A DNA stretch of 64,000 nucleotides from Podarcis liolepis (Eukaryota): NCBI GenBank assembly GCA_965112155.1, contig OZ218099.1. One strand, written 5' to 3'. A program made the translations under genes and the position numbers. The notes beneath the pieces were generated by a model that had not been told where the DNA came from, made no database searches, and worked only from the letters and a program-made list of their open reading frames with translations. Numbering within the stretch: the stretch's first letter is position 1; each line of letters begins with the position of its first letter. Positions 1 through 64,000 of the stretch are shown in pieces.

Positions 1-38
1 CCTGTTTTTAGTTACCAAAAAATGTTTCCCCAGCCTGA

Positions 39-278
<240 letters not shown>

Positions 279-3200
279 TGAGTGGCTTCAACCATGGGGA
301 GGTGGCCTTGCAAGATGCAGCTGTGTAAGAAGAGTTGCTTTTGTAACGTGTGCTCTGAATGGCTGGAGAGCCTGGCAGACCTGCACATGTGTATGAAAGA
401 ACCTCCCGGGACTGGAGGGTGAAGAAACCTTCCTAGCCAATTGGAAAAGACAGGTTGGTTGGTTTTTCAAAACGAGGACAATTGTCTCAGTCCCCAGTGA
501 CTAATAAATAAAGCACATTGGGGGGAATGGGGGAATAATGGAGGCAGCTGTTTGTAATGAAACTGTTGCCAGTGTGATTTGTAGGGAAAGGAGCAGAGCA
601 AAATCTCTAGCCAAAGGAGCTTGCAATCTTAATTAATTTTGTTAAAAGTGCAAGCATGTCATATTGGGTAAGATGAAGTAAGGTTTTGCAGTTCATAGAT
701 TTTACCAAGAAGGTTCTGGTTCACTTTTCCAGGCATGTTTGTCTTGTTAACAAATTATTTTCCCCACCTCACAAAATGTTTTCCTACTGAAAATGAGTTA
801 AACAAGAAGAAAGAGTGGAATTCACTGGAGGTAGCTCAATTCTGTGAAAGACCTGTCTGTTGCCACCATATTGATATACCAAGCAAAAACATGACATTTT
901 TCTACCCCAGCTGACAAAGAGGGGGGGAAATTGACAGAGGAACATGCTGTGAAAATGGGGGTGAAGCCTTAGTTCTTCCCACCAGGCTGTTTGCAGCACA
1001 AGAAGCAGTTTCCTTGAGCTCATAGGCCCCCATGGAAAATGTGTAAGAAATGAATGGGACACTGTTAAGTAGGTTTGCTCAAAGAATCTCCTTCCTCCTT
1101 TTTTGCTGGACGCCGCACTTCACTTTAAAAAACAGAAGTTCTAGCAGCATTTTAATTTCCCCAGACCTGTTGTTCTTCACAGCATGTCTAGATTTCAGGA
1201 TTTGGGGTGGTAGTGTGGAGTTGTCAATTTGTTTATAAGTTTCCTGGGGACCTGAGGAGTGAGTGTAGTGACTTCATCTTTCTGGGCCAGTTGTGATGTG
1301 GATGGATGGACGATGTCTTAGCTTAAGAAAGATGAAAAGGAAGCTTACAGGTATGATGCATTGAATTGAGCATCCTCGGCAGCTGCAAGGAAGGGTCCAG
1401 CACTGCTTGAAGCAGTGAACCCCACGGCCACCTTGAGAAGATGAGGGGAAATCCTTGTCACTGGTGTCTCCAGATGTCTGCCTCCTTTGCACTCCAAATG
1501 TATCTGTGGTTTTGGGTAGGAAAGTGCCCTTGTAAGCATCTTAACATCATCCCTTGGCAGAGATTGTGGCCAAAGGATAGGGGAGGCCTTTGATCTTCAC
1601 CTCCCAGAGGCAGTATGTTGCCATTTGCTCCTGACCAGATGCCTGACACAGCATTGCTCCACTTTTGTTGGTTTCTTGAGGATGCAACGATGTTCTTCAA
1701 TTATCCCAGCTGCGCCACAGCTTTTAATTCAAACTATATTAATGCTTCAGATTTCTGATTGAGAAAGGCAAAGGACATTGCATTCAGAATTATTTCTACT
1801 TATTCATACTACTGTGTGACAAATACATAGACAGAAACTTTTGACTGCCATCATGCACAGTGGTCCCCTTTCTCTTCTGTGCCTCTGTATCAAAGTGAGA
1901 GCAATTTGGTCAAATTTCTAATAAATATAATAAAAAATATTTTTAAAGGTACATACTCCAGAAATTTCCCCCCTCCACTGCTCACCTGCTCCACAGAGCC
2001 CACCTCAGAGAAGCGCCCATCCCAGGTGTGCTGTTCAATTTCTGTCTGCAACAACAGAGCAAAGCCCAACAGAGTTTTTTGGGATTGCATAGAGCCCTCC
2101 ATAGCAAGCAGCTGCTTCACTACCAGCTGTTACTGCCAAGAACTGCATCAACAAATATCCCTCCCCTCAGTTTATATCCATGTTGCCTCCATGTTCCCAA
2201 GGGTATATGCATCAAGCATAGATGATTATATCTGGGGGGAGTGGGGGGACAATATCTGGTTGATGGGCTGGATCCTGAGCTCCCCTATTCCCCTCAGGCC
2301 ATTTTGACAGGTGGGTAAGGATGTCAGCCTGTTAGTTACCTGACATCACCATGACATCAGCTGAATGTACGTCAGAGGAAAGACCCAGGCGTGCAGTCTA
2401 AGTGTGCTGCTGATTCTTTCCTTTCTCCCTTCTCGGCCTAGCTTGATCTGAAGCAAAGCAGCAAAGGAAGATTCCTGCCAAAAGCAATGATTGGCTGCAA
2501 TGCAGAGTAGTGCAACAGATCCCTGGAGGACTTGCTGTTGCCTCTGATAAGTGCTGACAGCAAGCCTTACTTGCCAAGGAAGTATTCAAAAGCACACTTT
2601 ACGGTTCCTGATTGTTCCTTTGCAGCCACGTCAGGTGTGTGGGAGGTGGCTATGGTTTGAGGGAAATAGCCTTGCGGGCCACATTAGGACTTCTGATTGG
2701 CCTAACTTGATTCCCCTCAACTGATGAAAAATTTCATTTTTTATTGTGTTCTCCTTCCATGGACTCAGGACAGCATGAATGGTTCTTCCTTCCTCTACCT
2801 TTTTAAACTTCAAAACAGTCCTGTGAAACACTAATCCACCCACACATTAATATTGTCAGTGGAGAGACTTCTGACTTGCCCACCTCTGAGAGCTCTTGTG
2901 TTGGCAGGCTCAAGGGAAAGGGCCTTTTTGTGGTAGCTGGCAGGTGTCCATTGGCCCTCATGGTTACAGGTGTTTAAAGAAAGCCTTAAAGACCTATTTG
3001 TTTTCACTGGCTTTTGCTTGTGTTGTTTGCTATAGCTGTTTCATAGTATTCCTGATGGTTCTGGATTGCACTTGGTATTGGATTTAGCTGGAGAGGTGTT
3101 TTTTTCATTCCTGCTGATTTTTAATATTGTGATTGCATTGTATTTTAACTTGCATGTTCCAGTGAGTAGACCTTAAAAGGTGCTGTACAAATCCTTTTTT

Positions 3201-3717
3201 AAAATGAAGTGATTATATGGCAGAGAAAGAGGGAGAGAGCTGGCCAGGGCTGAGTAACTGAAGCCTGGTCTTTCTGGTCCTAATCTAGAAGTCTATCCAT
3301 TACACCACACTAGTTCTCACTAAGGTATCATTGTGGATTCTCTATTATGCTGTTATGGTGGCATTGGCAATGGCAATGGCAATGGCTTGTCTGTGGACAG
3401 CCTTGTGTATCATTCCCAGCTGTCTGCTGTTGACTGAATATTCACTCTATATCTGTCTTTGATGCTTACAAGGTCTGGGCATTCCTCTGATCCCTCCAAA
3501 TACCCATTTTACATGCTCCTAACACTTCCTAATTTGCCACAAACTCAACTGATTACCATGAACTTCTCAACTAACCAACCTATTGTGGTTGAAGTTACAC
3601 AAAGGTTTTCTGTACTCCAGTAGCGGTCTGCTTTCAGTTTATTGATGGGTGGATTGAATTTCCTCCATAAGGAGCCCTGTTGTCACAGTGTGACTGTGCA
3701 ATAGGAAATCCAAAGGA

Positions 3718-3832
3718 GCATGAGACTCTTAATCTCGAGCCCCATGTTGGGCAAAAGATTCCTGCATTGCAGGGGGTTGGACTAGATGACCCTTGTGGTC
3801 TCTTCCAGCTCTACAATTCTGAGATTCTATGA
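3718..3832 (+). mobile_element. tRNA(Lys)-derived SINE remnant with CR1-type 3' tail
   Basis: gcatgagactcttaatctc..gagccccatgttgggc head, then ggactagatgaccctt...ttccagctctacaattctgagattctatga tail. Confidence 0.7.
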
Positions 3833-3987
3833 GTCATTTGGCACAGGAGTAGAAAACTGTTTAATTTGCTTCGCATAGTATACTGTACTCAGTTGTTTCA
3901 GTTTAATATTTTGCTTTGTTACAACAAATCACTTGTTCTCCTTCTGGATGTCCCTAGATTTGTCTTCAGAAAAGGTTTTCCTTCTGA

Positions 3988-4227
<240 letters not shown>

Positions 4228-4536
4228 TAAGGCTGGTCTGCTCTGTATACCCACCAACCTCTTCTGAGGCCTCTCTGCCCTGCAAACTAGACTTGCTTAT
4301 TTATTTTGGAGCTCAGATTTTTTTGGGGGGGTGGGGGAGTTAAAAGCTGACTGGCGGTGGAGTACATGAAAGGGATAACTGTGGCTGGAGTACGGATAAA
4401 CCTCCACACTCCAGCCCACTCCTTTTCCTCCATTGAAGCCCCTTAACCCCCTGTGTTAGTGCTCCAAGGTGGGAACACTGTGCTTCTCTTGTGATGTGCA
4501 GCTTTGTCCTGTCAGGATCCAGCAGGCTATTATATA

Positions 4537-4830
4537 CAATGGTGCCTCGCAAGACGGAAAACTCGCTAGACGAAAGAGTTTTCCGTTTTGGAGGTGCTTC
4601 GCAAAACGAATCTCCTATGGAGAAAATGTCTTGTGAGTTCCTGCGGGTTTTTTTTTCTCCCCCCCTTTTTCTAAGCCGCTTATCAGCTGATCCAATAAGC
4701 TGATAAGCTGCTAATAGCGCTAATAGCGCTAATCCTCTAATCCGTCAATGGGCTTGCTTCGCAAGACAAAAAATCTGCTAGACAAAGAGAATCACAGAAC
4801 GGATTCTTTTCGTCTTGCGAGGCACCACTG
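4537..4830. mobile_element. Tc1/mariner-superfamily MITE, family A
   Basis: TIRs caatggtgcctcgcaagacg / cgtcttgcgaggcaccactg, with TA on both sides. Confidence 0.88.
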
Positions 4831-4954
4831 TACTCATGTTTCCACCTTTCTCCCCCGTTCCTCCCCCCTTCCCCCGTGCAACTGTCCAAACTGCTCAAGG
4901 TAAACAAACAAACAGGCCAACTCTAACCTTCATTCCCCCCTCCCAACCAGGAAA

Positions 4955-4955
<1 letters not shown>

Positions 4956-5006
<51 letters not shown>
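4956..5006. repeat. (TAA)n microsatellite
   Basis: Directly visible. Confidence 0.95.
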
Positions 5007-5010
<4 letters not shown>

Positions 5011-6066
5011 TAAAAGGTAAGCATCACAACAGTGTTAGCAAATATATAGCAGGTAAATACAAAAGAGGAGACTAAATCACACAGTGGGAAAGCATATAAT
5101 TAATTAAATAAATAAACAAATAAAGTAACAAAAGAAAAGAGAGAAAATCCCGCTTGCCCTTTGCCATTCAATCACCAGCTTAAACTACAGGAACATGCAG
5201 AAGTACAGCAGAGGAAAACACTCTCTTAGCATGTCACTTGACTGTTTTCAGTTATCCCTATGTTGGGTAGTCTCCAATGGTATCCTAATTTGCAATCCCA
5301 GGAGTGGGGGGGGGGGGGCATGTTTGCCATGAAGTCACTTCAGCCAGCCTCTTAAGTTTTAAGGAGTGGTTAAAAGCCCATCTGCCGTAATTGGTATAAA
5401 CTCCATAAAGTACTTTTCTGTGAACACATTCTCTGCAATCCTTTATTAAAGCAATAAAATATATAACACTAATAAAAATATATGTAATAGGATCACATGG
5501 ATTTTATTGCCCGGCTGAACGACAATGAGACCTGGGGGAGTGGGGGGGGGGAATAGTGGCTTGTGTAAAGCAATAAAAGCCTTTGTACAAGAGTTTGCCA
5601 AACTACTCTGGGCAAGGAGGTTCTTCCAAGAGCTGGTGAGTGGCCCCACAGTTTCTTACGTTCATAAGTGGATAGAAAGTGGGGAGAGAGAGGGAGTTAT
5701 CGTGGGAAGGGGCAAAGGTTGCAACACAAAGAGGTGGATCTAACAGACTGCATTAATGAAGAATTAGATAGGGTGCAAGGCATTTGGAAAGCAGGTTGAG
5801 GCTCAAGTTACTGCAGCTCAGTAGAACAGGCACAAACACCCATATCAGTTGTCTTGTCTGTCTCAAGCCATGAAGTAGTTGTTTGCACACTAAGGAAATT
5901 GACAAAGCATTATTTCTGAGTGACAGCAGATTAGTGCTGGGCAGCTGGACTAAATGCTGCCTGTCAGCGAAAACTGAACAATGATGTAGTTGTGGTCGTT
6001 CCTTCATACACAAGAGCCACGTGTGGCAACCTGCCTGGTGCAGAAGATACATACATGTTTCATGAG

Positions 6067-6457
6067 TAAAAATAAAAAAATTCCTTCCAGTAGCACCTTA
6101 AAGACCAACTAAGTTAGTTCTTGGTATGAGCTTTCGTGTGCATGCACACTTCTTCAGATACACTGAAACAGAAGTTGCCAGATCCTTCTATATAGTGAGA
6201 AGGTGGGGAGGGGTATTACTCAGAAGGGTGGTGGGAATGGGAGATAGGCAGATAGCTGAGAGAGCCTCTTGACGACTCTTAACGACTGTAATAGGTCTTA
6301 CAGGAAAAGGCAAGGGGTGGGAAGGTGAGAAATGGTTTAGTTATGTATAGTGAGATATCCAATGTCTTTGTTCAGCCCAGGTCTTTTCATGGTTTTAAGT
6401 TTGGTAATGAGTTGTAATTCAGCAGCTTCTCTTTCCAGTCTATTTCTGAAATTCCTT
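6067..6457 (-). mobile_element. 5'-truncated Penelope-like retroelement (ORF C-terminus plus pLTR)
   Basis: Minus-strand peptide RNFRNRLEREAAELQLITKLKTMKRPGLNKDIGYL resembles the end of a PLE GIY-YIG domain. 11-bp flanking duplication tgtttcatgag (6056-6066, 6458-6468). Terminal segment shared with the copies at 54453 and 57726. Confidence 0.85.
6124..6161 (-). ncRNA. Minimal type I hammerhead ribozyme motif in the Penelope pLTR
   Basis: GUAU-CUGAAGA-A-GUGUG(CAUG)CACAC-GAAA-GC-UC-AUAC: core boxes, stem I GUAU/AUAC, stem II and palindromic AGCU stem III. Confidence 0.8.
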
Positions 6458-6656
6458 TGTTTCATGAGCAGAGACTTAGGGTTGCTGTGGATATTCTCTA
6501 CATTTCCATTGCAGAGTTCCTGCCAAGATGGGATGTTGTGCTGGTGTTCTGCCCTCCATCCCAGCTCCCTCTTCTGCAACCTGCTTTCAGCAGTAGTTGG
6601 AAGGCCATCTCTCATGGATGCTTGAGATTCCTGCATTGCAGGGGATTGGCCTAGAT

Positions 6657-8145
6657 CAGTGTTTCCCAACCTTTTTTGGGCAAAGGCACACTTGTTTCAT
6701 GAAAAAAATCTCGAGGCACACCACCATGCCAGATGGGGAAAGGTCACTTTTTACTTATGTAAAAAAAAAATAAAAAAATAGTAACAGCATAGAAGGTAAT
6801 GGTTATCTCTTTGATGTCTGATGGGAGGGCATTCCACAGGGCAGGCGCCACTACCGAGAAGGCCCTCTGCCTGGTTCCCTGTAACCTCACTTTTCACAGT
6901 GAGGGAATTGCCAGAAGGCCCTTGGCACTGGATCTCAGTGTCTGGGCTGAACGATGGTGGCGGAGACGCTACTTCAGGTATACTGGACCGAAACCGCTTA
7001 GGGCTTTAAAGGTCAGCACCAACACTTTGAATTGTGCTCGGAAAGGTACTGGGAGCCAATGTAGGTCTTTCAAGACTGTCGTTACGTGGTCTCGGCGGCA
7101 GGTAGCAGCGCTCACAGCTTACGGACTGCACCGTGTAACAGGTGTCTGGCCCAGCAGCCTAAGGCGGACAAGCCACTGAAACAGGCATTCAGAATCCATT
7201 CATTTCATAAAACCTGCAGGGCTCAATCTCTGTGTTTGTGTATGTGTGTGTTTCTGTTTTGCCCAAGGGTCTGGGGGTGGGAGAGAGCTCTTTAGCATGA
7301 TGCTTTTAAAACAATTAAATTATCAACAAACAAACCTGATGATACGAATAGCAACGTCAGGTGCTACCGGGGGGGGGGAGAAGGGGGCCTACTCGGAAGT
7401 AAATACTGCGTCCAGGCGTAATTAGCGCTGATTTAAGGTGCACCAAGACTGCCAAAAACCTCACCAAAGATATGCAACAAAGCGCTTCGTTGCAGAGGAG
7501 AGAGTTTGTGCACTGTGGAGGCTGGAGGGCTTCTATTCTACATGCGGGGGTTGGGGGGGCGAGGAAAATGTGCTCCGTGGGGGGGCGGGGAAGGCAAGAA
7601 AAGGAGCAGAGCTCTAACTATAGGCTCCCACGCTTGAGCAGGCCCGACTCGGTGGGGCGGACCACCCTCTCTCCTGGAGGAGGAGGAGGAAGAGGAGGAG
7701 GAGATTCCCATCCACGGCGTGGCCTCCCGCGCTCCTGAACGGGAAATCTCTGCAGCCCAAGACTCTCCGCGAGGCAGCTCCTCCCTTCCTGCCTTGAGCC
7801 GCCGCCAGCCGCGCCCCCCTCCCCAGTTATCTGCTGCCTGCCAAGCCCTGCCCCTCTTCATTGTCCTCCCCTTCTGTTTATTCCCCTTCCTCCATCCCTC
7901 ACTTTTTTCCTCTCTTTCCTTTTTTTAAAAAAATATTTTCTCTTCCCCTTCTTTTTTTCCACCCTTTCTTTTTTCTCTTTCTCCCCCCCCCTCCCCGCCC
8001 TCCTGGGTTAAAGGATTTGAGCAATGGGTCTGGAGGTGGAGCTCGTCGGAGGATTAGCCCGACTCGCCCGCCTCCCTCCCACGGCACACTAGGCAACGTC
8101 CGGCGGCACACTAGTGTGCCGCGGAACACCGGTTGGGAAACACTG
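6657..8145. mobile_element. Non-autonomous hAT element (1489 bp) inserted in a CR1-type tail
   Basis: Perfect 15-bp TIR cagtgtttcccaacc / ggttgggaaacactg and 8-bp TSD gcctagat (6649-6656, 8146-8153). The flanks rejoin to a CR1-type tail ending attctatgattcta near 8198. Confidence 0.92.
6793..7099 (-). mobile_element. L2 LINE ORF2 C-terminal fragment inside the hAT element
   Basis: Minus strand reads VLKDLHWLPVPFRAQFKVLVLTFKAL...RAFSVVAPALWNALP; the 3' tail is missing. Confidence 0.85.
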
Positions 8146-11043
8146 GCCTAGATGACCCTCAGGGGGTCCCTTCCAACTCTGCAATTCTATGATTCTAAGG
8201 CTTCAAAGCTATGGAGCACATTTGCTGAGACAGCAAAAGGTGCTTCATAACAGATCTGCTCAAGGAGGAGACTGGCAGACCCTTTGCCTTTCCAGTTGTC
8301 TGCCAACAGGACAGCTGTGTGTATATGAAATGACACACAGTCTCGTTATTGCTTTTTTTTTCTTTGCATATTAAACTGTAAGCAACTTTTTATTTTACAA
8401 TACCTTGATTTAAATTTGAAAAGTTGCTGTGGCTTCAGGCCCAGACCTCCCTGTTGTAAGCCAAGAATCCCTGCAGCAGGTCTTTCCTGTATGAGTAGGC
8501 ATGAGTATCTACTTCTAGGCAATAAGGATGGTCCCCATACTAGGAAATAGCTAACACTAGCAGTGCCTTAGCAGCCTGCACAGATGCAGGGCTTCTTAGC
8601 AAGATCCTAGCCATCTGCCTTAGACCAAAATCCACCACAAAGCTGAAACCAGAGGTGACCCCCCTCCTCCAGTTGTTCCTAGAGACATTTTCATAGCAAC
8701 TGCCTGCCCCGGGGCTGGTCTCCAGCTCCCAACATTCCCTTTCATTAGTATTACAAATAAGCAAGGCCTTAAAAGCAGAAATCAATAACAAGGCAAGCGC
8801 TACGTGTTTGGAAAGCGTGATCTTAATGAGCTGAATGCAGGGTGAGTTGCCATTCCTTGTCTTTCCCGGTTAACCACTGCCTGGCATCTGCTGGATGTGC
8901 ATCCATAGCCCGCTCTAAAAGCACTGCTTGTGTGTTCACAGCTCCCAGGAACTTCTTTTATTATTTGTAATGGGATTAATAAATAGCAGCTGTTCCCTTT
9001 GTTTGTTTTCATTCATTAAACACAATTACATGCAGCCCGATTGCACCCTCTTTGATGTGAAATGGGAGAGAATAATTTTTCCTGTTGTTCAGTGCTATAA
9101 TATGCTGTCATTGGCACTGAATGAAAATCATAATTAATTTTCATTTGGGTTTTTGCATCTTCCTAATCACGGTGGTCCCAGCTCCTTAAAACAGGTGACA
9201 GACATGCATCTCCCGCTCTCTTCTTATGCTCCCTGTAGTTTTCCTCTTTACTGTGCTGCTCCCAGAAGGGCAACACAATAACAGAAGATCAAACAAATAC
9301 AAAGCAGGTTGTAAATCTTTCAGAATGTAGTGAGTCTTTCTTGAATCAAGAGAGAAAGGGATTCACGAACCATGAATAGAACTCCTGTTCCTAGTCACTC
9401 AATAGCTCCAGTACCCTTAATAATTTCATCTTTTTTATTTCTGCCAGATTAACGTGTCATTTGCATTCAGAGCTTGGCCACCTAGAAATCACTGTGATTG
9501 GCGTTTTCTGTGCTTTGGATGGAGTATTGGGGTTCTTCCATATGTGCCATTGCAGGTCTTGGTTATCCCCATGCAGAATTGCAGCAGGCTCAGTTTTTGT
9601 ACTGAGGAGGTGCTAGAATCACATTTCCCATGGGAAGCTAACAGTAGTTATCCTCCCCTAGGGAATGAAGTTGAGCTGCTTTACCCTCTTTTCCAACTCT
9701 TAGGATTCTTCATGCATTCGCTAACTATGTGGCAAATCACCTTTATAGAATCTGCACTGAGCTTTTAAGTGTTTCATCATCCGCAAGGTCCTGAGCTGCA
9801 GCGCTGTGTACTCTCCACAGCACGTTCTGCACGTTTAGCGCTGGAGACCTGTAGGGCGCCACAGCTGCTCTTAATCAAAAGGAGCTGATTTCCATATTAA
9901 GGAATTACCTGTAGGGCTTGTGATGGACCTTTCCTGCCTCCTAATAGTCAGTCTATTAATTATACAAGAGTTTATTTCCAATTATGCAGCCAATGAAATG
10001 GTTAATCAAGTCCCCTTTGATGGATGCTTTGACATTTAATTGGAAAGAGAAATCCACCTTGCACTCACAACAAACTTAGCCACTATAATGGGATTTCTGA
10101 TGGGTTTGCATTTTAATCATCTGTTCTTTATCTGGCAGCGCAATTTAAAGGGTGTGGGACTTGGTGAAATGGACTCCTGATGATGGGCACCTCTCTGTCC
10201 TTTTTGTAGAAAAATCCCACCATTCCCTCACTATCTCAGCCCTTTTCACTAGCTGCTTTCCTGCCAAATCCCATCCTCCCCCCCCCAGAATCCAAAGCCC
10301 TGTTCACAACATCCCTGATTATCTCTCAGTTCATATAGTCTGTGTGCCTGAAGATGCAGAGTTTTTCAAGATTTCCTGGATTACATCCAAATACTGATCT
10401 AGTGATTCTCATCTGATTGTGAGAACAGAACTAGAAAGTGGACTAGGTTTAATTATTACATAATTAAAGATGCCGATTTCATAAATGTCCCCAGTGTTTC
10501 CTTGTCCTCAGGACCATCAGAAAAGTCCCAGATCATGCCATTGCGGGAGAGTTCTCCTATTCTCTGAATTAAGAAGGGCTGAGCAACCTGTGGCCCCCCA
10601 GATATTACTGGACTACCAGGTTTCTGCAGGGGAAGTATTGGGCCACATGTCAATATCCCTTGCTCTGGTTGCCGGATGTCATGTGTGTGAGGAGTCCTAG
10701 CAGATCTGCAAAAGCATTTTTTGCAGAACTGCTGCTAGCCAGACTCCATACATGCTTCCTGCAAAATACAGGAAGGAAGATAGATGGGCAATTAAGCATT
10801 GCCTTCAATGTGTCCTCTGACTCTTTTGTCTCTTTCTCACATACTCACATGGGAACAGGAGGAAAAGGACAGCCACTTCAGCTCACTAGCCAAGCTAGAC
10901 AGCTGTAACCCTGTTGCAGGGTGATTGGGGATAGTGTGTGGCAGGCTGCAATCCTGGCAGGATGGCGATTGCTCCTCCTTGCTCAGCTGCTAGAATGGGA
11001 CAACACACTTGCTGATGCACTGTTGAGTTGCTGCCATTTTTAG

Positions 11044-11337
<294 letters not shown>

Positions 11338-14300
11338 AAAGGTCGAGATGGTGCTGCAGACTTCCCTGGCAGTGGACTCTTAAGGGAGAGAGAGCGCGGC
11401 AAGTGAGTCGCGGCAGCAAGAAAGCAATCAAGGAATACATTGGGGCCTGGCACCAAACAATGCACAGAATCTGCTGCGTCTCAGAACACTTTACACACAA
11501 TGAACAGCAAAACAACAACAACGTAAGACCGCCGTTCTCAAAAGCAAACGGAGCCTATCTTAAAGACCTTTTGGAAGGAGCGACGTAGCAAAGAACCTGA
11601 AGGACCCCAGGAGATGTGCAAGGAGGGCCAGTGAGACAAATCCTTGCTCAGCTGCCACTGCCTCCCTTCTCCGGCTCCCACCAAGGCCTGTTCCAGATTT
11701 GGCGACGGAAGGTTGGGGACTGCACTAACGGCTAGGACAACCTTTTTACATTATGGTTTTTTCCCCCATGGCAGGCGGTTTGGTAGGCTTATAATTCCCC
11801 GCCCCTTCTCCCTGTACTTCCTTCCTTTCCCGCCTTGCCTGGACAGCTCCACTCTCTACCTTCTCTTCCATACTCTCTGGCCTTCTTCCTCTAGTGTTAA
11901 CTGCTATATTTGCACAATTTCCACAAGCTAGGTTTTGTTTTTGTTTTGTTTTTGAAAAAGATTTAAAATATATGAGTGTGGGGAGGTTCTAAATTTTAAA
12001 CAAAACATTGCAGGGTTTTTTTTAAATTTTTGTTTCAACAAAAAGAAAGGAGCATTGCTTGCTTGGGGTAGAAGTGGGGGTGCGTGGAGTCCAAGAGAAG
12101 AGCCCCTCTATCTTTGATTCTTCCTACACTTTGTCCTGTGCCATATTTTATTTATTTTAATAACATTTAGCACAGGCCAAATTGATGCTCTTGTTTTGAA
12201 TGCTGCTTACGCGGGTGCCAAAGGTTTAAGGTACCCAGAGGGCAAGGAACTTGCAAAAAGGAGGGTGGGCCATGCATGGCAAGCCCCTGCAGAGAGATCT
12301 TTTCATGAATTACTATGTGGAAAGTGGCACACTTTTGAGAAAAGTCCCTGCTTTGCCTTTTTATAAATTAAGACAGGGCTAGCTGCTTGTAAGCGGAGTT
12401 TAGCAACTTTCAAAAGTTCTCATTGCCCCGCCCGCCCCAGAGTAGCCCGCCCCCAGCTGCCCTCATCTGTACATTTCCCACTCATGGGGCATTTAGACAG
12501 AGCGTATTGCCACTGCATAGGCACAGTGAATGGGGGTGGCTGTTTGAACCAACTCTCAGTATTTCCCTCTTCCGTTGTAGAGGAAAGGCATCTTAGTAAC
12601 AGATGCAGTCAGACTTGCTAGGGTCTGGGTCACGCAGGAAGCCTATGAATAGATGCTTCTTCTGTGTTGTCTCCATTTCTGACAGACCATGGCAACACTG
12701 GGTCTATTCAGAGAAATCATGCTAAGAGATGAGGAACATGGAGCTGCAGTTTAGCACTGACAGAAACATTATATTTAAGTGGGGTGCCCCTTTAGTTTTT
12801 TCAGGTGTGTAAGTGTGTACACGCACCACTTTAGAATATTTTATTTATTCCTCATCCCAATTTCTTCAGCAAAATGCAGAGCTTCTCTTTTTGTTTTGGT
12901 AGCAATGAAGACCCAAACTCCCAACAGTCTTGTAATTCCCCTCTGTTGGAATAAGCAGCTGCACCAGCGGATTTGGTTCTGGTTAGGCCAATTAGAAGAG
13001 GGTGAGAGAGTGCAGATAAGAAATGAGTTTTGTGGAATTGTAGAGTTGGAAGGGACTCCAAGTGCCATCTAGTCCAACACACTTCATTATTACTTAATTA
13101 TTACATTATTACTTTTGTGCAGGAATCGTTAGATTATGTGTGATAGTCTCCATAGCTTGCTTTGGCTATGGACTGCTCCAGAGAGCAGGGAAATAATCTT
13201 AGTGGGGAGAGCAGAGCATCATTCATTCCAATCTGTTGTTAGCATTACGAGAGGGGTAATGCCTGCAACTGAGTTCTGCTTTGTATTCTCTGCTACTTGG
13301 TTCAACCCAAAGTCTGCCTCCTCTTTCCTCTATGCACCTGGTTCCTAGCTGGCTTTGGGCTTCTCCTGGTTAGCAAACTGCAGTGTAGGAGGCCAGAAGG
13401 AACAGGTGTCCATACTGGGTCAGAGCAGAGAGGTCTGCAGAAGAAGACCCAGGTGCCGTTAGTTACTGCCACGTTGCCCAGATAGTAACCAGGTATTTCC
13501 AATCCAATTCAAGGCAAAGGTTCCTGTGTTGCTGCCATGGTGTTTCCCAAGACATCCAGCACTGTTTGAAGATGTTTTATGTACCTTCATTTTGTGTCTG
13601 CTCACTCCTTGAGAGTCAGAAGGTGTCCTCATTTTCAAACTGAAACAACTCCTGTCCCTGGAATTCAGTAGCTCCATCTTTTAAATGTGAATTATCTGCT
13701 ATCGGAAAGGAGCGTTTTACTTATTAGTTAGGTTTGCAAATTTAGGAGGCAACTGTTTATTCTGCATCCCACCACCTCTGCATTATTCTCATTCTACACC
13801 TAAAGATCAATGAAGCTACGTGAGAGTAGGCAAGAGAGACTGTCCCTAGTTGAACTAGGGTTTGGGTCTATGGCCTACAAAGTGCATGTTGGCACTCCAT
13901 AATTTTAATTTCACATTGGCCTGGATTTCTTGTACCAAAGGGCAGTTAATCAATTCACTGAAATAAATAATTTTTAAAAAAATAATAAAATAACAATCCT
14001 GCACACTGAGCAGAGCATTTCTGAAGGTCCTGAAATGCCCATTGGGTCTGAGTTTTCTGGTCCAACCCTAACAAAGAACCAATACATCCCATATCCAGCC
14101 TAAACCACAGTATGTGAGAGAAACAAGCTCCTGAACTCTTGCTAAAATCTGTTTCCCTTTGCTCCTCTCTTTTTCATTATCTCTACATCATTCCATTCAC
14201 TGTTCTGACCCTAAGAATTTTAATCCCCTCGATTCAGTTCCTGACAAATGTAATGCCTTTAATTATCATTAAACGTTTACCAGTGTGATGAAGCCACTGC

Positions 14301-17300
14301 CCTAATTCAACTCAGGTGACCAAACGCACCAAATTTTCAGCCTTCACCCACCCACCCAGTACCAATAAACTCAGTTGCTATCTCAAGTCTAGGTTGAAGT
14401 TGAGAGAGAGGCTATTGCGGAACATACCAAGCCTGATCCTACCCATTCCCTGAGAGTGCAAATAAGGGGAGGAGAGGGGATGTAATGAAGTTTTTAATTA
14501 AAATTTAAAATGTGTGTGTGTGCGTGTATATATATATATGTTGTTACAATCTAATTCTTGTGCCCCAGTGGGGCACTGTATAGTTAACAGAAAGAGCTCA
14601 AACCAGTATCACATACGGTTTTTACACAACCAGTGGAAAATACCAAATGGATAAAATTTCAAACATTTCTCATCAAGCAGAACAATCATTTGAAGCCTAT
14701 ATACATCTCAGATTGCTTTGTAATTTTGTTTTTATCCTTTTTAATTATTTTTAATTAAAGAGGAGGAAGAGAAGACGACAAGACGACAATAAAAATATAA
14801 TGGAAAAACACCTAGGGATTCCCGAGATCTCTCTGGATCCATAGGACCTGTGGGCTGTTGCATGACTGTGCTAGAGTTTAGTCTGAGTTGAACTTTTTTT
14901 AAAAGAAAAAAAATGCAAGTGTTGAATACTAGAGGTTTGTTTAGACCTTTTTATTTTTGAAATTTTGGAATTAATTTGCCACTTCTTGTATAAGAAAAAA
15001 AAAGAATTAACTGTTTATTTCTGGAAAAAAATGGTACTCAGAAGCCTTAAAGGACAGCTAAGTGTTTCTACACACAAAAGATACTGTAATATTTTACAGG
15101 TTCCCCTCCTTGGACTTTGCTTCAAGTGTACTTGGAAGCATAAATCATTACATGATTGACACTTAAAAGAGATAGAGGCTCGATCTTTCGGCTTGATGTA
15201 AGTCAGCACCATTTTATGAAAAACTAAAGTGCCATCCTGACTTTTTAGAAGCAAATGACAAAATCCCCCTCTGTTGATTGCATAGAGAGCAAACGTTTGA
15301 CTGGAAAATGCCATATACCAGTTCTCTAGAGCCACTCACTTATCTTATCCAGGTATCTCAGCAATAACACATTGGGAGACTTCACTATAAAAATAGCATT
15401 CAGTGGGTTACCTCAAGTGAACAACTTTTATCTTTTCCGATAAAAACTCAACAAAGTGCATTAGAAGTTGGCTTAATTTGAAGGGCCTGCAGAATGCAAG
15501 TTGGCTTGTTCAGTCTTCAGGACTGGCCTTTAGAAAGACCTAGCTAATTGCATCCTATCTTCCCAGTTCCTAGCCTTCAGTGAACCAAGTCATCTCCATA
15601 TGGGCCTTGGCAGCAGGGGGGTGGGGGGAAGAGTTCTTAGCCTAATGCTTAGCAGAATTGTAGATATTTCACTTGCCACTAGGGATGTTTGTGGAGTGGA
15701 GGAATACTTTCCCTGTGTCCAGACTCTCTGCACAGTGGACAGGCCGCCAGCTGAAATAACTGGAAAGCAACAGCTAAATCAGCTCCCGTGCAAATACTTC
15801 AGGTTGATACAGTTTGTGATTCAGTCTGTCAGGATGCAAGCTTTCTGGACAGTTCATATTTAATTTTTTTGTACAGAATCCCAGTGGAATCTCAGCAGCA
15901 GCAGCATAAGGGGCACACAGGCAAGCACCAAGATGGCAAGGCTCAGTGCTTTTTTTCTGGGAGTACTCAAGGGTATACTGGCACCTCCCCCCCCCCACCT
16001 AAAAGTAAAGCACCGCTTAAAATTGTGGCACTTCATGGTGAGTACTGGTTCCTTTTTTTCCTAGAAGAAAAGCACTGTTTAAGCTTAAATTGGACATCTT
16101 GGCAAACAGATTTCCATACGCCTTCAACCCACAGAAATTGGGGTAAATCATAAATATGTTGTCACCTCCCCCATTTTCGGTGCTTGTGCATGGGTGTGTA
16201 ATTGCCAACACTAAAATGCCTACTGGTGGTCTGCACACCACGCAGAGTTGGGCTTCCTTTGCCTCTGGCACTGCCTTCGCCAGTCACAATTCTGCCACAG
16301 AAACCAAGCCAGTGACTTTGCAGACAATGCCTGGGGCAGAAGAGAAACTCAGTGGCTTCTCCCCAAGGCACTGATCAGAGACAAAGCAGATAACAGACAA
16401 GCAGCGAGTCCAAATTTTCATCTTTCTCACCCCAGTGCCTGCAATTCCACTGAAATCAACAGGATTTTTTTTTTTTTTTTTGTCAGCAGACACTTGTCCA
16501 CTGTGTTAAAAAGATTTACAATCTGGCTCACACCTAGAGGATCTTTTTTCTTCCTTTCTTGGGCAGTTTTAATCTTAGTTGCTTCCATATTAGCCACTTT
16601 CCCCGGAATCGCCTTCCCTTGTTCATTTGCTCGTTATGGAACATTCAGACAGCATCGTTCTTAAATCACTGCATTCCGGTCTTTCCTGTCTTGTCCTGTG
16701 TCTCTCCCCCCACCCCAATACTGATTCATGGCATAAATTTGGGTAATGAAACGCAATTGGATCACCAGCCTGTACTGCAGAGCTAGGCAAAATGTTGGGA
16801 GTTCCTGTGCCCTTAATTTAAGTTTTATCTTGTTTGCAGATCTTGCCCATTTTATATCTTTCTCTTGATCATGGCTGGAGCGTTAGTGATGAATAATTGC
16901 TTAATTGCCTCTTATTTATTTATTTATTTATTTATTTGGGGGGGGGGAGGGACAATCAGCAGTGACTTCCTCTCATCATTTTCCTTCCCATAGTGGAAAT
17001 CACCAATAGAATCACATACACAATTGAAATTGGGGCAGTTAATAAACCATTAATCACTAATTTTCCTATCCAGAAGCAATAAAACAGGCAAAGATAAAAC
17101 TCTTAATTAATGTTGCTGTGACCCTTTGCTAAATAGGCTTTACATAGGAGCAAACATTAAGGAAGGATGGGGGGTGTGCACAGAAAGACATTGAGAGATA
17201 ACGTTAACACTAACCTCTTGTTTTAGTTCAGCTTCCAGCTAAATACAGTGCCTGAGCAGTGCTTAAGGGTTTGTAGCATGGAAGCAAACCCGTATGTTAC

Positions 17301-17955
17301 TCTTCATTGGGTTGTACACATCCACATCTATCCATGCAAAGACACACCTGGGGACTTCCGTGGCAATGTCAAATCTCCTGACGTTTCCGACTTCTGCAGG
17401 ACTTTGAATATGATGTGCCATTGGTACTAAGCTCTTTTGCTATGCATTTTGATGCTCAGACGATCACCTGAAAAGCAAAACCTATAAGCCATTAACACTT
17501 TGGGAGAGGAGAGCATAACTTATCTTATGTTCACTAATTATTGATCTGGCATGAATTGCAGCAGAAAAAGAAATTCTTCAAAAACAAAAGGGCAGGGATA
17601 TAATGTGGTAAGGCGGTTACAGGGAAAAGGCTTGGCTGATTTGGAACAATCTGTCAACCAGATATATTTTTGTTACAGCTGTATTGGCATAGGGCCAGCT
17701 GAATAGGTTGACATTTTCTGCTTTGCCGTAGTAACATTCGTGTGGCAAAGGATTTCTAAGAGCACTTGCAGTCAGGAGCAGGTGACTTATTTTTTTCTTA
17801 AGAAAAAAAAGGTTTGCAACCTTTATAGCTTCATAATTTTCTCTGGTTTTCATCCAAGCATCACCAATCCATTCCCACCAACATTATGTGAGATCCCTTA
17901 ACCACAATGCCACTATTCAATGTATTAGTTACTTCTAAATAAGGTCTCCATGACT

Positions 17956-19430
17956 CATAGAATCGTAGAGTTGGATCATCTAGTTCTAGTTCAACCTCTA
18001 CAATGCAAGAATCTCAACTAAAGCATCCATGACAGATGGCCATTCAACCTCTGCTTAAAAACCTCCAATGAAGGAGAGTCCACCACCTTCCAAGGGAGTC
18101 AGATCCACTGTCAAACAGCTCTTACTGTCAGAAAGTTTTTCCGTTATGTTTAGTTGGAATCTCCTTTCTTGTCCTACCCTCCAGAGCAGGAGGAAACACG
18201 CTTACTCCATCTTCCATGTGACAGCCATTTAGATATTTGAGGATGGCTATCATTTTTCCTCTCAATCTCCTCTTTTCTAGGCTAAACATGCATAGCTCCC
18301 TCAACCATTCCTCTAAGACTTAGCTTCCAGACCCTTGATCATCTTGGTCACCCTCCTCTGCACACATTCCAGATGTCAGAATCCTTAAACTGTGGTGCCC
18401 AGAACTGGACACAGTACTCCAGGTGTGGTCTGGCCAAGGCAGAACAAAGCGGTACTATTACTTCCCTTGATCTGAACACAATACTTTTGTTGATGCAGCC
18501 TAGACTAGCATTAGCTTTTTTTGCTGCTGCATCACACTGTTGACCCATAGAGTTGGAAGCATGTTAAACTTGTCCTCTACTAAAACCCCTAGATCCTTTT
18601 CAGATGTACTACTGGCAAGCCAGGTGTTCCTCATCTTATATTTGTGCAGCTGGTTCTTCCTACCTAAGTGTAGAACCTTACATGTTAGTTTGGGCCTGGC
18701 TCTCTAATCTGTTAAAGTCATTTTGAATCCCGATTCTGTCTTCTGTGGCATTAGCTACTTGTCGCAGTTTTGTGTCATGTGCAAATTTGATGAGTATCCC
18801 CTAAATTATGGGTAGGCAAACTTATGTCCACAGGCTGGATCAGGCCCAATTGCCTTCTGGATCAGGCCTGCGGACGGTCCGGGAATCGTCGCGTAGATCG
18901 CCAGCGCACATGTTCTTTCCCTCCCTCTCCCTCACATGGCAGTGGCGGCGGCGCTTCCTCCCTCCCTCCTCCTGGCTTCTCCCCGCCCTGCATAGAGAAG
19001 GCTGGGCTTTGTTGGTGCCATCAGGAGCAGTGCTCAAGCGGCCACCATTTTAAGCAGCCCCTCTCCAGAGCCCTTTTGCGCACTGCTCATCGTCCCTCCA
19101 CCGCCGCCATCCCCTGCCACTTGCCAGACACAGGTAAGCAGCCACCAGGGCTCATGGTCTCTTGTATCACCCCCCCAAATATAGTCTGGGCCCCCCACAA
19201 GGTCTGAGGGACAGTGGACCGGTCCCCTGCTGAAAAAGCTTGCTGACCCCTGCCCTAAATTCTTTCATCTAAGTAATTTATAAAGAACTCTGGCACCTCA
19301 CGCCAGTCTTTTCCAGGTTGATTAGGAACTATTAGTAAGCACTCTTTGAGTTGGGTCAGTCAACCAGCTACAAATCCACCTAACAGCTACCTCATCCAAC
19401 CCACATGTTACCAGCTTCCCCACAAGAATA
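17956..19430 (-). mobile_element. Truncated CR1 LINE interrupted by a hAT MITE
   Basis: ORF 18348-18548 has [16 protein letters not shown]...[15 protein letters not shown], typical of CR1 ORF2; 3' tail attctatg at about 17956. Confidence 0.9.
18807..19252. mobile_element. hAT MITE nested in CR1
   Basis: 8-bp TSD ccctaaat (18799-18806, 19253-19260); degenerate TIR tatgggtaggcaaact / agcttgctgacccctg. Confidence 0.85.
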
Positions 19431-20261
19431 CTTTTAAGTATTCCCTGAGAAACGGTGCGTGTGAAATGTACCTTCTCTTTTTCAGGTGCTACTTTCACGT
19501 TCCTCTATCCATTGTTAAAAATGCTTAATCATACAACCCCTGCTCCGTCAGCCCCCTACCACCACCACCCTGTGCCCTTAAACACTGGTGCTATCTGAGG
19601 CCAGGATACGCTAGGAATAGGGACTGAAGGAACACGTCAGCTATTGAAGGCTTAGTTTTAGAGGGTATCTCAATGGAAATGTCAAATAATCTGGTTTCAA
19701 AAATACACAGCTCTTCGGAGAAAATGGTTTGAGTCAGCTAATAAGGAAGTGTCTGGTGTTTTCTTTATTTCTTTAAACTCTATGTTAGTGACATCCCCAG
19801 TTCCTTGGACTCTTAACAGTTTAGGGATAGTCTAATGAAAGGGCTGGTGCATTCGTCAGGATGGTGAGCCAGACCTTCCCCTGCCCTGCCCTGCCCCGCC
19901 CCCATTGCAGCTTTTTTTAATGGAGCACTATTAATCCCCCCCCCCAGAAAATGTGTTTAAAACACGTACAAGCCTTGCAAGGCCTGCCACTCTCTCTTCT
20001 TTCAAAGGAATGTCAAGTCCACAGTTAGCTGTCCTTTAAGTAAAGGGGAAGGGGGTTGGCATGGGAGGGGTGGAGCAGAGAAAACAATAAGAAACAAAGA
20101 ATTTTAATAGTAAAATAAAAAAATAAAAATAAAATGATGAAAACTTTATGTGATTGTTTCAGACTTGAAGCAACTGTGCCAGTGTGGCAGGTCGGCACCC
20201 TTTGATTGTGTAAATATCCTGCTATTTCCTATTTTAATGTTCTTCAGATTTAGTACTTGTA

Positions 20262-20330
20262 AATAAACACGCGCATCAAGGAGAGATTAAACATTTTTGC
20301 TATATAACTTGTCTTGTCTGACTTTGTGAG
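20262..20330 (+). terminator. Candidate polyadenylation signal cluster for PLXNA1
   Basis: AATAAA 20262-20267 and ATTAAA 20286-20291, followed by a GT/T-rich downstream element (cttgtcttgtctgactttgtg). Confidence 0.55.
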
Positions 20331-20761
20331 TTCCAGGTTTGGTGCAGAGGGAGGAGGGAAGATGGAAGGGGCAGCTGTGCATTGCTGTGCATGCTTCTAC
20401 AGCCCTGCTTGGACTTGACCACAACCCATCTTACCCCCCTGCCCCGTTCAATCACTTTATGTGAGCTTCAGCACTAGATTTCTGCACCTTCACCACATAC
20501 TATATTCAACATCATGGGCCACCTTTTCAGTTGTGCTTGGCTCCCATGTATGTAGAATGTCTTAACCACCCAGTGGCCCAGCAGGAGCTGGGGTTATTGC
20601 TTTCCTGAGTTTCCTAGCACGGAAACTAAACCATCTCCCATCTCCCACCTTACGCTGCCCTCTTTTAGAAGTGACAGCCTTGTATTGAGGTGCCTGCAGG
20701 TGTAAGGTGCAGAAAAAAATGTGTTCCTGCAAAACTCTGGTTAAGACTATCCTATAGTTCA

Positions 20762-20793
20762 GTCGGACACGACTGAACGACTAAACAACAACA
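20762..20793 (+). mobile_element. Extremely 5'-truncated Bov-B (RTE) 3' end
   Basis: gtcggacacgactgaacgactaaacaacaaca flanked by the duplication atagttca (20754-20761, 20794-20801). Confidence 0.75.
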
Positions 20794-20981
20794 ATAGTTC
20801 ATCTAGCTCGGTATTGTGTGAAAGACCAAAGGAGCATAGAAAACCACACCAGCCAAAATCTTCATTTCCTAGTAACCAGCCTAGCTCTTTTGGGTGCAGA
20901 TTCGAAAGCTTTGAGCTGCCCTGCTGCAGAACCTTCAGCCACAGCCCTGTTCACTGTACTGTGGCAGCTCAAGACCTAGTG

Positions 20982-21312
20982 CAGGGGTCTGCAACCTTTA
21001 AGACAAAAAGAGCCACTTGGACCCGTTTCCGAAGGGGGAAAAAACTGGGAGCCGCAAAACCACTGCGACATTTAAAACAAATATATCTCCGGAGCCGCGA
21101 TCTGACAGCGGGCGGAAAGGTGACGTTGTGACGGTGCGTGACTAACGCATGCACCGCCCCCATGCGACGTCACAGCCAGTACAGCGCCCGCCACAGTGGG
21201 GAGTGTCGGGCGCACAATGCGCCTCCTCCCCTCGCTAGTATCCGCCCCAGAGCCGCAGCAAAGGTGTAAAAGAGCCACATGCGGCTCCGGAGCCGCGGGT
21301 TGCAGACCCCTG
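20982..21312. mobile_element. hAT MITE, young and CpG-rich
   Basis: Perfect TIR caggggtctgcaacc / ggttgcagacccctg and TSD acctagtg on both sides. Confidence 0.93.
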
Positions 21313-22377
21313 ACCTAGTGCTTGGTCACAGCATCCCTAGAGCTGGCAGAATACAGGCTGGTTGGAGTTAAGAGTCTGCATAACAGGTTCTGCAGCTTCT
21401 TCATCCTTGTTCTAAAAAAAAAAAAGTGAAGGGGAACTGGAGTAAAACTGCTTTACAGCAACATAGGACTGGGTGTCTGCTGGTTTGCCCAGCACTGGCT
21501 GTGAGCATGTTCTAATGTTTGAGAGCTCCTTAGAGCGCTGAGCTAGATGAGCCTTCTTAACTGCTGTGTCCCTTTTAATCCAAGTCCATTAAGATGCAAT
21601 CCAGAAAATGGATCTTAAATGTTGCACCTGTGCTTGGTGCTGCCATGATAATGTCACTATCACAACTCAGCTTGGACATGCTTGACCCACAACCTCGCCT
21701 GGCAAATTTAGTCCTGTGCACTGGCCTCCATTTGCTTCCTGACACTGCAAGCCTTAATAGCTCCCCCTCACTTATCCTCCTTGCATCACTGAGCAATGTT
21801 CTGCCTTCTCATGCTCTCCTACTGCTACAGAGCTGCTGCACCACCTGCCATGACAATGACATAACCCAATCTGGATGTTGAGAGGATGGGTTGGTCAAAA
21901 CAAGCAAAGTAACGATGGCAGCTCTTAAACATGAAAAAGCAATATGGGCTATTGGGACGGGAGAAGTGGCAACAATTGAGAGATGTGGATGTTGCATCTT
22001 CGACTCCAATATTGCATAAACTTTGGAGATGGTGTCATAGACATCTACTCTACATCCAATGTGCAAAGGCCATTGTGCTCCTTTTTTATTCTTTTGCCAT
22101 AGCAATCCTTATTCCCATTTTACAGATTATGAAACTGAGGCAAATAAGTAAATATTGGCCCCTTTACTTTGGTCACTTAGCTACACCTTTTTTTAGTACA
22201 GTGTCAAGTATGTGCCCCACTGGGGCTATTCTCAGGTTCTTATGAATTTGTAAAATGAGGCTAATGCTGCCGAGGCCTCATGACACTCCTGTCTGCTTGG
22301 AGGCAGTAAGGAATGCAATTGACCACTTAACTAGGGAAGTGAGAGGGACATGAAATAATTTGATCAACCCCATATAG

Positions 22378-22534
22378 CATGTGTAAGGTAAAGCATACCC
22401 CTAAACATTTTGTGAACCTTTGTACTTTTGTCCATTTACTGTATTTATTTCCCCCCATTTGAACTATAAAATGGTGATTTTCTTGAGTCAAAATGAGAGT
22501 ACCCCTAAACATTTTTTTAAGAAAAAAAGCATTA
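22378..22534. repeat. Unclassified short interspersed repeat with internal direct repeat
   Basis: tacccctaaacatttt occurs twice about 100 bp apart; resembles a lizard MITE-like family (recall only). Confidence 0.4.
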
Positions 22535-23316
22535 TGCAAAGCCATAGCTCATGACCTCTTCCACAAAACAGAAATGACTTTCTATGAACATACTAGCAAC
22601 TGAGGAAAGTCTTGGGAGTGCAGAAGAGTTGGGCCATAAAGATTATTCCGTCTTCTGAGGTAACATGTAACCAATCAACACTATGTAACTGGGGAGAGAG
22701 GCCTGCTTTGGCCCAGATATAGTGGGGGCATTAGAGAGTGGCCAGGTGTGTTACTTCAATTTCTACCCAACCCAGGTGCTGATGAGAAAGGCCTGATGAG
22801 AAAGGATGTACTTTTAGATCAAGACCTGATATTGACAGGTAATCCCTGAGTAGAAACAAATTATCTCTGGTGATTGCCTTAGCAAAAAGCCTGCAAGCAC
22901 ACATTCTCTTTCCCTCTCCTCAAGGCCAACATCGAAATTCACCCCCGCAACCACCTCTCTCCTTCTATTGTTTGTCATTGTTGTGGCACCCCCTGCGGCG
23001 CCTTCTCAGCTCAGCAACTAGTGTGGGCAAACTAGTTGCACGCCCCCAAATCTGCCTTTGTATTGAGAAACTGGTTATCTGATAGCAGCCATGTGGCAGC
23101 TGTTAATCTATAGAAGGAGGAGCCAAATGTCCTCTCCAATTATTGGACAACTCCCTTCAGCTCCTGCCAGCTTGGTCCAATGATCAGGGATGACAGGAGC
23201 TGTAGTACAACATCTGTAGGGCATCGTGTTGACTCTCCCTGCAATACAGAGTGCAAGGTGAGGGGGGCAGGTCTTGCCTTACATATGTATAAGAGAAGCG
23301 ACCAAGGCACCTAGTG

Positions 23317-23812
23317 CAGAAGCTTTCAACCTTTTGGGGTCCACAGCTCCCTTGACAAACTACATTCTTTCTATGGCACCCCTGTGGGGCTCAGGAGCCC
23401 AGTTACGTCACCTCTTGCCTGCAGAGTTGGCAGCCTCTCACCCTTTTTCAAACCCCCTCCCTTGTAGAGTGTGCCCTCAGCCTCCTCTCCTCTCCCCTTG
23501 GGAGTCCTCTGGGCAGCCGCAGCTGTCGCCCCGGTCTCTGAGCTGCTTCTCCTGCCCCAAAGAGAGGTGCCTCCTCACACTGCCCGACGGGGGTCTGAGA
23601 GGTACCCCCAGAGGCATCATTCACCTGGGGAGCTTGTAGCCAGGGCTCCTGCAACAAGCAGCAGTGCAAGCCTTTGGGAGGCAGAGATGCGAGAGGGCAT
23701 CAGAGGAGGGAGGGAAGGAGAGAGGGACAGAGGCCAGTGTTGCCTGCAGCAGCACCCCGACCTTCATTCAAGGCACCCCAGGGTGCCACAGCACACTGGT
23801 TGAAAACCACTG
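23317..23812. mobile_element. hAT MITE
   Basis: TSD acctagtg / acctagcg; degenerate TIR cagaagctttcaacc / ggttgaaaaccactg. Confidence 0.82.
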
Positions 23813-25287
23813 ACCTAGCGTAATGATCAATGAATTCTAAACACTGTAGATGCCAAAATCTTGTAACTGGAATGAATTAAGGAATAAATTAAGCAAATAG
23901 ATTATGCTAATATGCTCGTGTTGATTTTTAAATTTATATATTATTTATTTTACACAAACATGTCAGTCAATAAGAAGTTGTTTTGAACTGTTTATCATAT
24001 GCATGTTTCTTGATCTCCATTTCACTCACCAACCTCCCTCCCCCCCGCCCTGCAACCATCCTTTCAACTTTGAAATTATGAGAACAATCTTCCATAAAAG
24101 TTCCACGCTATTAAGGACTTTGGAACTTGTTATGAATCTTTTATATGTTCAGCCACACACTCACATCTACTCATACTTCCACAGCCACAATAAAAGAGAA
24201 AATCAAATGAGCAAAAATGCAGTACAGAAGGAAATAATAAAGGAGAAAGTACAAGGGAAGAAAAATAATTGGGACAGGATGGGAAGGGGAAAAACAAATT
24301 CAAATTGTCCTTAACATTGCCTTCTTTTTAGGCTATGCATATGCTCACAAAACTTCTTCATACTTTCCCCTGTTTTACTACTTTTCCATTCCTTAGTTTA
24401 ATGTGCCACTTATTTCAGCCACCATGTCCACTGGCCTCTGACACCCAAATATTTAAAGTTTGTTTCCATGCATAATTTGTTTGCTCACTTTTTGCATGCA
24501 ACCTTTTTTAAATTTTTTTTGACAATAATGCACAATTTCCGCACCAGTTTTTCCAGTGTGGATAAGAAAAGTGCTATTGGAAGTTTTAAGGGCAACAGTT
24601 CCTTTAATTGAAAGCTTCTTGTTTGCTGGTTCTGTTTTATTTTATTGCTTCTGGGCTAGAATGGCTAGTTGGGGTTGTTGAGTTGATGAATAGTGTGATG
24701 AACCACACTGTTATTCAGTTTCTGTTCCCATAGAGGAGGGCTCTTTGATTGCGGGGAGAATAGATTTGTGTCATGCAAACCTTATTCCCCAGGGCATTTC
24801 CCCACCACTTTCATTTCCACAAAGAGCCTGATGGGGACAGAGGACAGGAAGCAGGTCTGCTTCGCAAGAGTGCCAAATCGACTTTTAATTGCCCAAATGC
24901 CCTAGAATCCCCCTGCAAAACACAGGCAGCCTGGAAGCGGTGCTAATGTTTAGTCCTGTCACTTGAACTGGAGTGCTGTTTCAAGAGGAGTGTGCTTCTG
25001 ATTCTGGTGCTTCCCATTGTCTGCCACCTGAGAGAGCAGCCTAACTCTGCTTTTAATGGGAGGGCCAGCCCCGCCAGAATGCCTTCTGCCCATCTCATTC
25101 AAGTATTGCAGTTTAACGTCATGGTATCCCCCCTTGCTCTGATGCTGTCCAAGCAGGACACCACTCTTTCCTCTGCTTGAGAGCAGGCCTTAACTTTCCG
25201 TGGGGAGGGGTGGGGAATGAAAGGCAGATTTGCCTATTTCATCACTAAGGTCTCCAATTTTTCAAGGGTGTTTTTATTAAATAGTTA

Positions 25288-25288
<1 letters not shown>

Positions 25289-25326
<38 letters not shown>
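25289..25326. repeat. (CA)n microsatellite
   Basis: Directly visible. Confidence 0.95.
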
Positions 25327-25329
<3 letters not shown>

Positions 25330-25938
25330 TGCACATATTTGATGTTGTTCCCTTGCTTTCAAAGCTCCCATGGTTTCTTGATCAGCTGGCAAAGGAAATA
25401 AATCAATTATATTGGGAGAGAGGCAAAAGCAGATGGGAGGGGGGTTAAATAATTGGCAAAGCTCACCGTCTGGTTACCAAGTGCTGGGATCAAAGAGGCC
25501 AATCATGGTCCTTCAAAGGAGGAGGCGGGATTAGGGGGTGGTGGGTCTTTAATGTGGCTCTGTGCAGCTTTTCTCTCTCTCTCTCTTCAGTCTTTGCTTT
25601 TCCTTGTTCATTAAACTCCGTAATCATAATGCTCCTCCCTGCTATTTCTCTCTGTGTGCCTTTACTAAAGTCAGCCTGTTCCAATCTCCTCCTTCCTATC
25701 GTCTGGGCAATTTCTTCTTCCCTTTCCCCACACTAGGAAATGGAAACTTACCACTGGGTGACTGTCTCCCTTTCACTTTTAAACCTACCTCAGATTTCTA
25801 CTCAATCCATTAAAAAAGCCCCAGACTTTAAAAAAAAGAAAGAGTTCAGCTGTCCTGGTCCAACTCATAAGGGGTGCCCATATTGGAAGAGGCCTCTTCT
25901 ACTAGGACTCCAGATCTCCACGATCCAATTTCCCAATA

Positions 25939-26291
25939 CAGTGGTGCCTCGCAAGACAAAATTAATTTGTTCCGCGAGTTTTTTCGTCTAGCGAATTTTT
26001 CGTCTTGCGAAGCACGTTGTCGGGAAAGTTTTGGAAAAGCTTCAAAAATCACCAAAGTCTTCAAAAACCTCAAAAAAGGCTACCACACCGCGTTCTATGA
26101 GTTGCTCCTCGAAGTCAAGTCGCAACTGTATTAACGGTGTTAAGAAAAAGGAAACAAACTTGCAAGACGTTTTCGTCTTGCGAAGCAAGCCCATAGGGAA
26201 ATTCGTCTTGCGAAGCAGCTCAAAAACGCAAAACCCTTTCGTCTAGCGAGTTTTTCTTCTTGCGAGGCATTCGTCTTGCGGGGCACCACTG
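25939..26291. mobile_element. Tc1/mariner-superfamily MITE, family A
   Basis: TIR cagtggtgcctcgcaagac / gtcttgcggggcaccactg with TA flanks; same TIR as 4537-4830. Confidence 0.9.
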
Positions 26292-26293
26292 TA

Positions 26294-26535
26294 CAGTGGT
26301 ACCTCGGGTTACATACGCTTCAGGTTACATACACTTCAGGTTACAGACTCCGCTAAACCAGAAGTAGTACCTCGGGTTAAGAACTTTGCTTCAGGATGAG
26401 AACAGAAATTGTGCTCCGGTGGCGCGGCAGCAGCAGGAGACCCCATTAGCTAAAGTGGTGCTTCAGGTTAAGAAAAGTTTCAGGTTAAGAATAGACCTCC
26501 AGAACAAATTAAGTACTTAACCCGAGGTACCACTG
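26294..26535. mobile_element. Tc1/mariner-superfamily MITE, family B
   Basis: TIR cagtggtacctcgggtta / taacccgaggtaccactg with TA flanks; homologous copies at 50916 and 57649. Confidence 0.92.
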
Positions 26536-27479
26536 TATATTTTGCTTACCTTAAATCAGTTTCAAAGGGTTAGAAGGTAATGATCCAATCAGAGCAGCTG
26601 AACCCTTTCCACCACCCTGCTGGGAAGTTTTTGCCTCTGCACAATGGGACATTGTTTAAATGGCTACACCCCCAAAGCAGCTGAAGCATGAAAAATGCAG
26701 ACCCCAGAGGTCACCCAGATCACTTGAGGTTTGGCCCTCAGAAACTTGTTCTGAACTCCCATCATCACAAGGTGCCGTTTCTCATCCTCGCTGCCTGCTC
26801 ATTTTGAGTGCTCCCCCCTCTGCAATACACCTTTACATTTCTGAAAGTGATAAGGCCCTCATACTGCAGTATCACCACCTCATTTTCACAGGGGGAGGTA
26901 TTTAGCAGAAACAGCCATCATGTGACAATTCGCATTCCTCACGGCACCTTCAAGCCAGCGTTTTCCCAGATGTGGGAAGCTAGGCGGTTTTAATTTAGGT
27001 GCTATTTTGGCCCAACACCTCCCCACATGAAAATGAGACGGGTAAGAAACCACATGCAAAATTAAGGTATAAATTGTCCCGATGAATGCACCTCTGGGTT
27101 GTTAAATAGCAATGCAACCACAAAAACCCTCTCATTAGCTTTCAGTGAATGAATTTCACATCGGCATTCGCACATAGCAGCCTCACCATGTGAGGTCTCA
27201 GAATGAATAAGTATGGAAGAATTAAAGAGAAACGCCAGTGCAATCTTACACAGGCCTATGCAAAAGTAATGCCTATTGAGTTCAGTGATAAGCGTGTCTC
27301 AGGTAAGCCTTCATGGTGATGTTTCTATGTAAAAAAACCCTACCTCAAAATCACCTTCAGCTGCCCAGCTTCCAAGTAAAATGAAAAAAAGGAAGCAGGG
27401 TAAAATCTGTTCATGATAGAGATGTTTCCTTCAGAATAATTTGAATCCTATTTGTGAATGATTCAGGATAAATTGTCCC

Positions 27480-27640
27480 TCTCTCATAGCACCAGAACTC
27501 ACAAATATCCAATGAAGCATAGCTAAACTATGGAACTCACTCCCACAGGATGCAGTAAAGGCTATCAACCAGGATGGCTTTAAAAGAGAACTAGACAAAT
27601 TCATGGAGGAGAGGGCCATTGAAGGCCACCAGCCAGGACT
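27480..27640 (+). mobile_element. CR1 3' fragment
   Basis: tggaactcactcccacagga...gatggctttaaaagagaactagacaaattcatggagg; similar to 54360-54450. Confidence 0.7.
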
Positions 27641-27924
27641 CAGTCCCGTTACTTCTCCTAAACATGTAGGATATGCCACAACTAGGCACATCAGCTAGGC
27701 AAATAATGCTAAATAAGCCGGTTCTTAGAATTTCAAGCTGGGTTTACAGAATATCAAATGTAAGGTTGCCTCTCCCCAGTTTTCCATGAGGGAAAAATAG
27801 TTCCCCTACCCTAATAATCCCCCACCTTTACCTTGTGTACCAGGAAGAGGGAGTATTGGCAGATCTAGGAAGGTCCACCAGTCAGGAAATGACAACATGT
27901 GTGGCATCAGTCCAGGACATCTTG

Positions 27925-28022
27925 GAGAAAGCCCTGTTCAGGGAAGTTTTTAATGTGTGGCATTTTTATGTATTTTTAATCTTTGTTGGAAGCTGCCCAG
28001 AGAGGCTGGGTGCAAATAATTA

Positions 28023-28069
<47 letters not shown>
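27925..28069 (+). mobile_element. L2 3' end with (ATT)n tail
   Basis: gccctgttcagggaagtttttaatgt...gctgcccagagaggctggg followed by (ATT)n; matches the reverse complement of the 31950-32050 segment. Confidence 0.75.
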
Positions 28070-28070
<1 letters not shown>

Positions 28071-28217
28071 GCTTACTGATGGCCAGGGAAAGTGGGAGGT
28101 GAGAATGGAGTGTCCATTCCCCTCTGCCAGACTGAGCACTAGCAAACTCATTTAGGGTACCCAGCAGAAAATTTGTTTTGCTCACCTTGAGTTCATGAAG
28201 GAAAAAGTTCTCTGGGT

Positions 28218-28400
28218 TCATAAGAAGAGCCCTGCTGGATCTGGCCAATGGCCCACCTAGTCCAGAATCTTGTTTTCCCAGCTAGAAGCCTATATGGGAA
28301 GCCCACAAGCCAGACCTGAGAGCAACAGCACTCTCTTCCTGCTGTGTTTTCCAGCAACAGGCATTCAAAAGCATACTGCCTCCAGCTGTAGAGGTAGAGA
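28218..28400 (-). mobile_element. CR1 3' UTR fragment
   Basis: cataagaagagccctgctggatctggccaatggcccacctagtcc...; a similar copy lies at about 44220-44380. Confidence 0.65.
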
Positions 28401-29519
28401 AGAGGCTTTCTTAAAGGGGGCAAACCCAGTTTGGTAGGCTACTTCTTCACAGGTGGGTAGTCAGCTCACCAACAGTCTCCCATCTCCTTGCTTGCTCACT
28501 GTCTGAATGGCTGTGCTGACGTGTAGCAGAGCCCCTGGCCATCACCATTAGGGTGAAAGCAGAGCTGGGGTCCTTTTACACACGCAAACAGAGTGTGCAA
28601 ATTTATTCCTCCGGATTAAACAGTCCACAAAAGGGTATGGGGATGGCGATGACGTTGTGCTTGATCTTCCCCCTCCCGTGCACACACGCGCCTGCTGTGT
28701 GTTGGAAGGCTGCCAGCTGTTTCGCTCCTTTGATCATTTATCTGCTCATCTGGCCTCCAGTCAGGAGGGCAGCTCCTCTCTGCCTGGTGCCCAATTACCA
28801 AGAAACATAGAAAGGGAGGAGTGTAAAACTCCTTTCCCCAGAGTCATCCCCGACCATTAGGATGAGGCATTGATTACATTTCAAATGTATTGTTTTCGGG
28901 GATGGTTAAAAAAACAAAACAGAACACCGAAAAACTCTACTGCCACCAGAAGGGGATATAGATCAATGTGACAAATGAGTCATCAATCAAAACACATTGA
29001 CATTGGTGGCTGCAGGCTGAAAAATTCAGCAAACGGGCACTTAGAGAGGGCCAAGTGGAAGTGTGTGTGTTTTATTCTCAGCTGCAGGACTAGCTGGTGC
29101 CCCTAGTCCCACCACCGCCACTGCTGCTGCAGTGCAGTTTCAAGAATACCTTTTCCACAGGCACAGCTACATTTGCAGAACCTGCAAGCAAGAAAGACTG
29201 TGTGGGACAGATGGCCCATCTACTTGGTTTCCGAGGAAATGGCTGCATCATGGACAGAGGGAGTGAACCCTGGGGAAGCAGAGGATGAGAGGTATTATTG
29301 TTATGAGATGGGAGGTTCTGTCATGACCCCCCCCCCCAGCACCTCAAGGATGCTACAGTTTCAAGGCTGGGAACTGCAGGACAGGAAGTCTTCCTGAGCA
29401 TTCGGACCTGCTGCCTTCCATCTGCTTTGGCAGGTGGCCCAGGTACACCCTTATCTGGGCACAGATAGTCTGACTTCTTCTGTTTATGCTCTGGTCAGTC
29501 ACCTGGGAAAGACGGTCTG

Positions 29520-29760
29520 AGCACATAACACCAATTCTGGCCTAACTGCACTGGTTCCCAATTAGTTTCTGGGCCCAATTCAAAGCACTGGTTTTGACCT
29601 ATAAAGGCTTATGTGGCTCAGGACAACAAGACCTCAAGGACCACCTCTCCCAACATGAACCAGCTTGGATCCTGCATTCCTCTTCAAGGCCCTTCTCTGT
29701 GGAGAGAATGGGCCTTCTTAGAGGTGGCTCCCCAGTTATGGAATACTTTCCCCAGGAAGT
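29520..29760 (+). mobile_element. Degraded L2 ORF2 fragment
   Basis: ITPILA*LHWFPISFWAQFKALVLTYKGL, homologous to 6793-7099. Confidence 0.7.
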
Positions 29761-30455
29761 CACACGTTTCTGGTTTAGGTTGTTTTATCCTTGTTTTTAA
29801 TGTTAATTTTTGTAAGTCACTTCAAGTTGTTGTTTTTTTTTAGAGGGAAAAGCAAATAATAAATATATAATTAACAATAATACATAGTAAAGATGCTGCC
29901 ACATGGTATCATGTGGCCTGGGGATCAAGGAAAGGGAAAGGGGAAATTACTTACATTCTTTTATCTCAGAGACACATTTTCAGCGATAGTATTATTCTCA
30001 GATGATAGCCTCCTTTTAAAGGAGAGCAGTTAAAACTCACCAAAAAAATGCCAAGCTGTGCATGGTTAGCACAGTTAACAGCCAATATTAACTTCCTCCC
30101 CATTACACACATCCTGTATATTTTATGGTATACATTCATTTTATGGTATACATTTTACACTGAACATAAACAGTAATGTACTGAACTGTGCATTAAATGC
30201 AGAAGCTAAGAATATAAAATGCTACATATTTCTAATATGATCGAGTTAATGTAGCTGTTGTCTTGGAACTTGCTGGCTACTGCCAGCAATCAGCAAAGTT
30301 CAGTCCTGTATTATACTAGCTTTATTGTTTAAACGTTCATTTAATATCAGAAAGAGGAGAAGGCAGGAATGAATTATCTGTACCTAATAAAAAAAATCCA
30401 ACAAAAGACTTCTGAATGAGCCTCAAAATCATCATCATCATCTAGGCCAAATATT

Positions 30456-31080
30456 CATAAAAGCAGATTTTTTTCAGCAGCCAGAAACATCATAACTAGA
30501 CACTGGAGAGACCTGTCAGAAGTAAGCATGGACCAATGGTACCAAATAGTATGGGAAACAACCTTACTAGAAAAATTAACCAATAAACTGAAACTGACAT
30601 GGGGACAAATAGAAGAAGATGCCTTCACCCCAATATGGCTCCCCTTTATCACATACACAGCCCAACAAGACAATGACAAGAATCCACCAACAGAATACAA
30701 ATCAATATGGCTAACCTGAACCAAACACCCCACTCACACATGAAAACAAAGACCACCACAGCCAATCACAAATGAACAACCACACCCTAGGCCAACCCCA
30801 ACCTCTCTCACCACCAAAGGAACACAAGTGAACAGCAGAAAACCTGCACAAGCAACGCTGACACCAAACCCTACATATATTAAGTAAAATAGAAACATTG
30901 CCACCCGACCCCACCCCCACTCACCTTCCCCCCCCCCTCCACCCCTTTCCCCCTTTTCTTCCTAACGTCTCAACAAATGAAACTGATTTGTAAAAATCTT
31001 ACATGGAAATAATATGAGAGAGAGACACTGCACATACTTTTGTAAATCAAGAAAATCTTTAATAAAAATACATTAAATAA
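30456..31080 (+). mobile_element. L1-clade LINE 3' end
   Basis: AARNIITRHWRDLSEVSMDQWYQIVWETTLLEKLT...FTPIWLPFITY resembles an L1 ORF2 C-terminus; then a 3' UTR, AATAAA and an A-rich tail. Confidence 0.75.
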
Positions 31081-31889
31081 ATGAATGAATGAATGCAGAT
31101 TTTGGCCAAACCTGGCTTAAGTAAGTCGTCCACCTCTCAGGCACATAATGTCCTGGTTCACACAACATGGTAAACCAAACTATGGCTTCCCAGGACTGTG
31201 CCAACTGCACAGAAGAGCTCACACCTGCTTTGCTCTTCCCCGGACATATTGCCTCAGTCTGCTGGATCAACTTTGGTTTTATTGTGTTGTCCAAACATGC
31301 GCTCATAGTTAAGCTTTGCTTTCCTTAGCCACGAGCAAAGAAAATGACCACAACTCATAGTTGCATGTTTGGCCTAGTAGCAAACCAGGGATGTACAGCA
31401 CGGGGGATCTGAGCATGTGAGGCCTTTCCACTGCTTTTGAAGACTTCACCATTTCAAATAATATTTAATGTTTAAATTTAAGCATAAAGCTTATATCTAG
31501 AAAACCACACCAACACATTTTAATGTGGTAAGCATGTGCACTTTTATCATTCTACCCCATCTCACTGATAGTTTTAATGTGGCTGTGAACGCAACCTAAA
31601 GTAGAAATAAAATCCATCAGCTTTCAGAGGATCGTCATCCTGCTTATCATCAGTAATAGCACTTTCCACACATTATCTCAAGCCATCTTTCCAACAATTC
31701 TGGAAGATAAACCTATACTGAAAATGGGGATGGGGGTGGCCAGGTGTGGCTGAGGGACTCATATCCATTTAAAGTGCGGACCCGTGTATGTTTAAGGAAG
31801 TCACGTTGAGTTTAATAGGGCTTACTCCTAAATAAGTGGGGAATGACCCAACTCTCATTAGGCCTGAGCAGCGCCAGGAATGATGATGA

Positions 31890-31907
31890 TGATAATAATA
31901 ATAGTTT

Positions 31908-31945
<38 letters not shown>

Positions 31946-32250
31946 ACCAATCTGGCTGGGTTTCCCCAGCCACTCTGGGCGGCTCTCAACAGAATATTAA
32001 AAACATAACAAAACATCAAACATTTAAAACTTCCCTAAACAGGGCTGCCTTTAGATGTCTTCTAAAAGTCAGATAGTTGTTTATTTCCCTGACATCTGAT
32101 GGGAGGGTGTTCCACAGGGCGGGCACCACTGCCAAGAAGGCCCTTTGGCTTGTCGCAGTGAGGGAACCGCCAGAAGGCGCTCGGCGCTGGACCTCAGTGT
32201 CCAGGCAGAACAATGGGGATGTAGACGCTCCTTCGGGTATACTGGGCTGA
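31890..32250 (-). mobile_element. L2 3' end with embedded (CA)n
   Basis: ORF 32016-32333 contains RAFLAVVPALWNTLPSDVREINNYLTFRRHLKAALF; (CA)n at about 31911-31944. Confidence 0.85.
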
Positions 32251-35200
32251 GCAATTGTGGTCCAGAAACTACACCCAGAGGACCACAGATTCCTCACCCC
32301 TAGGCTACAACACAGCAGCTCTAGGTAACACACAACTGTATTGCCTCACCGAACTCAGTGGGACTTACTTTTGAGGAGGCCTGCATAGGAGTGTTCTGCT
32401 AGCTGAAGTGAGATTAAAAATTCCTGACACACAGTATTTTCACTGCTGCCTGCTATGCTGCATCGCCATGCTGCTCACTGTGCATTATGATAATGACTAT
32501 ACCCGTAAGAAAACTTTGGGACCCACATCTCCTTCCCCTAAATATTACTATTTTCAGAATGCAGTATGCAGTATGCAGTGCACGTTACCAAGTCTGCAAG
32601 TTCACTTTCCAGGTGAGAGACAGACAGACTTGTGCCAGCCAGATCTGTTCTGGTGGTGTCACTTACCTCTGTGTCCACATGACCAAGCCCAGCCAGGACC
32701 TCCTTTAGCTGTCGCTGACAACACAATCCTCTTGCATGTTTGGGGTATGACTGCAGCTTTTTCCTGAGAGGGAAAGGTAACAACAGACGGAAACATCTGT
32801 GCAATTGAGACTGCATGGCCATGTTGTCATATAGCTGAATTGTTGGGGGGAAGAATCGATCTTTGTTTTCAGGACAACGCTGAACACAGCAGACAGACCC
32901 TATAATTGCAAGCTACATTATGCCTTATTTTATGTTTGCAATTTGCTCCTACACCAAATTTCCTGAAAGGCACAGAGAAGTGCCAGTTATCAAGTACCAT
33001 CCTGACCAATTAATGGAGCAAAGTGCCTCATTAGTGCCTCCCCACCCTCCCACTGCTGTGCAGCAGCCCATCATGTAATCTGCACAGCTGCCGAGCAATT
33101 TAGGCCTACAGAAAAGACCTTATCAACTTAGTGCAGAGTTATTTGCTACGGAGTAACTGCAAGCAATTCTCATACAAAAAGTGCTGTGCAGGTCAAGTGA
33201 TCAGCTGCTTTGCCACAACAGGAGATGCTGAAAGGCTTATGAAGCACTTTGCCCAGAAAGGAGAAAGGGCCATTGTCTTAAGAAAACAAGGCTTTTAGCA
33301 CAGGGAGAAGTTTCACTTAAGGCAACATCTTCTCTCGATATAATTGCTTTATTTTGGTCTCCTGTTTTTCCTTAGCTCCACTGTTTATTGAAGGAGGGCA
33401 CCTTGCAATTCACAGTGAAGGGAGTAAGTTTATTATATGTTGCCGAAATAGTTGACCAGATGACTGTATGTTAATTTAGAGTATATCCACATGGCAACAC
33501 CCAGGCCACACCCAGGTCCATATGAAGCACCTGCAGCATAACAACACACAGGCAAATGTGTGCAAACAAAATCAAGTATGCAAATTAAGCAGGACATAAA
33601 GCATGCACATTTGCACCAAACAGAAGTTCCTATATCTCAGGCAATGTGGGACCCTGCTGCCGTAGCTCTTTATGACAGCTGCAGCAGCCCTCCTGTATGA
33701 TGTACGCCAGGATTCTCAACTTTATTTGTTTGTTTGCTTGACTGATTGATTGACTGATGAAGCAGCATCGATGTTCATGGTATTTTACAGATTAACATAA
33801 GCAAACAGAGACTGTCAGGGGACTGCTGGGTCTGTGTGCAGCTCCCCTGTGTGGTGAACCTTTGAACTGCAGGTGGCAGCTTCTCAGTGAAGTACTTTCA
33901 GGAACTCCTGGGAAAGATCCCATGCTCGATGCTGCCACTGGAGCCTCCTGGAAAGGAAGGTGCCTAAGAGGGCATGGGCGTGGCCAGGATTTATATTATG
34001 GGGGCAGGATCAATGTTAGGGGCAGCAGAACAGAGCTATCTGCGACGCGATTAGTCAGTTAGTTAAGCATTTTTATTTATTTACTTAATGCGGGGAGCAG
34101 CCCTGTTTCAGCCTAATCTTACTTGGGCAAGGTCTTTTCTGAGCTCAGCTGCATTCCTGTTTATCCCTCCATTTTGGCCTCCAGTTCTGACTCGCTCATT
34201 GGCTCTGACTTGCTCACCCCATGGCTCCTGGTTCCTGGCTCCCAGCTCACCTCAACCAATGTCTCACCCTGCACACTATCTAAATATAGACAGCAGGACA
34301 AACAACTGAGAGGCAGAGAGGGAAGAGAAGGAGGAGGCAATGGTAACAAATCCTAGAGACAGAAAAGGAGCCGAGATGCAAAAGAAACAAGGGAGAAATT
34401 GTGAGCCAATATTTGCTGGTCAGGAAACGATAACACCCTCATCCTCTTCTACCTGCACAGGGCAGGTCTCTAGTTTTCCATCAAGATGTTACCCCATTCA
34501 ACCCAACCTCTGCCAAGCCACTGAAGCCACAGGATTCATCTTTGGCTGCCTGAAGAATATCTCCAGTCCCTTTCCTGACTTTTCAGCTTTCATGTTTAAA
34601 AAAGTAAATCTCTAGCTCCTTTCTCTCAGGGAGATGAAGGGGAAATATATGCGCGCAATGTGCCCAATTGATCACTCAGAAATGAATCTGCTCCTGGAAA
34701 TCAATGGGACTTACACATGCTTTGCTTGGGCTGGAATGTGTGCAAAGACTGCAAAGGGCTTTGCAAATGAGAAATTCTATTTTGTGGTGTGCATGATTTT
34801 TCTTTATAGAACCTGAGATCCACCAATAGGATCCCAGTGGGAAGAAAAGTGACTGGGGTAGGGGACTAGTGGATACACCCTTAGAAGAGATTATTTCTTG
34901 GCATATCCTCAGCCCAGGAATTTGTTTTCAATAAAGAAACCCAGGGGCATAGCATGGGTTGCCAGTGTCCAGGGCAAAGCAAGTATTGGGCCCCCAACCC
35001 ACGGACCGTTAGCACTCCCCAAGTCCCTTCCACCAGCCCAGTATTGAACACCTTACCCCCAGTACATGCATTTATTTTAAGAAAATGCTGGTGTTCTATG
35101 CTTCAGTCTTCAACAGCATAATTTTATAAAGTCTGCAGCACCAAATCAATCAGTCATTTTATTTGTATGCTGCTCTTCCAAAGTTAAAACCATGTTCAAG

Positions 35201-36569
35201 GCACGCTACAACATACAAAAAATTACATAACTACAAAGGTAGTCCTAAACAATAAACAAACATCAAAAAGTATACAAACAAATTTAATAATTTCTACATA
35301 ACAAGTTGGGCAAGAGATTCCTGCACTGTAGGGGGCTGAACTAGATGATCCTCATGGTTCCTTCCAACTGTACAATTATTTGAGCCTTTGATTTTAAATC
35401 CTAAGATCCAAAATAAAGATACAAAAAAGTAGCATACTATTACACACTATTACAGTCCACTGCCTAGCAATGTTTTTCCTGTATCTCTGCTGTATTTTGC
35501 TTCTGAAAATTAACATCAATAACAGCAACAAAAAGCTCTAGCAAAAACCCCTAAATGATATCCCAGCTCTTGTCTGCTCAGCAGCCCCAGCTTTCGTAGC
35601 TGGAGTCCGTCAGGGCCCTGCCCTCCCAGGCCAGGGGGAAAAAGGCTTGCAAGACACAGAGCAGGTCTTCAGGGACTCACAGGTGCCAATAGTACACTGC
35701 CTGCCTTCTTACTGACATCCAGTATTAAGGCTGGCTTCATCCTTCTCCTCGGTTTTGGTGTTGCCTTTGCAGAACTCAGCATGGAGGAGTACGTAAAAAA
35801 CTAGAATTACTCGGTTTTGTCTGTCGTTGGCTCTGACTCCACATCCTGTCACTCTCCCTGCCTTCCACCGTACCAGTCTCAAAGGGGACCAGCTGCCAGT
35901 GCTTCCCCACAAACTTGCTATATGAGCCAACTATTGCCCCTTGGCCACCAATTATATGGTCATCTATGAGGAAAACAGCTTCTACCAACAAATGGGCCAG
36001 ACTCTCTTTGACATTCTCCTACACAGCAATTTGTCAGTGCTTGCTTTCCATACTTTCATTATCCTACAACAGCTTCTTAGAGGTATTCCTCTCTCTTAAT
36101 ATTTGAGTTGCTGGATGATTAGGGGGTGGAGGGAACAGTCCTAATATTTCATGAACTCTGGGACATATTGTAATACAAATTGCAACCCACTTCTCTAAGG
36201 AGTAGAAGCTCCTGGCAAGAAGCCACAGCCTCCAAAACAGCAATAAACGTCTTTGTTTGTCTCCAAGTTCCAGGACACAGCTAAGCAGAAAAAGATTATC
36301 AGGGACTGTGAATGATTGTGTAATCCACAAATGCACTTTATTTGATTAAACGATAAAAAAGGAACCTTCCCACAACAGCAACATATGCTATAATTGTGGC
36401 CCGAGGCAGGGGTAATCCGCTAAATCAGGAGCCATAGCAGCAAGGAAATTAAAACCCCAATCCTTTCGGATAGGAAATTGTTTTCTGCCCTATGTGTCCC
36501 TGTTGGGCCACACTAATCTCCCCAGGTACTGGGGCATCAGGGGTCATTGGCATTTTGGAGAGCCTGGTA

Positions 36570-37180
36570 TTTTCTTGTTGCCATCTGTCTGTCTCAAGAG
36601 ACAATGGAGTGCGCCTCCAGGGGTGAAGTCAAACTGCTGCATTAGCAGCACTGGTGACCTCCCGAGGCGCAAGTCTGGGCAGTGTGTATGGAGGTCCTGG
36701 GCTGCCCAGATGACAAGACCTCCCTCTCACCCTCACTGATGTGGTCCAAAGGAAAGCAGAGCAATATGTTTGGCACCAACCTGGCTGCAGGAGTTGGTGC
36801 CAAACATATTGCCTACAAGGCGCCACTCAACCATCTTAGAGACTCCACTCCAGATTTGTGTATGGTTTACTCTGGAACCTTTTCTTCTCCCAAGATATCC
36901 TGCAAGGCAGCGGAGGTTTAGGATCACAGTTTTCCTTCTCCTAGATGGGCAACCTTCCCAGGTTGATCAGCCCCATCTGCCCCTCTCTTTCTTCTACAGC
37001 AAGTGCAGAAACTGCCTTCTTTACCGTGGGACCCTTGTCCTCCAGAGCCCTGTCTTTGCATGCAGGGGAAGTCCTTCACACATCAAGAGTTTGAGACCCA
37101 TGGGTTACCCTCACCTGGCTTAGCCGGCTAGGTGAAGATGTTTCCTGGGTTGTGGCCACTGCCGCATGCTCACAGCCTGG
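36570..37180 (-). mobile_element. RTE-related non-autonomous retroelement
   Basis: Segments such as gttttccttctcctagatgggcaaccttccc and ggttaccctcacctggcttagcc resemble RTE 5' UTR-derived elements (recall only). Confidence 0.55.
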
Positions 37181-38945
37181 AGTAGCAGCAGAATAGAGCT
37201 TCTTACTTTGAACTGAATGGAGCAAGTCCCCCTGGGAGCAACAGAACTCAATGACATTCCATTGGCTCTCACGATGAATGAGTTAACTCATGGGCAGTAT
37301 CTGATTACTTTTTGAGAACCGTTTAATCTGTTTTTATGGTTGTATACCACTATGGTATTTGTTTTAACATCTAGCAGCTTGTAAATATTCCAGATAAACA
37401 AATAACCTTGTGATCCAGTCCCCAACCACTGGAAATCATACTGAGTCACCCTTCCACGTTTCTGAGATTTCAGCAGGCATTGGCCACATAATCCAAAACA
37501 CGCTTTTCCAGCCAGCAGCACTAGAAACACACCTGCACACACTTTTGTACTTCTTCTGCACTCCCTACAGAATATTGGCAAATGCAGAGTCTGCTGCCTA
37601 AAGGTGTGCCTTCCTAAGTAAGAGACGGAACAGGAATCCTGGGTAGCCCAAGGGAAAGTTGTCCTTCCTTCCCCCTGCCCCTCCCTAACCTGCTTTGTTA
37701 CTAATTTGTCCTGAAGCTTAGAGCACTGGCACTTTGCAGCATCATGTGCACAGTCCTGAGTGCGCCAAAGTAATCTTCTTAAGCTGCGTGCAGGGGCTGA
37801 GCATCGAACAAGCTCCATTCTCAGCGGCTACTCTGAACAGCTTAGCCATTAAAGATGTCATTAGAATCAGCCTCTTCTTAGACTTAGCAAAAGGGCAGGG
37901 AGGCAGGGGTGGGGGGAAGCGCCGTTGCTAACTGGATGCAAAGCTCCCGAGTCCTGATTTACGGGCTGCCGGCTATTGTTCTTATGTCACAGATGTCCAG
38001 AAGGCCTTAATGTGTTAAGGAATAGGCTTGGGCTGCTTGTCTGGAGCAGCTGCACCTACTTAATAAGCGCACAGCCCGTTTTCTCATGCTCTGTGCCGCC
38101 TGCCGACTCGGCTGGCTCTGTGCTTTGCGCTTCGGCATCTTCTTCCCCTAATAAACTGAACATCACTGTGTCGTCTCTCTCGGTGCCTCGTCTACCTGGC
38201 ATCCTGATCTCCCAAACAGACCATTCCTTGATTCCTGTGGGGTATTTCCTGGCCCTAAGTATGCAATGGATAGGCCCTGTGTGCTACAAGTCGGTCCTTT
38301 CCATTCTATAGCTCAAGCCATTTTGATTCTGTATTTTATTCTTACATTTCTATCCCACTCTTCTGTGTGAATGGGGCCATTGAAACAACCAAAACATCAC
38401 CAGATTAAAACCAAGGAAACAAAACAAAACTACATTTAGGCCATCAATGGAAGTAGTAGAGTTACGACACCCACAGGAGATGGCTGCCCACCATATTTCT
38501 AGATAGATTGGTTCCATTATCAAACTGCTCTTCGTGTAAGTAAGCTTATCTTAGCTGAAATCCACCCTCCACTGACTTAAACTTAGAGAGGGACCTTCCT
38601 TGAGTCAAACACACATAGGGAAAACCACAGAGCAATTCCCCAACCACATCACAGCGGACTAAAGCATTTTTCCCATATGAGGATGCAAACCAGCAGACCT
38701 CTGGAGTGTGTTTGTGGCTGCATCCACTAGAGCTGCCTAGTGGATGGGGAAGAGTCCTTCGAAGCAGGTGGTGAGTGACTTTCCTTCGGATCAAGACTTG
38801 GGTCCCCAGATGAGGAAGCAGGGCTTCCAAGTCCCAGAGTATCATACCTATCAGCAATAGCAGGCCCTGAACCAAGACAGTTGATTACTGGCAGACTGTT
38901 GTGGCTTTCAATATTTTAGTTTTAACTGCTGGCTTGCTCTAACAG

Positions 38946-38946
<1 letters not shown>

Positions 38947-39003
<57 letters not shown>
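38947..39003. repeat. Compound (GT)n(GA)n microsatellite
   Basis: Directly visible. Confidence 0.95.
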
Positions 39004-39006
<3 letters not shown>

Positions 39007-40884
39007 GGGTGGCCAGGACATCTGATGCATCAGTTATGCCACTTTGCATAACATTTTGCATAGCTTTGCAGAGAGTACTTTAAAAAAATATTTTTCAGCC
39101 TCTGATCTCTGCTTAGGCCCCCTGAGTTGCTCTGCTTCTGGCACACACAGATCCTGTCTTCTTCTCATCTCACTGTGCTGCTGAGCTTGCCTCAGATCAG
39201 ATAATGGAGAGGGGGAAGTGGGGAGGGGCACTGAGCTCCCCGCTCCTTGCCCCTCCCACCTTCCCCTCTCAATTAAAGTTCTAACTCCACTGACCAGGAA
39301 GTAAGCCTCACTGAATTCAATAGGGCGTACTTTTGAGTAGGCGTGGTTAGGACTGCATTGTGTTTCTGTGCAAAACTGAAGCTGTGACATGTCCAGAGCA
39401 GGTTGCGCTTTTTGTGATGTTTGTTTTATTTAAAAATGAGATAAACAGACTGCCACCATCTCCTCTCCCCCCCCCAATAGCAACACCATAAAATAAATAA
39501 CATACAAACATGTTGAAAATGCAGTGTGCACTTCAAGCAAATAATTTCTTTGAAATTTGAAAGCTCTGGTTGAAATAAATAAATCACTTGACCAGAAATA
39601 TACAGGAGCCCTTCTGCAGAAGCAAAAGGGAACACAGAAGCAGAAGACGTGAAGTTGAATGACCCACACAGGAAACCGTGGAGCAAAGCAACTGACAACC
39701 CCTCCTTGGGAGTCGGTTGCAATTGATATTTCTCTCCTTTTCAGAGTATCCCTGGTATGAGAAAATCTGGATTGAGGGAGGCAATCTGTGGGAAGGCAGT
39801 GATTGGAGGAGAACGATGGAGAGCTAATGGAGGCACCTTCCAAATTAAACTGAGCCCTTTGTGCCTGAGCAGCAATGAGTTGCCCCAACTAGCGTTGACT
39901 GCTGAACCATAGGCCTGGTACCCTGGCTGCCTAGGCTTTGCCATTTCCTGTACCCCACACACTGATGGCTATCTCCCTGGGCCTGTCCTGTTGCTTGCTC
40001 CACATTCCTCCCTGTCCCCACCTTTTGACAGTTCACAGCCATATGCCACAGACAAAGAGGGCTGCCAGCGCAGATGTGGCAGCTGCTGTATCTGAACGAC
40101 GGTTCATCTGTTATGTTCTGCATGGATGTAAAGTGTGGGGCTGAAAGGCAAAGGCCAGAGGCAAAGCTCCTCTTGGGCATGCTGTGTAATAGTTACAGGT
40201 CACGAGGAAAGGCCTGTGGCTTCCAGGTCACCACAAATGGAGCCTTGTGCCTGCCACTTCGACCGGCCTGCCTCTTCTGGGACTCCCCTTTGCTCTTTGG
40301 GGATGTTTAGAGCGAAGCCACGGATCCATTAGCTCATAGTTAGCAGAGCAGAGGTGGGAGGTGGGCAGAGGCTCGAAAGAAGCGCTATGGCCAATGCTAA
40401 ATTACACCACCCAGAATCTGTGTGATGGATGTCAAAACCAATTTATCACAAACTGAAGTCATTTTCGAGAAATAATGTCCTAGGAAAGCCGAGTCTCCGA
40501 CTCGCACTCCGTTCAGTAAATCACATGGAAATGCATCCACACCGCTGGTGATAAGCAGGAAGGCCTTTGGTTGCCAGGATTCCTGACCTCTCTCTCGCTC
40601 TTTCCGCCCGCTCGTGTGACACGCCAGCTATACATAGGAGATTTTTAACAAGTCTGGCGCTCAAGTGTTGATGGGGATGTAAGTAAGCTAGCTATGATGG
40701 CTATGGCCAGATGCCTACATTGCAGTTCAAATGGTAAGGAAATGCGTTGACTTGTCTATACCATGAATTATAATAACTGAGAATGAATGCAGCAGTGCAA
40801 AGACAGCTTTGGGCCAGATGATGCTGTAGTTATCTTTGCTGCAGCACACTGCCTGTATGTAGTCTTGCAGCCACAAATCTAGTG

Positions 40885-41058
40885 TGGCCAGTGTGGCGAA
40901 ATGGTCAGAGTGTTGGACTGGGACCTGGTTGAGAAGGGTTCGAGTCTTCACTCAGCCATGAAGCTCACTGGGTGACCTTGGGCAGTCACCATCTCTTAAC
41001 CTACCTCACAGGGTTGTTGTGTGGATGAAATGGGTGGGGGGAGAACCATGTACACCAT
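40885..41058 (+). mobile_element. tRNA-derived SINE (MIR/Squam3-like)
   Basis: A-box-like tggtcagagtg, B-box ggttcgagtc, core gctcactgggtgaccttgggcagtca..cctacctcacagggttgttg. An inverted relative lies at about 51680-51945. Confidence 0.75.
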
Positions 41059-43499
41059 GAAAATAGGGGCTTCCTAAGGAAAAGTGTGACATTCCGGGAT
41101 CAAATCAGAAACTGGGAGGGCTTCTATAAATCTGGGACTGTCCTTGGAAAATAGGGGCACTTGGAGGGTCTGTGACCTGCCTGATGCTACCAGGCTCCAC
41201 CTCCAAGTTTCCACAGATTTCTCCAGATCTGCCTCCTAGTGACAGGTAACAGTCACCAGGATCCAAACACCTAAGAGTCACTGGGGTTTAAATTGGAAGT
41301 TGGCCACCTTAATTCTTTCTAGGATCCAGCAAGTTTTTTGAAATATGTTTAGTGGTCGAGGCCATGGCGAAAACTATATTTGTGGGCATCATAAATGAGA
41401 TGTTGAGGTGCTAGTTTGCATGACACAACACATGAAAATAAAGAGACGTCCATGGGACACAAGGTCTGTTAATAAAGAGTTTTGACTATAAAGAGAGACT
41501 TGGTTGGTGGATTTGTGTGGCACCACCAGGGTTTTCCTACCAGAATTGCTTCTAGAAGAGTCTTTTGATCTAATTGCTGACATTGTAAGGCTGCACTTTT
41601 TATGGTAACCATTTGGATCTATCACTGGATCCTGGGTCGGTCACCTTAATTTCACTTTTTTGTTGGTGGAGAATAAATGAGATTCTTCATCTTCCCTTGT
41701 GATCATCTTGGGGAATCTTCCACCACTTTGCTAATCTAATTTCTTTTTATAGCTCATACAATGGTTGGCCTAATTACTAGGAAAACAAGAAATGCTCTAA
41801 TCAAATCTTTTAGTGTTCCCGACAAAACTCAGAAAACGAATAAAATTTGTGACACGTGGAAAGAGAAAAGACTGAAGCTAGGGCTAAAGCAGAGACCAAT
41901 GAGCAAAGACAGAATAATCTTCCAAGTGTCATCAGCTGAGTAAGAGGACTGAGGCAGCCACGAGGTCTTTGGGGAGTTTTGTTCATTTTGAGGCCCATTC
42001 ATAAGGTCACACTCTTATACAGAGACAGAAATGTCAGCAAAGTTCGTTGAGTTCAGACCCGGAAATTAGCTCTGGGGGCTCAATAATCCTCTCCTCAAAG
42101 GAGGAGAACATCCTCCTGCTCCAGCTCAGATGAAAATCTTGGAAAATAGTTTCTGACTTTGAAAAGCTGCTTCTGGGGAAAGTGTTGCTGAGTTGGGGCA
42201 GCCTTAAAGGTCTCCTTTCGAATGCCCCCCCCCCCGGCAGCAGTGTAACTCTTTAAATTAGCCCGATGCAAAGCAATGGAGAAGTTCCTCTGCTGCTTTG
42301 CATGAGGAGGGGGGACCTTGATCCAAAGAGCTGCTAAACCTAGAGGTGACAGCAAAAAAACCACCTGATGCAGGGAACCCTTGAACTTGTCTAAACAGGA
42401 GAAGTAATTTTTTTATAAGGAGCATTCCCCCCCCCTTCAAGCCTCAAATTGGCTAAGAAAATGGTCTGAGCTCTTCCTGATTTTGAGAGGAAAGAACTTG
42501 CATAATTTCCAAATTACTGCAAAACGAGCAGAGACGAGCTCCCACACCTCTACGTTTTAAATTTTGCACTGATTAATATGCAATGGATATTTCCCCACAA
42601 CTGCAAATGTGTTCGGCACTCCAGCTTTTAGGTTGTGTTTGCAGGTTTGCTCAAATATGGATAAGTTAAGCTTTGGCAGGCTCCTAAAATTATTTGCTAA
42701 GCCTGATTCATATGTAATATTCTATTTGTTATTATGTACAAAATAAAAAGGTGTTGCAAGCAGAGGTGACCTTCTCTTTTAGAAGTTCAGGTCAAGTTTG
42801 GCTACATGTAGGCCTCACACCTAAATCTAAGAGCTGTGAAAAGGGAAGAAAAGTATCAGAGCAAAAGAGAGGTGGGAGAAGCCCCAGCCAAGGCTTTCAA
42901 ACTGTGGAATTTGGGCAAAATTCTATGGTGCCAAGCAGCACTTCAGCCTTGATTCTATCTGCTTCCTCCCCAGATATTTCACTTTGACTTACATATGAGT
43001 AAGCTGAGATCATGCATAAGTGCTTTTTAAAAGAGCCTGCCTTATCAGATCAAGAGATTTATGCTAAAGCAAAATACTGTAAAAAGTTCATACATTGGCC
43101 AAACGAGGCCAAAGCAGCAAGAGCGGATTTCATAGTTTGATCTGAAGATGGTAAAAAGGCAGTGCCCCTGCTGATTCTTTATGCAATATAGCTTCAAGTT
43201 ACTCCTGTTCCTCAGACATGAAAATAATCCCTGTCTTAAATTATGCAATTCATGGACTGCTAATTCTACCAGATGTTTCTAGGCACAACACTAAAAAAAC
43301 TGGGTTTGTGGCCAACAAATTTTTCTAATGGTGGTGGTGATGTGTCTTGACTGGTGTTCAATCTTGAAATATATTAAGTACATGAACTGCAGTCTCACTG
43401 TTATTATTAAATTCATTTTTCTACTGCTTTATATTTTTAAGGAAAAAAAATCTCAAAGTGATGGACAGCGCATTAAAACATCGAATAAAATAATCCAGA

Positions 43500-43727
43500 A
43501 TAAAACATTACTGAAGAAAGTCAAATATAAAGCATCCATTCAAAGCAACATAATTAAAAGGAACTTAAAATATTATCTTAAAGATTTCAAAAGAAAACAT
43601 TACAAAGGAGGTCAACTACAGAATGCACATTTAACGCAGCAAAGTTAACAAAAACATTATCTTAAACATTTCAAAAGAAAGCCTTACTAAAGGAAGTCAA
43701 ATATAATATGCACATTTAAAACAGCTT
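43500..43727. repeat. Degenerate tandem repeat, ~83-bp unit
   Basis: attatcttaaa(g/c)atttcaaaagaaa...aaagga(g/a)gtcaa...atgcacatttaa occurs twice, with a partial third copy upstream. Confidence 0.7.
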
Positions 43728-46692
43728 AATTAACCAAAGAATAAAGTATTATCACAAGCCCTGAACATATCCGCTGTTGTTGTTGCCAATCCTGCCCAAG
43801 ATGGTTCATGGCAGGCTGTGGCTGTGGAAGCTCAGGCTCAGACACCTGCACTAAGAGACAGCCAAAGTGGTCTCTGGCCTCTTCAGTAGCCTCAGCTTTT
43901 GTAGCTGGAGTCAGTCCTCCCTGCCCTCCCAGACCAGGTAGAAAAAGGCCTTCAAGGCAGGCAGCAGGTCCCCCAGGACCCACAGCCAAGATGGAATGCT
44001 CTTAGTGGGCACACCAGTCTGGGAGCCAACCAAGAAGTTCATTGCCTCTCTTGAACATGAGCAAAAGAGCACAAGACACTCCTGATGCCATCTAGATACT
44101 ACAAGGTTCAGTGCTACCTAGTGTCTAAACTATATAATAGCACAATCCAGACCTTCTCCCTTTTGTTCCAAGAGATAATTAACCCAATGTTTGGTAGTAA
44201 AGGGAACCAGACACATAACTTAAGAAGAGCCCTCCGGAATCAGACTCAAAGGCCCATCTAGTCCGGATGCCGTTCTCACAGTTGGCAAACAGAAACCCAT
44301 GGGAAGCACACAAGCAGAACTGTGACAACCCTCTCCCCACTTGTGATTCCCAGCAACTAGTGTTCAGAGGCAGACTGGCCACAACAGTGGCCAAACCTCC
44401 ATCTAGATCAGCATTAACTGTACTCTTTTCAGCACCTGCTAAAAACATTCCTGTTTAGACAAGCCTACCCAGCTGCAGAGAAAGCTAAGGCAATTTTAAT
44501 CTGTTTCAGTATCAAACTTTTGTATCTTTTAGAATATGATTGTAAATAATAAAATTATCTTCATCATCACTATTATTTTTATCTGGTCCAACAAGACATC
44601 AGCAATTTTTAAGTGGTCAGTTGGGCAAAAGGTCTGGGTAACACTTTGTGTCACAGAGTTTCTAATTTAGAACTTAAAACTAATTTAGAACTTAAAACTA
44701 TGAGTATTACAGAAAACAAAAACAAAATTATTTACTTTTCATTCTATTTCTCGGTGAAGAAGTTGTGAGTCTTGATGGTATTAATATTTGTTTCATTATC
44801 TTTTAATGCGTTAAAGTATTTATTTAATCCATTTATTGTCAGATGGCAGAAATTTGTTAGATACCAAGGGTAAATGGGAAACTAAAGGCTGGTGGTTTTA
44901 TGGCAATGACATCCTATGGATGATGCAAAAAATGCGCATCCATCCATGCACAATAAACACCCACCTGGAATCACCCTAAGTCACTGGATACGGTATATAT
45001 TACCACTTAAGTTTTCCATAAGAGCCTCCTAGGCTGTTTCTAAGTAGTTCAACTTCATTGGAAATAGTTTATTCCAATTCTGCTGGTGCTAGTGGGCAGG
45101 AATAAATTGTTGAAAAGCTTCCTGAATGCGTTTTTAAAAATTCACACTGTCTCCTCAAGAACAGCCTTGTCAATTTGTTGCCATATTACAGGCCCCGCCA
45201 TTATTTTAAACCTAAGTATTGGTCTTTCCCCCTACCTCCCCTATTTTCCTTACCCATTATTTTTGAGTGCTATCAGGTAAAACAGGGTGGTGGGTTTGGG
45301 GAGGGATCAGGAGAGCAGGAGCAGCAATACAGGAGTTAATTTGGAAGGCCTTTCCTACTGATGCATTCCCATCTCCACCACACTTGATTCTACCCCTGTC
45401 ACTCACAAACTCCATATCCCTAAAAATCTGACCAGGTTTCATTTGCATGGGTATGTGAGGCAGCATGTCAGCATTCAGAAATGAAGGCACATAGATACCA
45501 GTGCAAGAAATTCCCTCCTCACTAAGCTGCAGTGAGTTTCAATTATCGCACAGTTTGCTTCTGAGTGGATTTATCAAGCCAAGTCTATAAAGCAAAATGA
45601 ATAATCTCGTCCTTCAGACCTATAAAAATATAATACTTGAAAGTACTTTGACAAAGTAATAAAGACAGAGTGAAAAGAAGGAACATCGACCCCATTTTAA
45701 TAAGATTAGAGGGGCTTGATATTGTAACTAACCCTTGGCATTTAGAGCTTATTCTCTGGGGTGATTGATTTATATTATTATTTTGATGTGCTGAAATCAT
45801 TGTGTGGTGTTGTGAATGGTGTGCCACATGTTGATATTACAGGTCAGCAGCAACACCTCTGGGGCTCGGTACCCATGATTTGTGGGCCAGAGTTTTCTTG
45901 TGGCAAGAACTCATGTGGCCACTTGCCACACTGAGAAAATTAACCAATCAACGTTGGCTTTATCCACAACATCATTAAGAAAATGACTGTGTGAAAATGT
46001 TAGAAGGCAAGTGCGTGTTGTGTGTGTGGTAGCCCCATTTGTTTCCGTCAGGGCTCCTGCCTCTGCACGAGAAGCAGCAATTCAACATTTAAAGCTTTTC
46101 TCCACCATTTCATTTCTGTTGGCAAAAGCCTCAGATCTTGTGTGTGTTGTGCAGCTGTTAAAGACTCTGACGGAAACAAATAGGGCAGTCAAACAAATGA
46201 GACAGAGCCTATTCAGTCCAGCGCACCGACCACGAATGGTGGGTAGCCCAGCCTCACTGGGATGAGCAGGAGGTGATACCGGGGTGGAGGTTTGTAATGA
46301 GTACCCCCCTTCCTCTCCTTTCGGCTCCTTTCGCAAAATCAACTCTAGCAAAGCTTTCCTGTAACTCCCCCCCCCATCTTGTCCTTGCTCTTGTACAGCA
46401 ACTAAACTAAGTGAAATATAATTGACTCAAAGTAACTCAGAACACTTGACTATCCTTCCCTCTCCCCCCTTCACCCTACTTGTCTCTCCCCATTATTCTG
46501 TTTCCAAGTGTACATTCCTCAGGGAAAGAACCTGTCTTTTTCTTTTGCTCTTTAACACACTGATACTCTGATAGAGCTGTATAAGGTAATAGTAATAATA
46601 ATGCCTTGTGATTCTGAGTTTTCTATGTTTAGGTTATTTTACATTTTGTGGCCAGGCTGCCTTTTGTCTTTCAGTCTATCAATTGGTAATTG

Positions 46693-46736
46693 GTCCTTCC
46701 TTCCTTCCTTCCTTCCTTCCTTCCTTCCTTCCTTCC
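46693..46736. repeat. (TTCC)n microsatellite
   Basis: Directly visible. Confidence 0.95.
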
Positions 46737-49700
46737 TAGAGAACATGGTGCCCTCCAGATGTTGCAGAACAAATCCCATCAGCCCAAGTCCAGCAGCATC
46801 TGTAGGGTTGCAGGTTCATCACCCCTGTATTAAATAATGTCCTCACATAACATGGGCACCCCACTGCACTGGCAGAAGCGACCAGACATTGGCTCAAAAG
46901 GTGCACAACACCAGAGATAAAGGAAGAATTGCCTTGTAATTACAACTAGTGGGGTGCCTTCTGTCATGCTGGCAAAGTCCGTCCTGGCTCAACCAAAATG
47001 AGAAGAAATGGGGGGGGGTGAAGGAAGGCTCTCTGGGCCCTATGAATTCTGGCCCCGTTTGGTAAATCTGTACCGCACCCTCCCCTCAAAAAATCCTGCC
47101 TTCTTTCAGCATAAAGCATGTGACAGAAGCTGATGTTATATTTAAATAATAAAGCAGAACTGGGGTTGTTTTGTCTGCTTCCCCCCTTCCTCTCTGATCT
47201 CCCCGTTGAAAAATGCATGGAAGGCAACAGATGTTTCGACTTTGTAGCTTGAACCTTTCTCAGCTGTTTGAAGATTTGATGTAGAATTCTTTGAACATCA
47301 GTTTCAGAGGAGACTCTCTTGGTAACGGTTGCCATGCAGAATTCATAATTAAAGAAGGTTCTAGGGTGATGGTGGGTTTTGTAAAACTGCATTTCATTAA
47401 TTTGCTTAAATATACTTAATGGGATGAGAGAAATGGTTTTATCCACGGAGAAGAAACTCCTCAGGCCTTCAGCTCTGCCTACTGGGGAATAATCAAGCAG
47501 ACACCTCTAGACTGCATAGCAACGTGGTTGCCGCAAGCTCTCTCCAAGCTAGCCACAGGGCACGGAGGTACATGATGTGGAATGTGTCGTGCTCACGAAA
47601 GACGTGGCAATATGCCAAACCCTACCCTTCTGTGTAACACTGTCACCATCCGCAGGACAGAACTGCAGCCAAAACAGCAGTGTTGGCTCAAAGATTTTGG
47701 GGGCCCTTGGGCATGGTGCCCCCAGTTCTAAACCTGGAGGTGGGACATTTAAACTGATAATTACTTTAGGCTGTAACCAGTTTTCTTGGATACATCCCTT
47801 CCAAGTAGAAATGGTAGGGCCATTACAGCAGTGGGCCTTCCACTGATCTCACGAGGCCCTGGCAAATGCCCCACCCTTGTCACCCTATAAAGCTGACCCT
47901 GGAAAGCAGTATGGTGGTGGCTGCATGTAAAGTGTTTGCCTGTGTGAGTTGTTCATATGTGCACCATTGTGTAAATGCTCTTACCACGTGAGCCAGCCCA
48001 TTGGTATGTAGAGCTGGCATGCCAACCGTGCACCTGCCTGGGCCCTACAAACGTTGAGTGCTAGCTCTGCAAATAGACCGCAAACAAGCTCATATGGTAA
48101 GTGCATTTATACATGATGAAGTGTGTGTAATGCTTGCACAGTCAAGCGCTGCCATCTGTTTCAGTCCTTTAAGCTCTTCTAATGCAGAAGATGAAATCAC
48201 CCTACCCCAAGAGTCCAATGGAGAATTTGTAGAGCTTGCTCATATATACCTTGCTTATGCTTCATGTCAGGGATAGTTATATAAGTAAATTCTACGAACA
48301 ACAACGGCACTATGTCAGTTTTGTTACCTCTTCACCAGAGGTGCAGAACCTCACACCCAGGAGTCCAACATAGCCCTCCAGAAAGCTCTAGCCAGTCTTT
48401 GGGTCTCTCCTAAGGCTACCTCCCCTCTCCTCAGGCCATATATCTTGCTGTCACCACTCTGTGTTTGGCATGTGTCCTTGAACTGACCTCTTGGTTGCCC
48501 GAATAGAAGATGGGGATATTGGGGGCAGGGGGAGAGAGAGAATAAATCTTTGGCTTTTGTGTGGTTGGAATTTAGCTTCTCTATTTTTCTATAAAAAGAG
48601 GATCTGGAACTCACCACAAACACCTCCCTCGTTCTCTTACAATGGCAATGGTGTCCACCTGAGAGATGCCAGTACTGAGTTCTGGTTTTAAAAAAGCCCT
48701 GTTAGGAGCTATTGATTTTCCCCGGCCAGTGGAGGCTACTTCATATAGGCAAGTGGGTCATTGCCCCACCGAGCTCCCCTAAGCCAGCCCCCACCTGTCT
48801 ACCTCCTTACCAGCCTAGTGGGTGACACTGGATTTCAGCCTCCTCCTCTTCTTTAGTCAGTGTTGTCTTTGCAGGACTCAGGAGGGAAGGATACCAGAAT
48901 AAGCTGGTTTGGCCTCTCATGGGCTCTAGTTCTGGCGGCCATTTGCTTTGGTTGCCCCTGTGGCTGACCTCCCTGCCTTCCACCCTCCCAGGCCCAACAG
49001 GCACCAGACCCCACTAGGCCCAGCCTTACCAGGTGGCCAATTGAGACAACCACCACGAGGCAAAGTGAGGCAGCCATTTTGGGTAGCAAACACTGAGGGC
49101 CACAGTGTGAGCTGAGCTGTGTGCCAGGCACCACGACCTACACCTGTTAAAAGTAGCTTGTCATCTCTGAGAGCAGTGGAGTATTCTGTCTCATTGACAC
49201 ACCAGTCCTTTTGTAAATGGCAGATGAGAGGTATCATCACCTCAGGCAGTGCAACAGCTTCAGCCGTCCCTGCTCCCATAACCTCTGGTGCTGTTTCGGT
49301 TCCTCTTGGCATTCTCCCTGCTTTTATTACAGGAAATAAGATACAATCTAGCACTCATTTTGTGCCCAGGCAGAAAGAACAATATCGCTTCTTCCCCTTG
49401 GTGGAGACCATCTTCACAGCAGGTTAAAAGCCTGTGTGAGCCTTCACTAGCAAACACGGAGCAGAGGCATAATTATTGCTGAAGCAGTGTTAACTTTTCG
49501 GTGGCAGGCAGGAGCAATTTTAATGGCAATTAGGGCTGTCACCTCATTAAATAAATCTTAGATGATTAATCATATAATGTTTAATCAATTAATCGCATAA
49601 ATTTGCATAGGAATAAACAATAGATCCAAAGGAGGGGGGATTTCTCCTTTCCTTTCCTTTTTTTTTTTTTGCAGGATGCCCATGTTTCCATCTTCCCAAA

Positions 49701-50479
49701 GCCTCTACCGTCCCTTCTGTGTGGAGACAAAGGAAGATGTATCTTCTCATATATCTGCTATCCATTTTGTTTGTAATTTCTCATACTACAAATCATTCCT
49801 CCACCACCCCACATCTGTTGCCTCATTAATTGGGGGGGAGGGGTGCCACCTTTTAAACCAATTGATCTACAAAAGTTAATCCGCAGGGAGTGCAATCTTA
49901 TATCCCCTCAGAAGGAAGTCTGATTGAGTTAAATGGGACTTACTTCCAAGTAAGTGGGTGCAGCCTAAATGCAGACCTCGTAATTACAGCATGGAAGCAA
50001 AGTTGTGTGTGGAATGCAACCAATCAGCCTTCTTTCAGGGGAAGAGAGAAGTGCATAACCCCAATCCAGATTTCCCAAAAAATAATAATCATTTGATGCT
50101 GGTTTCCTTGAGAACTGAGTAACTATTTGGTGCCCTCTAGGCTAGGGTAACAATGTATTAGTCAACTCCCAAATGTAACCATGGAAATGATATCTCATGT
50201 ATACAGTAGAACGCAGAGGACCTCTACATTTGAGGAAGCATGGAAGTTTGGAAATCACCAATGCTCATACTGGCATCTTACACCACTTTAAACATTTAGT
50301 TGGGTTTCCTGATGTTTATATATGCCTGATACTGCACCCTTGATGTTATTACATCAGTTACCAGGTGTTTATACATCCATAGAGGACATCCATGCTACAC
50401 AGTTGCTGCAGAAAATGCTGGTGTACCTAACACTGGTGTTTCTGACAACACTGAAACTTGTTTTTAGATCTTTGGAATT

Positions 50480-50487
50480 TAATAATA

Positions 50488-50527
<40 letters not shown>

Positions 50528-50568
50528 TCTTTATTGTCATTGCCCCCTCTCGGGGACAACGAAATTAC
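50480..50568 (-). repeat. (AAT)n microsatellite with adjacent possible Rex1/Babar-like 3' terminus
   Basis: (AAT)n visible at 50480-50528. Minus strand reads aatttcgttgtccccgagagggggcaatgacaataaag then (ATT)n, like a LINE 3' stem-loop and tail. Confidence 0.5.
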
Positions 50569-50915
50569 TTCCCAATTTAGTAGGTTTTCTGGGTCACTTG
50601 AGACTTAGGCAGCATACACACCATAGATTTAAAAGAATCCTAAGAATCTTGGGAACTGCAGTTTGTTAAGGATGCTGCGAATTATAGCTTTGTGAGGGCA
50701 AAACCATTATTATTTTGTGCGTGTGCTGTATATACAGCCTTACACCCAAAGATTTACAGGACTCATATGTCTGGTGTCAGAGTGAGAAGTGATCCCACAC
50801 CTCTCCTTTAGCTGATCCGATTGTGGGGGGGCAAGGATAGACTCTTCTGCAGCATAAAAATAGATGAAGTGCATCACCCCCTGCACCTGATCCAAATTTG
50901 CATAAAATTCAAATA

Positions 50916-51137
50916 CAGTGGAACCTCGGGTTAAGTACTTAATTCCTGAGGTTCGTTCTTAACCTGAAACTGTTCTTAACCTGAAGCACCACTTTAGCTA
51001 ATGGGGCCTCCTGCTGCTGCCACGTCGCTGGAGCACGATTTCTGTTCTCATCCTGAAGCCAAGTTCTTAACCCGAGGTACTATTTCTGGGTTAGCGGAGT
51101 CTGTAACCTGCAGCGTATGTAACCCAAAGTACCACTG
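50916..51137. mobile_element. Tc1/mariner MITE family B (inverted relative to 26294)
   Basis: TIR cagtggaacctcgggtta / taacccaaagtaccactg with TA flanks. Confidence 0.9.
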
Positions 51138-54100
51138 TATGGTAATTTAAAAAACAAACAAACTTTCCTTTAAACAGAAATACAACTTACCACAGAGGAA
51201 GACTGTGAACCAGGTGATTTGTTTGTGTCTGCTGTTCAGTCTACAGGCAACCCCCCTCAAGTCACTTCCTTTGCTCACACCTTATACAGACCAAACTAGT
51301 ACACGCCGCACAGCTGGAAGGGGGAAGAGAAGTCCCATTCCCCAAAAGGTCTCTTCTTCTAGAAAAGCCTCAAAACTGTTTGTTTGAATGTTGTGGTTGT
51401 TTCCAGTTGTGATTACTTAATACAAATTAAAATCATCATCATCTCCAACGATTAGCTTCTATGGCAGATGATGTGTTTGGCAGGTTTGACCCTTCAAGCA
51501 GTCATTTCAGACTCCAGCACAGAACCACTTAGCTGGAGGAGGCCTTGATGTTATCCAGCTCAGCCCCACAGCATTTTACAAAATATACTTTGCTCCCTCT
51601 CCAGATCCTCTAAAATGAGAAATCTCCTAAGTGACAAGTGGATGCAAGCTTGTATTGAGTGCAGATGTATGTAATTACTACATTAAGATCCCACTTTTCT
51701 TCCAAGGAGCTCAAGGATGTGTATGTTGTTCTCCCCCTCTTCATATTATCCTCACAGCCACTGAGAGGCAGTGACTGGCCCAAGATCACCCAGTGAGCTT
51801 CGCTGCCAAGGTCCTAGTCCATGCTGGCTCTCGAAAGTTTCCTAAGGCTACTCAAGTCCTATTAGTGCTCAGCTATGCAACTGAATGGGGATTTGAACTT
51901 GGGCTCCAGCGTCAAAGCCCAACGCTCAAACCACTACACCACACACATTAATGTGTGTATATACTGGCAATCAATACTAGACTTGTCTGCTCAGAATACA
52001 TGTCTAGTATCTGCTCAGAAGTTACTCCCATTGCATCCAATCCTGTTTACTCCCCAGCAAGCATGCGTCGGATTTTACCTTCAGGTCACAATCAAACAGC
52101 TCAGCTTCGCGCTGCCAGCACGCAAAGCAGCGAAAAGCCAGACACACAGGAGAAGAGGCCAAAAGTCGCCAAACGGCTTTGCAACATTAAGCCGCAGCAG
52201 CATGGGAACCATGCACAGCCTCTGCCACTCCCGCTATGACCAGTCGTATGCAGCAGCCACCAGCAAGGAGCCACTAGCAGCAGTGGCAGCAGCAACCAAG
52301 TCATGCATTTAATTGGTGTCTATTGGATTTCCCCCCCTGAAGCTATACTTTGTGCTACTCACTCTGACATGGAAGGCAGAAGTTTCATTTTGTATCTGCA
52401 TCTGACTCAGAGACTTTTTTCTATACTGGCATTTGGCCTCCTGCCCTGACGGCAGTTTTTCTTGTATCATCAGGCTGAAATGTAGAATTTCCCACTGAGG
52501 AGATAGAGGAATGTGTGTGTGTGTGTAAAAGCAGGGTGAGGGAGGAAGAGACATTGATGAATGGAATAAATCCCTGCCACTCTTCTAGTTTCTTCTCAAA
52601 AACACAGCGGCAAGGTCTTTCTTTATCCTGTCACATAAAGATGCCACTGTCTCCCTAGAGAATAGCTCTTGAGAGACAGCAGCTTCTTTACGATCAGCAA
52701 ACCTACAGCTGTAACAATTGTAGAGCCATGGGGATAGTATAGGAGCACTATACTCCATCCAAATGGACTTTCTCCTCTGGAGAGCCTCTGGTAAGGGAAC
52801 CCTATTCTGCAACTTGAGTTTTAAGTAAGAAACCCAGCTGTAGATGGCACCGGCTGGCTAGTACCTGTGACATCATCAATACACCTCCCATTAAAAACCC
52901 CCAAAGATGCACCCACTTAAAAAAAAAAAGCCAATAGCACAGGTGAAATGAAAGGAGTGCAGAAAATACTGATGGCTGAATCAGCATTCAGTTTGTGGGA
53001 AGCTAGCTACATAACCGCACTGGACTTCTCACATCTGATATTAACCTAAACAGAAGACTTTTGTTAATTTTTATAGTTATGCTACATGCTGAACAGATTC
53101 ATCTATGCTTACATAGAGGGTTGGATTCTATTAGGTTGGAATATTGTTTTCATAACTTGCCAAGTAACTTTTATTTTATTAATACCCGATCTCAGCTCCT
53201 AATGTGTCGTGTCCACCACCTCAGGCTAGGACACCTCAGGGAAAACGTATGTACAAAATCTACTGTGAAATATGGATGTCAGTGTGGCATTTGCTTTCTT
53301 CCATCTTTATTGTTTCTCCCCCTGCAAATAATTCCCCCCACTGGCCTTTTCAACTACCAATTCATAATTAACGTAAGCCAGCAAAATACAAGTGGCCTCT
53401 TTCTAACAGTCAAGCTACAGTCCATTCTCTTCTCTCACTTCCACCTGCCCTCCATTACAGCCATTAACTGCTCTCTGCAGCTTATATGCCAACAAAGAAA
53501 AAGATGGCTTCACAGCTGTGACAGAATTCCATGTATGGGGGTGGCGAGGAAGGGGAGAAGCATCTTGGGACTCTAATCAAACCAGACAGATTGAGGTCAA
53601 ATGCTTCTTGCATTCAACAAGCATAAAGGGGGAAGAGAAAGGAAAAGCCACAGAAATAAGAGGTGGCAAGTGCCTACAGGGTGCCTCACATTCTGCTGTA
53701 GGGCAGCCACTGCCAACCTGGTATTGTTTAGACATTTGGGCTACAACACCTACCAGCCCCAGCCAGCATAAACTCTGGAGGTCAACGCGCTGTCCGTGGC
53801 TGCTACCCCAAAGCAGCTGAGAGTTGGAAATGGCTCTGAGGACCAATGCATGTAGGATATTTGAAAGTGTCTGCAAGTGTATGCTTTAGGTGGCTTGCTT
53901 TTTCTTGCCTCCCAGATCCCTCTCCTTATTTCTCCCCAAAACACAAGCCAAGGAATTCATGGGCCCATACACACCATACATTTTAAGCATCACCACAGTA
54001 CTTTAAATAGTCATGGCTTTCTCCCAAAGAATCCTAAGCAGTGTCGCTTGAGTTGTTAAGATCCCTGTTCTCCCTCACAGAGTGCCAGTTCTCAAAGTTC

Positions 54101-54224
54101 CCCTGGAAGAGGGACTGAGAGTGGAACTGAACAAGCCTGGAGATTGAGAGCAGAGACAGTAAAGGAATTTGTACCCAGGGTTCACAGTTTAAAGAGGAGG
54201 CAAGGAAGAGATGACACAAAAGAG

Positions 54225-54780
54225 GTGTGGAGAAAGTGGACAGAGTTTTACTCCTCCTCTCGCAACACCAGAACTGGGGACATCCAATGAAGCTGGTTGG
54301 TGGAAGATTCAGGACCAGACAAAAGAAAGGACCCCTTTGACGCAGCGCACACTTAAAATGCAGAACTCACTCCCACAGGACACAGTGATGGCCACCAACT
54401 TAGATGGCTTTAAAACAGGATTAAGCAAATTCATGACGAATAAGGCTATCAAGGTTATCTGAAGAAGTGTGCACGCACATGAAAGTTCATACCAATAACT
54501 TAGTTGGTCTCTAAGGTGCTAGTGGAAGAGATTTTTTTTATTTATTTTTTTACTACAGCAGACCTACCTGTCTCTAAGGCTATCAACGGCTACTAGCCAT
54601 GCCGGCTAAGCTCTGCCTCCACAACTGGATGCAGTATGCGTCTGAATACCAGTTGCTGGAAACAAAAGGAGGGATAATGACCTGATGCTCAGGCCCTGCC
54701 TTTGGGCTTCCCATAGGCATATTACTGCCTCCCCCCCCCCCCCAATGAGAACAAAGTGCTGGACAGGATGTGCTTTCGAT
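54225..54780 (+). mobile_element. CR1 3' fragment interrupted by a Penelope pLTR
   Basis: cagaactcactcccacaggacacagtgatggccaccaacttagatggctttaaa...taaggctatcaacggctactagccatg. Confidence 0.75.
54453..54574 (+). mobile_element. Solo Penelope pLTR fragment with degenerate hammerhead motif
   Basis: ttatCTGAAGAagtgtgcacgcacatGAAAgtTCatac at 54455-54492; 12-bp TSD taaggctatcaa (54441-54452, 54575-54586). Confidence 0.82.
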
Positions 54781-54825
54781 GTTCTTTCCTAAGCATCTAC
54801 AGTGGGAGACACAATTATTGACTGG

Positions 54826-55015
54826 AGGAGGAGAAGAAGAGGAGGAGTTTGGATTTGATATCCCGCTTTATCACTACCCTAAGGAGTCTCAAAGCGGCTA
54901 ACATTCTCCTTTCCCTTCCTCCCCCACCCAGCAGCTGCATGTGGAGAAGCGGAGATGCGAACCCGGTTCACCAGATTACGAGACTACCACTCTTAACCAC
55001 TACACCACACTGGCT
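54826..55015 (-). mobile_element. tRNA-derived SINE (Squam3-like), internally deleted
   Basis: Minus strand: agccagtgtggtgtagtggttaagagtgg (A box), gggttcgcatc (B box), (CTC/CTT)n tail. Confidence 0.75.
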
Positions 55016-55300
55016 GTAGATGGGTGGAGGTGTATTTTATTCATATGCTGAACTGCCCTTTGACCAAATATTGCCAGAAAATAAAACACAACAACAACAA
55101 CAACCCACTATATTTATACATACATACACACAAAGTCCTGAGTATTTTCACGTCTTGGGAAAATCCCCCAAAAAACTTGCTCACACCAGACAGATATTAA
55201 TTTAAAATGGCACCTTTGTTGTGGAAACACTGGCAAATTTGTCATTCTGGCTCCCTATGTGAATGACTAGTAGGTATGTAAATAAGCCACTCAGCTTCCT

Positions 55301-55312
55301 TTTATTTTTATT
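55301..55312 (-). terminator. Candidate poly(A) signals of the clathrin-like gene
   Basis: Two adjacent AATAAA on the minus strand about 520 nt past the stop; another at 55036-55041. Confidence 0.35.
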
Positions 55313-55830
55313 TTTTTTCAAAGCAATGGTAAGTCAGCAGGTCATGACCTAGAAGGTGGGAAAGGCAGAGCTGTGGATAGAAGCTCTTGCCTCCGCTGCA
55401 CCAATGACCCAGTGTTCCTTGGAGACAAGGCACACAGCTGCCACAAGATCAGCACCCCTTTCAAAAGGGAAGCAAGCCAGACAATATAGCAGGCAGAGAC
55501 CACCACCAGACACATATATAGTCAATGCCAATGCCCCCTGCAGCATAAATAACACCCTCTTTGCTCCTCATAAAAAAATCTCCAATATACCCAAAACATC
55601 ACATTCACGTTCATAGTTCTAAGAGTCATCTTTCCCCACAAAAATTATCAATTCTTTCTTCTCTGCTTCCATAGCAGCTCAGCAGGCATCCACATTACTG
55701 CTATGGACATCACCCTGTTCCTATGCTTTCAATTTGCCTTTCCCAAAGCCCCCATAAGATCCACCTAGGAATGAAAACAGTTTTGAGGCACTTGCAAGCG
55801 TTCCATCTCAGTATTTTGGGTGAGGAGAAG

Positions 55831-55968
55831 TCACTCCACAGAAATGGCTTTCCGTGGAGCAGGAATCTGGCCCACCAGTTGTAGCACCCGCTGGGAAAGG
55901 CAGAGGCTGGTAGGATGGTGGGAGATATATTGACACAGAGCATATGGACAGATAGAGATAGACAGCAC
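55831..55968 (-). CDS. Clathrin terminal-domain-like gene, coding exon 8 with stop codon
   Basis: tttgctgctcccccag| VLSISICPYALCQYISHHPTSLCLSQRVLQLVGQIPAPRKAISVE then TGA. Compare CLTC [29 protein letters not shown]. Confidence 0.82.
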   Translation of the reverse strand: MLSISICPYALCQYISHHPTSLCLSQRVLQLVGQIPAPRKAISVE

Positions 55969-56091
55969 CTGGGGGAGCAGCAAAGACAAAGGGGAGTTTA
56001 GGTAACCCGAAGTCAATGGCTCCCAGACCTCACCCCCCCCTTCACTTCATTTCCACCCCAACACTTAAGTCCCTCCATTCCTCTAACTCAC

Positions 56092-56268
56092 CTTGCCACT
56101 ACGGCAAACTCCCAGCAGGCTGTGGGGCTTCTCATCATCAAGTACAGTAGCGAAAAGGATATCTAAGACCAGGTGGATGCGATGGATGGTTTGTGCCGTC
56201 TCCACGTCAGCAAGGAAGAGAAAAGCATGCTTGGTAAGAATGACCACCACACCCAAGTGGGGCAGGAA
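56092..56268 (-). CDS. Clathrin terminal-domain-like gene, coding exon 7 (177 nt)
   Basis: ttctatccttttag| FLPHLGVVVILTKHAFLFLADVETAQTIHRIHLVLDILFATVLDDEKPHSLLGVCRSGK |gtgagt. Compare CLTC [41 protein letters not shown]...GIIGVNRKGQ. Confidence 0.92.
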
Positions 56269-57072
56269 CTAAAAGGATAGAAAAGCAGTTGCTTGAGAAG
56301 TCTGAATCAGTCCCCTTCCCACATCACATCAATACTATTTAACCATACTCTGACTGGGATTACCAGCATGGCTCTTGAGTGCATAATGGCACTCTCAGAT
56401 CACCCATCCAGGGGGCCCTGACCTCCCTTAATAAAAAAATATTTTGTTTGTTAGTTTAGGGCATCCCTGTCTGCTTCTTTTGTCTATTTTGTTTCTGCTC
56501 TTGGTGTCTGTCTGTGGGGGGGACGGACAACCCATGTTTTGCCTGTTTTTTCAGGCAGTGAGGGAGTTCTAAGCACAGGCAGTTTTCCTTGTGTGAAATT
56601 GATATCTTGTGATGGCCACAGAAGTTTTAGATTTAGAAACGAGTCCCCAGGCCCGAAGAGGTTAGGCACCCTTTGCCAAAAACAGGCATGCGGAACCTTT
56701 GGCCCTCTAGCTGTTGATGAACTACAACTCCCATGGCTATGTTTTCTGGGGCTGATGGGAGCTGTAGTTCAGCAACATCTGGAGTTCCAGAGGTTCCCCA
56801 ACAATGCCCTAAAAGCTTCTTCCCCTTGTCCCAACTACTCCCGGGCACTTGGAAAACATGACCGCCAACTCTGGATCAAATAGCCAGACATCCACTGAGT
56901 TAGATGGGGAAGGCACAAAAAAACCCCACCACCAACTACATCAGCCCAACTGACACCTTCCAGATGTTTTGGATTACAATTCCCATCAGACCCAGTCAGC
57001 ATGGGGATGAGAGAAGTTGTTGTCCAAGGTTCAGCAGGTCCATAAGCCAACTGTCTCCAAGGCAAAACTCAC

Positions 57073-57186
57073 CTGTACTGCACTGGGGAAGTCCCCTAAC
57101 TGAGTCCCCTTGAAAGGCAAGGTGTCGCGGGCACTAAGCAAGGCGGCGTTCCCTGGCTGATGTGGGCCTAGCTCTACCACATGAAA
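57073..57186 (-). CDS. Clathrin terminal-domain-like gene, coding exon 6 (114 nt)
   Basis: tttgtgtctgcag| FHVVELGPHQPGNAALLSARDTLPFKGTQLGDFPSAVQ |gtgagt. Same 38-codon length as CLTC [38 protein letters not shown]. Confidence 0.92.
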
Positions 57187-57298
57187 CTGCAGACACAAAC
57201 AAGAAGCAAGTGCAGAGTTAGAGACTTTACTGGCTCCCTACCCAGTAGACCTTGGCTCCCAACTTCTTCTTTGCCCATCCTTACTAAGCCCCAGTCAC

Positions 57299-57463
57299 CT
57301 GTCCAGCCTGTTCCTTGCCTCTCCGCACAGCAGCTAAGAGGGATGTTGAAGGTTTTGGATTCCTGGAAAATCTGTGCTGAGGCAAGGCTACTGCTTGGGC
57401 TTCTATGACCTGAGACAGTGGGCCCCCTCGCCAATACAGCTGGGTCAGGCCCACAACTTGGCT
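57299..57463 (-). CDS. Clathrin terminal-domain-like gene, coding exon 5 (165 nt)
   Basis: tttccttctcacag| SQVVGLTQLYWRGGPLSQVIEAQAVALPQHRFSRNPKPSTSLLAAVRRGKEQAGQ |gtgact. Compare CLTC [54 protein letters not shown]. Confidence 0.9.
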
Positions 57464-57648
57464 CTGTGAGAAGGAAACGAAGAGAGAGAGATTCAGAGCA
57501 GGGGTAGCCAATGGCGCTTAGACTACAACTCGCACCATCCCTGACTATTGGGCCATGCCAGTTAGGGCTGGTGAGAACTGGAGTCCAACGATATCTGAGG
57601 CACAATGTTGGCTATATCTGGGTTAGAACAGAGCCACCAAGCCGTGTA

Positions 57649-58097
57649 GACTGGTACCCTCAGGTTACAGACGCTTCAGGTTGCATACGCTTCAGGTTAC
57701 AGACTCCGCTAACCCAGAAATAGTGTCAGTTACAGATAGGTAGCCGTGTTGGTCTGCCATAGTCAAAATAAAAAAATTCCTTCCAGTAGCACCTTAAAGA
57801 CCAACTAAGTTAGTTCTTGGTATGAGCTTTCGTGTGAAGAAGTGTGCATGCACACGAAAGCTCATACCAAGAACTAACTTAGTTGGTCTTTAAGGTGCTA
57901 CTGGAAGGAATTTTTTTATCCAGAAATAGTGCTTCAGGTTAAGAACTTTGCTTCAGGATGAGAACAGAAATCGTGCTCCGGCGGCGCGGCAGCAGCAGGA
58001 GGCCCCATTAGTGAAAGTGGTGCTTCAGGTTAAGAACAGTTTCAGGTTAAGTACGGACCTCCGGAACGAATTAAGTACTTAACCTGAAGTACCACTG
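57649..58097. mobile_element. Tc1/mariner MITE family B split by a Penelope insertion
   Basis: Colinear with 26294-26535 once 57726-57919 and one TSD copy are removed; TA flanks. Confidence 0.88.
57726..57919. mobile_element. Penelope pLTR inverted-duplication insertion
   Basis: 12-bp TSD ccagaaatagtg (57714-57725, 57920-57931); perfect 69-bp inverted arms 57768-57836 and 57851-57919. Confidence 0.9.
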
Positions 58098-58349
58098 TAA
58101 TGAGTTTAGAAACAAGAGACTTAACTTTTAACATTTTTTTTTTTAATGGATAAGCTGAAAGAAAAAGGGATTGACAATGAAAACCAGAGAAGGGTGGTGG
58201 GAAGTCAGGGGATTCTGAGAATCCTAAATGTGAAGGTGAATGATATGTTTAAATTGAAATGTGTTATGTAAAACTTAATTAAAATATTTTAAAAATATAA
58301 AATAGAAACAGAAGACATATCACAGCCATGGGGTCAGAGAATTATGTAC

Positions 58350-58468
58350 CTGCTCAAGTCCTAGAGCAGAGAGAGCCATCCACATATGACTGGCATCCCG
58401 TTGATATCCTACCACCTCCATGCCACAGAGACGTTCATGTCGGCTAAACTGCCAACTTGGTCCGGAAC
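58350..58468 (-). CDS. Clathrin terminal-domain-like gene, coding exon 4 (119 nt)
   Basis: tctcccttcaag| (R)SGPSWQFSRHERLCGMEVVGYQRDASHMWMALSALGLEQ |gtacat. Compare CLTC [38 protein letters not shown]. Confidence 0.9.
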
Positions 58469-58598
58469 CTTGAAGGGAGATTACAGACAAGGAATGGAGT
58501 CAAGGTCTTCTGCTCAATTCATATGGCTTACTAGATAGATTAAGTAGGGAACTTCTGGCCAAGGGGTTCAATTGGACATGCCAGGCCCGTTCCGTAAC

Positions 58599-58734
58599 CA
58601 GTGGTGGCCAAACTTGGCCCTCCAGCTGTTTTGGGACTATAATTCCCTTCATCACTGACCGTTGGTCCTGTTAGCTAGGAAAGATGGGAGTTGTAGTCCA
58701 AAAACAGCTGGAGGGCCAAGTTTGGCCACCACTG
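58599..58734. mobile_element. Fold-back MITE (hAT-like)
   Basis: 34-bp perfect TIR cagtggtggccaaacttggccctccagctgtttt. No clean TSD. Degenerate relatives at about 23120, 46740, 56683, 56900 and 57490. Confidence 0.8.
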
Positions 58735-59364
58735 CACCTAAACCACACTCACCCACCCATCAGTGATTATGTCAGCTGATGGGCGGGAGGACAGGGTTTA
58801 ATCCTGCACTGGCTATGCCGTCCTGTTCCTAGGTGGCAACAGGATCACACAGCTGAGGAAGCAGGATTTAATCTAATGAGCTAATGTGCCAAGATTAAAG
58901 TGCTCTGTCTTCTCCTTTAAGGGGGCTGGGCTGCATATGGCGCCACTGCTGCCCCCGCCCACTTAAAGGAGAAGCTGAGCAAAGTGTCAATTGAAACAGC
59001 TTCCCCGGGGGAGAGAGTCTGCTTCAAAGGGCACTTTGCTGCTTTAGGACAATCCTCCATGGATAGATCCTCAAACTACCCCTCTGCTTTTAATTTTCAT
59101 CACAGTAGACTGTTGAGGCAACGCCAGCATACTGCTTCCGCAATAATTCCCTTCAATAATCACTAACTTATCCCATAAACTAGACAGCCTGCCTCTCCTA
59201 CAATGCATGTGTCCTTTGTCCTTTACTCCCAACTCCATCCACCAAGCACCCTTGGTTTCACCACTTAACTCCATTCATCATTCTGCCTACAACCTGCCCC
59301 TGCCCAGGATTCTTTCATTATAGCCACCCTAACAACATCTTCCCCAAGTCCCTTGAACACTCAC

Positions 59365-59514
59365 GTTTTACGGTCCAGTGGAAGACATCCTCCTCTGTCA
59401 CCACAGCCAGAATGTCAGCGTTCAACCACACCCAGTACTCAATAGGATGAGCAAATTCCCACTGGTATCTTAAGGAACGCTGGTCCACGTCGTAGACCTG
59501 GGCCAGCTGCCCCG
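59365..59514 (-). CDS. Clathrin terminal-domain-like gene, coding exon 3 (150 nt)
   Basis: cctcttccttctag| (A)GQLAQVYDVDQRSLRYQWEFAHPIEYWVWLNADILAVVTEEDVFHWTVK |gtgagt. Ungapped match to CLTC [50 protein letters not shown]. Confidence 0.92.
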
Positions 59515-60278
59515 CTAGAAGGAAGAGGAGGGAAGGTTAAGACAACTGCTGCGGTTTGAGGGAGTGGAGCCGCTTGACAGTGAAGGCCCCTCAATTTATA
59601 AAACAGACAATTCACTGTATTTTAGGTGCACCTGTGTCTCTTCTGCAAAACTGAATGAGAAGCCCCCACAACCAAATAGAAAGCAGGTAAATAATACGGA
59701 AAGCTACAAATGAGAACTTTGGGACATGGCAGCTCATTCACCAGAAATGACTTGATGTTTCCAAAGGCTGCAGAGAGAGCGCTTGGCATTACCAGAACAT
59801 TAAATGGGTCAGAGACAAAGAATTCCTTTGGAAATGTTGCTGTCTCAAGGGAAAACAAATACTCCAACCTCTCCCAGTTTTAGAACCACTGCCCAAAATA
59901 AAATGGCAGCCAGACGGTGTTACCACCTTCCTTCTTCTAAGCCCATCTCCCACTCAAAGACACCTCAGTTCAATTCAAGCCCTTTACTTCTCTGCAATAA
60001 CACAAGTCCTCCCCCTTAAGTACCAAAATGACCCTCTAGCATTCGCTTTCCATCACTCCCATTTTTTCCCCCTTCACCCCAATCCACACTGGATTGCTTC
60101 CAACGCAAGTCCTACTCTAGAGCAGACCCACTGAAATTTAAGGACATTTGTAACTTAGGCCCACTCATTTCAGTGGGTCTAGTCTGTGGCGAATTTAGTA
60201 ACACACAACACCCCGACTTCCTCTCCTTTGCTCAACTCTACTTTCCAATAACCAGATAGCGTTCCTATTAATGAAATA

Positions 60279-60469
60279 CCATGGACGCTCGAGTTGCAAA
60301 CCCGCAGTGTTCACAATCCACGTCTGCGCATACGCGGGTTGTGATTCGGCGCTTCTGTGCATGCACGACCACCAAAACCCGAAGTAACCCGTTCCGGTAC
60401 TTCTGGGTTTCGGCGATCCGCAACCCGAAAAAAAGGAACCTGAAGTGGCTGTAATCCGAGGTATGACTG
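60279..60469. mobile_element. Tc1/mariner (Tigger-like) MITE at the exon 2 donor of the clathrin-like gene
   Basis: TA flanks (60277-60278, 60470-60471); imperfect TIR ccatggacgctcgagttgc / gtaatccgaggtatgactg; CpG-rich interior. Confidence 0.7.
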
Positions 60470-60472
60470 TAC

Positions 60473-60704
60473 CTCTGACAGCAAGCAGTGGACGGCTAGG
60501 ATTAGCCAGAGCCCCTTGCACATGATGCAAAGTCCAGTTTGGCGGAGCCTGATCCTCATTGGGAGATGCACGGGGATCCAAGAGCGTCAGCGATTGCCGG
60601 GAGGAGTCCCCAGGAGGGCTGTGCCGGACACAGAGGCGAGAGGCAGACGAGAAGGTTACACGAGGGTAGGTGATGTATTCCGATACAATGCCATGGGCTT
60701 GGAG
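60473..60704 (-). CDS. Clathrin terminal-domain-like gene, coding exon 2 (232 nt)
   Basis: cccattctctgcag| LQAHGIVSEYITYPRVTFSSASRLCVRH...VQGALANPSRPLLAVR +1 nt |gtacag. Compare CLTC [28 protein letters not shown]...ADSAIMNPASKVIALK (also phase 1). Confidence 0.88.
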
Positions 60705-62549
60705 CTGCAGAGAATGGGAGCGTGAGTGGAGCTTTCCTCCAGAAAAGTGTTTCAAAGCCCACAAAACTGTTTGGAGCCAAACCAAGGCTAAGGGAACAGT
60801 GTCTTTGTAGGGGTATGTGTACGATCTGGTGTGACCCAAGGTTGGGGTGAGGGAGAAACCCAAGTATGTCAATTTCTGCTCCTTATTTAAGCTGCTCATG
60901 TACTTTTTTTGTTGAACAAGGAACTGCAAACCAGGAAGCACCATGAGCATCATTAGGAAACCCTCCCCCCTCAGAAGTCAACAAAAAGTATAGGACTGAA
61001 CTGCAGCTGGACTCCATGGCTGAGCAGCGATTTGAACCCAGGTTCCCCACCCTCCAACTCTGCCGCTATTCATTCTTTCCACCTGCTACCTCCTTGTAAT
61101 ATCCATCATACACTTTCAGGCCATTTGCTTGATTAGGTCTGACCTGCTCATTAGGAAATTAACTGCAGCAAAATAAGTGTAGAAGAGTGGAAAGATTAGC
61201 AAGTACTTTGTACTGCTGACTAGTTAAAAACAACTTAATACGAAAATTAGAAAATCAACACGATAAAAATGGTTTCATGAAGATCTAATCTCGAGATTAT
61301 TTCTGCCAAATGTGACACTTTTATATTTCCCTTGTTGGAATAGAAAAAATATGGACAGCACTGAGAAATCATGTTCCAAACTGAAGTCCAAAATGCATTT
61401 AAAGTGTTGATTTTTGCTATAAATTAAAGATAGAGGTACTAAGTAATAAAAATTTACATGAAAGAGTGATCCCTACAGAGTAAGATCAGAAATAAATAAA
61501 TAAATAAATAAATTGCAGGTAGCCATTTTGACAGGAACAACGTTAGGAAAAAAGTCAATCCAAGTCAGGCATTAGCATTCCCATGTTACTCAACATGGAA
61601 GTGGGGATGCAACAAATAACTCCACCTTTGCATGAAGAATGCAACTGACTGTACTAACAGAGCCGCTTCCTTTATAGGCACAGAAAATGTAACCTTATAT
61701 AAGTATATTAGGAAGGAAGCCTAGTCAGTTTCAATGGTGCTTACTCCCAGGCAAGGATGTGGAGGATTACAGCCTTAACGACTGCACTCAAGACTGGTTT
61801 TCCCTTTTCTTTTCTACACCCAGAAAGGAGAAGCTCAAAAAAGTCACTGGAGAAATCCAAGGTTCTAAGGCAGCTGTGATCTGGCATCATGGGCAGAAGT
61901 CACACACCCATGCCCCCAAATATGTTCACAGCCCAATTCTCTTCAGATATATCCAACGATGCTTTTAAAGTGAAACATGCCTGCATGCAAGTTAATAGAG
62001 GACAAGGCTTTTGCACATAGCCAAGTATTGGATTTGGGCTAGCAGGTGGCAGTGTGACTAGACTGACCTTGGCTACAACCTAAGTGGTCTTTTAATGCAG
62101 GGGATTTTAGGCTAGAAATCACCTGAACCCACAACCTGTCATATTACTAGCAGACTGAAGGGCTGGCATAAGCAGTATCTCCCAGCAGCCGTCCCCAACC
62201 TGCAATATGGACATAATGGGCTGTATTTGTGATGGCAGGCATGGACACTGCCAGATTTTTTTTTGGGTGGGGCAGGCCTTTTGTTGGGGGGGTGGGCAAA
62301 ACCTCAGTTAGCTATGTATTTTTATCGATTTTTATTGACTGGGGGGGCAGCTGCCCCTCCCTGCCACCAATGTTTCTTGAAACACCTAAAAAATAAAAAA
62401 GGCCCTTCCTCTCTGAGTGAGGACAGTGCAGTAATACTTCTTTTAAGCTTTGCTTGCGGAGGGTGGAGGCATGCCCAGTCAGAACTCCCCTAACCAACCA
62501 CTGATTCCTATAGGAGCAACTCTCATTTATGACCCCAGAGGAGATTTAA

Positions 62550-63520
62550 AATGGCTTCCACCGGAACCCCGCAAATCTTCTATCCACACAACCACCTCGC
62601 CCCTTTCACACTCTCTGGGGCTGCATAGCGCCGCAACCACCCCTGAGCTCGACCCATTCCAAATCGCGCACCCGCCCCGGCCCGTCACCACCTCTCGAGT
62701 AACTATTTTCCCACAGAGGCCTATAGGTTGAGCTACGTGGGTTTTTTTTGGGGGGGGGTGTTTCCTGCTTACCTGAGTCAAAACTTCCACGCGGACTGGA
62801 GACACAGGCTCGCTCATAGCTTGGTATTCCGAATCAACCTGCAGTGCAGAGAAAAATAGGAGCAAATGGTGCGCGGGAGAGAAAAGGGGGACACGTGGGG
62901 AGAGGGGCGGCTTTGGGGAAGGTTTATGGAGTCGGGAGTGACGACCCAGGCTAGCAAGTAAATTATAACAGGAGTTAACAGTAAGAGGCTCACCCCGAGG
63001 AAAAACTGTAACTAAATCCATGAAAACAACTGCACCACATAGTTCAATATTTGAGCTTTTAAAAACTTACAGGGAAGCGCTCCGCGTAGCTGGCAGTCTT
63101 CCCCACCGCGGCTGCCCAAAGTTCCTACTCTTTCCTCCTCCTTTTTCCTCGGATTATAATGGCGTTTCAAGGCCATTCCTGCCCTCTTTCCCAGGTGTAC
63201 ATGATCTTGCTTTCAGACTCGATCCAATTAGCCCTAGCAAAAGGGAGGATCCCTCAGCCACATCTCTCTCTACTACTCCTACCGGTTCGACCAATCCCAG
63301 ACCAAGGGCCCCATGGAGAGCAGCCTGATGCGGACCCAGGAAAAAGGGGGAGGAAAGCAACCAACTCGCCCCACCCGGAGCAAGCGGACAGGAAGCCGTT
63401 GTGTATGAAAACCAACAGCCTAACGATCTGCTACGCGCAGAACACAGACCGTGGAGTTTGCACACCCGCTTTGGTATTTTGCACGAGAAAGCGGCATATA
63501 AATGCTTTTATAAATACAGT
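62550..63520 (-). promoter_or_regulatory. CpG-rich region, likely promoter and 5' end of the clathrin-like gene
   Basis: Visibly higher CpG density than the rest of the window and not an obvious repeat. Contains coding exon 1, an upstream CCT|gtaagt donor (63071/63070) and a minus-strand TATAAAAG at 63505-63512. Confidence 0.5.
62773..62817 (-). CDS. Clathrin heavy chain terminal-domain-like gene, coding exon 1 (whole exon 62773-62838)
   Basis: Acceptor tttttctctgcactgcag| at 62838; ATG at 62817 (G at -3); MSEPVSPVRVEVLTQ then |gtaagc. Compare CLTC MAQILPIRFQEHLQ|. Confidence 0.85.
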
Positions 63521-64000
63521 GCAATATATAACTCTTGGATGTTAAGCTTTAGAGGCATATCAGAAGGAGCTGTGGCTAGCAGAAGATCTGGGTTGCAGAC
63601 CAGAATCGGAATCAGGTTCGTTGCTTGGTTGTCTTCAGCCCAAGCTCCTGATAGTGCAGAGAACTGAAAATCCACACTGGCTCCTCCTAAGTTTATTTCG
63701 AAGCAAGTCCAATTAATTTCAGCGGTGCTCATTTCTCAAGGCCTTGTCCTCAAGAAAAGGTAGTAAATGTGACTCTGGGTGGTGCTGATACAGACGTGGA
63801 ATCACCCTACAAAAATTCTTTTTCCTGCCGAACCAACCCTGCACATCGCGAATGGGATGTCAGAGAGCAAAAACTTCTCGCCTTGGTGCGCCTGTTTTCT
63901 ATGGGGTTTGAGGGGGGAGGCGGGGAAGGGAAAGGACCTTTGCTTATGCTCAGAGTAGCATGCAATCAACGTGAGCCCCCGCTTTCAATTTGAACTCGAG

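Follow-up and report, generated by a model that had tools for sequence, protein, structure and literature searches.

The window analysed here, a stretch of 64,000 nt of Podarcis liolepis DNA, carries a gene that begins as a clathrin heavy chain and stops far before the legs, and the question that this locus raises is whether the gene is a remnant of a full-length clathrin or a gene in its own right and, in the latter case, what a clathrin of such a shape could do.

Gene structure and transcripts

Eight minus-strand exons from 62817 to 55831 give an intact 379-aa frame with GT-AG boundaries at seven of seven introns (Table 1). The stop is codon 380 of this eight-exon frame, and the TGA at 55833-55831 that the preliminary description had placed at the close of exon 8 was confirmed. 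Exon 8 encodes two predicted linker helices and then an 11-aa tail. The product differs at 2 of 379 residues (99.5% identity) from Podarcis muralis XP_028575043, annotated as 'clathrin heavy chain 2-like' and referred to below as P0018. An upstream exon, where it is used, corresponds to the N-terminal extension in annotated 430-aa isoforms. The phase-1 intron between exons 3 and 4 (59365/58468) is presumably absent from human CLTC, with which we take the other six positions to be common. On the opposite (+) strand, Plexin-A cytoplasmic exons lie at 65-277, 4017-4167 and 11243-11337, the former two matching Pfam PF08337; the last coding exons of this neighbour, which we take to be PLXNA1, face the short clathrin gene tail-to-tail across about 44 kb.

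Four of the 24 listed sequencing runs were examined, and X1 (from a related lizard) and X6 were taken as RNA on the basis of their spliced contigs. All seven exon joints are present in X1 contigs: a 1678-nt contig (depth 268) joins introns 3-7, passes the stop and ends at 55017, and two further contigs, of depth 110 and 137, span the joints of introns 2 and 1. X6 holds two of the joints at depth 2-5, and two raw RNA runs have a read depth below 0.3 across exons 7-8; expression is unequal between runs, with a contig depth of 268 in X1 and about 5 in X6. Among the coding differences listed between X1 and the window, five of eight are silent.

Splicing out of exon 8 at the GT at 55834, which overlaps the stop and had been pointed out as a possible route to further exons, is not seen in the main X1 contig, which reads through; this concerns the main joints listed, besides which there are 139 lesser joints that may include a minor splice. 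The AATAAA signals at 55301-55312 named in the preliminary description are present, but the X1 and X6 contigs run past them, and the pair lies within an A-rich run and makes up 2 of the 11 such hexamers in 50000-55900. The AATAAA close to the X1 contig end is the likely polyadenylation signal, and the end itself may also be explained as an assembly break because a repeat starts there. High-copy lizard repeats lie at 50914-51124, 54460-54543, 57679-58099 and 54830-55015 (very high depth, four of four runs). The alternative last exon starting at 54655 sits within a repeat-rich stretch, one high-copy repeat adjoining the transcript 3' end, and no leg sequence was found in this exon.

Table 1. Features of the short clathrin gene in the window; X1 and X6 are the sequencing runs described in the text.
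Feature	Positions	Strand	Basis
Optional upstream coding-capable exon	63598..63732	-	tblastn of P0002 N-terminus, 87% over 45 aa; X1 contig depth
Exon 1, coding part from ATG (aa 1-15)	62773..62817	-	frame; joint 60704/62773 in X1
Exon 2 (aa 16-92)	60473..60704	-	frame, propeller profile match, X1 contigs
Exon 3 (aa 93-142), with Q98/Y100 as clathrin-box Q89/F91 equivalents	59365..59514	-	frame, propeller profile match, X1 contigs
Exon 4 (aa 143-182), E160 for W-box Q152, W172 as arrestin-box W164	58350..58468	-	frame, X1 contigs
Exon 5 (aa 183-237), L191/Q200 as arrestin-box L183/Q192	57299..57463	-	frame, X1 contigs
Exon 6 (aa 238-275)	57073..57186	-	frame, X1 contigs
Exon 7 (aa 276-334), last propeller blade	56092..56268	-	frame, relatives, X1 contigs
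Exon 8, coding part (aa 335-379), 45 codons, TGA 55833-55831	55831..55968	-	frame, profile-profile homology, model
3' UTR to X1 contig end, 814 nt	55017..55830	-	X1 contig
Tandem AATAAA of the preliminary description	55301..55312	-	read through by X1 and X6 contigs
AATAAA, 19 nt before X1 contig end	55036..55041	-	hexamer position relative to contig end
Alternative last exon, 20 codons then stop	54593..54655	-	15/20 residues match P. muralis isoform X2 tail
Candidate alternative last exon, 3 codons then stop	49705..49716	-	pattern match only, P. muralis isoform X4

A clathrin propeller and the missing legs

P0018 aligns with clathrin residues 4-340 in phmmer (E 2e-44), and in profile-profile comparison the homology to canonical clathrin extends to residue 364 and so takes in the first 30 residues of exon 8, in agreement with the extent read previously from the sequence. 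The short protein is about 27-28% identical to clathrin. Single units give little: a Pfam search of seven exons one by one had no significant match, exon 8 alone had 0 matches among PDB sequences, and Pfam PF01394 is weak in the family (one of 14 members, at E 0.088), the horseshoe crab member reaching E 7e-11. The ESM Atlas yielded clathrin-propeller clusters only.

A first AlphaFold2 model of P0018 based on 14 lizard rows had a pLDDT of 35 and was discarded. With 97 rows, the pLDDT was 95, and the predicted structure is a propeller with helices at 342-351 and 356-368. Compared with clathrin 1-362, this model has a Z of 45.9 and an rmsd of 2.3 Å over 358 residues, the next WD40 proteins having a Z of 22; the prediction leans toward clathrin because the alignment held 49 canonical clathrin rows. 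Clathrin 1-363 is the construct in the binding work of PMC5182127, and the natural end of the short protein coincides with the boundary of this construct, which has also been crystallised.

An important check was whether the rest of a clathrin lies elsewhere in the window. A leg profile made from 34 long clathrins was run against the 2825 stop-to-stop frames of the window (best E 2.1) and leg regions were searched against it by tblastn (best E 0.066), and neither search found leg exons in these 64,000 nt. The propeller-region control with the same method recovered exons 2-7 (E 4e-14 to 0.008), and in a leave-one-out control of sensitivity 80 of 95 held-out 50-aa leg pieces were found at E<0.01. 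The earlier statement that no leg-repeat exons stand before plexin therefore holds for the window. The leg profile also matched none of the 31 family proteins tested.

The N-terminal seven-bladed clathrin propeller is present by homology and predicted fold; of the alpha-zigzag linker and CHCR leg repeats two helices only are there, and the C-terminal trimerisation domain and the length of about 1650 aa are absent. The early stop claimed in the preliminary description is thus real, but it falls after the two linker helices and not at the start of the linker. Coat assembly requires clathrin legs and the trimerisation domain. Because the short protein has neither, it is predicted to be unable to assemble coats, and the same expectation expressed earlier is supported by the absence of leg exons and the stop at codon 380.

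Relatives and age of the short proteins

On the basis of exon 7 and a lizard profile, orthologues were found in lacertids, anoles, agamids, geckos, a skink, a cordylid, a monitor, an amphisbaenian, turtles and caecilians, with an identity of about 80% among lizards, 60-67% to near-full-length turtle models and 49% to caecilians. Among 85 tetrapod-level proteins, which include isoforms and are not independent, 71 end 7-65 aa past the last-helix motif, in support of a conserved stop position, and the motif is absent in the other 14, which are alternative ends or disrupted models. Full-length orthologues, raised earlier as a sign against a legless protein, were not encountered: the longest of the 85 has 500 aa. 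Two kinds of turtle models deserve a comment. P0046 and P0068 of Mauremys mutica have an EF-hand N-terminal part fused to the family protein, and RefSeq models of the species lack this fusion, which is probably a neighbouring gene merged in. P0059, P0060, P0062 and P0081-P0084 of Dermochelys coriacea have internal deletions or miss the last-helix motif, which suggests a disrupted gene or assembly errors in the leatherback.

Scanning 1.84 billion representatives with a profile produced 736 matches, of which the best 150 were taken on. Ten family members were looked up and nine were named; named members are from lampreys, the hemichordate Glandiceps, horseshoe crabs, the snail Physella, the annelid Owenia, the brachiopod Lingula, the crinoid Antedon, the mite Oppia and the centipede Strigamia. 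The preliminary description, looking at a single gene, had missed this old family common to protostomes and deuterostomes. No snake, crocodilian, bird, mammal, frog or fish member was named in word-limited searches with a 50% library hiding close relatives; one of these searches missed a lamprey row present in its own query, and losses in those groups are not established. The Owenia fusiformis protein P0092 (1087 aa) has the family propeller and then about 690 residues with no Pfam match or leg similarity, which may be a real extension or a merged model. A mite-like subgroup is intronless; its member at a metagenome locus (L001, 764-1963, +) ends in a PDZ-ligand-like tripeptide. A viral origin of this subgroup was considered and rejected, as no relative of its protein P0148 was found in viral contigs and the metagenome locus is eukaryotic, a Gaa1 GPI-transamidase gene adjoining the intronless member 163 nt upstream.

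In a FastTree phylogeny of the 133 rows with enough coverage, 37 rows fall in one clade (0.994). With rows hand-picked from this tree, IQ-TREE separated 21 short proteins from 28 canonical rows at 100/100 and nested lamprey, caecilian, turtle and lizards as vertical descent predicts. The AU test rejects a tree in which the short proteins of vertebrates join P0100, a CLTC-like row (p 1.3e-5), and does not reject descent of the family as a whole from animal clathrin (p 0.30). The short family thus forms a clade apart from the canonical clathrins, its attachment point and deep internal branching being without firm placement. The truncation likely predates the protostome-deuterostome split, because the short proteins of both form one clade, and we infer a single duplication and truncation before that split. 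Four long-branched clathrin-propeller proteins of 400-670 aa (P0153, P0177, P0208, P0141) lie outside both the family and the main clathrins in a quick tree; these may be fragments or other shortened paralogues.

Comparison with known clathrin variants clarifies the position of the family. Like the N-terminal domain of CHC17 (CLTC residues 1-363; PDB 2xzg, 1bpo, 5m5r), the short protein has a predicted seven-bladed propeller with the first two linker helices and retains equivalents of Q89, W164, L183 and Q192; unlike CHC17, it has no remaining linker, CHCR legs, light-chain site or trimerisation domain, its W box, Royle box and part of its clathrin box are changed, and it forms a separate clade. 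CLHC1 (clathrin heavy chain linker domain containing 1) is a partial clathrin-derived gene with similarity to the linker rather than the propeller, and would in this differ from the short family. The paralogue CHC22 (CLTCL1) and the short splice form CHC17-SAS are likewise clathrins with a reduced C-terminus, but according to bioRxiv 10.64898/2026.08.20.745084 no more than about 40 residues are missing from their ends and they retain the trimerisation domain, which the short family lacks. CLTCL1 arose after the split from jawless fishes, the CLTC/CLTCL1 duplication being dated to jawed vertebrates in PMC6548504, whereas the short family is already found in both lampreys and invertebrate animals. 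A terminal domain without the hub is also present in engineered dominant-negative TD/TDD fragments and in frameshift-truncated CLTC alleles (PMC7480105), but these have the wild-type sequence and are artificial or pathological, while the short family is encoded by a conserved gene of its own, in which the sites are altered.

Adaptor sites and possible function

T87, I80 and a few other positions were included as clathrin site residues. The other site residues came from PMC5182127 and PMC11543927 and were mapped via P0100, whose numbering agrees with both. The four sites have changed to differing degrees. In the arrestin box, W164 and Q192, the latter of which hydrogen-bonds the peptide backbone (PMC5182127), are invariant in 18/18 vertebrate and 12/12 non-mite invertebrate rows, and L183 and I194 are kept in 18/18 vertebrate rows. 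The core formed by W164, L183 and Q192 thus appears retained, and peptide binding by it is a prediction; W164 and L183 may also be conserved for folding. The lizard keeps 7 of 16 arrestin-box cavity residues against a background identity of 28% (p 0.12), S185 has become W in 13/18 vertebrate rows (the amniotes), where it may fill the pocket, and only 4 of 16 mite-like rows keep Q192. In the clathrin box, the position of Q89 is Q in 16/18 vertebrates and that of F91 is Y or F in 18/18, Q98, Y100 and R105 of the lizard being kept or similar, and the basic rim, formed by K96, K98 and R64 in clathrin, has K98 replaced by L and R64 by W in 18/18 vertebrates. The W box has E for Q152 in 18/18 vertebrate and 10/14 invertebrate rows, with V or I at I154, and a canonical W box is predicted not to be retained. 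The same prediction is made for a canonical Royle box, in which F9, E11, N296 and R297 are V, V, I and H in the lizard; F9 is V or L in 18/18 vertebrates, although it is variable in canonical rows too (13/29). Clade-diagnostic conserved residues include H43, R155, P245 and R361, and F27 is Y or W in the short family.

The C-terminal tail differs among lineages. The pattern [ST]-x-[VIL] is that of class I PDZ ligands. Of the 13 named lineages, four have proteins with this ending (probability by chance 0.035 for each, p 8e-4, the motif having been picked post hoc), namely caecilian, lamprey, hemichordate and mite-like members, including 16/16 mite-like rows, and it is absent from the lizard and turtle proteins.

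Concerning function, we prefer, tentatively and at slightly less than an even chance, a soluble protein that would selectively bind short motifs rich in leucine, carried by a subset of trafficking proteins. The isolated peptide-binding propeller that the preliminary description had offered as one possibility fits well with the predicted fold and with the kept Q192 and Q89/F91-like anchors. Its other proposal was an adaptor decoy, in which an unattached terminal domain would rival clathrin in binding AP2 and accessory proteins and so damp endocytosis in the places where it is expressed. This proposal gains from the finding that clathrin-mediated endocytosis is inhibited via AP2 and SNX9 when the terminal domain is overexpressed, alone or together with the distal leg (PMC7480105), from the aforementioned anchors and from high expression in at least one sample (X1). 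However, W-box and clathrin-box peptides are the most active in that inhibition (PMC7480105), and just these surfaces carry Q152 to E, K98 to L and R64 to W, with F9 and E11 lost as well; a mimic ought to follow the original surfaces, but family-specific residues have been fixed instead, and only 28% identity with clathrin is left. A general decoy is therefore judged rather unlikely, and a selective adaptor is the likelier of the two because the arrestin-box core is invariant while the W, Royle and clathrin boxes have been remodelled. The preference is not free of counter-evidence: the count of cavity residues kept, the W at S185 and the loss of Q192 in mite-like rows all speak against a selective adaptor.

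The remodelling could also mean that the propeller was repurposed for non-adaptor partners through its changed top face or new surface residues, for example as a binder of scaffolds or receptor tails. The clade-diagnostic residues, the E so widely found at the W-box position and the PDZ-like tails in four lineages are in line with this reading, which we hold to be possible though somewhat unlikely, since the invariant Q192 and the kept Q89/F91-like pair favour binding of a peptide in the groove in the manner of clathrin. The clean break after two helices in all lineages and the conserved Arg R361 in the last helix would suit a split clathrin, in which the propeller docks on a separate linker or leg protein (e.g. 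CLHC1) or on canonical clathrin to make a variant coat; leg-coding sequence was not found in the window, however, and the literature naming CLHC1 offers, in its titles and the beginnings of its abstracts, no study of mechanism, and this arrangement seems quite improbable. It is scarcely credible that the gene is a full-length clathrin that decayed after duplication, was misassembled or was annotated only in part: the automatic names (clathrin heavy chain 1- or 2-like) and the disrupted-looking leatherback models may give this impression, but the frame is intact, the contigs are spliced, identity is about 80% across lizard families, and the same end point recurs in independent genomes from mite to lizard. 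A selective adaptor is accordingly preferred over all four of these explanations.

If a selective adaptor is assumed, an early animal clathrin gene would have been duplicated and one copy cut after the first two linker helices. This short copy would have retained mainly the groove between blades 4 and 5 (the arrestin box) and part of the clathrin box, its other adaptor sites being remodelled, and the protein might cap certain adaptors or cargo tails, or hand them on, in a small number of cell types, with no titration of all adaptors. In several lineages the PDZ-ligand-like tail could tether it to a membrane scaffold, and lizards and turtles, having no such tail, would do without this step.

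A survey of 62 species counted one clathrin heavy chain gene in the lamprey Petromyzon marinus (PMC6548504), and XP_032823741 (376 aa) of this species is a family member. In the open-access literature no description of the short family was found; its genes have been annotated automatically and apparently not recognised as a family. Animals thus likely carry an old, overlooked relative of clathrin. A bolder picture, which we regard as doubtful but worth stating, is an ancestral second clathrin of bilaterians, legless, with a motif specificity of its own and a tail for PDZ binding, which would link clathrin-box proteins to membrane scaffolds and gate endocytosis locally without a coat; it would survive in lizards, turtles, caecilians, lampreys and many invertebrates, and would have been overlooked because it was lost in the common model animals.

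The short family would add one more gene, likely an older one, to those derived from clathrin, so far concealed by automatic 'clathrin heavy chain-like' names, and it would represent a natural counterpart of the terminal-domain inhibitor of endocytosis, with four adaptor sites altered to differing degrees. Because the four sites have changed unequally, the family may permit a direct test of the role of each site, and of a built-in competitor or relay of the coat.

Follow-up and report, generated by a model that had tools for sequence, protein, structure and literature searches.

A stand-alone clathrin terminal domain encoded beside PLXNA1 in a lacertid lizard

Adaptor motifs are read by the terminal domain (TD) of the clathrin heavy chain (CHC), which acts as a hub and ranks among the best conserved domains of eukaryotes. 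The TD of CHC22 is close to that of CHC17, and clathrin has also given its name to a small protein, CLHC1 (clathrin heavy chain linker domain-containing 1), which is named for the linker and not for the propeller. The TD of CHC17 (CLTC) comprises residues 1–363 and has been solved repeatedly (PDB 1bpo, 1c9i, 1utc, 5m5r). CLTC has a paralogue in vertebrates, CLTCL1/CHC22, which has been lost patchily; CHC22 was found in jawed vertebrates alone, lampreys having one CHC gene and jawed vertebrates two (PMC6548504).

The window, i.e. the whole 64,000-nucleotide stretch of Podarcis liolepis DNA analysed here, contains a gene which has the fold, the extent and a colinear form of the sequence of the CLTC TD, but which lies at a separate locus, ~44 kb beyond the PLXNA1 stop codon, and is without the leg, light-chain and trimerisation regions of CLTC. 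It is a functional protein-coding gene with a 379-aa product, a stand-alone TD in which a seven-bladed beta-propeller is followed by the first two linker helices. The gene is a member of a TD-only family, the products of which are ~370–390 aa long and stop behind the first linker helices. CHC22 differs from this family in being full-length and forming triskelia, and also in its range, the TD-only family having members in lampreys.

Exon structure and transcript

The gene was read on the minus strand as follows, the first exon listed being optional:

63601–63732, minus strand: optional upstream coding exon; from its ATG at 63732 it stays open for 44 codons, with GT (63600–63599) as donor
62773–62838, minus strand: exon 1, with an acceptor AG just upstream of 62838 and the ATG at 62817–62815, 15 codons
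60473–60704, minus strand: exon 2, 232 nt, CHC residues ~15–84, blade 1 and the 1–2 groove
59365–59514, minus strand: exon 3, 150 nt, CHC residues 85–132, junctions seen in contigs
58350–58468, minus strand: exon 4, 119 nt, CHC residues ~135–173, junctions seen in contigs
57299–57463, minus strand: exon 5, 165 nt, CHC residues ~175–227, junctions seen in contigs
57073–57186, minus strand: exon 6, 114 nt, CHC residues ~228–266, with VVELGPH..GN and DFP
56092–56268, minus strand: exon 7, 177 nt, CHC residues ~267–324, the query that found the orthologues
55020–55968, minus strand: terminal exon 8, 45 codons and TGA (55968–55831), then a 3'UTR of ~810 nt; the low end is approximate

The first-pass annotation had described eight minus-strand exons from 62817 to 55831, with GT-AG introns, matching phases and no internal stop, and for the coding exons this description stood. 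Examined exon by exon, all eight translate in their reading frames, and the first stop is at 55831–55833. All introns have the form GT...AG with a pyrimidine tract ahead of the AG, and the coding lengths (45/232/150/119/165/114/177/138) sum to 1140 nt with compatible phases, the split codons included. The start of exon 1 did not stand and is now placed 21 nt upstream of the ATG, where an acceptor lies at 62838; this 21-nt leader is coding in the long isoform. Across CHC and all orthologues, Met1 aligned with the Met of exon 1.

The earlier exon model can also be extended at both ends. The optional exon at 63601–63732 is the source of the 51-residue N-terminal extension in the 430-aa RefSeq isoforms and was 82–87 % identical to the N-termini of the orthologues P0022, P0161 and P0151 (tblastn); its conservation is below that of the core, and it is absent in other lineages. 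At the other end the 3'UTR reaches ~55020, and an AATAAA on the minus strand (55036–55041) lies near its end. An Rfam search of the window gave no match.

Spliced contigs were obtained from three runs of a related lizard (X1–X3), which are presumed to be RNA and for which the tissue is coded. The borders of introns 2–7 in these contigs were exactly as predicted, including the intron 2 junction 59514/60473 in all three runs. The compared stretch covered introns 2–7, and the support for intron 1 is indirect. Spliced contigs had depths of 141–289, compared to 4–8 for intron contigs. The gene is spliced and expressed, and its transcript is abundant in the presumed-RNA runs of the related lizard. 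One true RNA-seq run of another species (X23) had no exon coverage, and only intronic repeats were covered.

Homology to the terminal domain and absence of the leg

Colinear homology to the CHC TD had been claimed from the sequence, and when the exons were searched separately against PDB sequences they matched TD residues in order: exon 3 matched residues 85–132 (E 7e-4), exon 4 residues 138–173 (E 2e-3), exon 5 residues 176–221 and exon 7 residues 272–322. Exon 2 alone had no PDB match, and a Pfam search with the window exons one by one gave nothing relevant. The window exons and the squamate and turtle proteins did not match Clathrin_propel (PF01394) at the gathering score, while one caecilian isoform scored exactly 21.3 bits, and precomputed hits exist for the lungfish protein P0011 and for Rhinatrema. 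The caecilian orthologue P0005 matched TD residues 12–338 with an E value of 3e-56. Chance is excluded by the colinear matches of separate exons, by the spliced contigs with the predicted borders and by the RefSeq models of 379 aa from Podarcis, Lacerta and Zootoca, which are 97–100 % identical to the window exons, each exon taken singly. The closest relative of the window sequence was Podarcis muralis. The evidence supports the product being a homologue of the clathrin TD and nothing more.

The structure superposition proposed earlier was made with an AF2 model of the Podarcis orthologue P0154, which, like P0022, was a stand-in for the window product. The model reached a pLDDT of 90.6 with an input alignment which contained canonical CHCs, compared to 63 with a family-only alignment, and it thus leans towards the TD fold. 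The Foldseek matches listed (ranks 1–37) were all clathrin TDs, with TM scores of 0.84–0.94, E values down to 1e-31 and an rmsd of ~1.8–2.7 Å, except for one yeast chain at 4.9 Å. On solved TDs the modelled orthologue superposed with TM scores of 0.88–0.94. The general seven-bladed propeller architecture is shared by other stand-alone propellers, e.g. WD40 proteins such as Cdc20 and WDR61, but non-clathrin propellers ranked far below the clathrin TDs in the fold search (E 1e-9, TM ~0.5).

Identity to the canonical TD is only 26–32 %, compared to 69 % between the TDs of fungi and vertebrates. Shared with the CLTC TD are W111, W113, W164, L183, Q192, the DFP motif and a further 32 residues of the core, whereas the family has fixed R64W, Q152E, N155G, H197Q, A199V, F201L and further changes at positions where CHC is invariant.

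The first-pass annotation had regarded the product as terminal-domain-only, and this agrees with the transcript, in which the coding sequence closes behind the first linker helices, at about CHC residue 365 of the protein, with 3'UTR following. The alpha-solenoid leg (CHCR repeats, Pfam Clathrin PF00637) is absent, with the stop located in exon 8 and the orthologues 369–393 aa long, and according to the transcript end the C-terminal trimerisation and light-chain-binding region is absent from the product as well. Some RefSeq models are named 'clathrin heavy chain 2', which would agree with the exons being the 5' part of a full-length CHC gene, e.g. a lizard CLTCL1, with the later exons missed. 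This we consider hardly credible, since exon 8 contigs are unbroken from 55965 to 55250 and continue for a further 226–229 nt past the compared stretch, i.e. they pass the stop codon by ~800 nt to the poly(A) signal with no splice joint. CHC fragments reaching residue 743 matched no leg exon over the 55 kb downstream, and nothing past residue 324 (tblastn), and models of 369–393 aa exist in more than 20 species. Orthology to CLTCL1 was rejected on the truncated product, the 26–32 % identity to the canonical TD and the position beside PLXNA1; this identity and locus, and a clade of its own, agree with the earlier view that the gene is neither CLTC nor CLTCL1.

Orthologues, age and selection

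Orthologues of 369–393 aa were found in five vertebrate lineages, namely lampreys (three species, 375–376 aa), lungfish, caecilians, turtles and squamates. Word-limited searches found no member in mammals, birds, frogs or teleosts. As these searches gave no mammalian or avian copy, the usual model systems would have missed the gene; experiments are feasible in both Anolis and lamprey. A profile search with the family alignment, in which 8000 candidates were scored, returned 7 hits, and the gain was one plant-like CHC fragment.

The first-pass annotation had called the gene hidden, which is incorrect, as automatic models already annotate it; its guess that 'clathrin heavy chain-like' models might exist was right, the orthologues being named "clathrin heavy chain 1-like/2-like" in RefSeq. 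A search of the literature for a third clathrin gene or one with the TD alone, also under the names CLTCL2 and 'clathrin heavy chain 2-like', gave nothing relevant. We found no study of the gene, which is known only through automatic models.

The family is monophyletic with 100/100 support, and the branching within it is largely that of the species. A search started from the plant-like CHC fragment gave mostly plant CHCs, with one vertebrate CHC fragment among the matches listed (eel, P0111), so that CLTC and CLTCL1 are indistinguishable in the tree. The stem of the family, 1.5 changes per column long, joins outside the opisthokont CHCs. This placement is probably a result of long-branch attraction. 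A position inside the animal CHCs was not rejected by AU tests (p 0.10–0.11); placing the family next to the eel CHC alone, as its sister, was rejected (p 0.02).

The gene belongs to an old vertebrate family. After parting from canonical CHC the family shed all that follows residue ~365 and diverged strongly, and from then on sequence and length were conserved. It is possible, and we put it forward tentatively, that this is a third CHC-derived gene, duplicated before lampreys and gnathostomes separated, which gave a free TD with retuned grooves acting as a coat-independent motif reader or regulator, and which was repeatedly lost. If this is true, a third gene older than that split would contradict the main survey (PMC6548504), which gives lampreys a single CHC gene and jawed vertebrates two, and the gene history of the family would be revised.

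A third, old or fast-evolving clathrin-family gene kept under selection had been suggested, and the suggestion agrees with the conservation from lamprey to lizard and with the comparison to a sister species. Coding differences between the two species were 7 synonymous and 3 non-synonymous (P = 0.003 against the neutral expectation), a count which covers the 10 listed differences, of which 4 are polymorphic among the runs, and omits two unlisted differences in exon 4. Divergence was 1.06 % in coding sequence compared to 3.66 % in introns. The conservation profile of the family peaks at CHC 181–240.

The strong divergence from CHC, the many vertebrate groups in which no copy was detected and the weak conservation of the tail and of the 41–60 loop might be taken as signs of a transcribed relic, i.e. 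a truncated clathrin duplicate drifting without function. Such a relic is very improbable. The ORF is intact in lamprey, lungfish, caecilians and squamates with nearly constant length and end, 80 columns are invariant across the twelve aligned orthologues, and a relic is also contradicted by the synonymous excess, by the coding divergence being one third of that of introns and by the abundant spliced transcript.

Peptide-binding sites and proposed function

The four peptide sites of the TD were taken as defined in PMC5182127 (Table 2). The arrestin box retains W164, L183 and Q192, and conservation within the family is highest in this blade 4–5 groove; the most conserved block lies in exon 5, with Q192, I194 and the QVIEAQAVAL segment. 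The clathrin box retains its hydrophobic floor, Q89 (E in caecilians) and F/Y91, while the basic residues are lost, R64 being W in all members and K98 being L in nearly all. The W box has E for Q152 throughout the family and V for I154, and in the Royle box F9 and E11 are both V. The family-specific invariants W64, E152, G155, Q197, V199 and L201 (CHC numbering) can all be read in the window, W64 in exon 2 and the others in exons 4 and 5; exon 4 has E152, V154 and G155 and keeps W164.

As the product has no CHCR legs, light-chain-binding region or trimerisation domain, it cannot assemble into triskelia or lattices and is expected to be monomeric and soluble. The propeller may act as a peptide-in-groove reader of short linear motifs. 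Its ligands would be expected to overlap with those of clathrin in part only, since the arrestin-box groove is kept and the basic residues of the clathrin box and the glutamine of the W box are replaced. The protein would then modulate or divert motif-bearing adaptor-like proteins while building no coat. We consider it likely that this functional lacertid gene, with its stand-alone TD, encodes a soluble motif-binding propeller of this kind. The gene points to a clathrin-related function with no need for a coat. As a natural leg-less copy of the TD, kept for about half a billion years with different residues fixed at two of the four sites, it amounts to an experiment in binding specificity.

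An endogenous decoy is a less probable reading of the same residues. A free TD could bind clathrin's own motifs (clathrin box, W box), compete with triskelia for adaptors and so damp clathrin-mediated traffic wherever it is expressed, and the product has the architecture of the TD 1–363 constructs used for the solved peptide complexes, in addition to the floor, Q89 (E in caecilians) and F/Y91 of the clathrin box and the full arrestin-box triad. We nevertheless find the decoy unlikely compared to a motif reader with partly different ligands. A pure competitor should keep the sites of clathrin, whereas R64W, Q152E, N155G, H197Q and A199V are fixed in the family at positions which CHC keeps unvaried from plants to animals, nearly all members have L for K98, F9 and E11 of the Royle box are altered, and the identity to the canonical TD is less than half of that between fungal and vertebrate TDs.

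Match of the product to the clathrin terminal domain

The minus-strand gene at 62817-55831 had been proposed in the first-pass annotation to encode a 379-aa protein colinear with the propeller of clathrin heavy chain (CHC), i.e. with its N-terminal terminal domain (TD), and with nothing beyond it. Both parts of this proposal held. The exons of the window were analysed singly, and whole-protein searches and folds were run on database orthologues. When the exons were searched one at a time against PDB sequences, exon 3 matched CHC residues 85-132 (E 7e-4), exon 4 residues 138-173 (E 2e-3), exon 5 residues 176-221 (E 0.5) and exon 7 residues 272-322 (E 0.8), all in colinear order. The caecilian orthologue matched TD residues 12-338 with an E-value of 3e-56. 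The AlphaFold model of the Podarcis muralis orthologue, for which the alignment took in canonical CHCs, had a pLDDT of 90.6 and a pTM of 0.90, and the predicted fold superposed on solved clathrin terminal domains with a TM-score of 0.88-0.94 and an rmsd of about 2 Å; non-clathrin propellers were found in the same fold search at E 1e-9. With an alignment of the family only the pLDDT was 63 and the fold-search ranking was unchanged, and the lungfish protein as modelled in the ESM Atlas concurred (TM 0.93).

The protein stops near CHC residue 365, behind two helices equivalent to the first linker helices, and spans the same part of CHC as the classical TD 1-363 constructs. When canonical CHC fragments reaching residue 743 were used in tblastn, only TD exons (residues 13-324) were matched in the whole window, and nothing credible was found for leg exons in the 55 kb downstream.

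Gene structure, transcript and neighbourhood

Features of the gene and its surroundings
63601-63732, minus strand: optional upstream exon with 44 open codons, which can add the 51-residue extension of 430-aa isoforms
62817-55831, minus strand: eight coding exons of 45, 232, 150, 119, 165, 114, 177 and 138 nt, phases matching, sum 1140 nt
55968/56092, 56268/57073, 57186/57299, 57463/58350, 58468/59365, 59514/60473: splice joints of introns 7 to 2, seen in contigs of three organism A runs
55036-55041, minus strand: AATAAA near the 3' end of the gene
11242-11337, plus strand: last coding stretch of PLXNA1 (exon at 11242-11334), ending ...DTMALSS and a stop; E 4e-11 to the Plexin-A1 C-terminus (residues 596-626 of 3ryt)

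The eight-exon model of the first-pass annotation was reproduced in full. Direct translation of all eight minus-strand exons in the proposed frames gave the proposed peptides, the TGA at 55833-55831 is the sole stop in the reading frame, and each of the seven introns starts with GT and ends with AG preceded by a pyrimidine-rich tract. PLXNA1 and the clathrin-like gene lie tail to tail, with approximately 44 kb between them.

Splicing was assessed with contigs from three runs of a related lizard (organism A), which differ from the window by about 1 % in exons and 3-4 % in introns. The comparison covered a 6-kb stretch with introns 2-7, and all six coincided exactly with contig joints, each CT..AC on the plus strand. 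The spliced contigs had a depth of 141-289 compared to 4-8 for intron contigs, a ratio that favours cDNA over a retrocopy, although the runs are only presumed to be RNA. From exon 8 the contigs passed the stop without interruption, reaching 55250 and then a further 226-229 nt, which together with the AATAAA indicates that exon 8 is terminal, that the 3'UTR is about 810 nt and that the stop is not premature. At the other end, one contig carried 63 extra letters 5' of exon 2 that fit exon 1, the exon 1 peptide is present in RefSeq models of relatives, and the acceptor at 62838 is the true start of exon 1.

Several repeats surround the exons. A highly repeated element in intron 4 (57638-58234), with no Rfam match, was covered tens of thousands deep by the contig runs and about 500-1000 deep by raw RNA reads from a different species. 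A large number of reads jump over 206-214 nt of it (e.g. from 57713 to 57920), pointing to either an internal duplication or an interspersed repeat of variable length. Further interspersed repeats, with reads from several species, occur at 58633-58831 (intron 3) and 56643-57040 (intron 6), and loose ends at 58683 and 58716 run into many different flanks. A tRNA-like SINE head (GGTGTAGTGGTTAAGAG...) lies directly 3' of the gene at about 54900-55015 on the minus strand, just past the poly(A) signal.

Relatives, descent and selection

A search of 1.8 billion representative proteins with exon 7 gave seven relatives, and a second search with the caecilian protein gave 24, all of 369-393 aa and automatically named 'clathrin heavy chain 1-like' or '2-like'. 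They come from lampreys (three, 375-376 aa), the lungfish Protopterus (371 aa), caecilians (three, 369 aa), turtles (eleven species) and lizards (eleven species, plus an amphisbaenian). Per exon, the window shares 97-100 % identity with the lacertid 379-aa models, and six of its eight exons match that of P. muralis exactly; the window therefore comes from a lacertid lizard, and the gene is already modelled in its relatives. The first-pass annotation was right in seeing a clathrin-family terminal-domain gene and in guessing that automated models of this kind might exist, but the gene is not hidden. The literature search found nothing relevant on this TD-only family. The main survey of CHC genes, which counts one CHC gene in lamprey and finds CLTCL1 in jawed vertebrates only, does not mention it (PMC6548504). 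The family derives from clathrin, consists of the terminal domain standing alone, and is so far represented by automatic models only. The protein searches, which are limited by shared words, yielded no member from mammals, birds, crocodilians, snakes, frogs, salamanders, sharks or ray-finned fishes, so that the absence is a lead and no proof of loss.

In a maximum-likelihood tree the family formed one clade (100/100), with lampreys branching first, then lungfish and caecilians (a node supported by just 82/82), then turtles and squamates. Because this order largely tracks the species tree, it points to vertical descent since before the lamprey-gnathostome split. The family stem is very long (1.5 changes per column), and a position inside animal CHCs is compatible with the AU tests. 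Going by the positions of human genes, the family may have originated by whole-genome duplication. Its members are 26-32 % identical to canonical TD, whereas canonical eel TD is 69 % identical to that of a fungus and 53 % to that of a plant.

The expectation that the gene is kept under selection was supported. Twelve aligned orthologues, lamprey to lizard, share 80 invariant columns. Of ten listed coding differences from organism A transcripts, seven are synonymous and three non-synonymous, giving a dN/dS of about 0.14 (P = 0.003 compared to the neutral expectation), or 0.23 if both unlisted exon 4 differences are non-synonymous. The coding sequence has diverged from that of organism A by 1.06 %, the 3'UTR by 2.9 % and the introns by 3.7 %.

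At 60558, 60586 and 56129 the window has N, T and K, as against K, M and R in organism A transcripts; Podarcis lilfordi shares the K at 60558 and the R at 56129. The states in the window may be derived changes or alleles. Two RefSeq 379-aa proteins of P. muralis (P0154 and P0163) differ at one residue (R86H), which may reflect a second scaffold or haplotype, or a recent gene duplication. Two turtle models (P0016, P0006) have an EF-hand (calmodulin-like) N-terminus fused to the TD-only protein, which suggests an EF-hand gene just upstream in turtles; the window itself extends 1.2 kb beyond exon 1 on that side.

Peptide-binding sites and putative function

The four TD binding sites, as defined earlier (PMC5182127), were compared with eel CHC as the residue ruler.

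State of the binding sites in the TD-only family
Arrestin box: W164, L183 and Q192 invariant throughout
Clathrin box: hydrophobic floor kept; Q89 kept (E in caecilians); 91 is F or Y; R64 to W in every member, K98 to L in nearly all, T87 to a hydrophobic residue
W box: Q152 to E in every member; I154 to V in nearly all
Royle box: F9 to V, I or L; E11 to V or Q

The region around the arrestin box (CHC 181-240) is the best conserved of the family, its conservation being at least that in CHCs. At 21 positions the family is invariant for a residue found in no CHC, and 10 of these fall where CHCs do not vary between plants and animals. Such a pattern marks a binding surface that has been retuned and is not decaying.

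Building of triskelia or coats needs legs, a light-chain site and a trimerisation domain. Because the TD-only protein is without these, it cannot, on established clathrin anatomy, form either. It is predicted to be a soluble reader that takes peptides into its grooves, with a ligand set that would overlap only partially with that of clathrin. The main rival reading is that the protein acts purely as a decoy, binding the adaptors that carry canonical clathrin boxes. Our reading is that the protein is probably a soluble motif-reading propeller, its putative ligands being partly shared with clathrin.

The C-termini of lamprey, lungfish and caecilian orthologues (P0027, P0011, P0005, P0010) read K-[IV]-T-[AS]-V, which resembles a PDZ ligand of class I. 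In squamates the last residues are [IV]-[SP]-V-[ED], in the window (55834-55850) ISVE, and turtles have yet other tails. In the ancestral protein the tail may have been a docking motif, since lost in amniotes.

Follow-up and report, generated by a model that had tools for sequence, protein, structure and literature searches.

A terminal-domain-only clathrin gene of Podarcis liolepis and the likely ancestral origin of its additional intron

Introduction

The 64,000-nt stretch of Podarcis liolepis DNA analysed here (GenBank assembly GCA_965112155.1, contig OZ218099.1; hereafter the window) contains a clathrin-like gene whose introns resemble those of CLTC, with one additional intron that splits what would be a 269-nt exon. 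This structure raises the question of whether the intron was gained recently, in a vertebrate duplicate of CLTC or CLTCL1, or is a remnant of an older clathrin gene structure, and thereby also what kind of gene carries it. An earlier note on this DNA had left both outcomes standing. The results described below favor the second of them and point to a family of clathrin genes that consist of the terminal domain only.

Gene structure and the additional intron

The gene lies on the minus strand and is convergent with a plexin-A gene. Its features, listed in transcriptional order and followed by those of the neighbor, are:

63601..63732, minus strand: optional upstream exon, used in P. lilfordi isoform X2 for a 51-aa extension; joins the acceptor 21 nt before the ATG
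62773..62817, minus strand: coding exon 1, 45 nt from the conserved ATG; AG acceptor 21 nt upstream of the ATG
60473..60704, minus strand: coding exon 2, 232 nt, ending in phase 1; corresponds to CLTC exon 2 plus eight codons
59365..59514, minus strand: coding exon 3, 150 nt, symmetric (phase 1-1); corresponds to CLTC c.251-400
58469..59364, minus strand: intron 3 (the additional intron), 896 nt, phase 1, GT-AG; within the codon of Arg143, equivalent to CLTC Gly134
58350..58468, minus strand: coding exon 4, 119 nt; corresponds to CLTC c.401-519, with two compensating one-codon indels
57299..57463, minus strand: coding exon 5, 165 nt; encodes the invariant Gln200 (CLTC Q192, arrestin-box pocket)
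57073..57186, minus strand: coding exon 6, 114 nt; skipped in models P0012 and P0022
56092..56268, minus strand: coding exon 7, 177 nt
55831..55968, minus strand: terminal coding exon 8, 138 nt including the TGA; last strand and two linker-like helices, with no leg exons beyond
39..11334, plus strand: 3' exons of the plexin-A gene

Splice assembly of the window yielded eight coding exons of 45/232/150/119/165/114/177/138 nt with intron phases 0,1,1,0,0,0,0, which reproduces exactly the phases and the first seven exon sizes given in the earlier note. All seven introns have GT-AG borders and pyrimidine tracts, and the spliced ORF remains open for 379 codons up to the TGA in exon 8. Its product is identical at 374 of 379 residues to a Podarcis lilfordi protein annotated as "clathrin heavy chain 2-like", and the start position in exon 1 is also used in other lizards, turtles, and lungfish. 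Exon 5 is skipped in P. lilfordi isoform X3. The optional upstream exon was not seen in other lizards and matches P. lilfordi at 45 of 51 residues, against 374 of 379 in the core; as it diverges faster than the coding core, it is probably 5' UTR. At the acceptor of exon 5 (57463), turtle models differ by one residue, a Lys at the exon start that the lizards lack, and this suggests that a tandem-acceptor shift may explain part of the one-codon offset observed at intron 4 (see below).

Intron 3 must be spliced, since its 896 nt are not a multiple of three and contain 22 stops if read through. In a search of PDB chains, exon 3 aligned without gaps to Ala84-Gly134 of CLTC, equivalent to 150 nt (c.251-400), which leaves 119 nt (c.401-519) as the CLTC remainder after the intron 3 site. 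The coding exons of human CLTC, which we take to be 42/208/269/162/114/174 nt long, thus have a 269-nt exon at this place. It had been stated that 150 and 119 add up to this exon exactly; the sum and the homology of the 150 nt are exact, but the 119 nt of exon 4 are the net outcome of one codon lost just after intron 3 and one gained near the exon end. Similarly, of the six introns described as shared, five (introns 1, 2, 5, 6, and 7) coincide with the assumed CLTC boundaries in the pairwise alignment, whereas intron 4 is one codon off. The lizard gene hence departs from the assumed CLTC/CLTCL1 layout by one additional intron, while six positions match within one codon. Indirect support for the assumed layout comes from the placement of CLTCL1 c.988 in exon 7 (PMC4511860), and not in exon 8 as expected with seven upstream introns. 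The coding exons of CLTC and CLTCL1 are equal in size (PMC13676984, section 18), and the available portions of PMC7029067, PMC3123225, and PMC3669371 contain no printed CLTC exon boundaries.

The seven introns at clathrin positions support the earlier proposal that the gene arose by DNA-level duplication and not by retroposition, and, together with the open ORF and the conserved orthologues, they set it apart from retrocopies and pseudogenes.

Intron 3 also contains MITE-like inverted repeats at 58599-58734 (52-nt arms, 92% complementary) and 58909-58974 (22-nt arms), and part of the former recurs near 56699-56734. These repeats are later insertions and are unrelated to the origin of the intron. 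As for the neighboring gene, the first plexin exon tested is identical over 71 residues to a Plexin-A1 PDB chain, with Plexin-A3 scoring almost as high. This plexin-A gene provides a synteny anchor for tracing losses of the clathrin-like gene.

A clathrin propeller without a leg

The identity of the gene was established by the PDB search; Pfam searches with six single reading frames around the gene matched no clathrin family. The Pfam family Clathrin_propel was matched in 18 of 30 family members, the lizard row not being among them. For the orthologue P0003, which is equally long and 82% identical, an AlphaFold2 model (pLDDT 90.7, pTM 0.90) resembles the clathrin terminal domain with a TM score of 0.87 and an rmsd of 2.2 Å at 25-26% identity, which indicates that the protein would fold into the N-terminal seven-bladed clathrin propeller.

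The linker, ankle, and leg repeats (CHCR) are lacking, with the stop at codon 380. The trimerisation domain and the light-chain site are likewise absent from the 379-aa ORF, and the orthologues end at about the same place. None of the 30 family members matched the linker or leg families of Pfam. Six canonical clathrin queries matched only terminal-domain exons and no leg exons in the window, and Pfam gave no match for any of the 125 long reading frames in the 44 kb towards the plexin gene (11.4 to 55.8 kb). The lizard gene is, judging by the predicted fold, a stand-alone clathrin terminal domain and not a triskelion-forming clathrin; with no leg, light-chain site, or trimerisation domain, its product can form neither triskelion nor coat.

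Distribution and age of the family

Named orthologues were found in lizards, turtles, two caecilians, and lungfish (35 matches) and, on the protostome side, in horseshoe crab, spiders, mites, a millipede, a centipede, two bivalves, and a nemertean (26 matches), and further family members are present among the best 150 of 733 matches. Most full orthologues across Bilateria measure 363-404 aa. Snakes, crocodilians, birds, mammals, frogs, insects, and nematodes gave no named match, which argues weakly for loss. Eight canonical-type proteins of ~350 aa fell outside the family and were regarded as fragments.

Some of the database entries are peculiar. The Mauremys mutica model P0015 has an N-terminal fusion to an EF-hand (CaBP-like) segment, which is unmatched in the window and probably represents a mis-joined upstream neighbor gene. 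The Platysternon orthologue P0023 carries the wrong database name "elongation factor Tu", and the family member P0042 has a 690-residue low-complexity C-terminal extension, either real or due to a mis-joined model.

In an IQ-TREE tree (LG+G4, no mixture model; groups picked after a first tree), 18 family rows were split from 21 canonical rows, the latter being representatives of 50% clusters, with a support of 100/100. The trees contain no vertebrate CLTC row, and nine canonical matches, possibly human, were left out of alignments, trees, and counts. Forcing six vertebrate-type members together with six animal-like canonical clathrins was rejected (AU test, p = 4e-50), whereas forcing the whole family together with the animal-like canonical clathrins was not (p = 0.115); thus, the tree cannot date the duplication. 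Against five named protostome members the lizard protein reaches 202-214 bits, and against the CLTC domain 157 bits, the latter obtained with a near-identical query, and in the tree, which has no named CLTC row, it groups with the protostome orthologues and not as a member of a CLTC/CLTCL1 clade. Taken together, the presence of orthologues in protostomes and deuterostomes, the 100/100 split, and the bit scores argue that the duplication is older than the protostome-deuterostome split. An origin in the animal stem would also be allowed by these data.

The intron 3 site in other species

Outside the window, introns were inferred from breaks in protein models (exon skips and frame breaks) and not from genomic DNA. 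Since exon 3 has phase 1-1, it can be skipped in frame, and an automatic indel scan covering 175 of 197 proteins yielded 37 events, among them deletions spanning exactly site 2 to site 3 in Platysternon (P0023), in Chrysemys isoform X3 (P0024), and in isoform X4 of the spider Stegodyphus (P0194). In addition, the scan listed 14-residue insertions at site 3 in two sea-turtle models. It missed two further cases: in Argiope P0197 the same skip was read by eye, and in the canonical model P0163 (1373 aa) site 2 is followed directly by the codon equivalent to Gly134. P0163 was taken as a plant protein because its N-terminus matches the Arabidopsis and soybean CHC N-termini given in PMC3742294. In the plant-type P0165, the preceding exon lies in a shifted frame, in which 21 of 24 codons are compatible against 1-5 at five control offsets, and the sequence returns to frame exactly at the intron 3 site. 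In the family member P0096, the 52-residue segment of exon 3 is repeated exactly and in tandem, and the intron 3 junction is also where two reptile-like genomic ORFs stop. The exon 3 unit is thus skipped whole in turtle, spider, and plant models and duplicated whole in P0096.

The site falls in a surface loop of the propeller, and the register around it shifts by 1-2 codons. The junction lies four codons after a conserved Trp in plant, lizard, and turtle, and four codons before a conserved Pro in plant, spider, and P0096; both distances are compatible with a single phase-1 intron in a loop prone to indels. Three canonical proteins and one mite-like member have insertions of 8-10 residues close to site 3, but these were not taken as signs of an intron, since the loop varies naturally.

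Intron 3 would thus most likely be ancestral and have been lost in the ancestor of CLTC and CLTCL1, instead of being a recent gain. The very old duplication that the earlier note had envisaged, with loss of the intron from CLTC/CLTCL1, agrees with the signs of the intron in models of spider orthologues and of land-plant canonical clathrin and with the occurrence of the family in protostomes and deuterostomes, whereas the rare vertebrate gain offered as its alternative is not supported. The suggested comparison with invertebrate clathrins could be misleading: all three animal-like canonical genomic frames examined run through the site, so that invertebrate canonical clathrins may lack the intron despite its age.

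We regard it as highly probable that the clathrin gene of ancestral eukaryotes already had the phase-1 intron in the Gly134 codon, and that this intron was kept by the domain-only gene and lost from CLTC/CLTCL1. Before the protostome-deuterostome split, the 5' part of a clathrin heavy chain gene would have been duplicated as DNA, and this part, comprising the terminal-domain propeller and two linker helices, would have become a separate 8-exon gene that retained the intron. The lizard gene would be a member of the resulting terminal-domain-only family. Meanwhile, the full-length clathrin gene would have lost the Gly134 intron several times, once before the separation of CLTC and CLTCL1. Several losses are needed as six canonical frames selected by eye, three animal-like and three fungal/protist-like, span the site and read through it.

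These read-through frames, and the fact that no animal canonical clathrin with the intron was seen among the frames examined, are also what could be expected if plants and the domain-only gene had gained the intron independently at a proto-splice site and CLTC had never possessed it, in which case the family would still be old. The AG|G context of the intron 3 site is indeed proto-splice-like, and parallel gain is possible in such contexts. Yet parallel gain accounts for only a small minority of the introns shared by plants and animals, codon and phase are identical in plants and the family, and several of the six read-through frames also lack intron 2 or 4, so that they are apparently loss-prone genes; independent gain is therefore unlikely. 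Still far less credible is the sense conveyed by the label "clathrin heavy chain 2-like", namely that CLTC/CLTCL1 was duplicated in vertebrates or reptiles alone and that the duplicate recently gained an intron. The automatic database names and the six intron positions in common with CLTC (assumed on the CLTC side) would fit such a duplicate, but the protostome orthologues outscore CLTC, the AU test rejects a grouping of the vertebrate members with animal-like canonical clathrins, and the intron is inferred in spider orthologues, leaving this reading with hardly any probability. Nearly as remote is a truncated or decaying clathrin copy, or a gene with leg exons located elsewhere and missed. 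It could be argued from the many broken or alternatively spliced database models and from the vertebrate and insect groups without named orthologues. It conflicts with the intact ORF ending in exon 8, the narrow length range of most full orthologues across Bilateria, and the 44 kb without leg exons up to the convergent plexin gene. In addition, eight of the 26 matches of the protostome search are contained in full on contigs of 1.3-3.5 kb, as expected of spliced mRNAs.

Adaptor-binding sites, C-terminal tails, and possible function

The arrestin and other adaptor-site residues of the CLTC terminal domain were taken from PMC5182127. In all 30 members compared, the equivalents of W164 and Q192 are invariant, and the four arrestin-pocket residues W164, Q192, I194, and H229 are kept in 27-30 of 30. 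Q89, F91, and K96 are kept or conservatively changed in most members, while K98 is replaced and Q152 is a Glu in 22 of 30. The lizard protein also has Trp in place of S185 and Gly in place of R188, both of which border the arrestin pocket. The arrestin-site columns have a conservation of 0.77 versus a background of 0.54 (p = 0.0008, for one of five sets tested and with no burial correction), whereas the clathrin-box, W-box, and Royle sites are at background (p = 0.23-0.49), part of the clathrin-box residue list and F27 being our own assumption. Judged by these columns, the arrestin-box pocket is the best-conserved site of the family. Further conserved motifs in blades 1 and 5 are family-specific.

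Class I PDZ ligands have the C-terminal motif S/T-x-V/L/I. An S/T-x-V/L tail is present in 14 of 38 members (lungfish, both caecilians, two further members, and nine mite or mite-like proteins), and three additional mite-like members also end in a PDZ-type tail, which the P. liolepis protein lacks and which none of nine lizard and turtle proteins has. The mite and mite-like proteins P0049, P0056, P0067, P0075, P0085, P0097, P0101, P0106, P0112, P0130, P0138, and P0193 all end in T-R-L, preceded by a variable, often acidic linker, with the rest highly diverged. This makes the T-R-L terminus a strong candidate for a PDZ-binding motif.

When overexpressed, the clathrin terminal domain alone suppresses coated-pit initiation, and a longer fragment (TDD) binds AP2 and SNX9 without entering coats (PMC7480105). 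With a probability that we place just short of even, the protein would serve as a decoy or scaffold that binds adaptors but does not polymerise, acting on a subset of clathrin ligands. It is predicted to be soluble and to receive short leucine-rich adaptor motifs, mainly in the arrestin-box pocket between blades 4 and 5, and may compete with clathrin for some of its ligands or redirect them locally; in lungfish, caecilians, and mites, the S/T-x-V/L tail may tether the protein to PDZ scaffolds. Alternatively, the propeller may have been neofunctionalised into a generic WD40-like scaffold whose partners are unrelated to clathrin adaptors, as could be read from the low (25-26%) identity to the CLTC domain, the three of four adaptor sites that do not exceed background, and the family-specific motifs in blades 1 and 5. 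We consider this somewhat less likely than the decoy or scaffold, given the near-complete retention of the arrestin-pocket residues and the kept or conservatively changed Q89/F91/K96 in most members. The conserved pocket, combined with the effect of the free terminal domain (PMC7480105), favors the decoy or scaffold over a protein with unrelated partners.

Comparison with known clathrins and significance

The protein most closely resembles the terminal domain of CHC17 (CLTC) as used in crystal constructs of ~363 residues (PDB 2xzg, 5m5r, and 1utc), with which it shares the seven-bladed propeller and the first linker helices; the boundaries of the laboratory construct are almost equal to those of the natural lizard protein. 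Six intron positions (assumed for CLTC) and the core residues of the arrestin pocket are common to both. In contrast to CLTC, the lizard gene ends after this domain, without leg, light-chain site, or trimerisation domain, and keeps intron 3, and the family has altered W-box and Royle residues and, in some lineages, a PDZ-type tail. CHC22 (CLTCL1) is likewise a clathrin heavy chain paralogue that is patchily retained among vertebrates. However, CHC22 is a full-length protein with 85% identity to CHC17 that originated some 450-494 Mya (PMC6548504), whereas the terminal-domain-only family would be older, predating the protostome-deuterostome split. The engineered dominant-negative TD and TDD fragments (PMC7480105) resemble the lizard protein in being free terminal domains outside coats, and their competition for AP2 and SNX9 provides a model for its action; they are overexpressed wild-type CLTC, while the lizard protein is the product of a diverged natural gene known here from its sequence. 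Land-plant CHC1 and CHC2 resemble the lizard gene in having phase-1 introns that correspond to its sites 2 and 3, as judged from P0163 and P0165, but they are full-length canonical clathrins with further introns, having 29-30 exons (PMC3742294).

In the clathrin literature compared here, non-vertebrates and lamprey are credited with one heavy chain gene and jawed vertebrates with two. In its available part, the clathrin survey of PMC6548504 reports only CLTC and CLTCL1 and accepted orthologues only with 50% coverage, a threshold that a 379-aa protein is unlikely to reach. The literature searched, whose coverage leaves out most subscription journals, yielded no paper on a clathrin paralogue limited to the terminal domain, and the accessible portion of bioRxiv 10.64898/2026.08.20.745084 does not mention such a gene. 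The head-only clathrin paralogue is annotated in databases but apparently undescribed. The label "clathrin heavy chain 2-like" is misleading and may contaminate presence/absence surveys of CHC22 as well as the choice of RNAi targets in chelicerates.

An ancestral intron lost in one lineage is ordinary by itself, and the interest of this case lies in the gene that the intron flags. As a character independent of protein divergence, intron 3 indicates that the paralogue keeps the older structure and that CLTC/CLTCL1 are derived. We tentatively propose, while rating the whole scenario at somewhat less than an even chance, that Bilateria ancestrally had an extra head-only clathrin gene, maintained for over 550 million years as a natural competitor or scaffold that does not polymerise and is PDZ-tethered in several lineages, which would have escaped description because mammals, flies, and worms lost it, and whose intron would be older than the CLTC structure. 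A conserved head-only paralogue across Bilateria would alter the clathrin gene inventory and provide a natural counterpart of the dominant-negative terminal-domain fragment, and the uneven conservation of its four adaptor sites may offer a handle on what each of these sites does.
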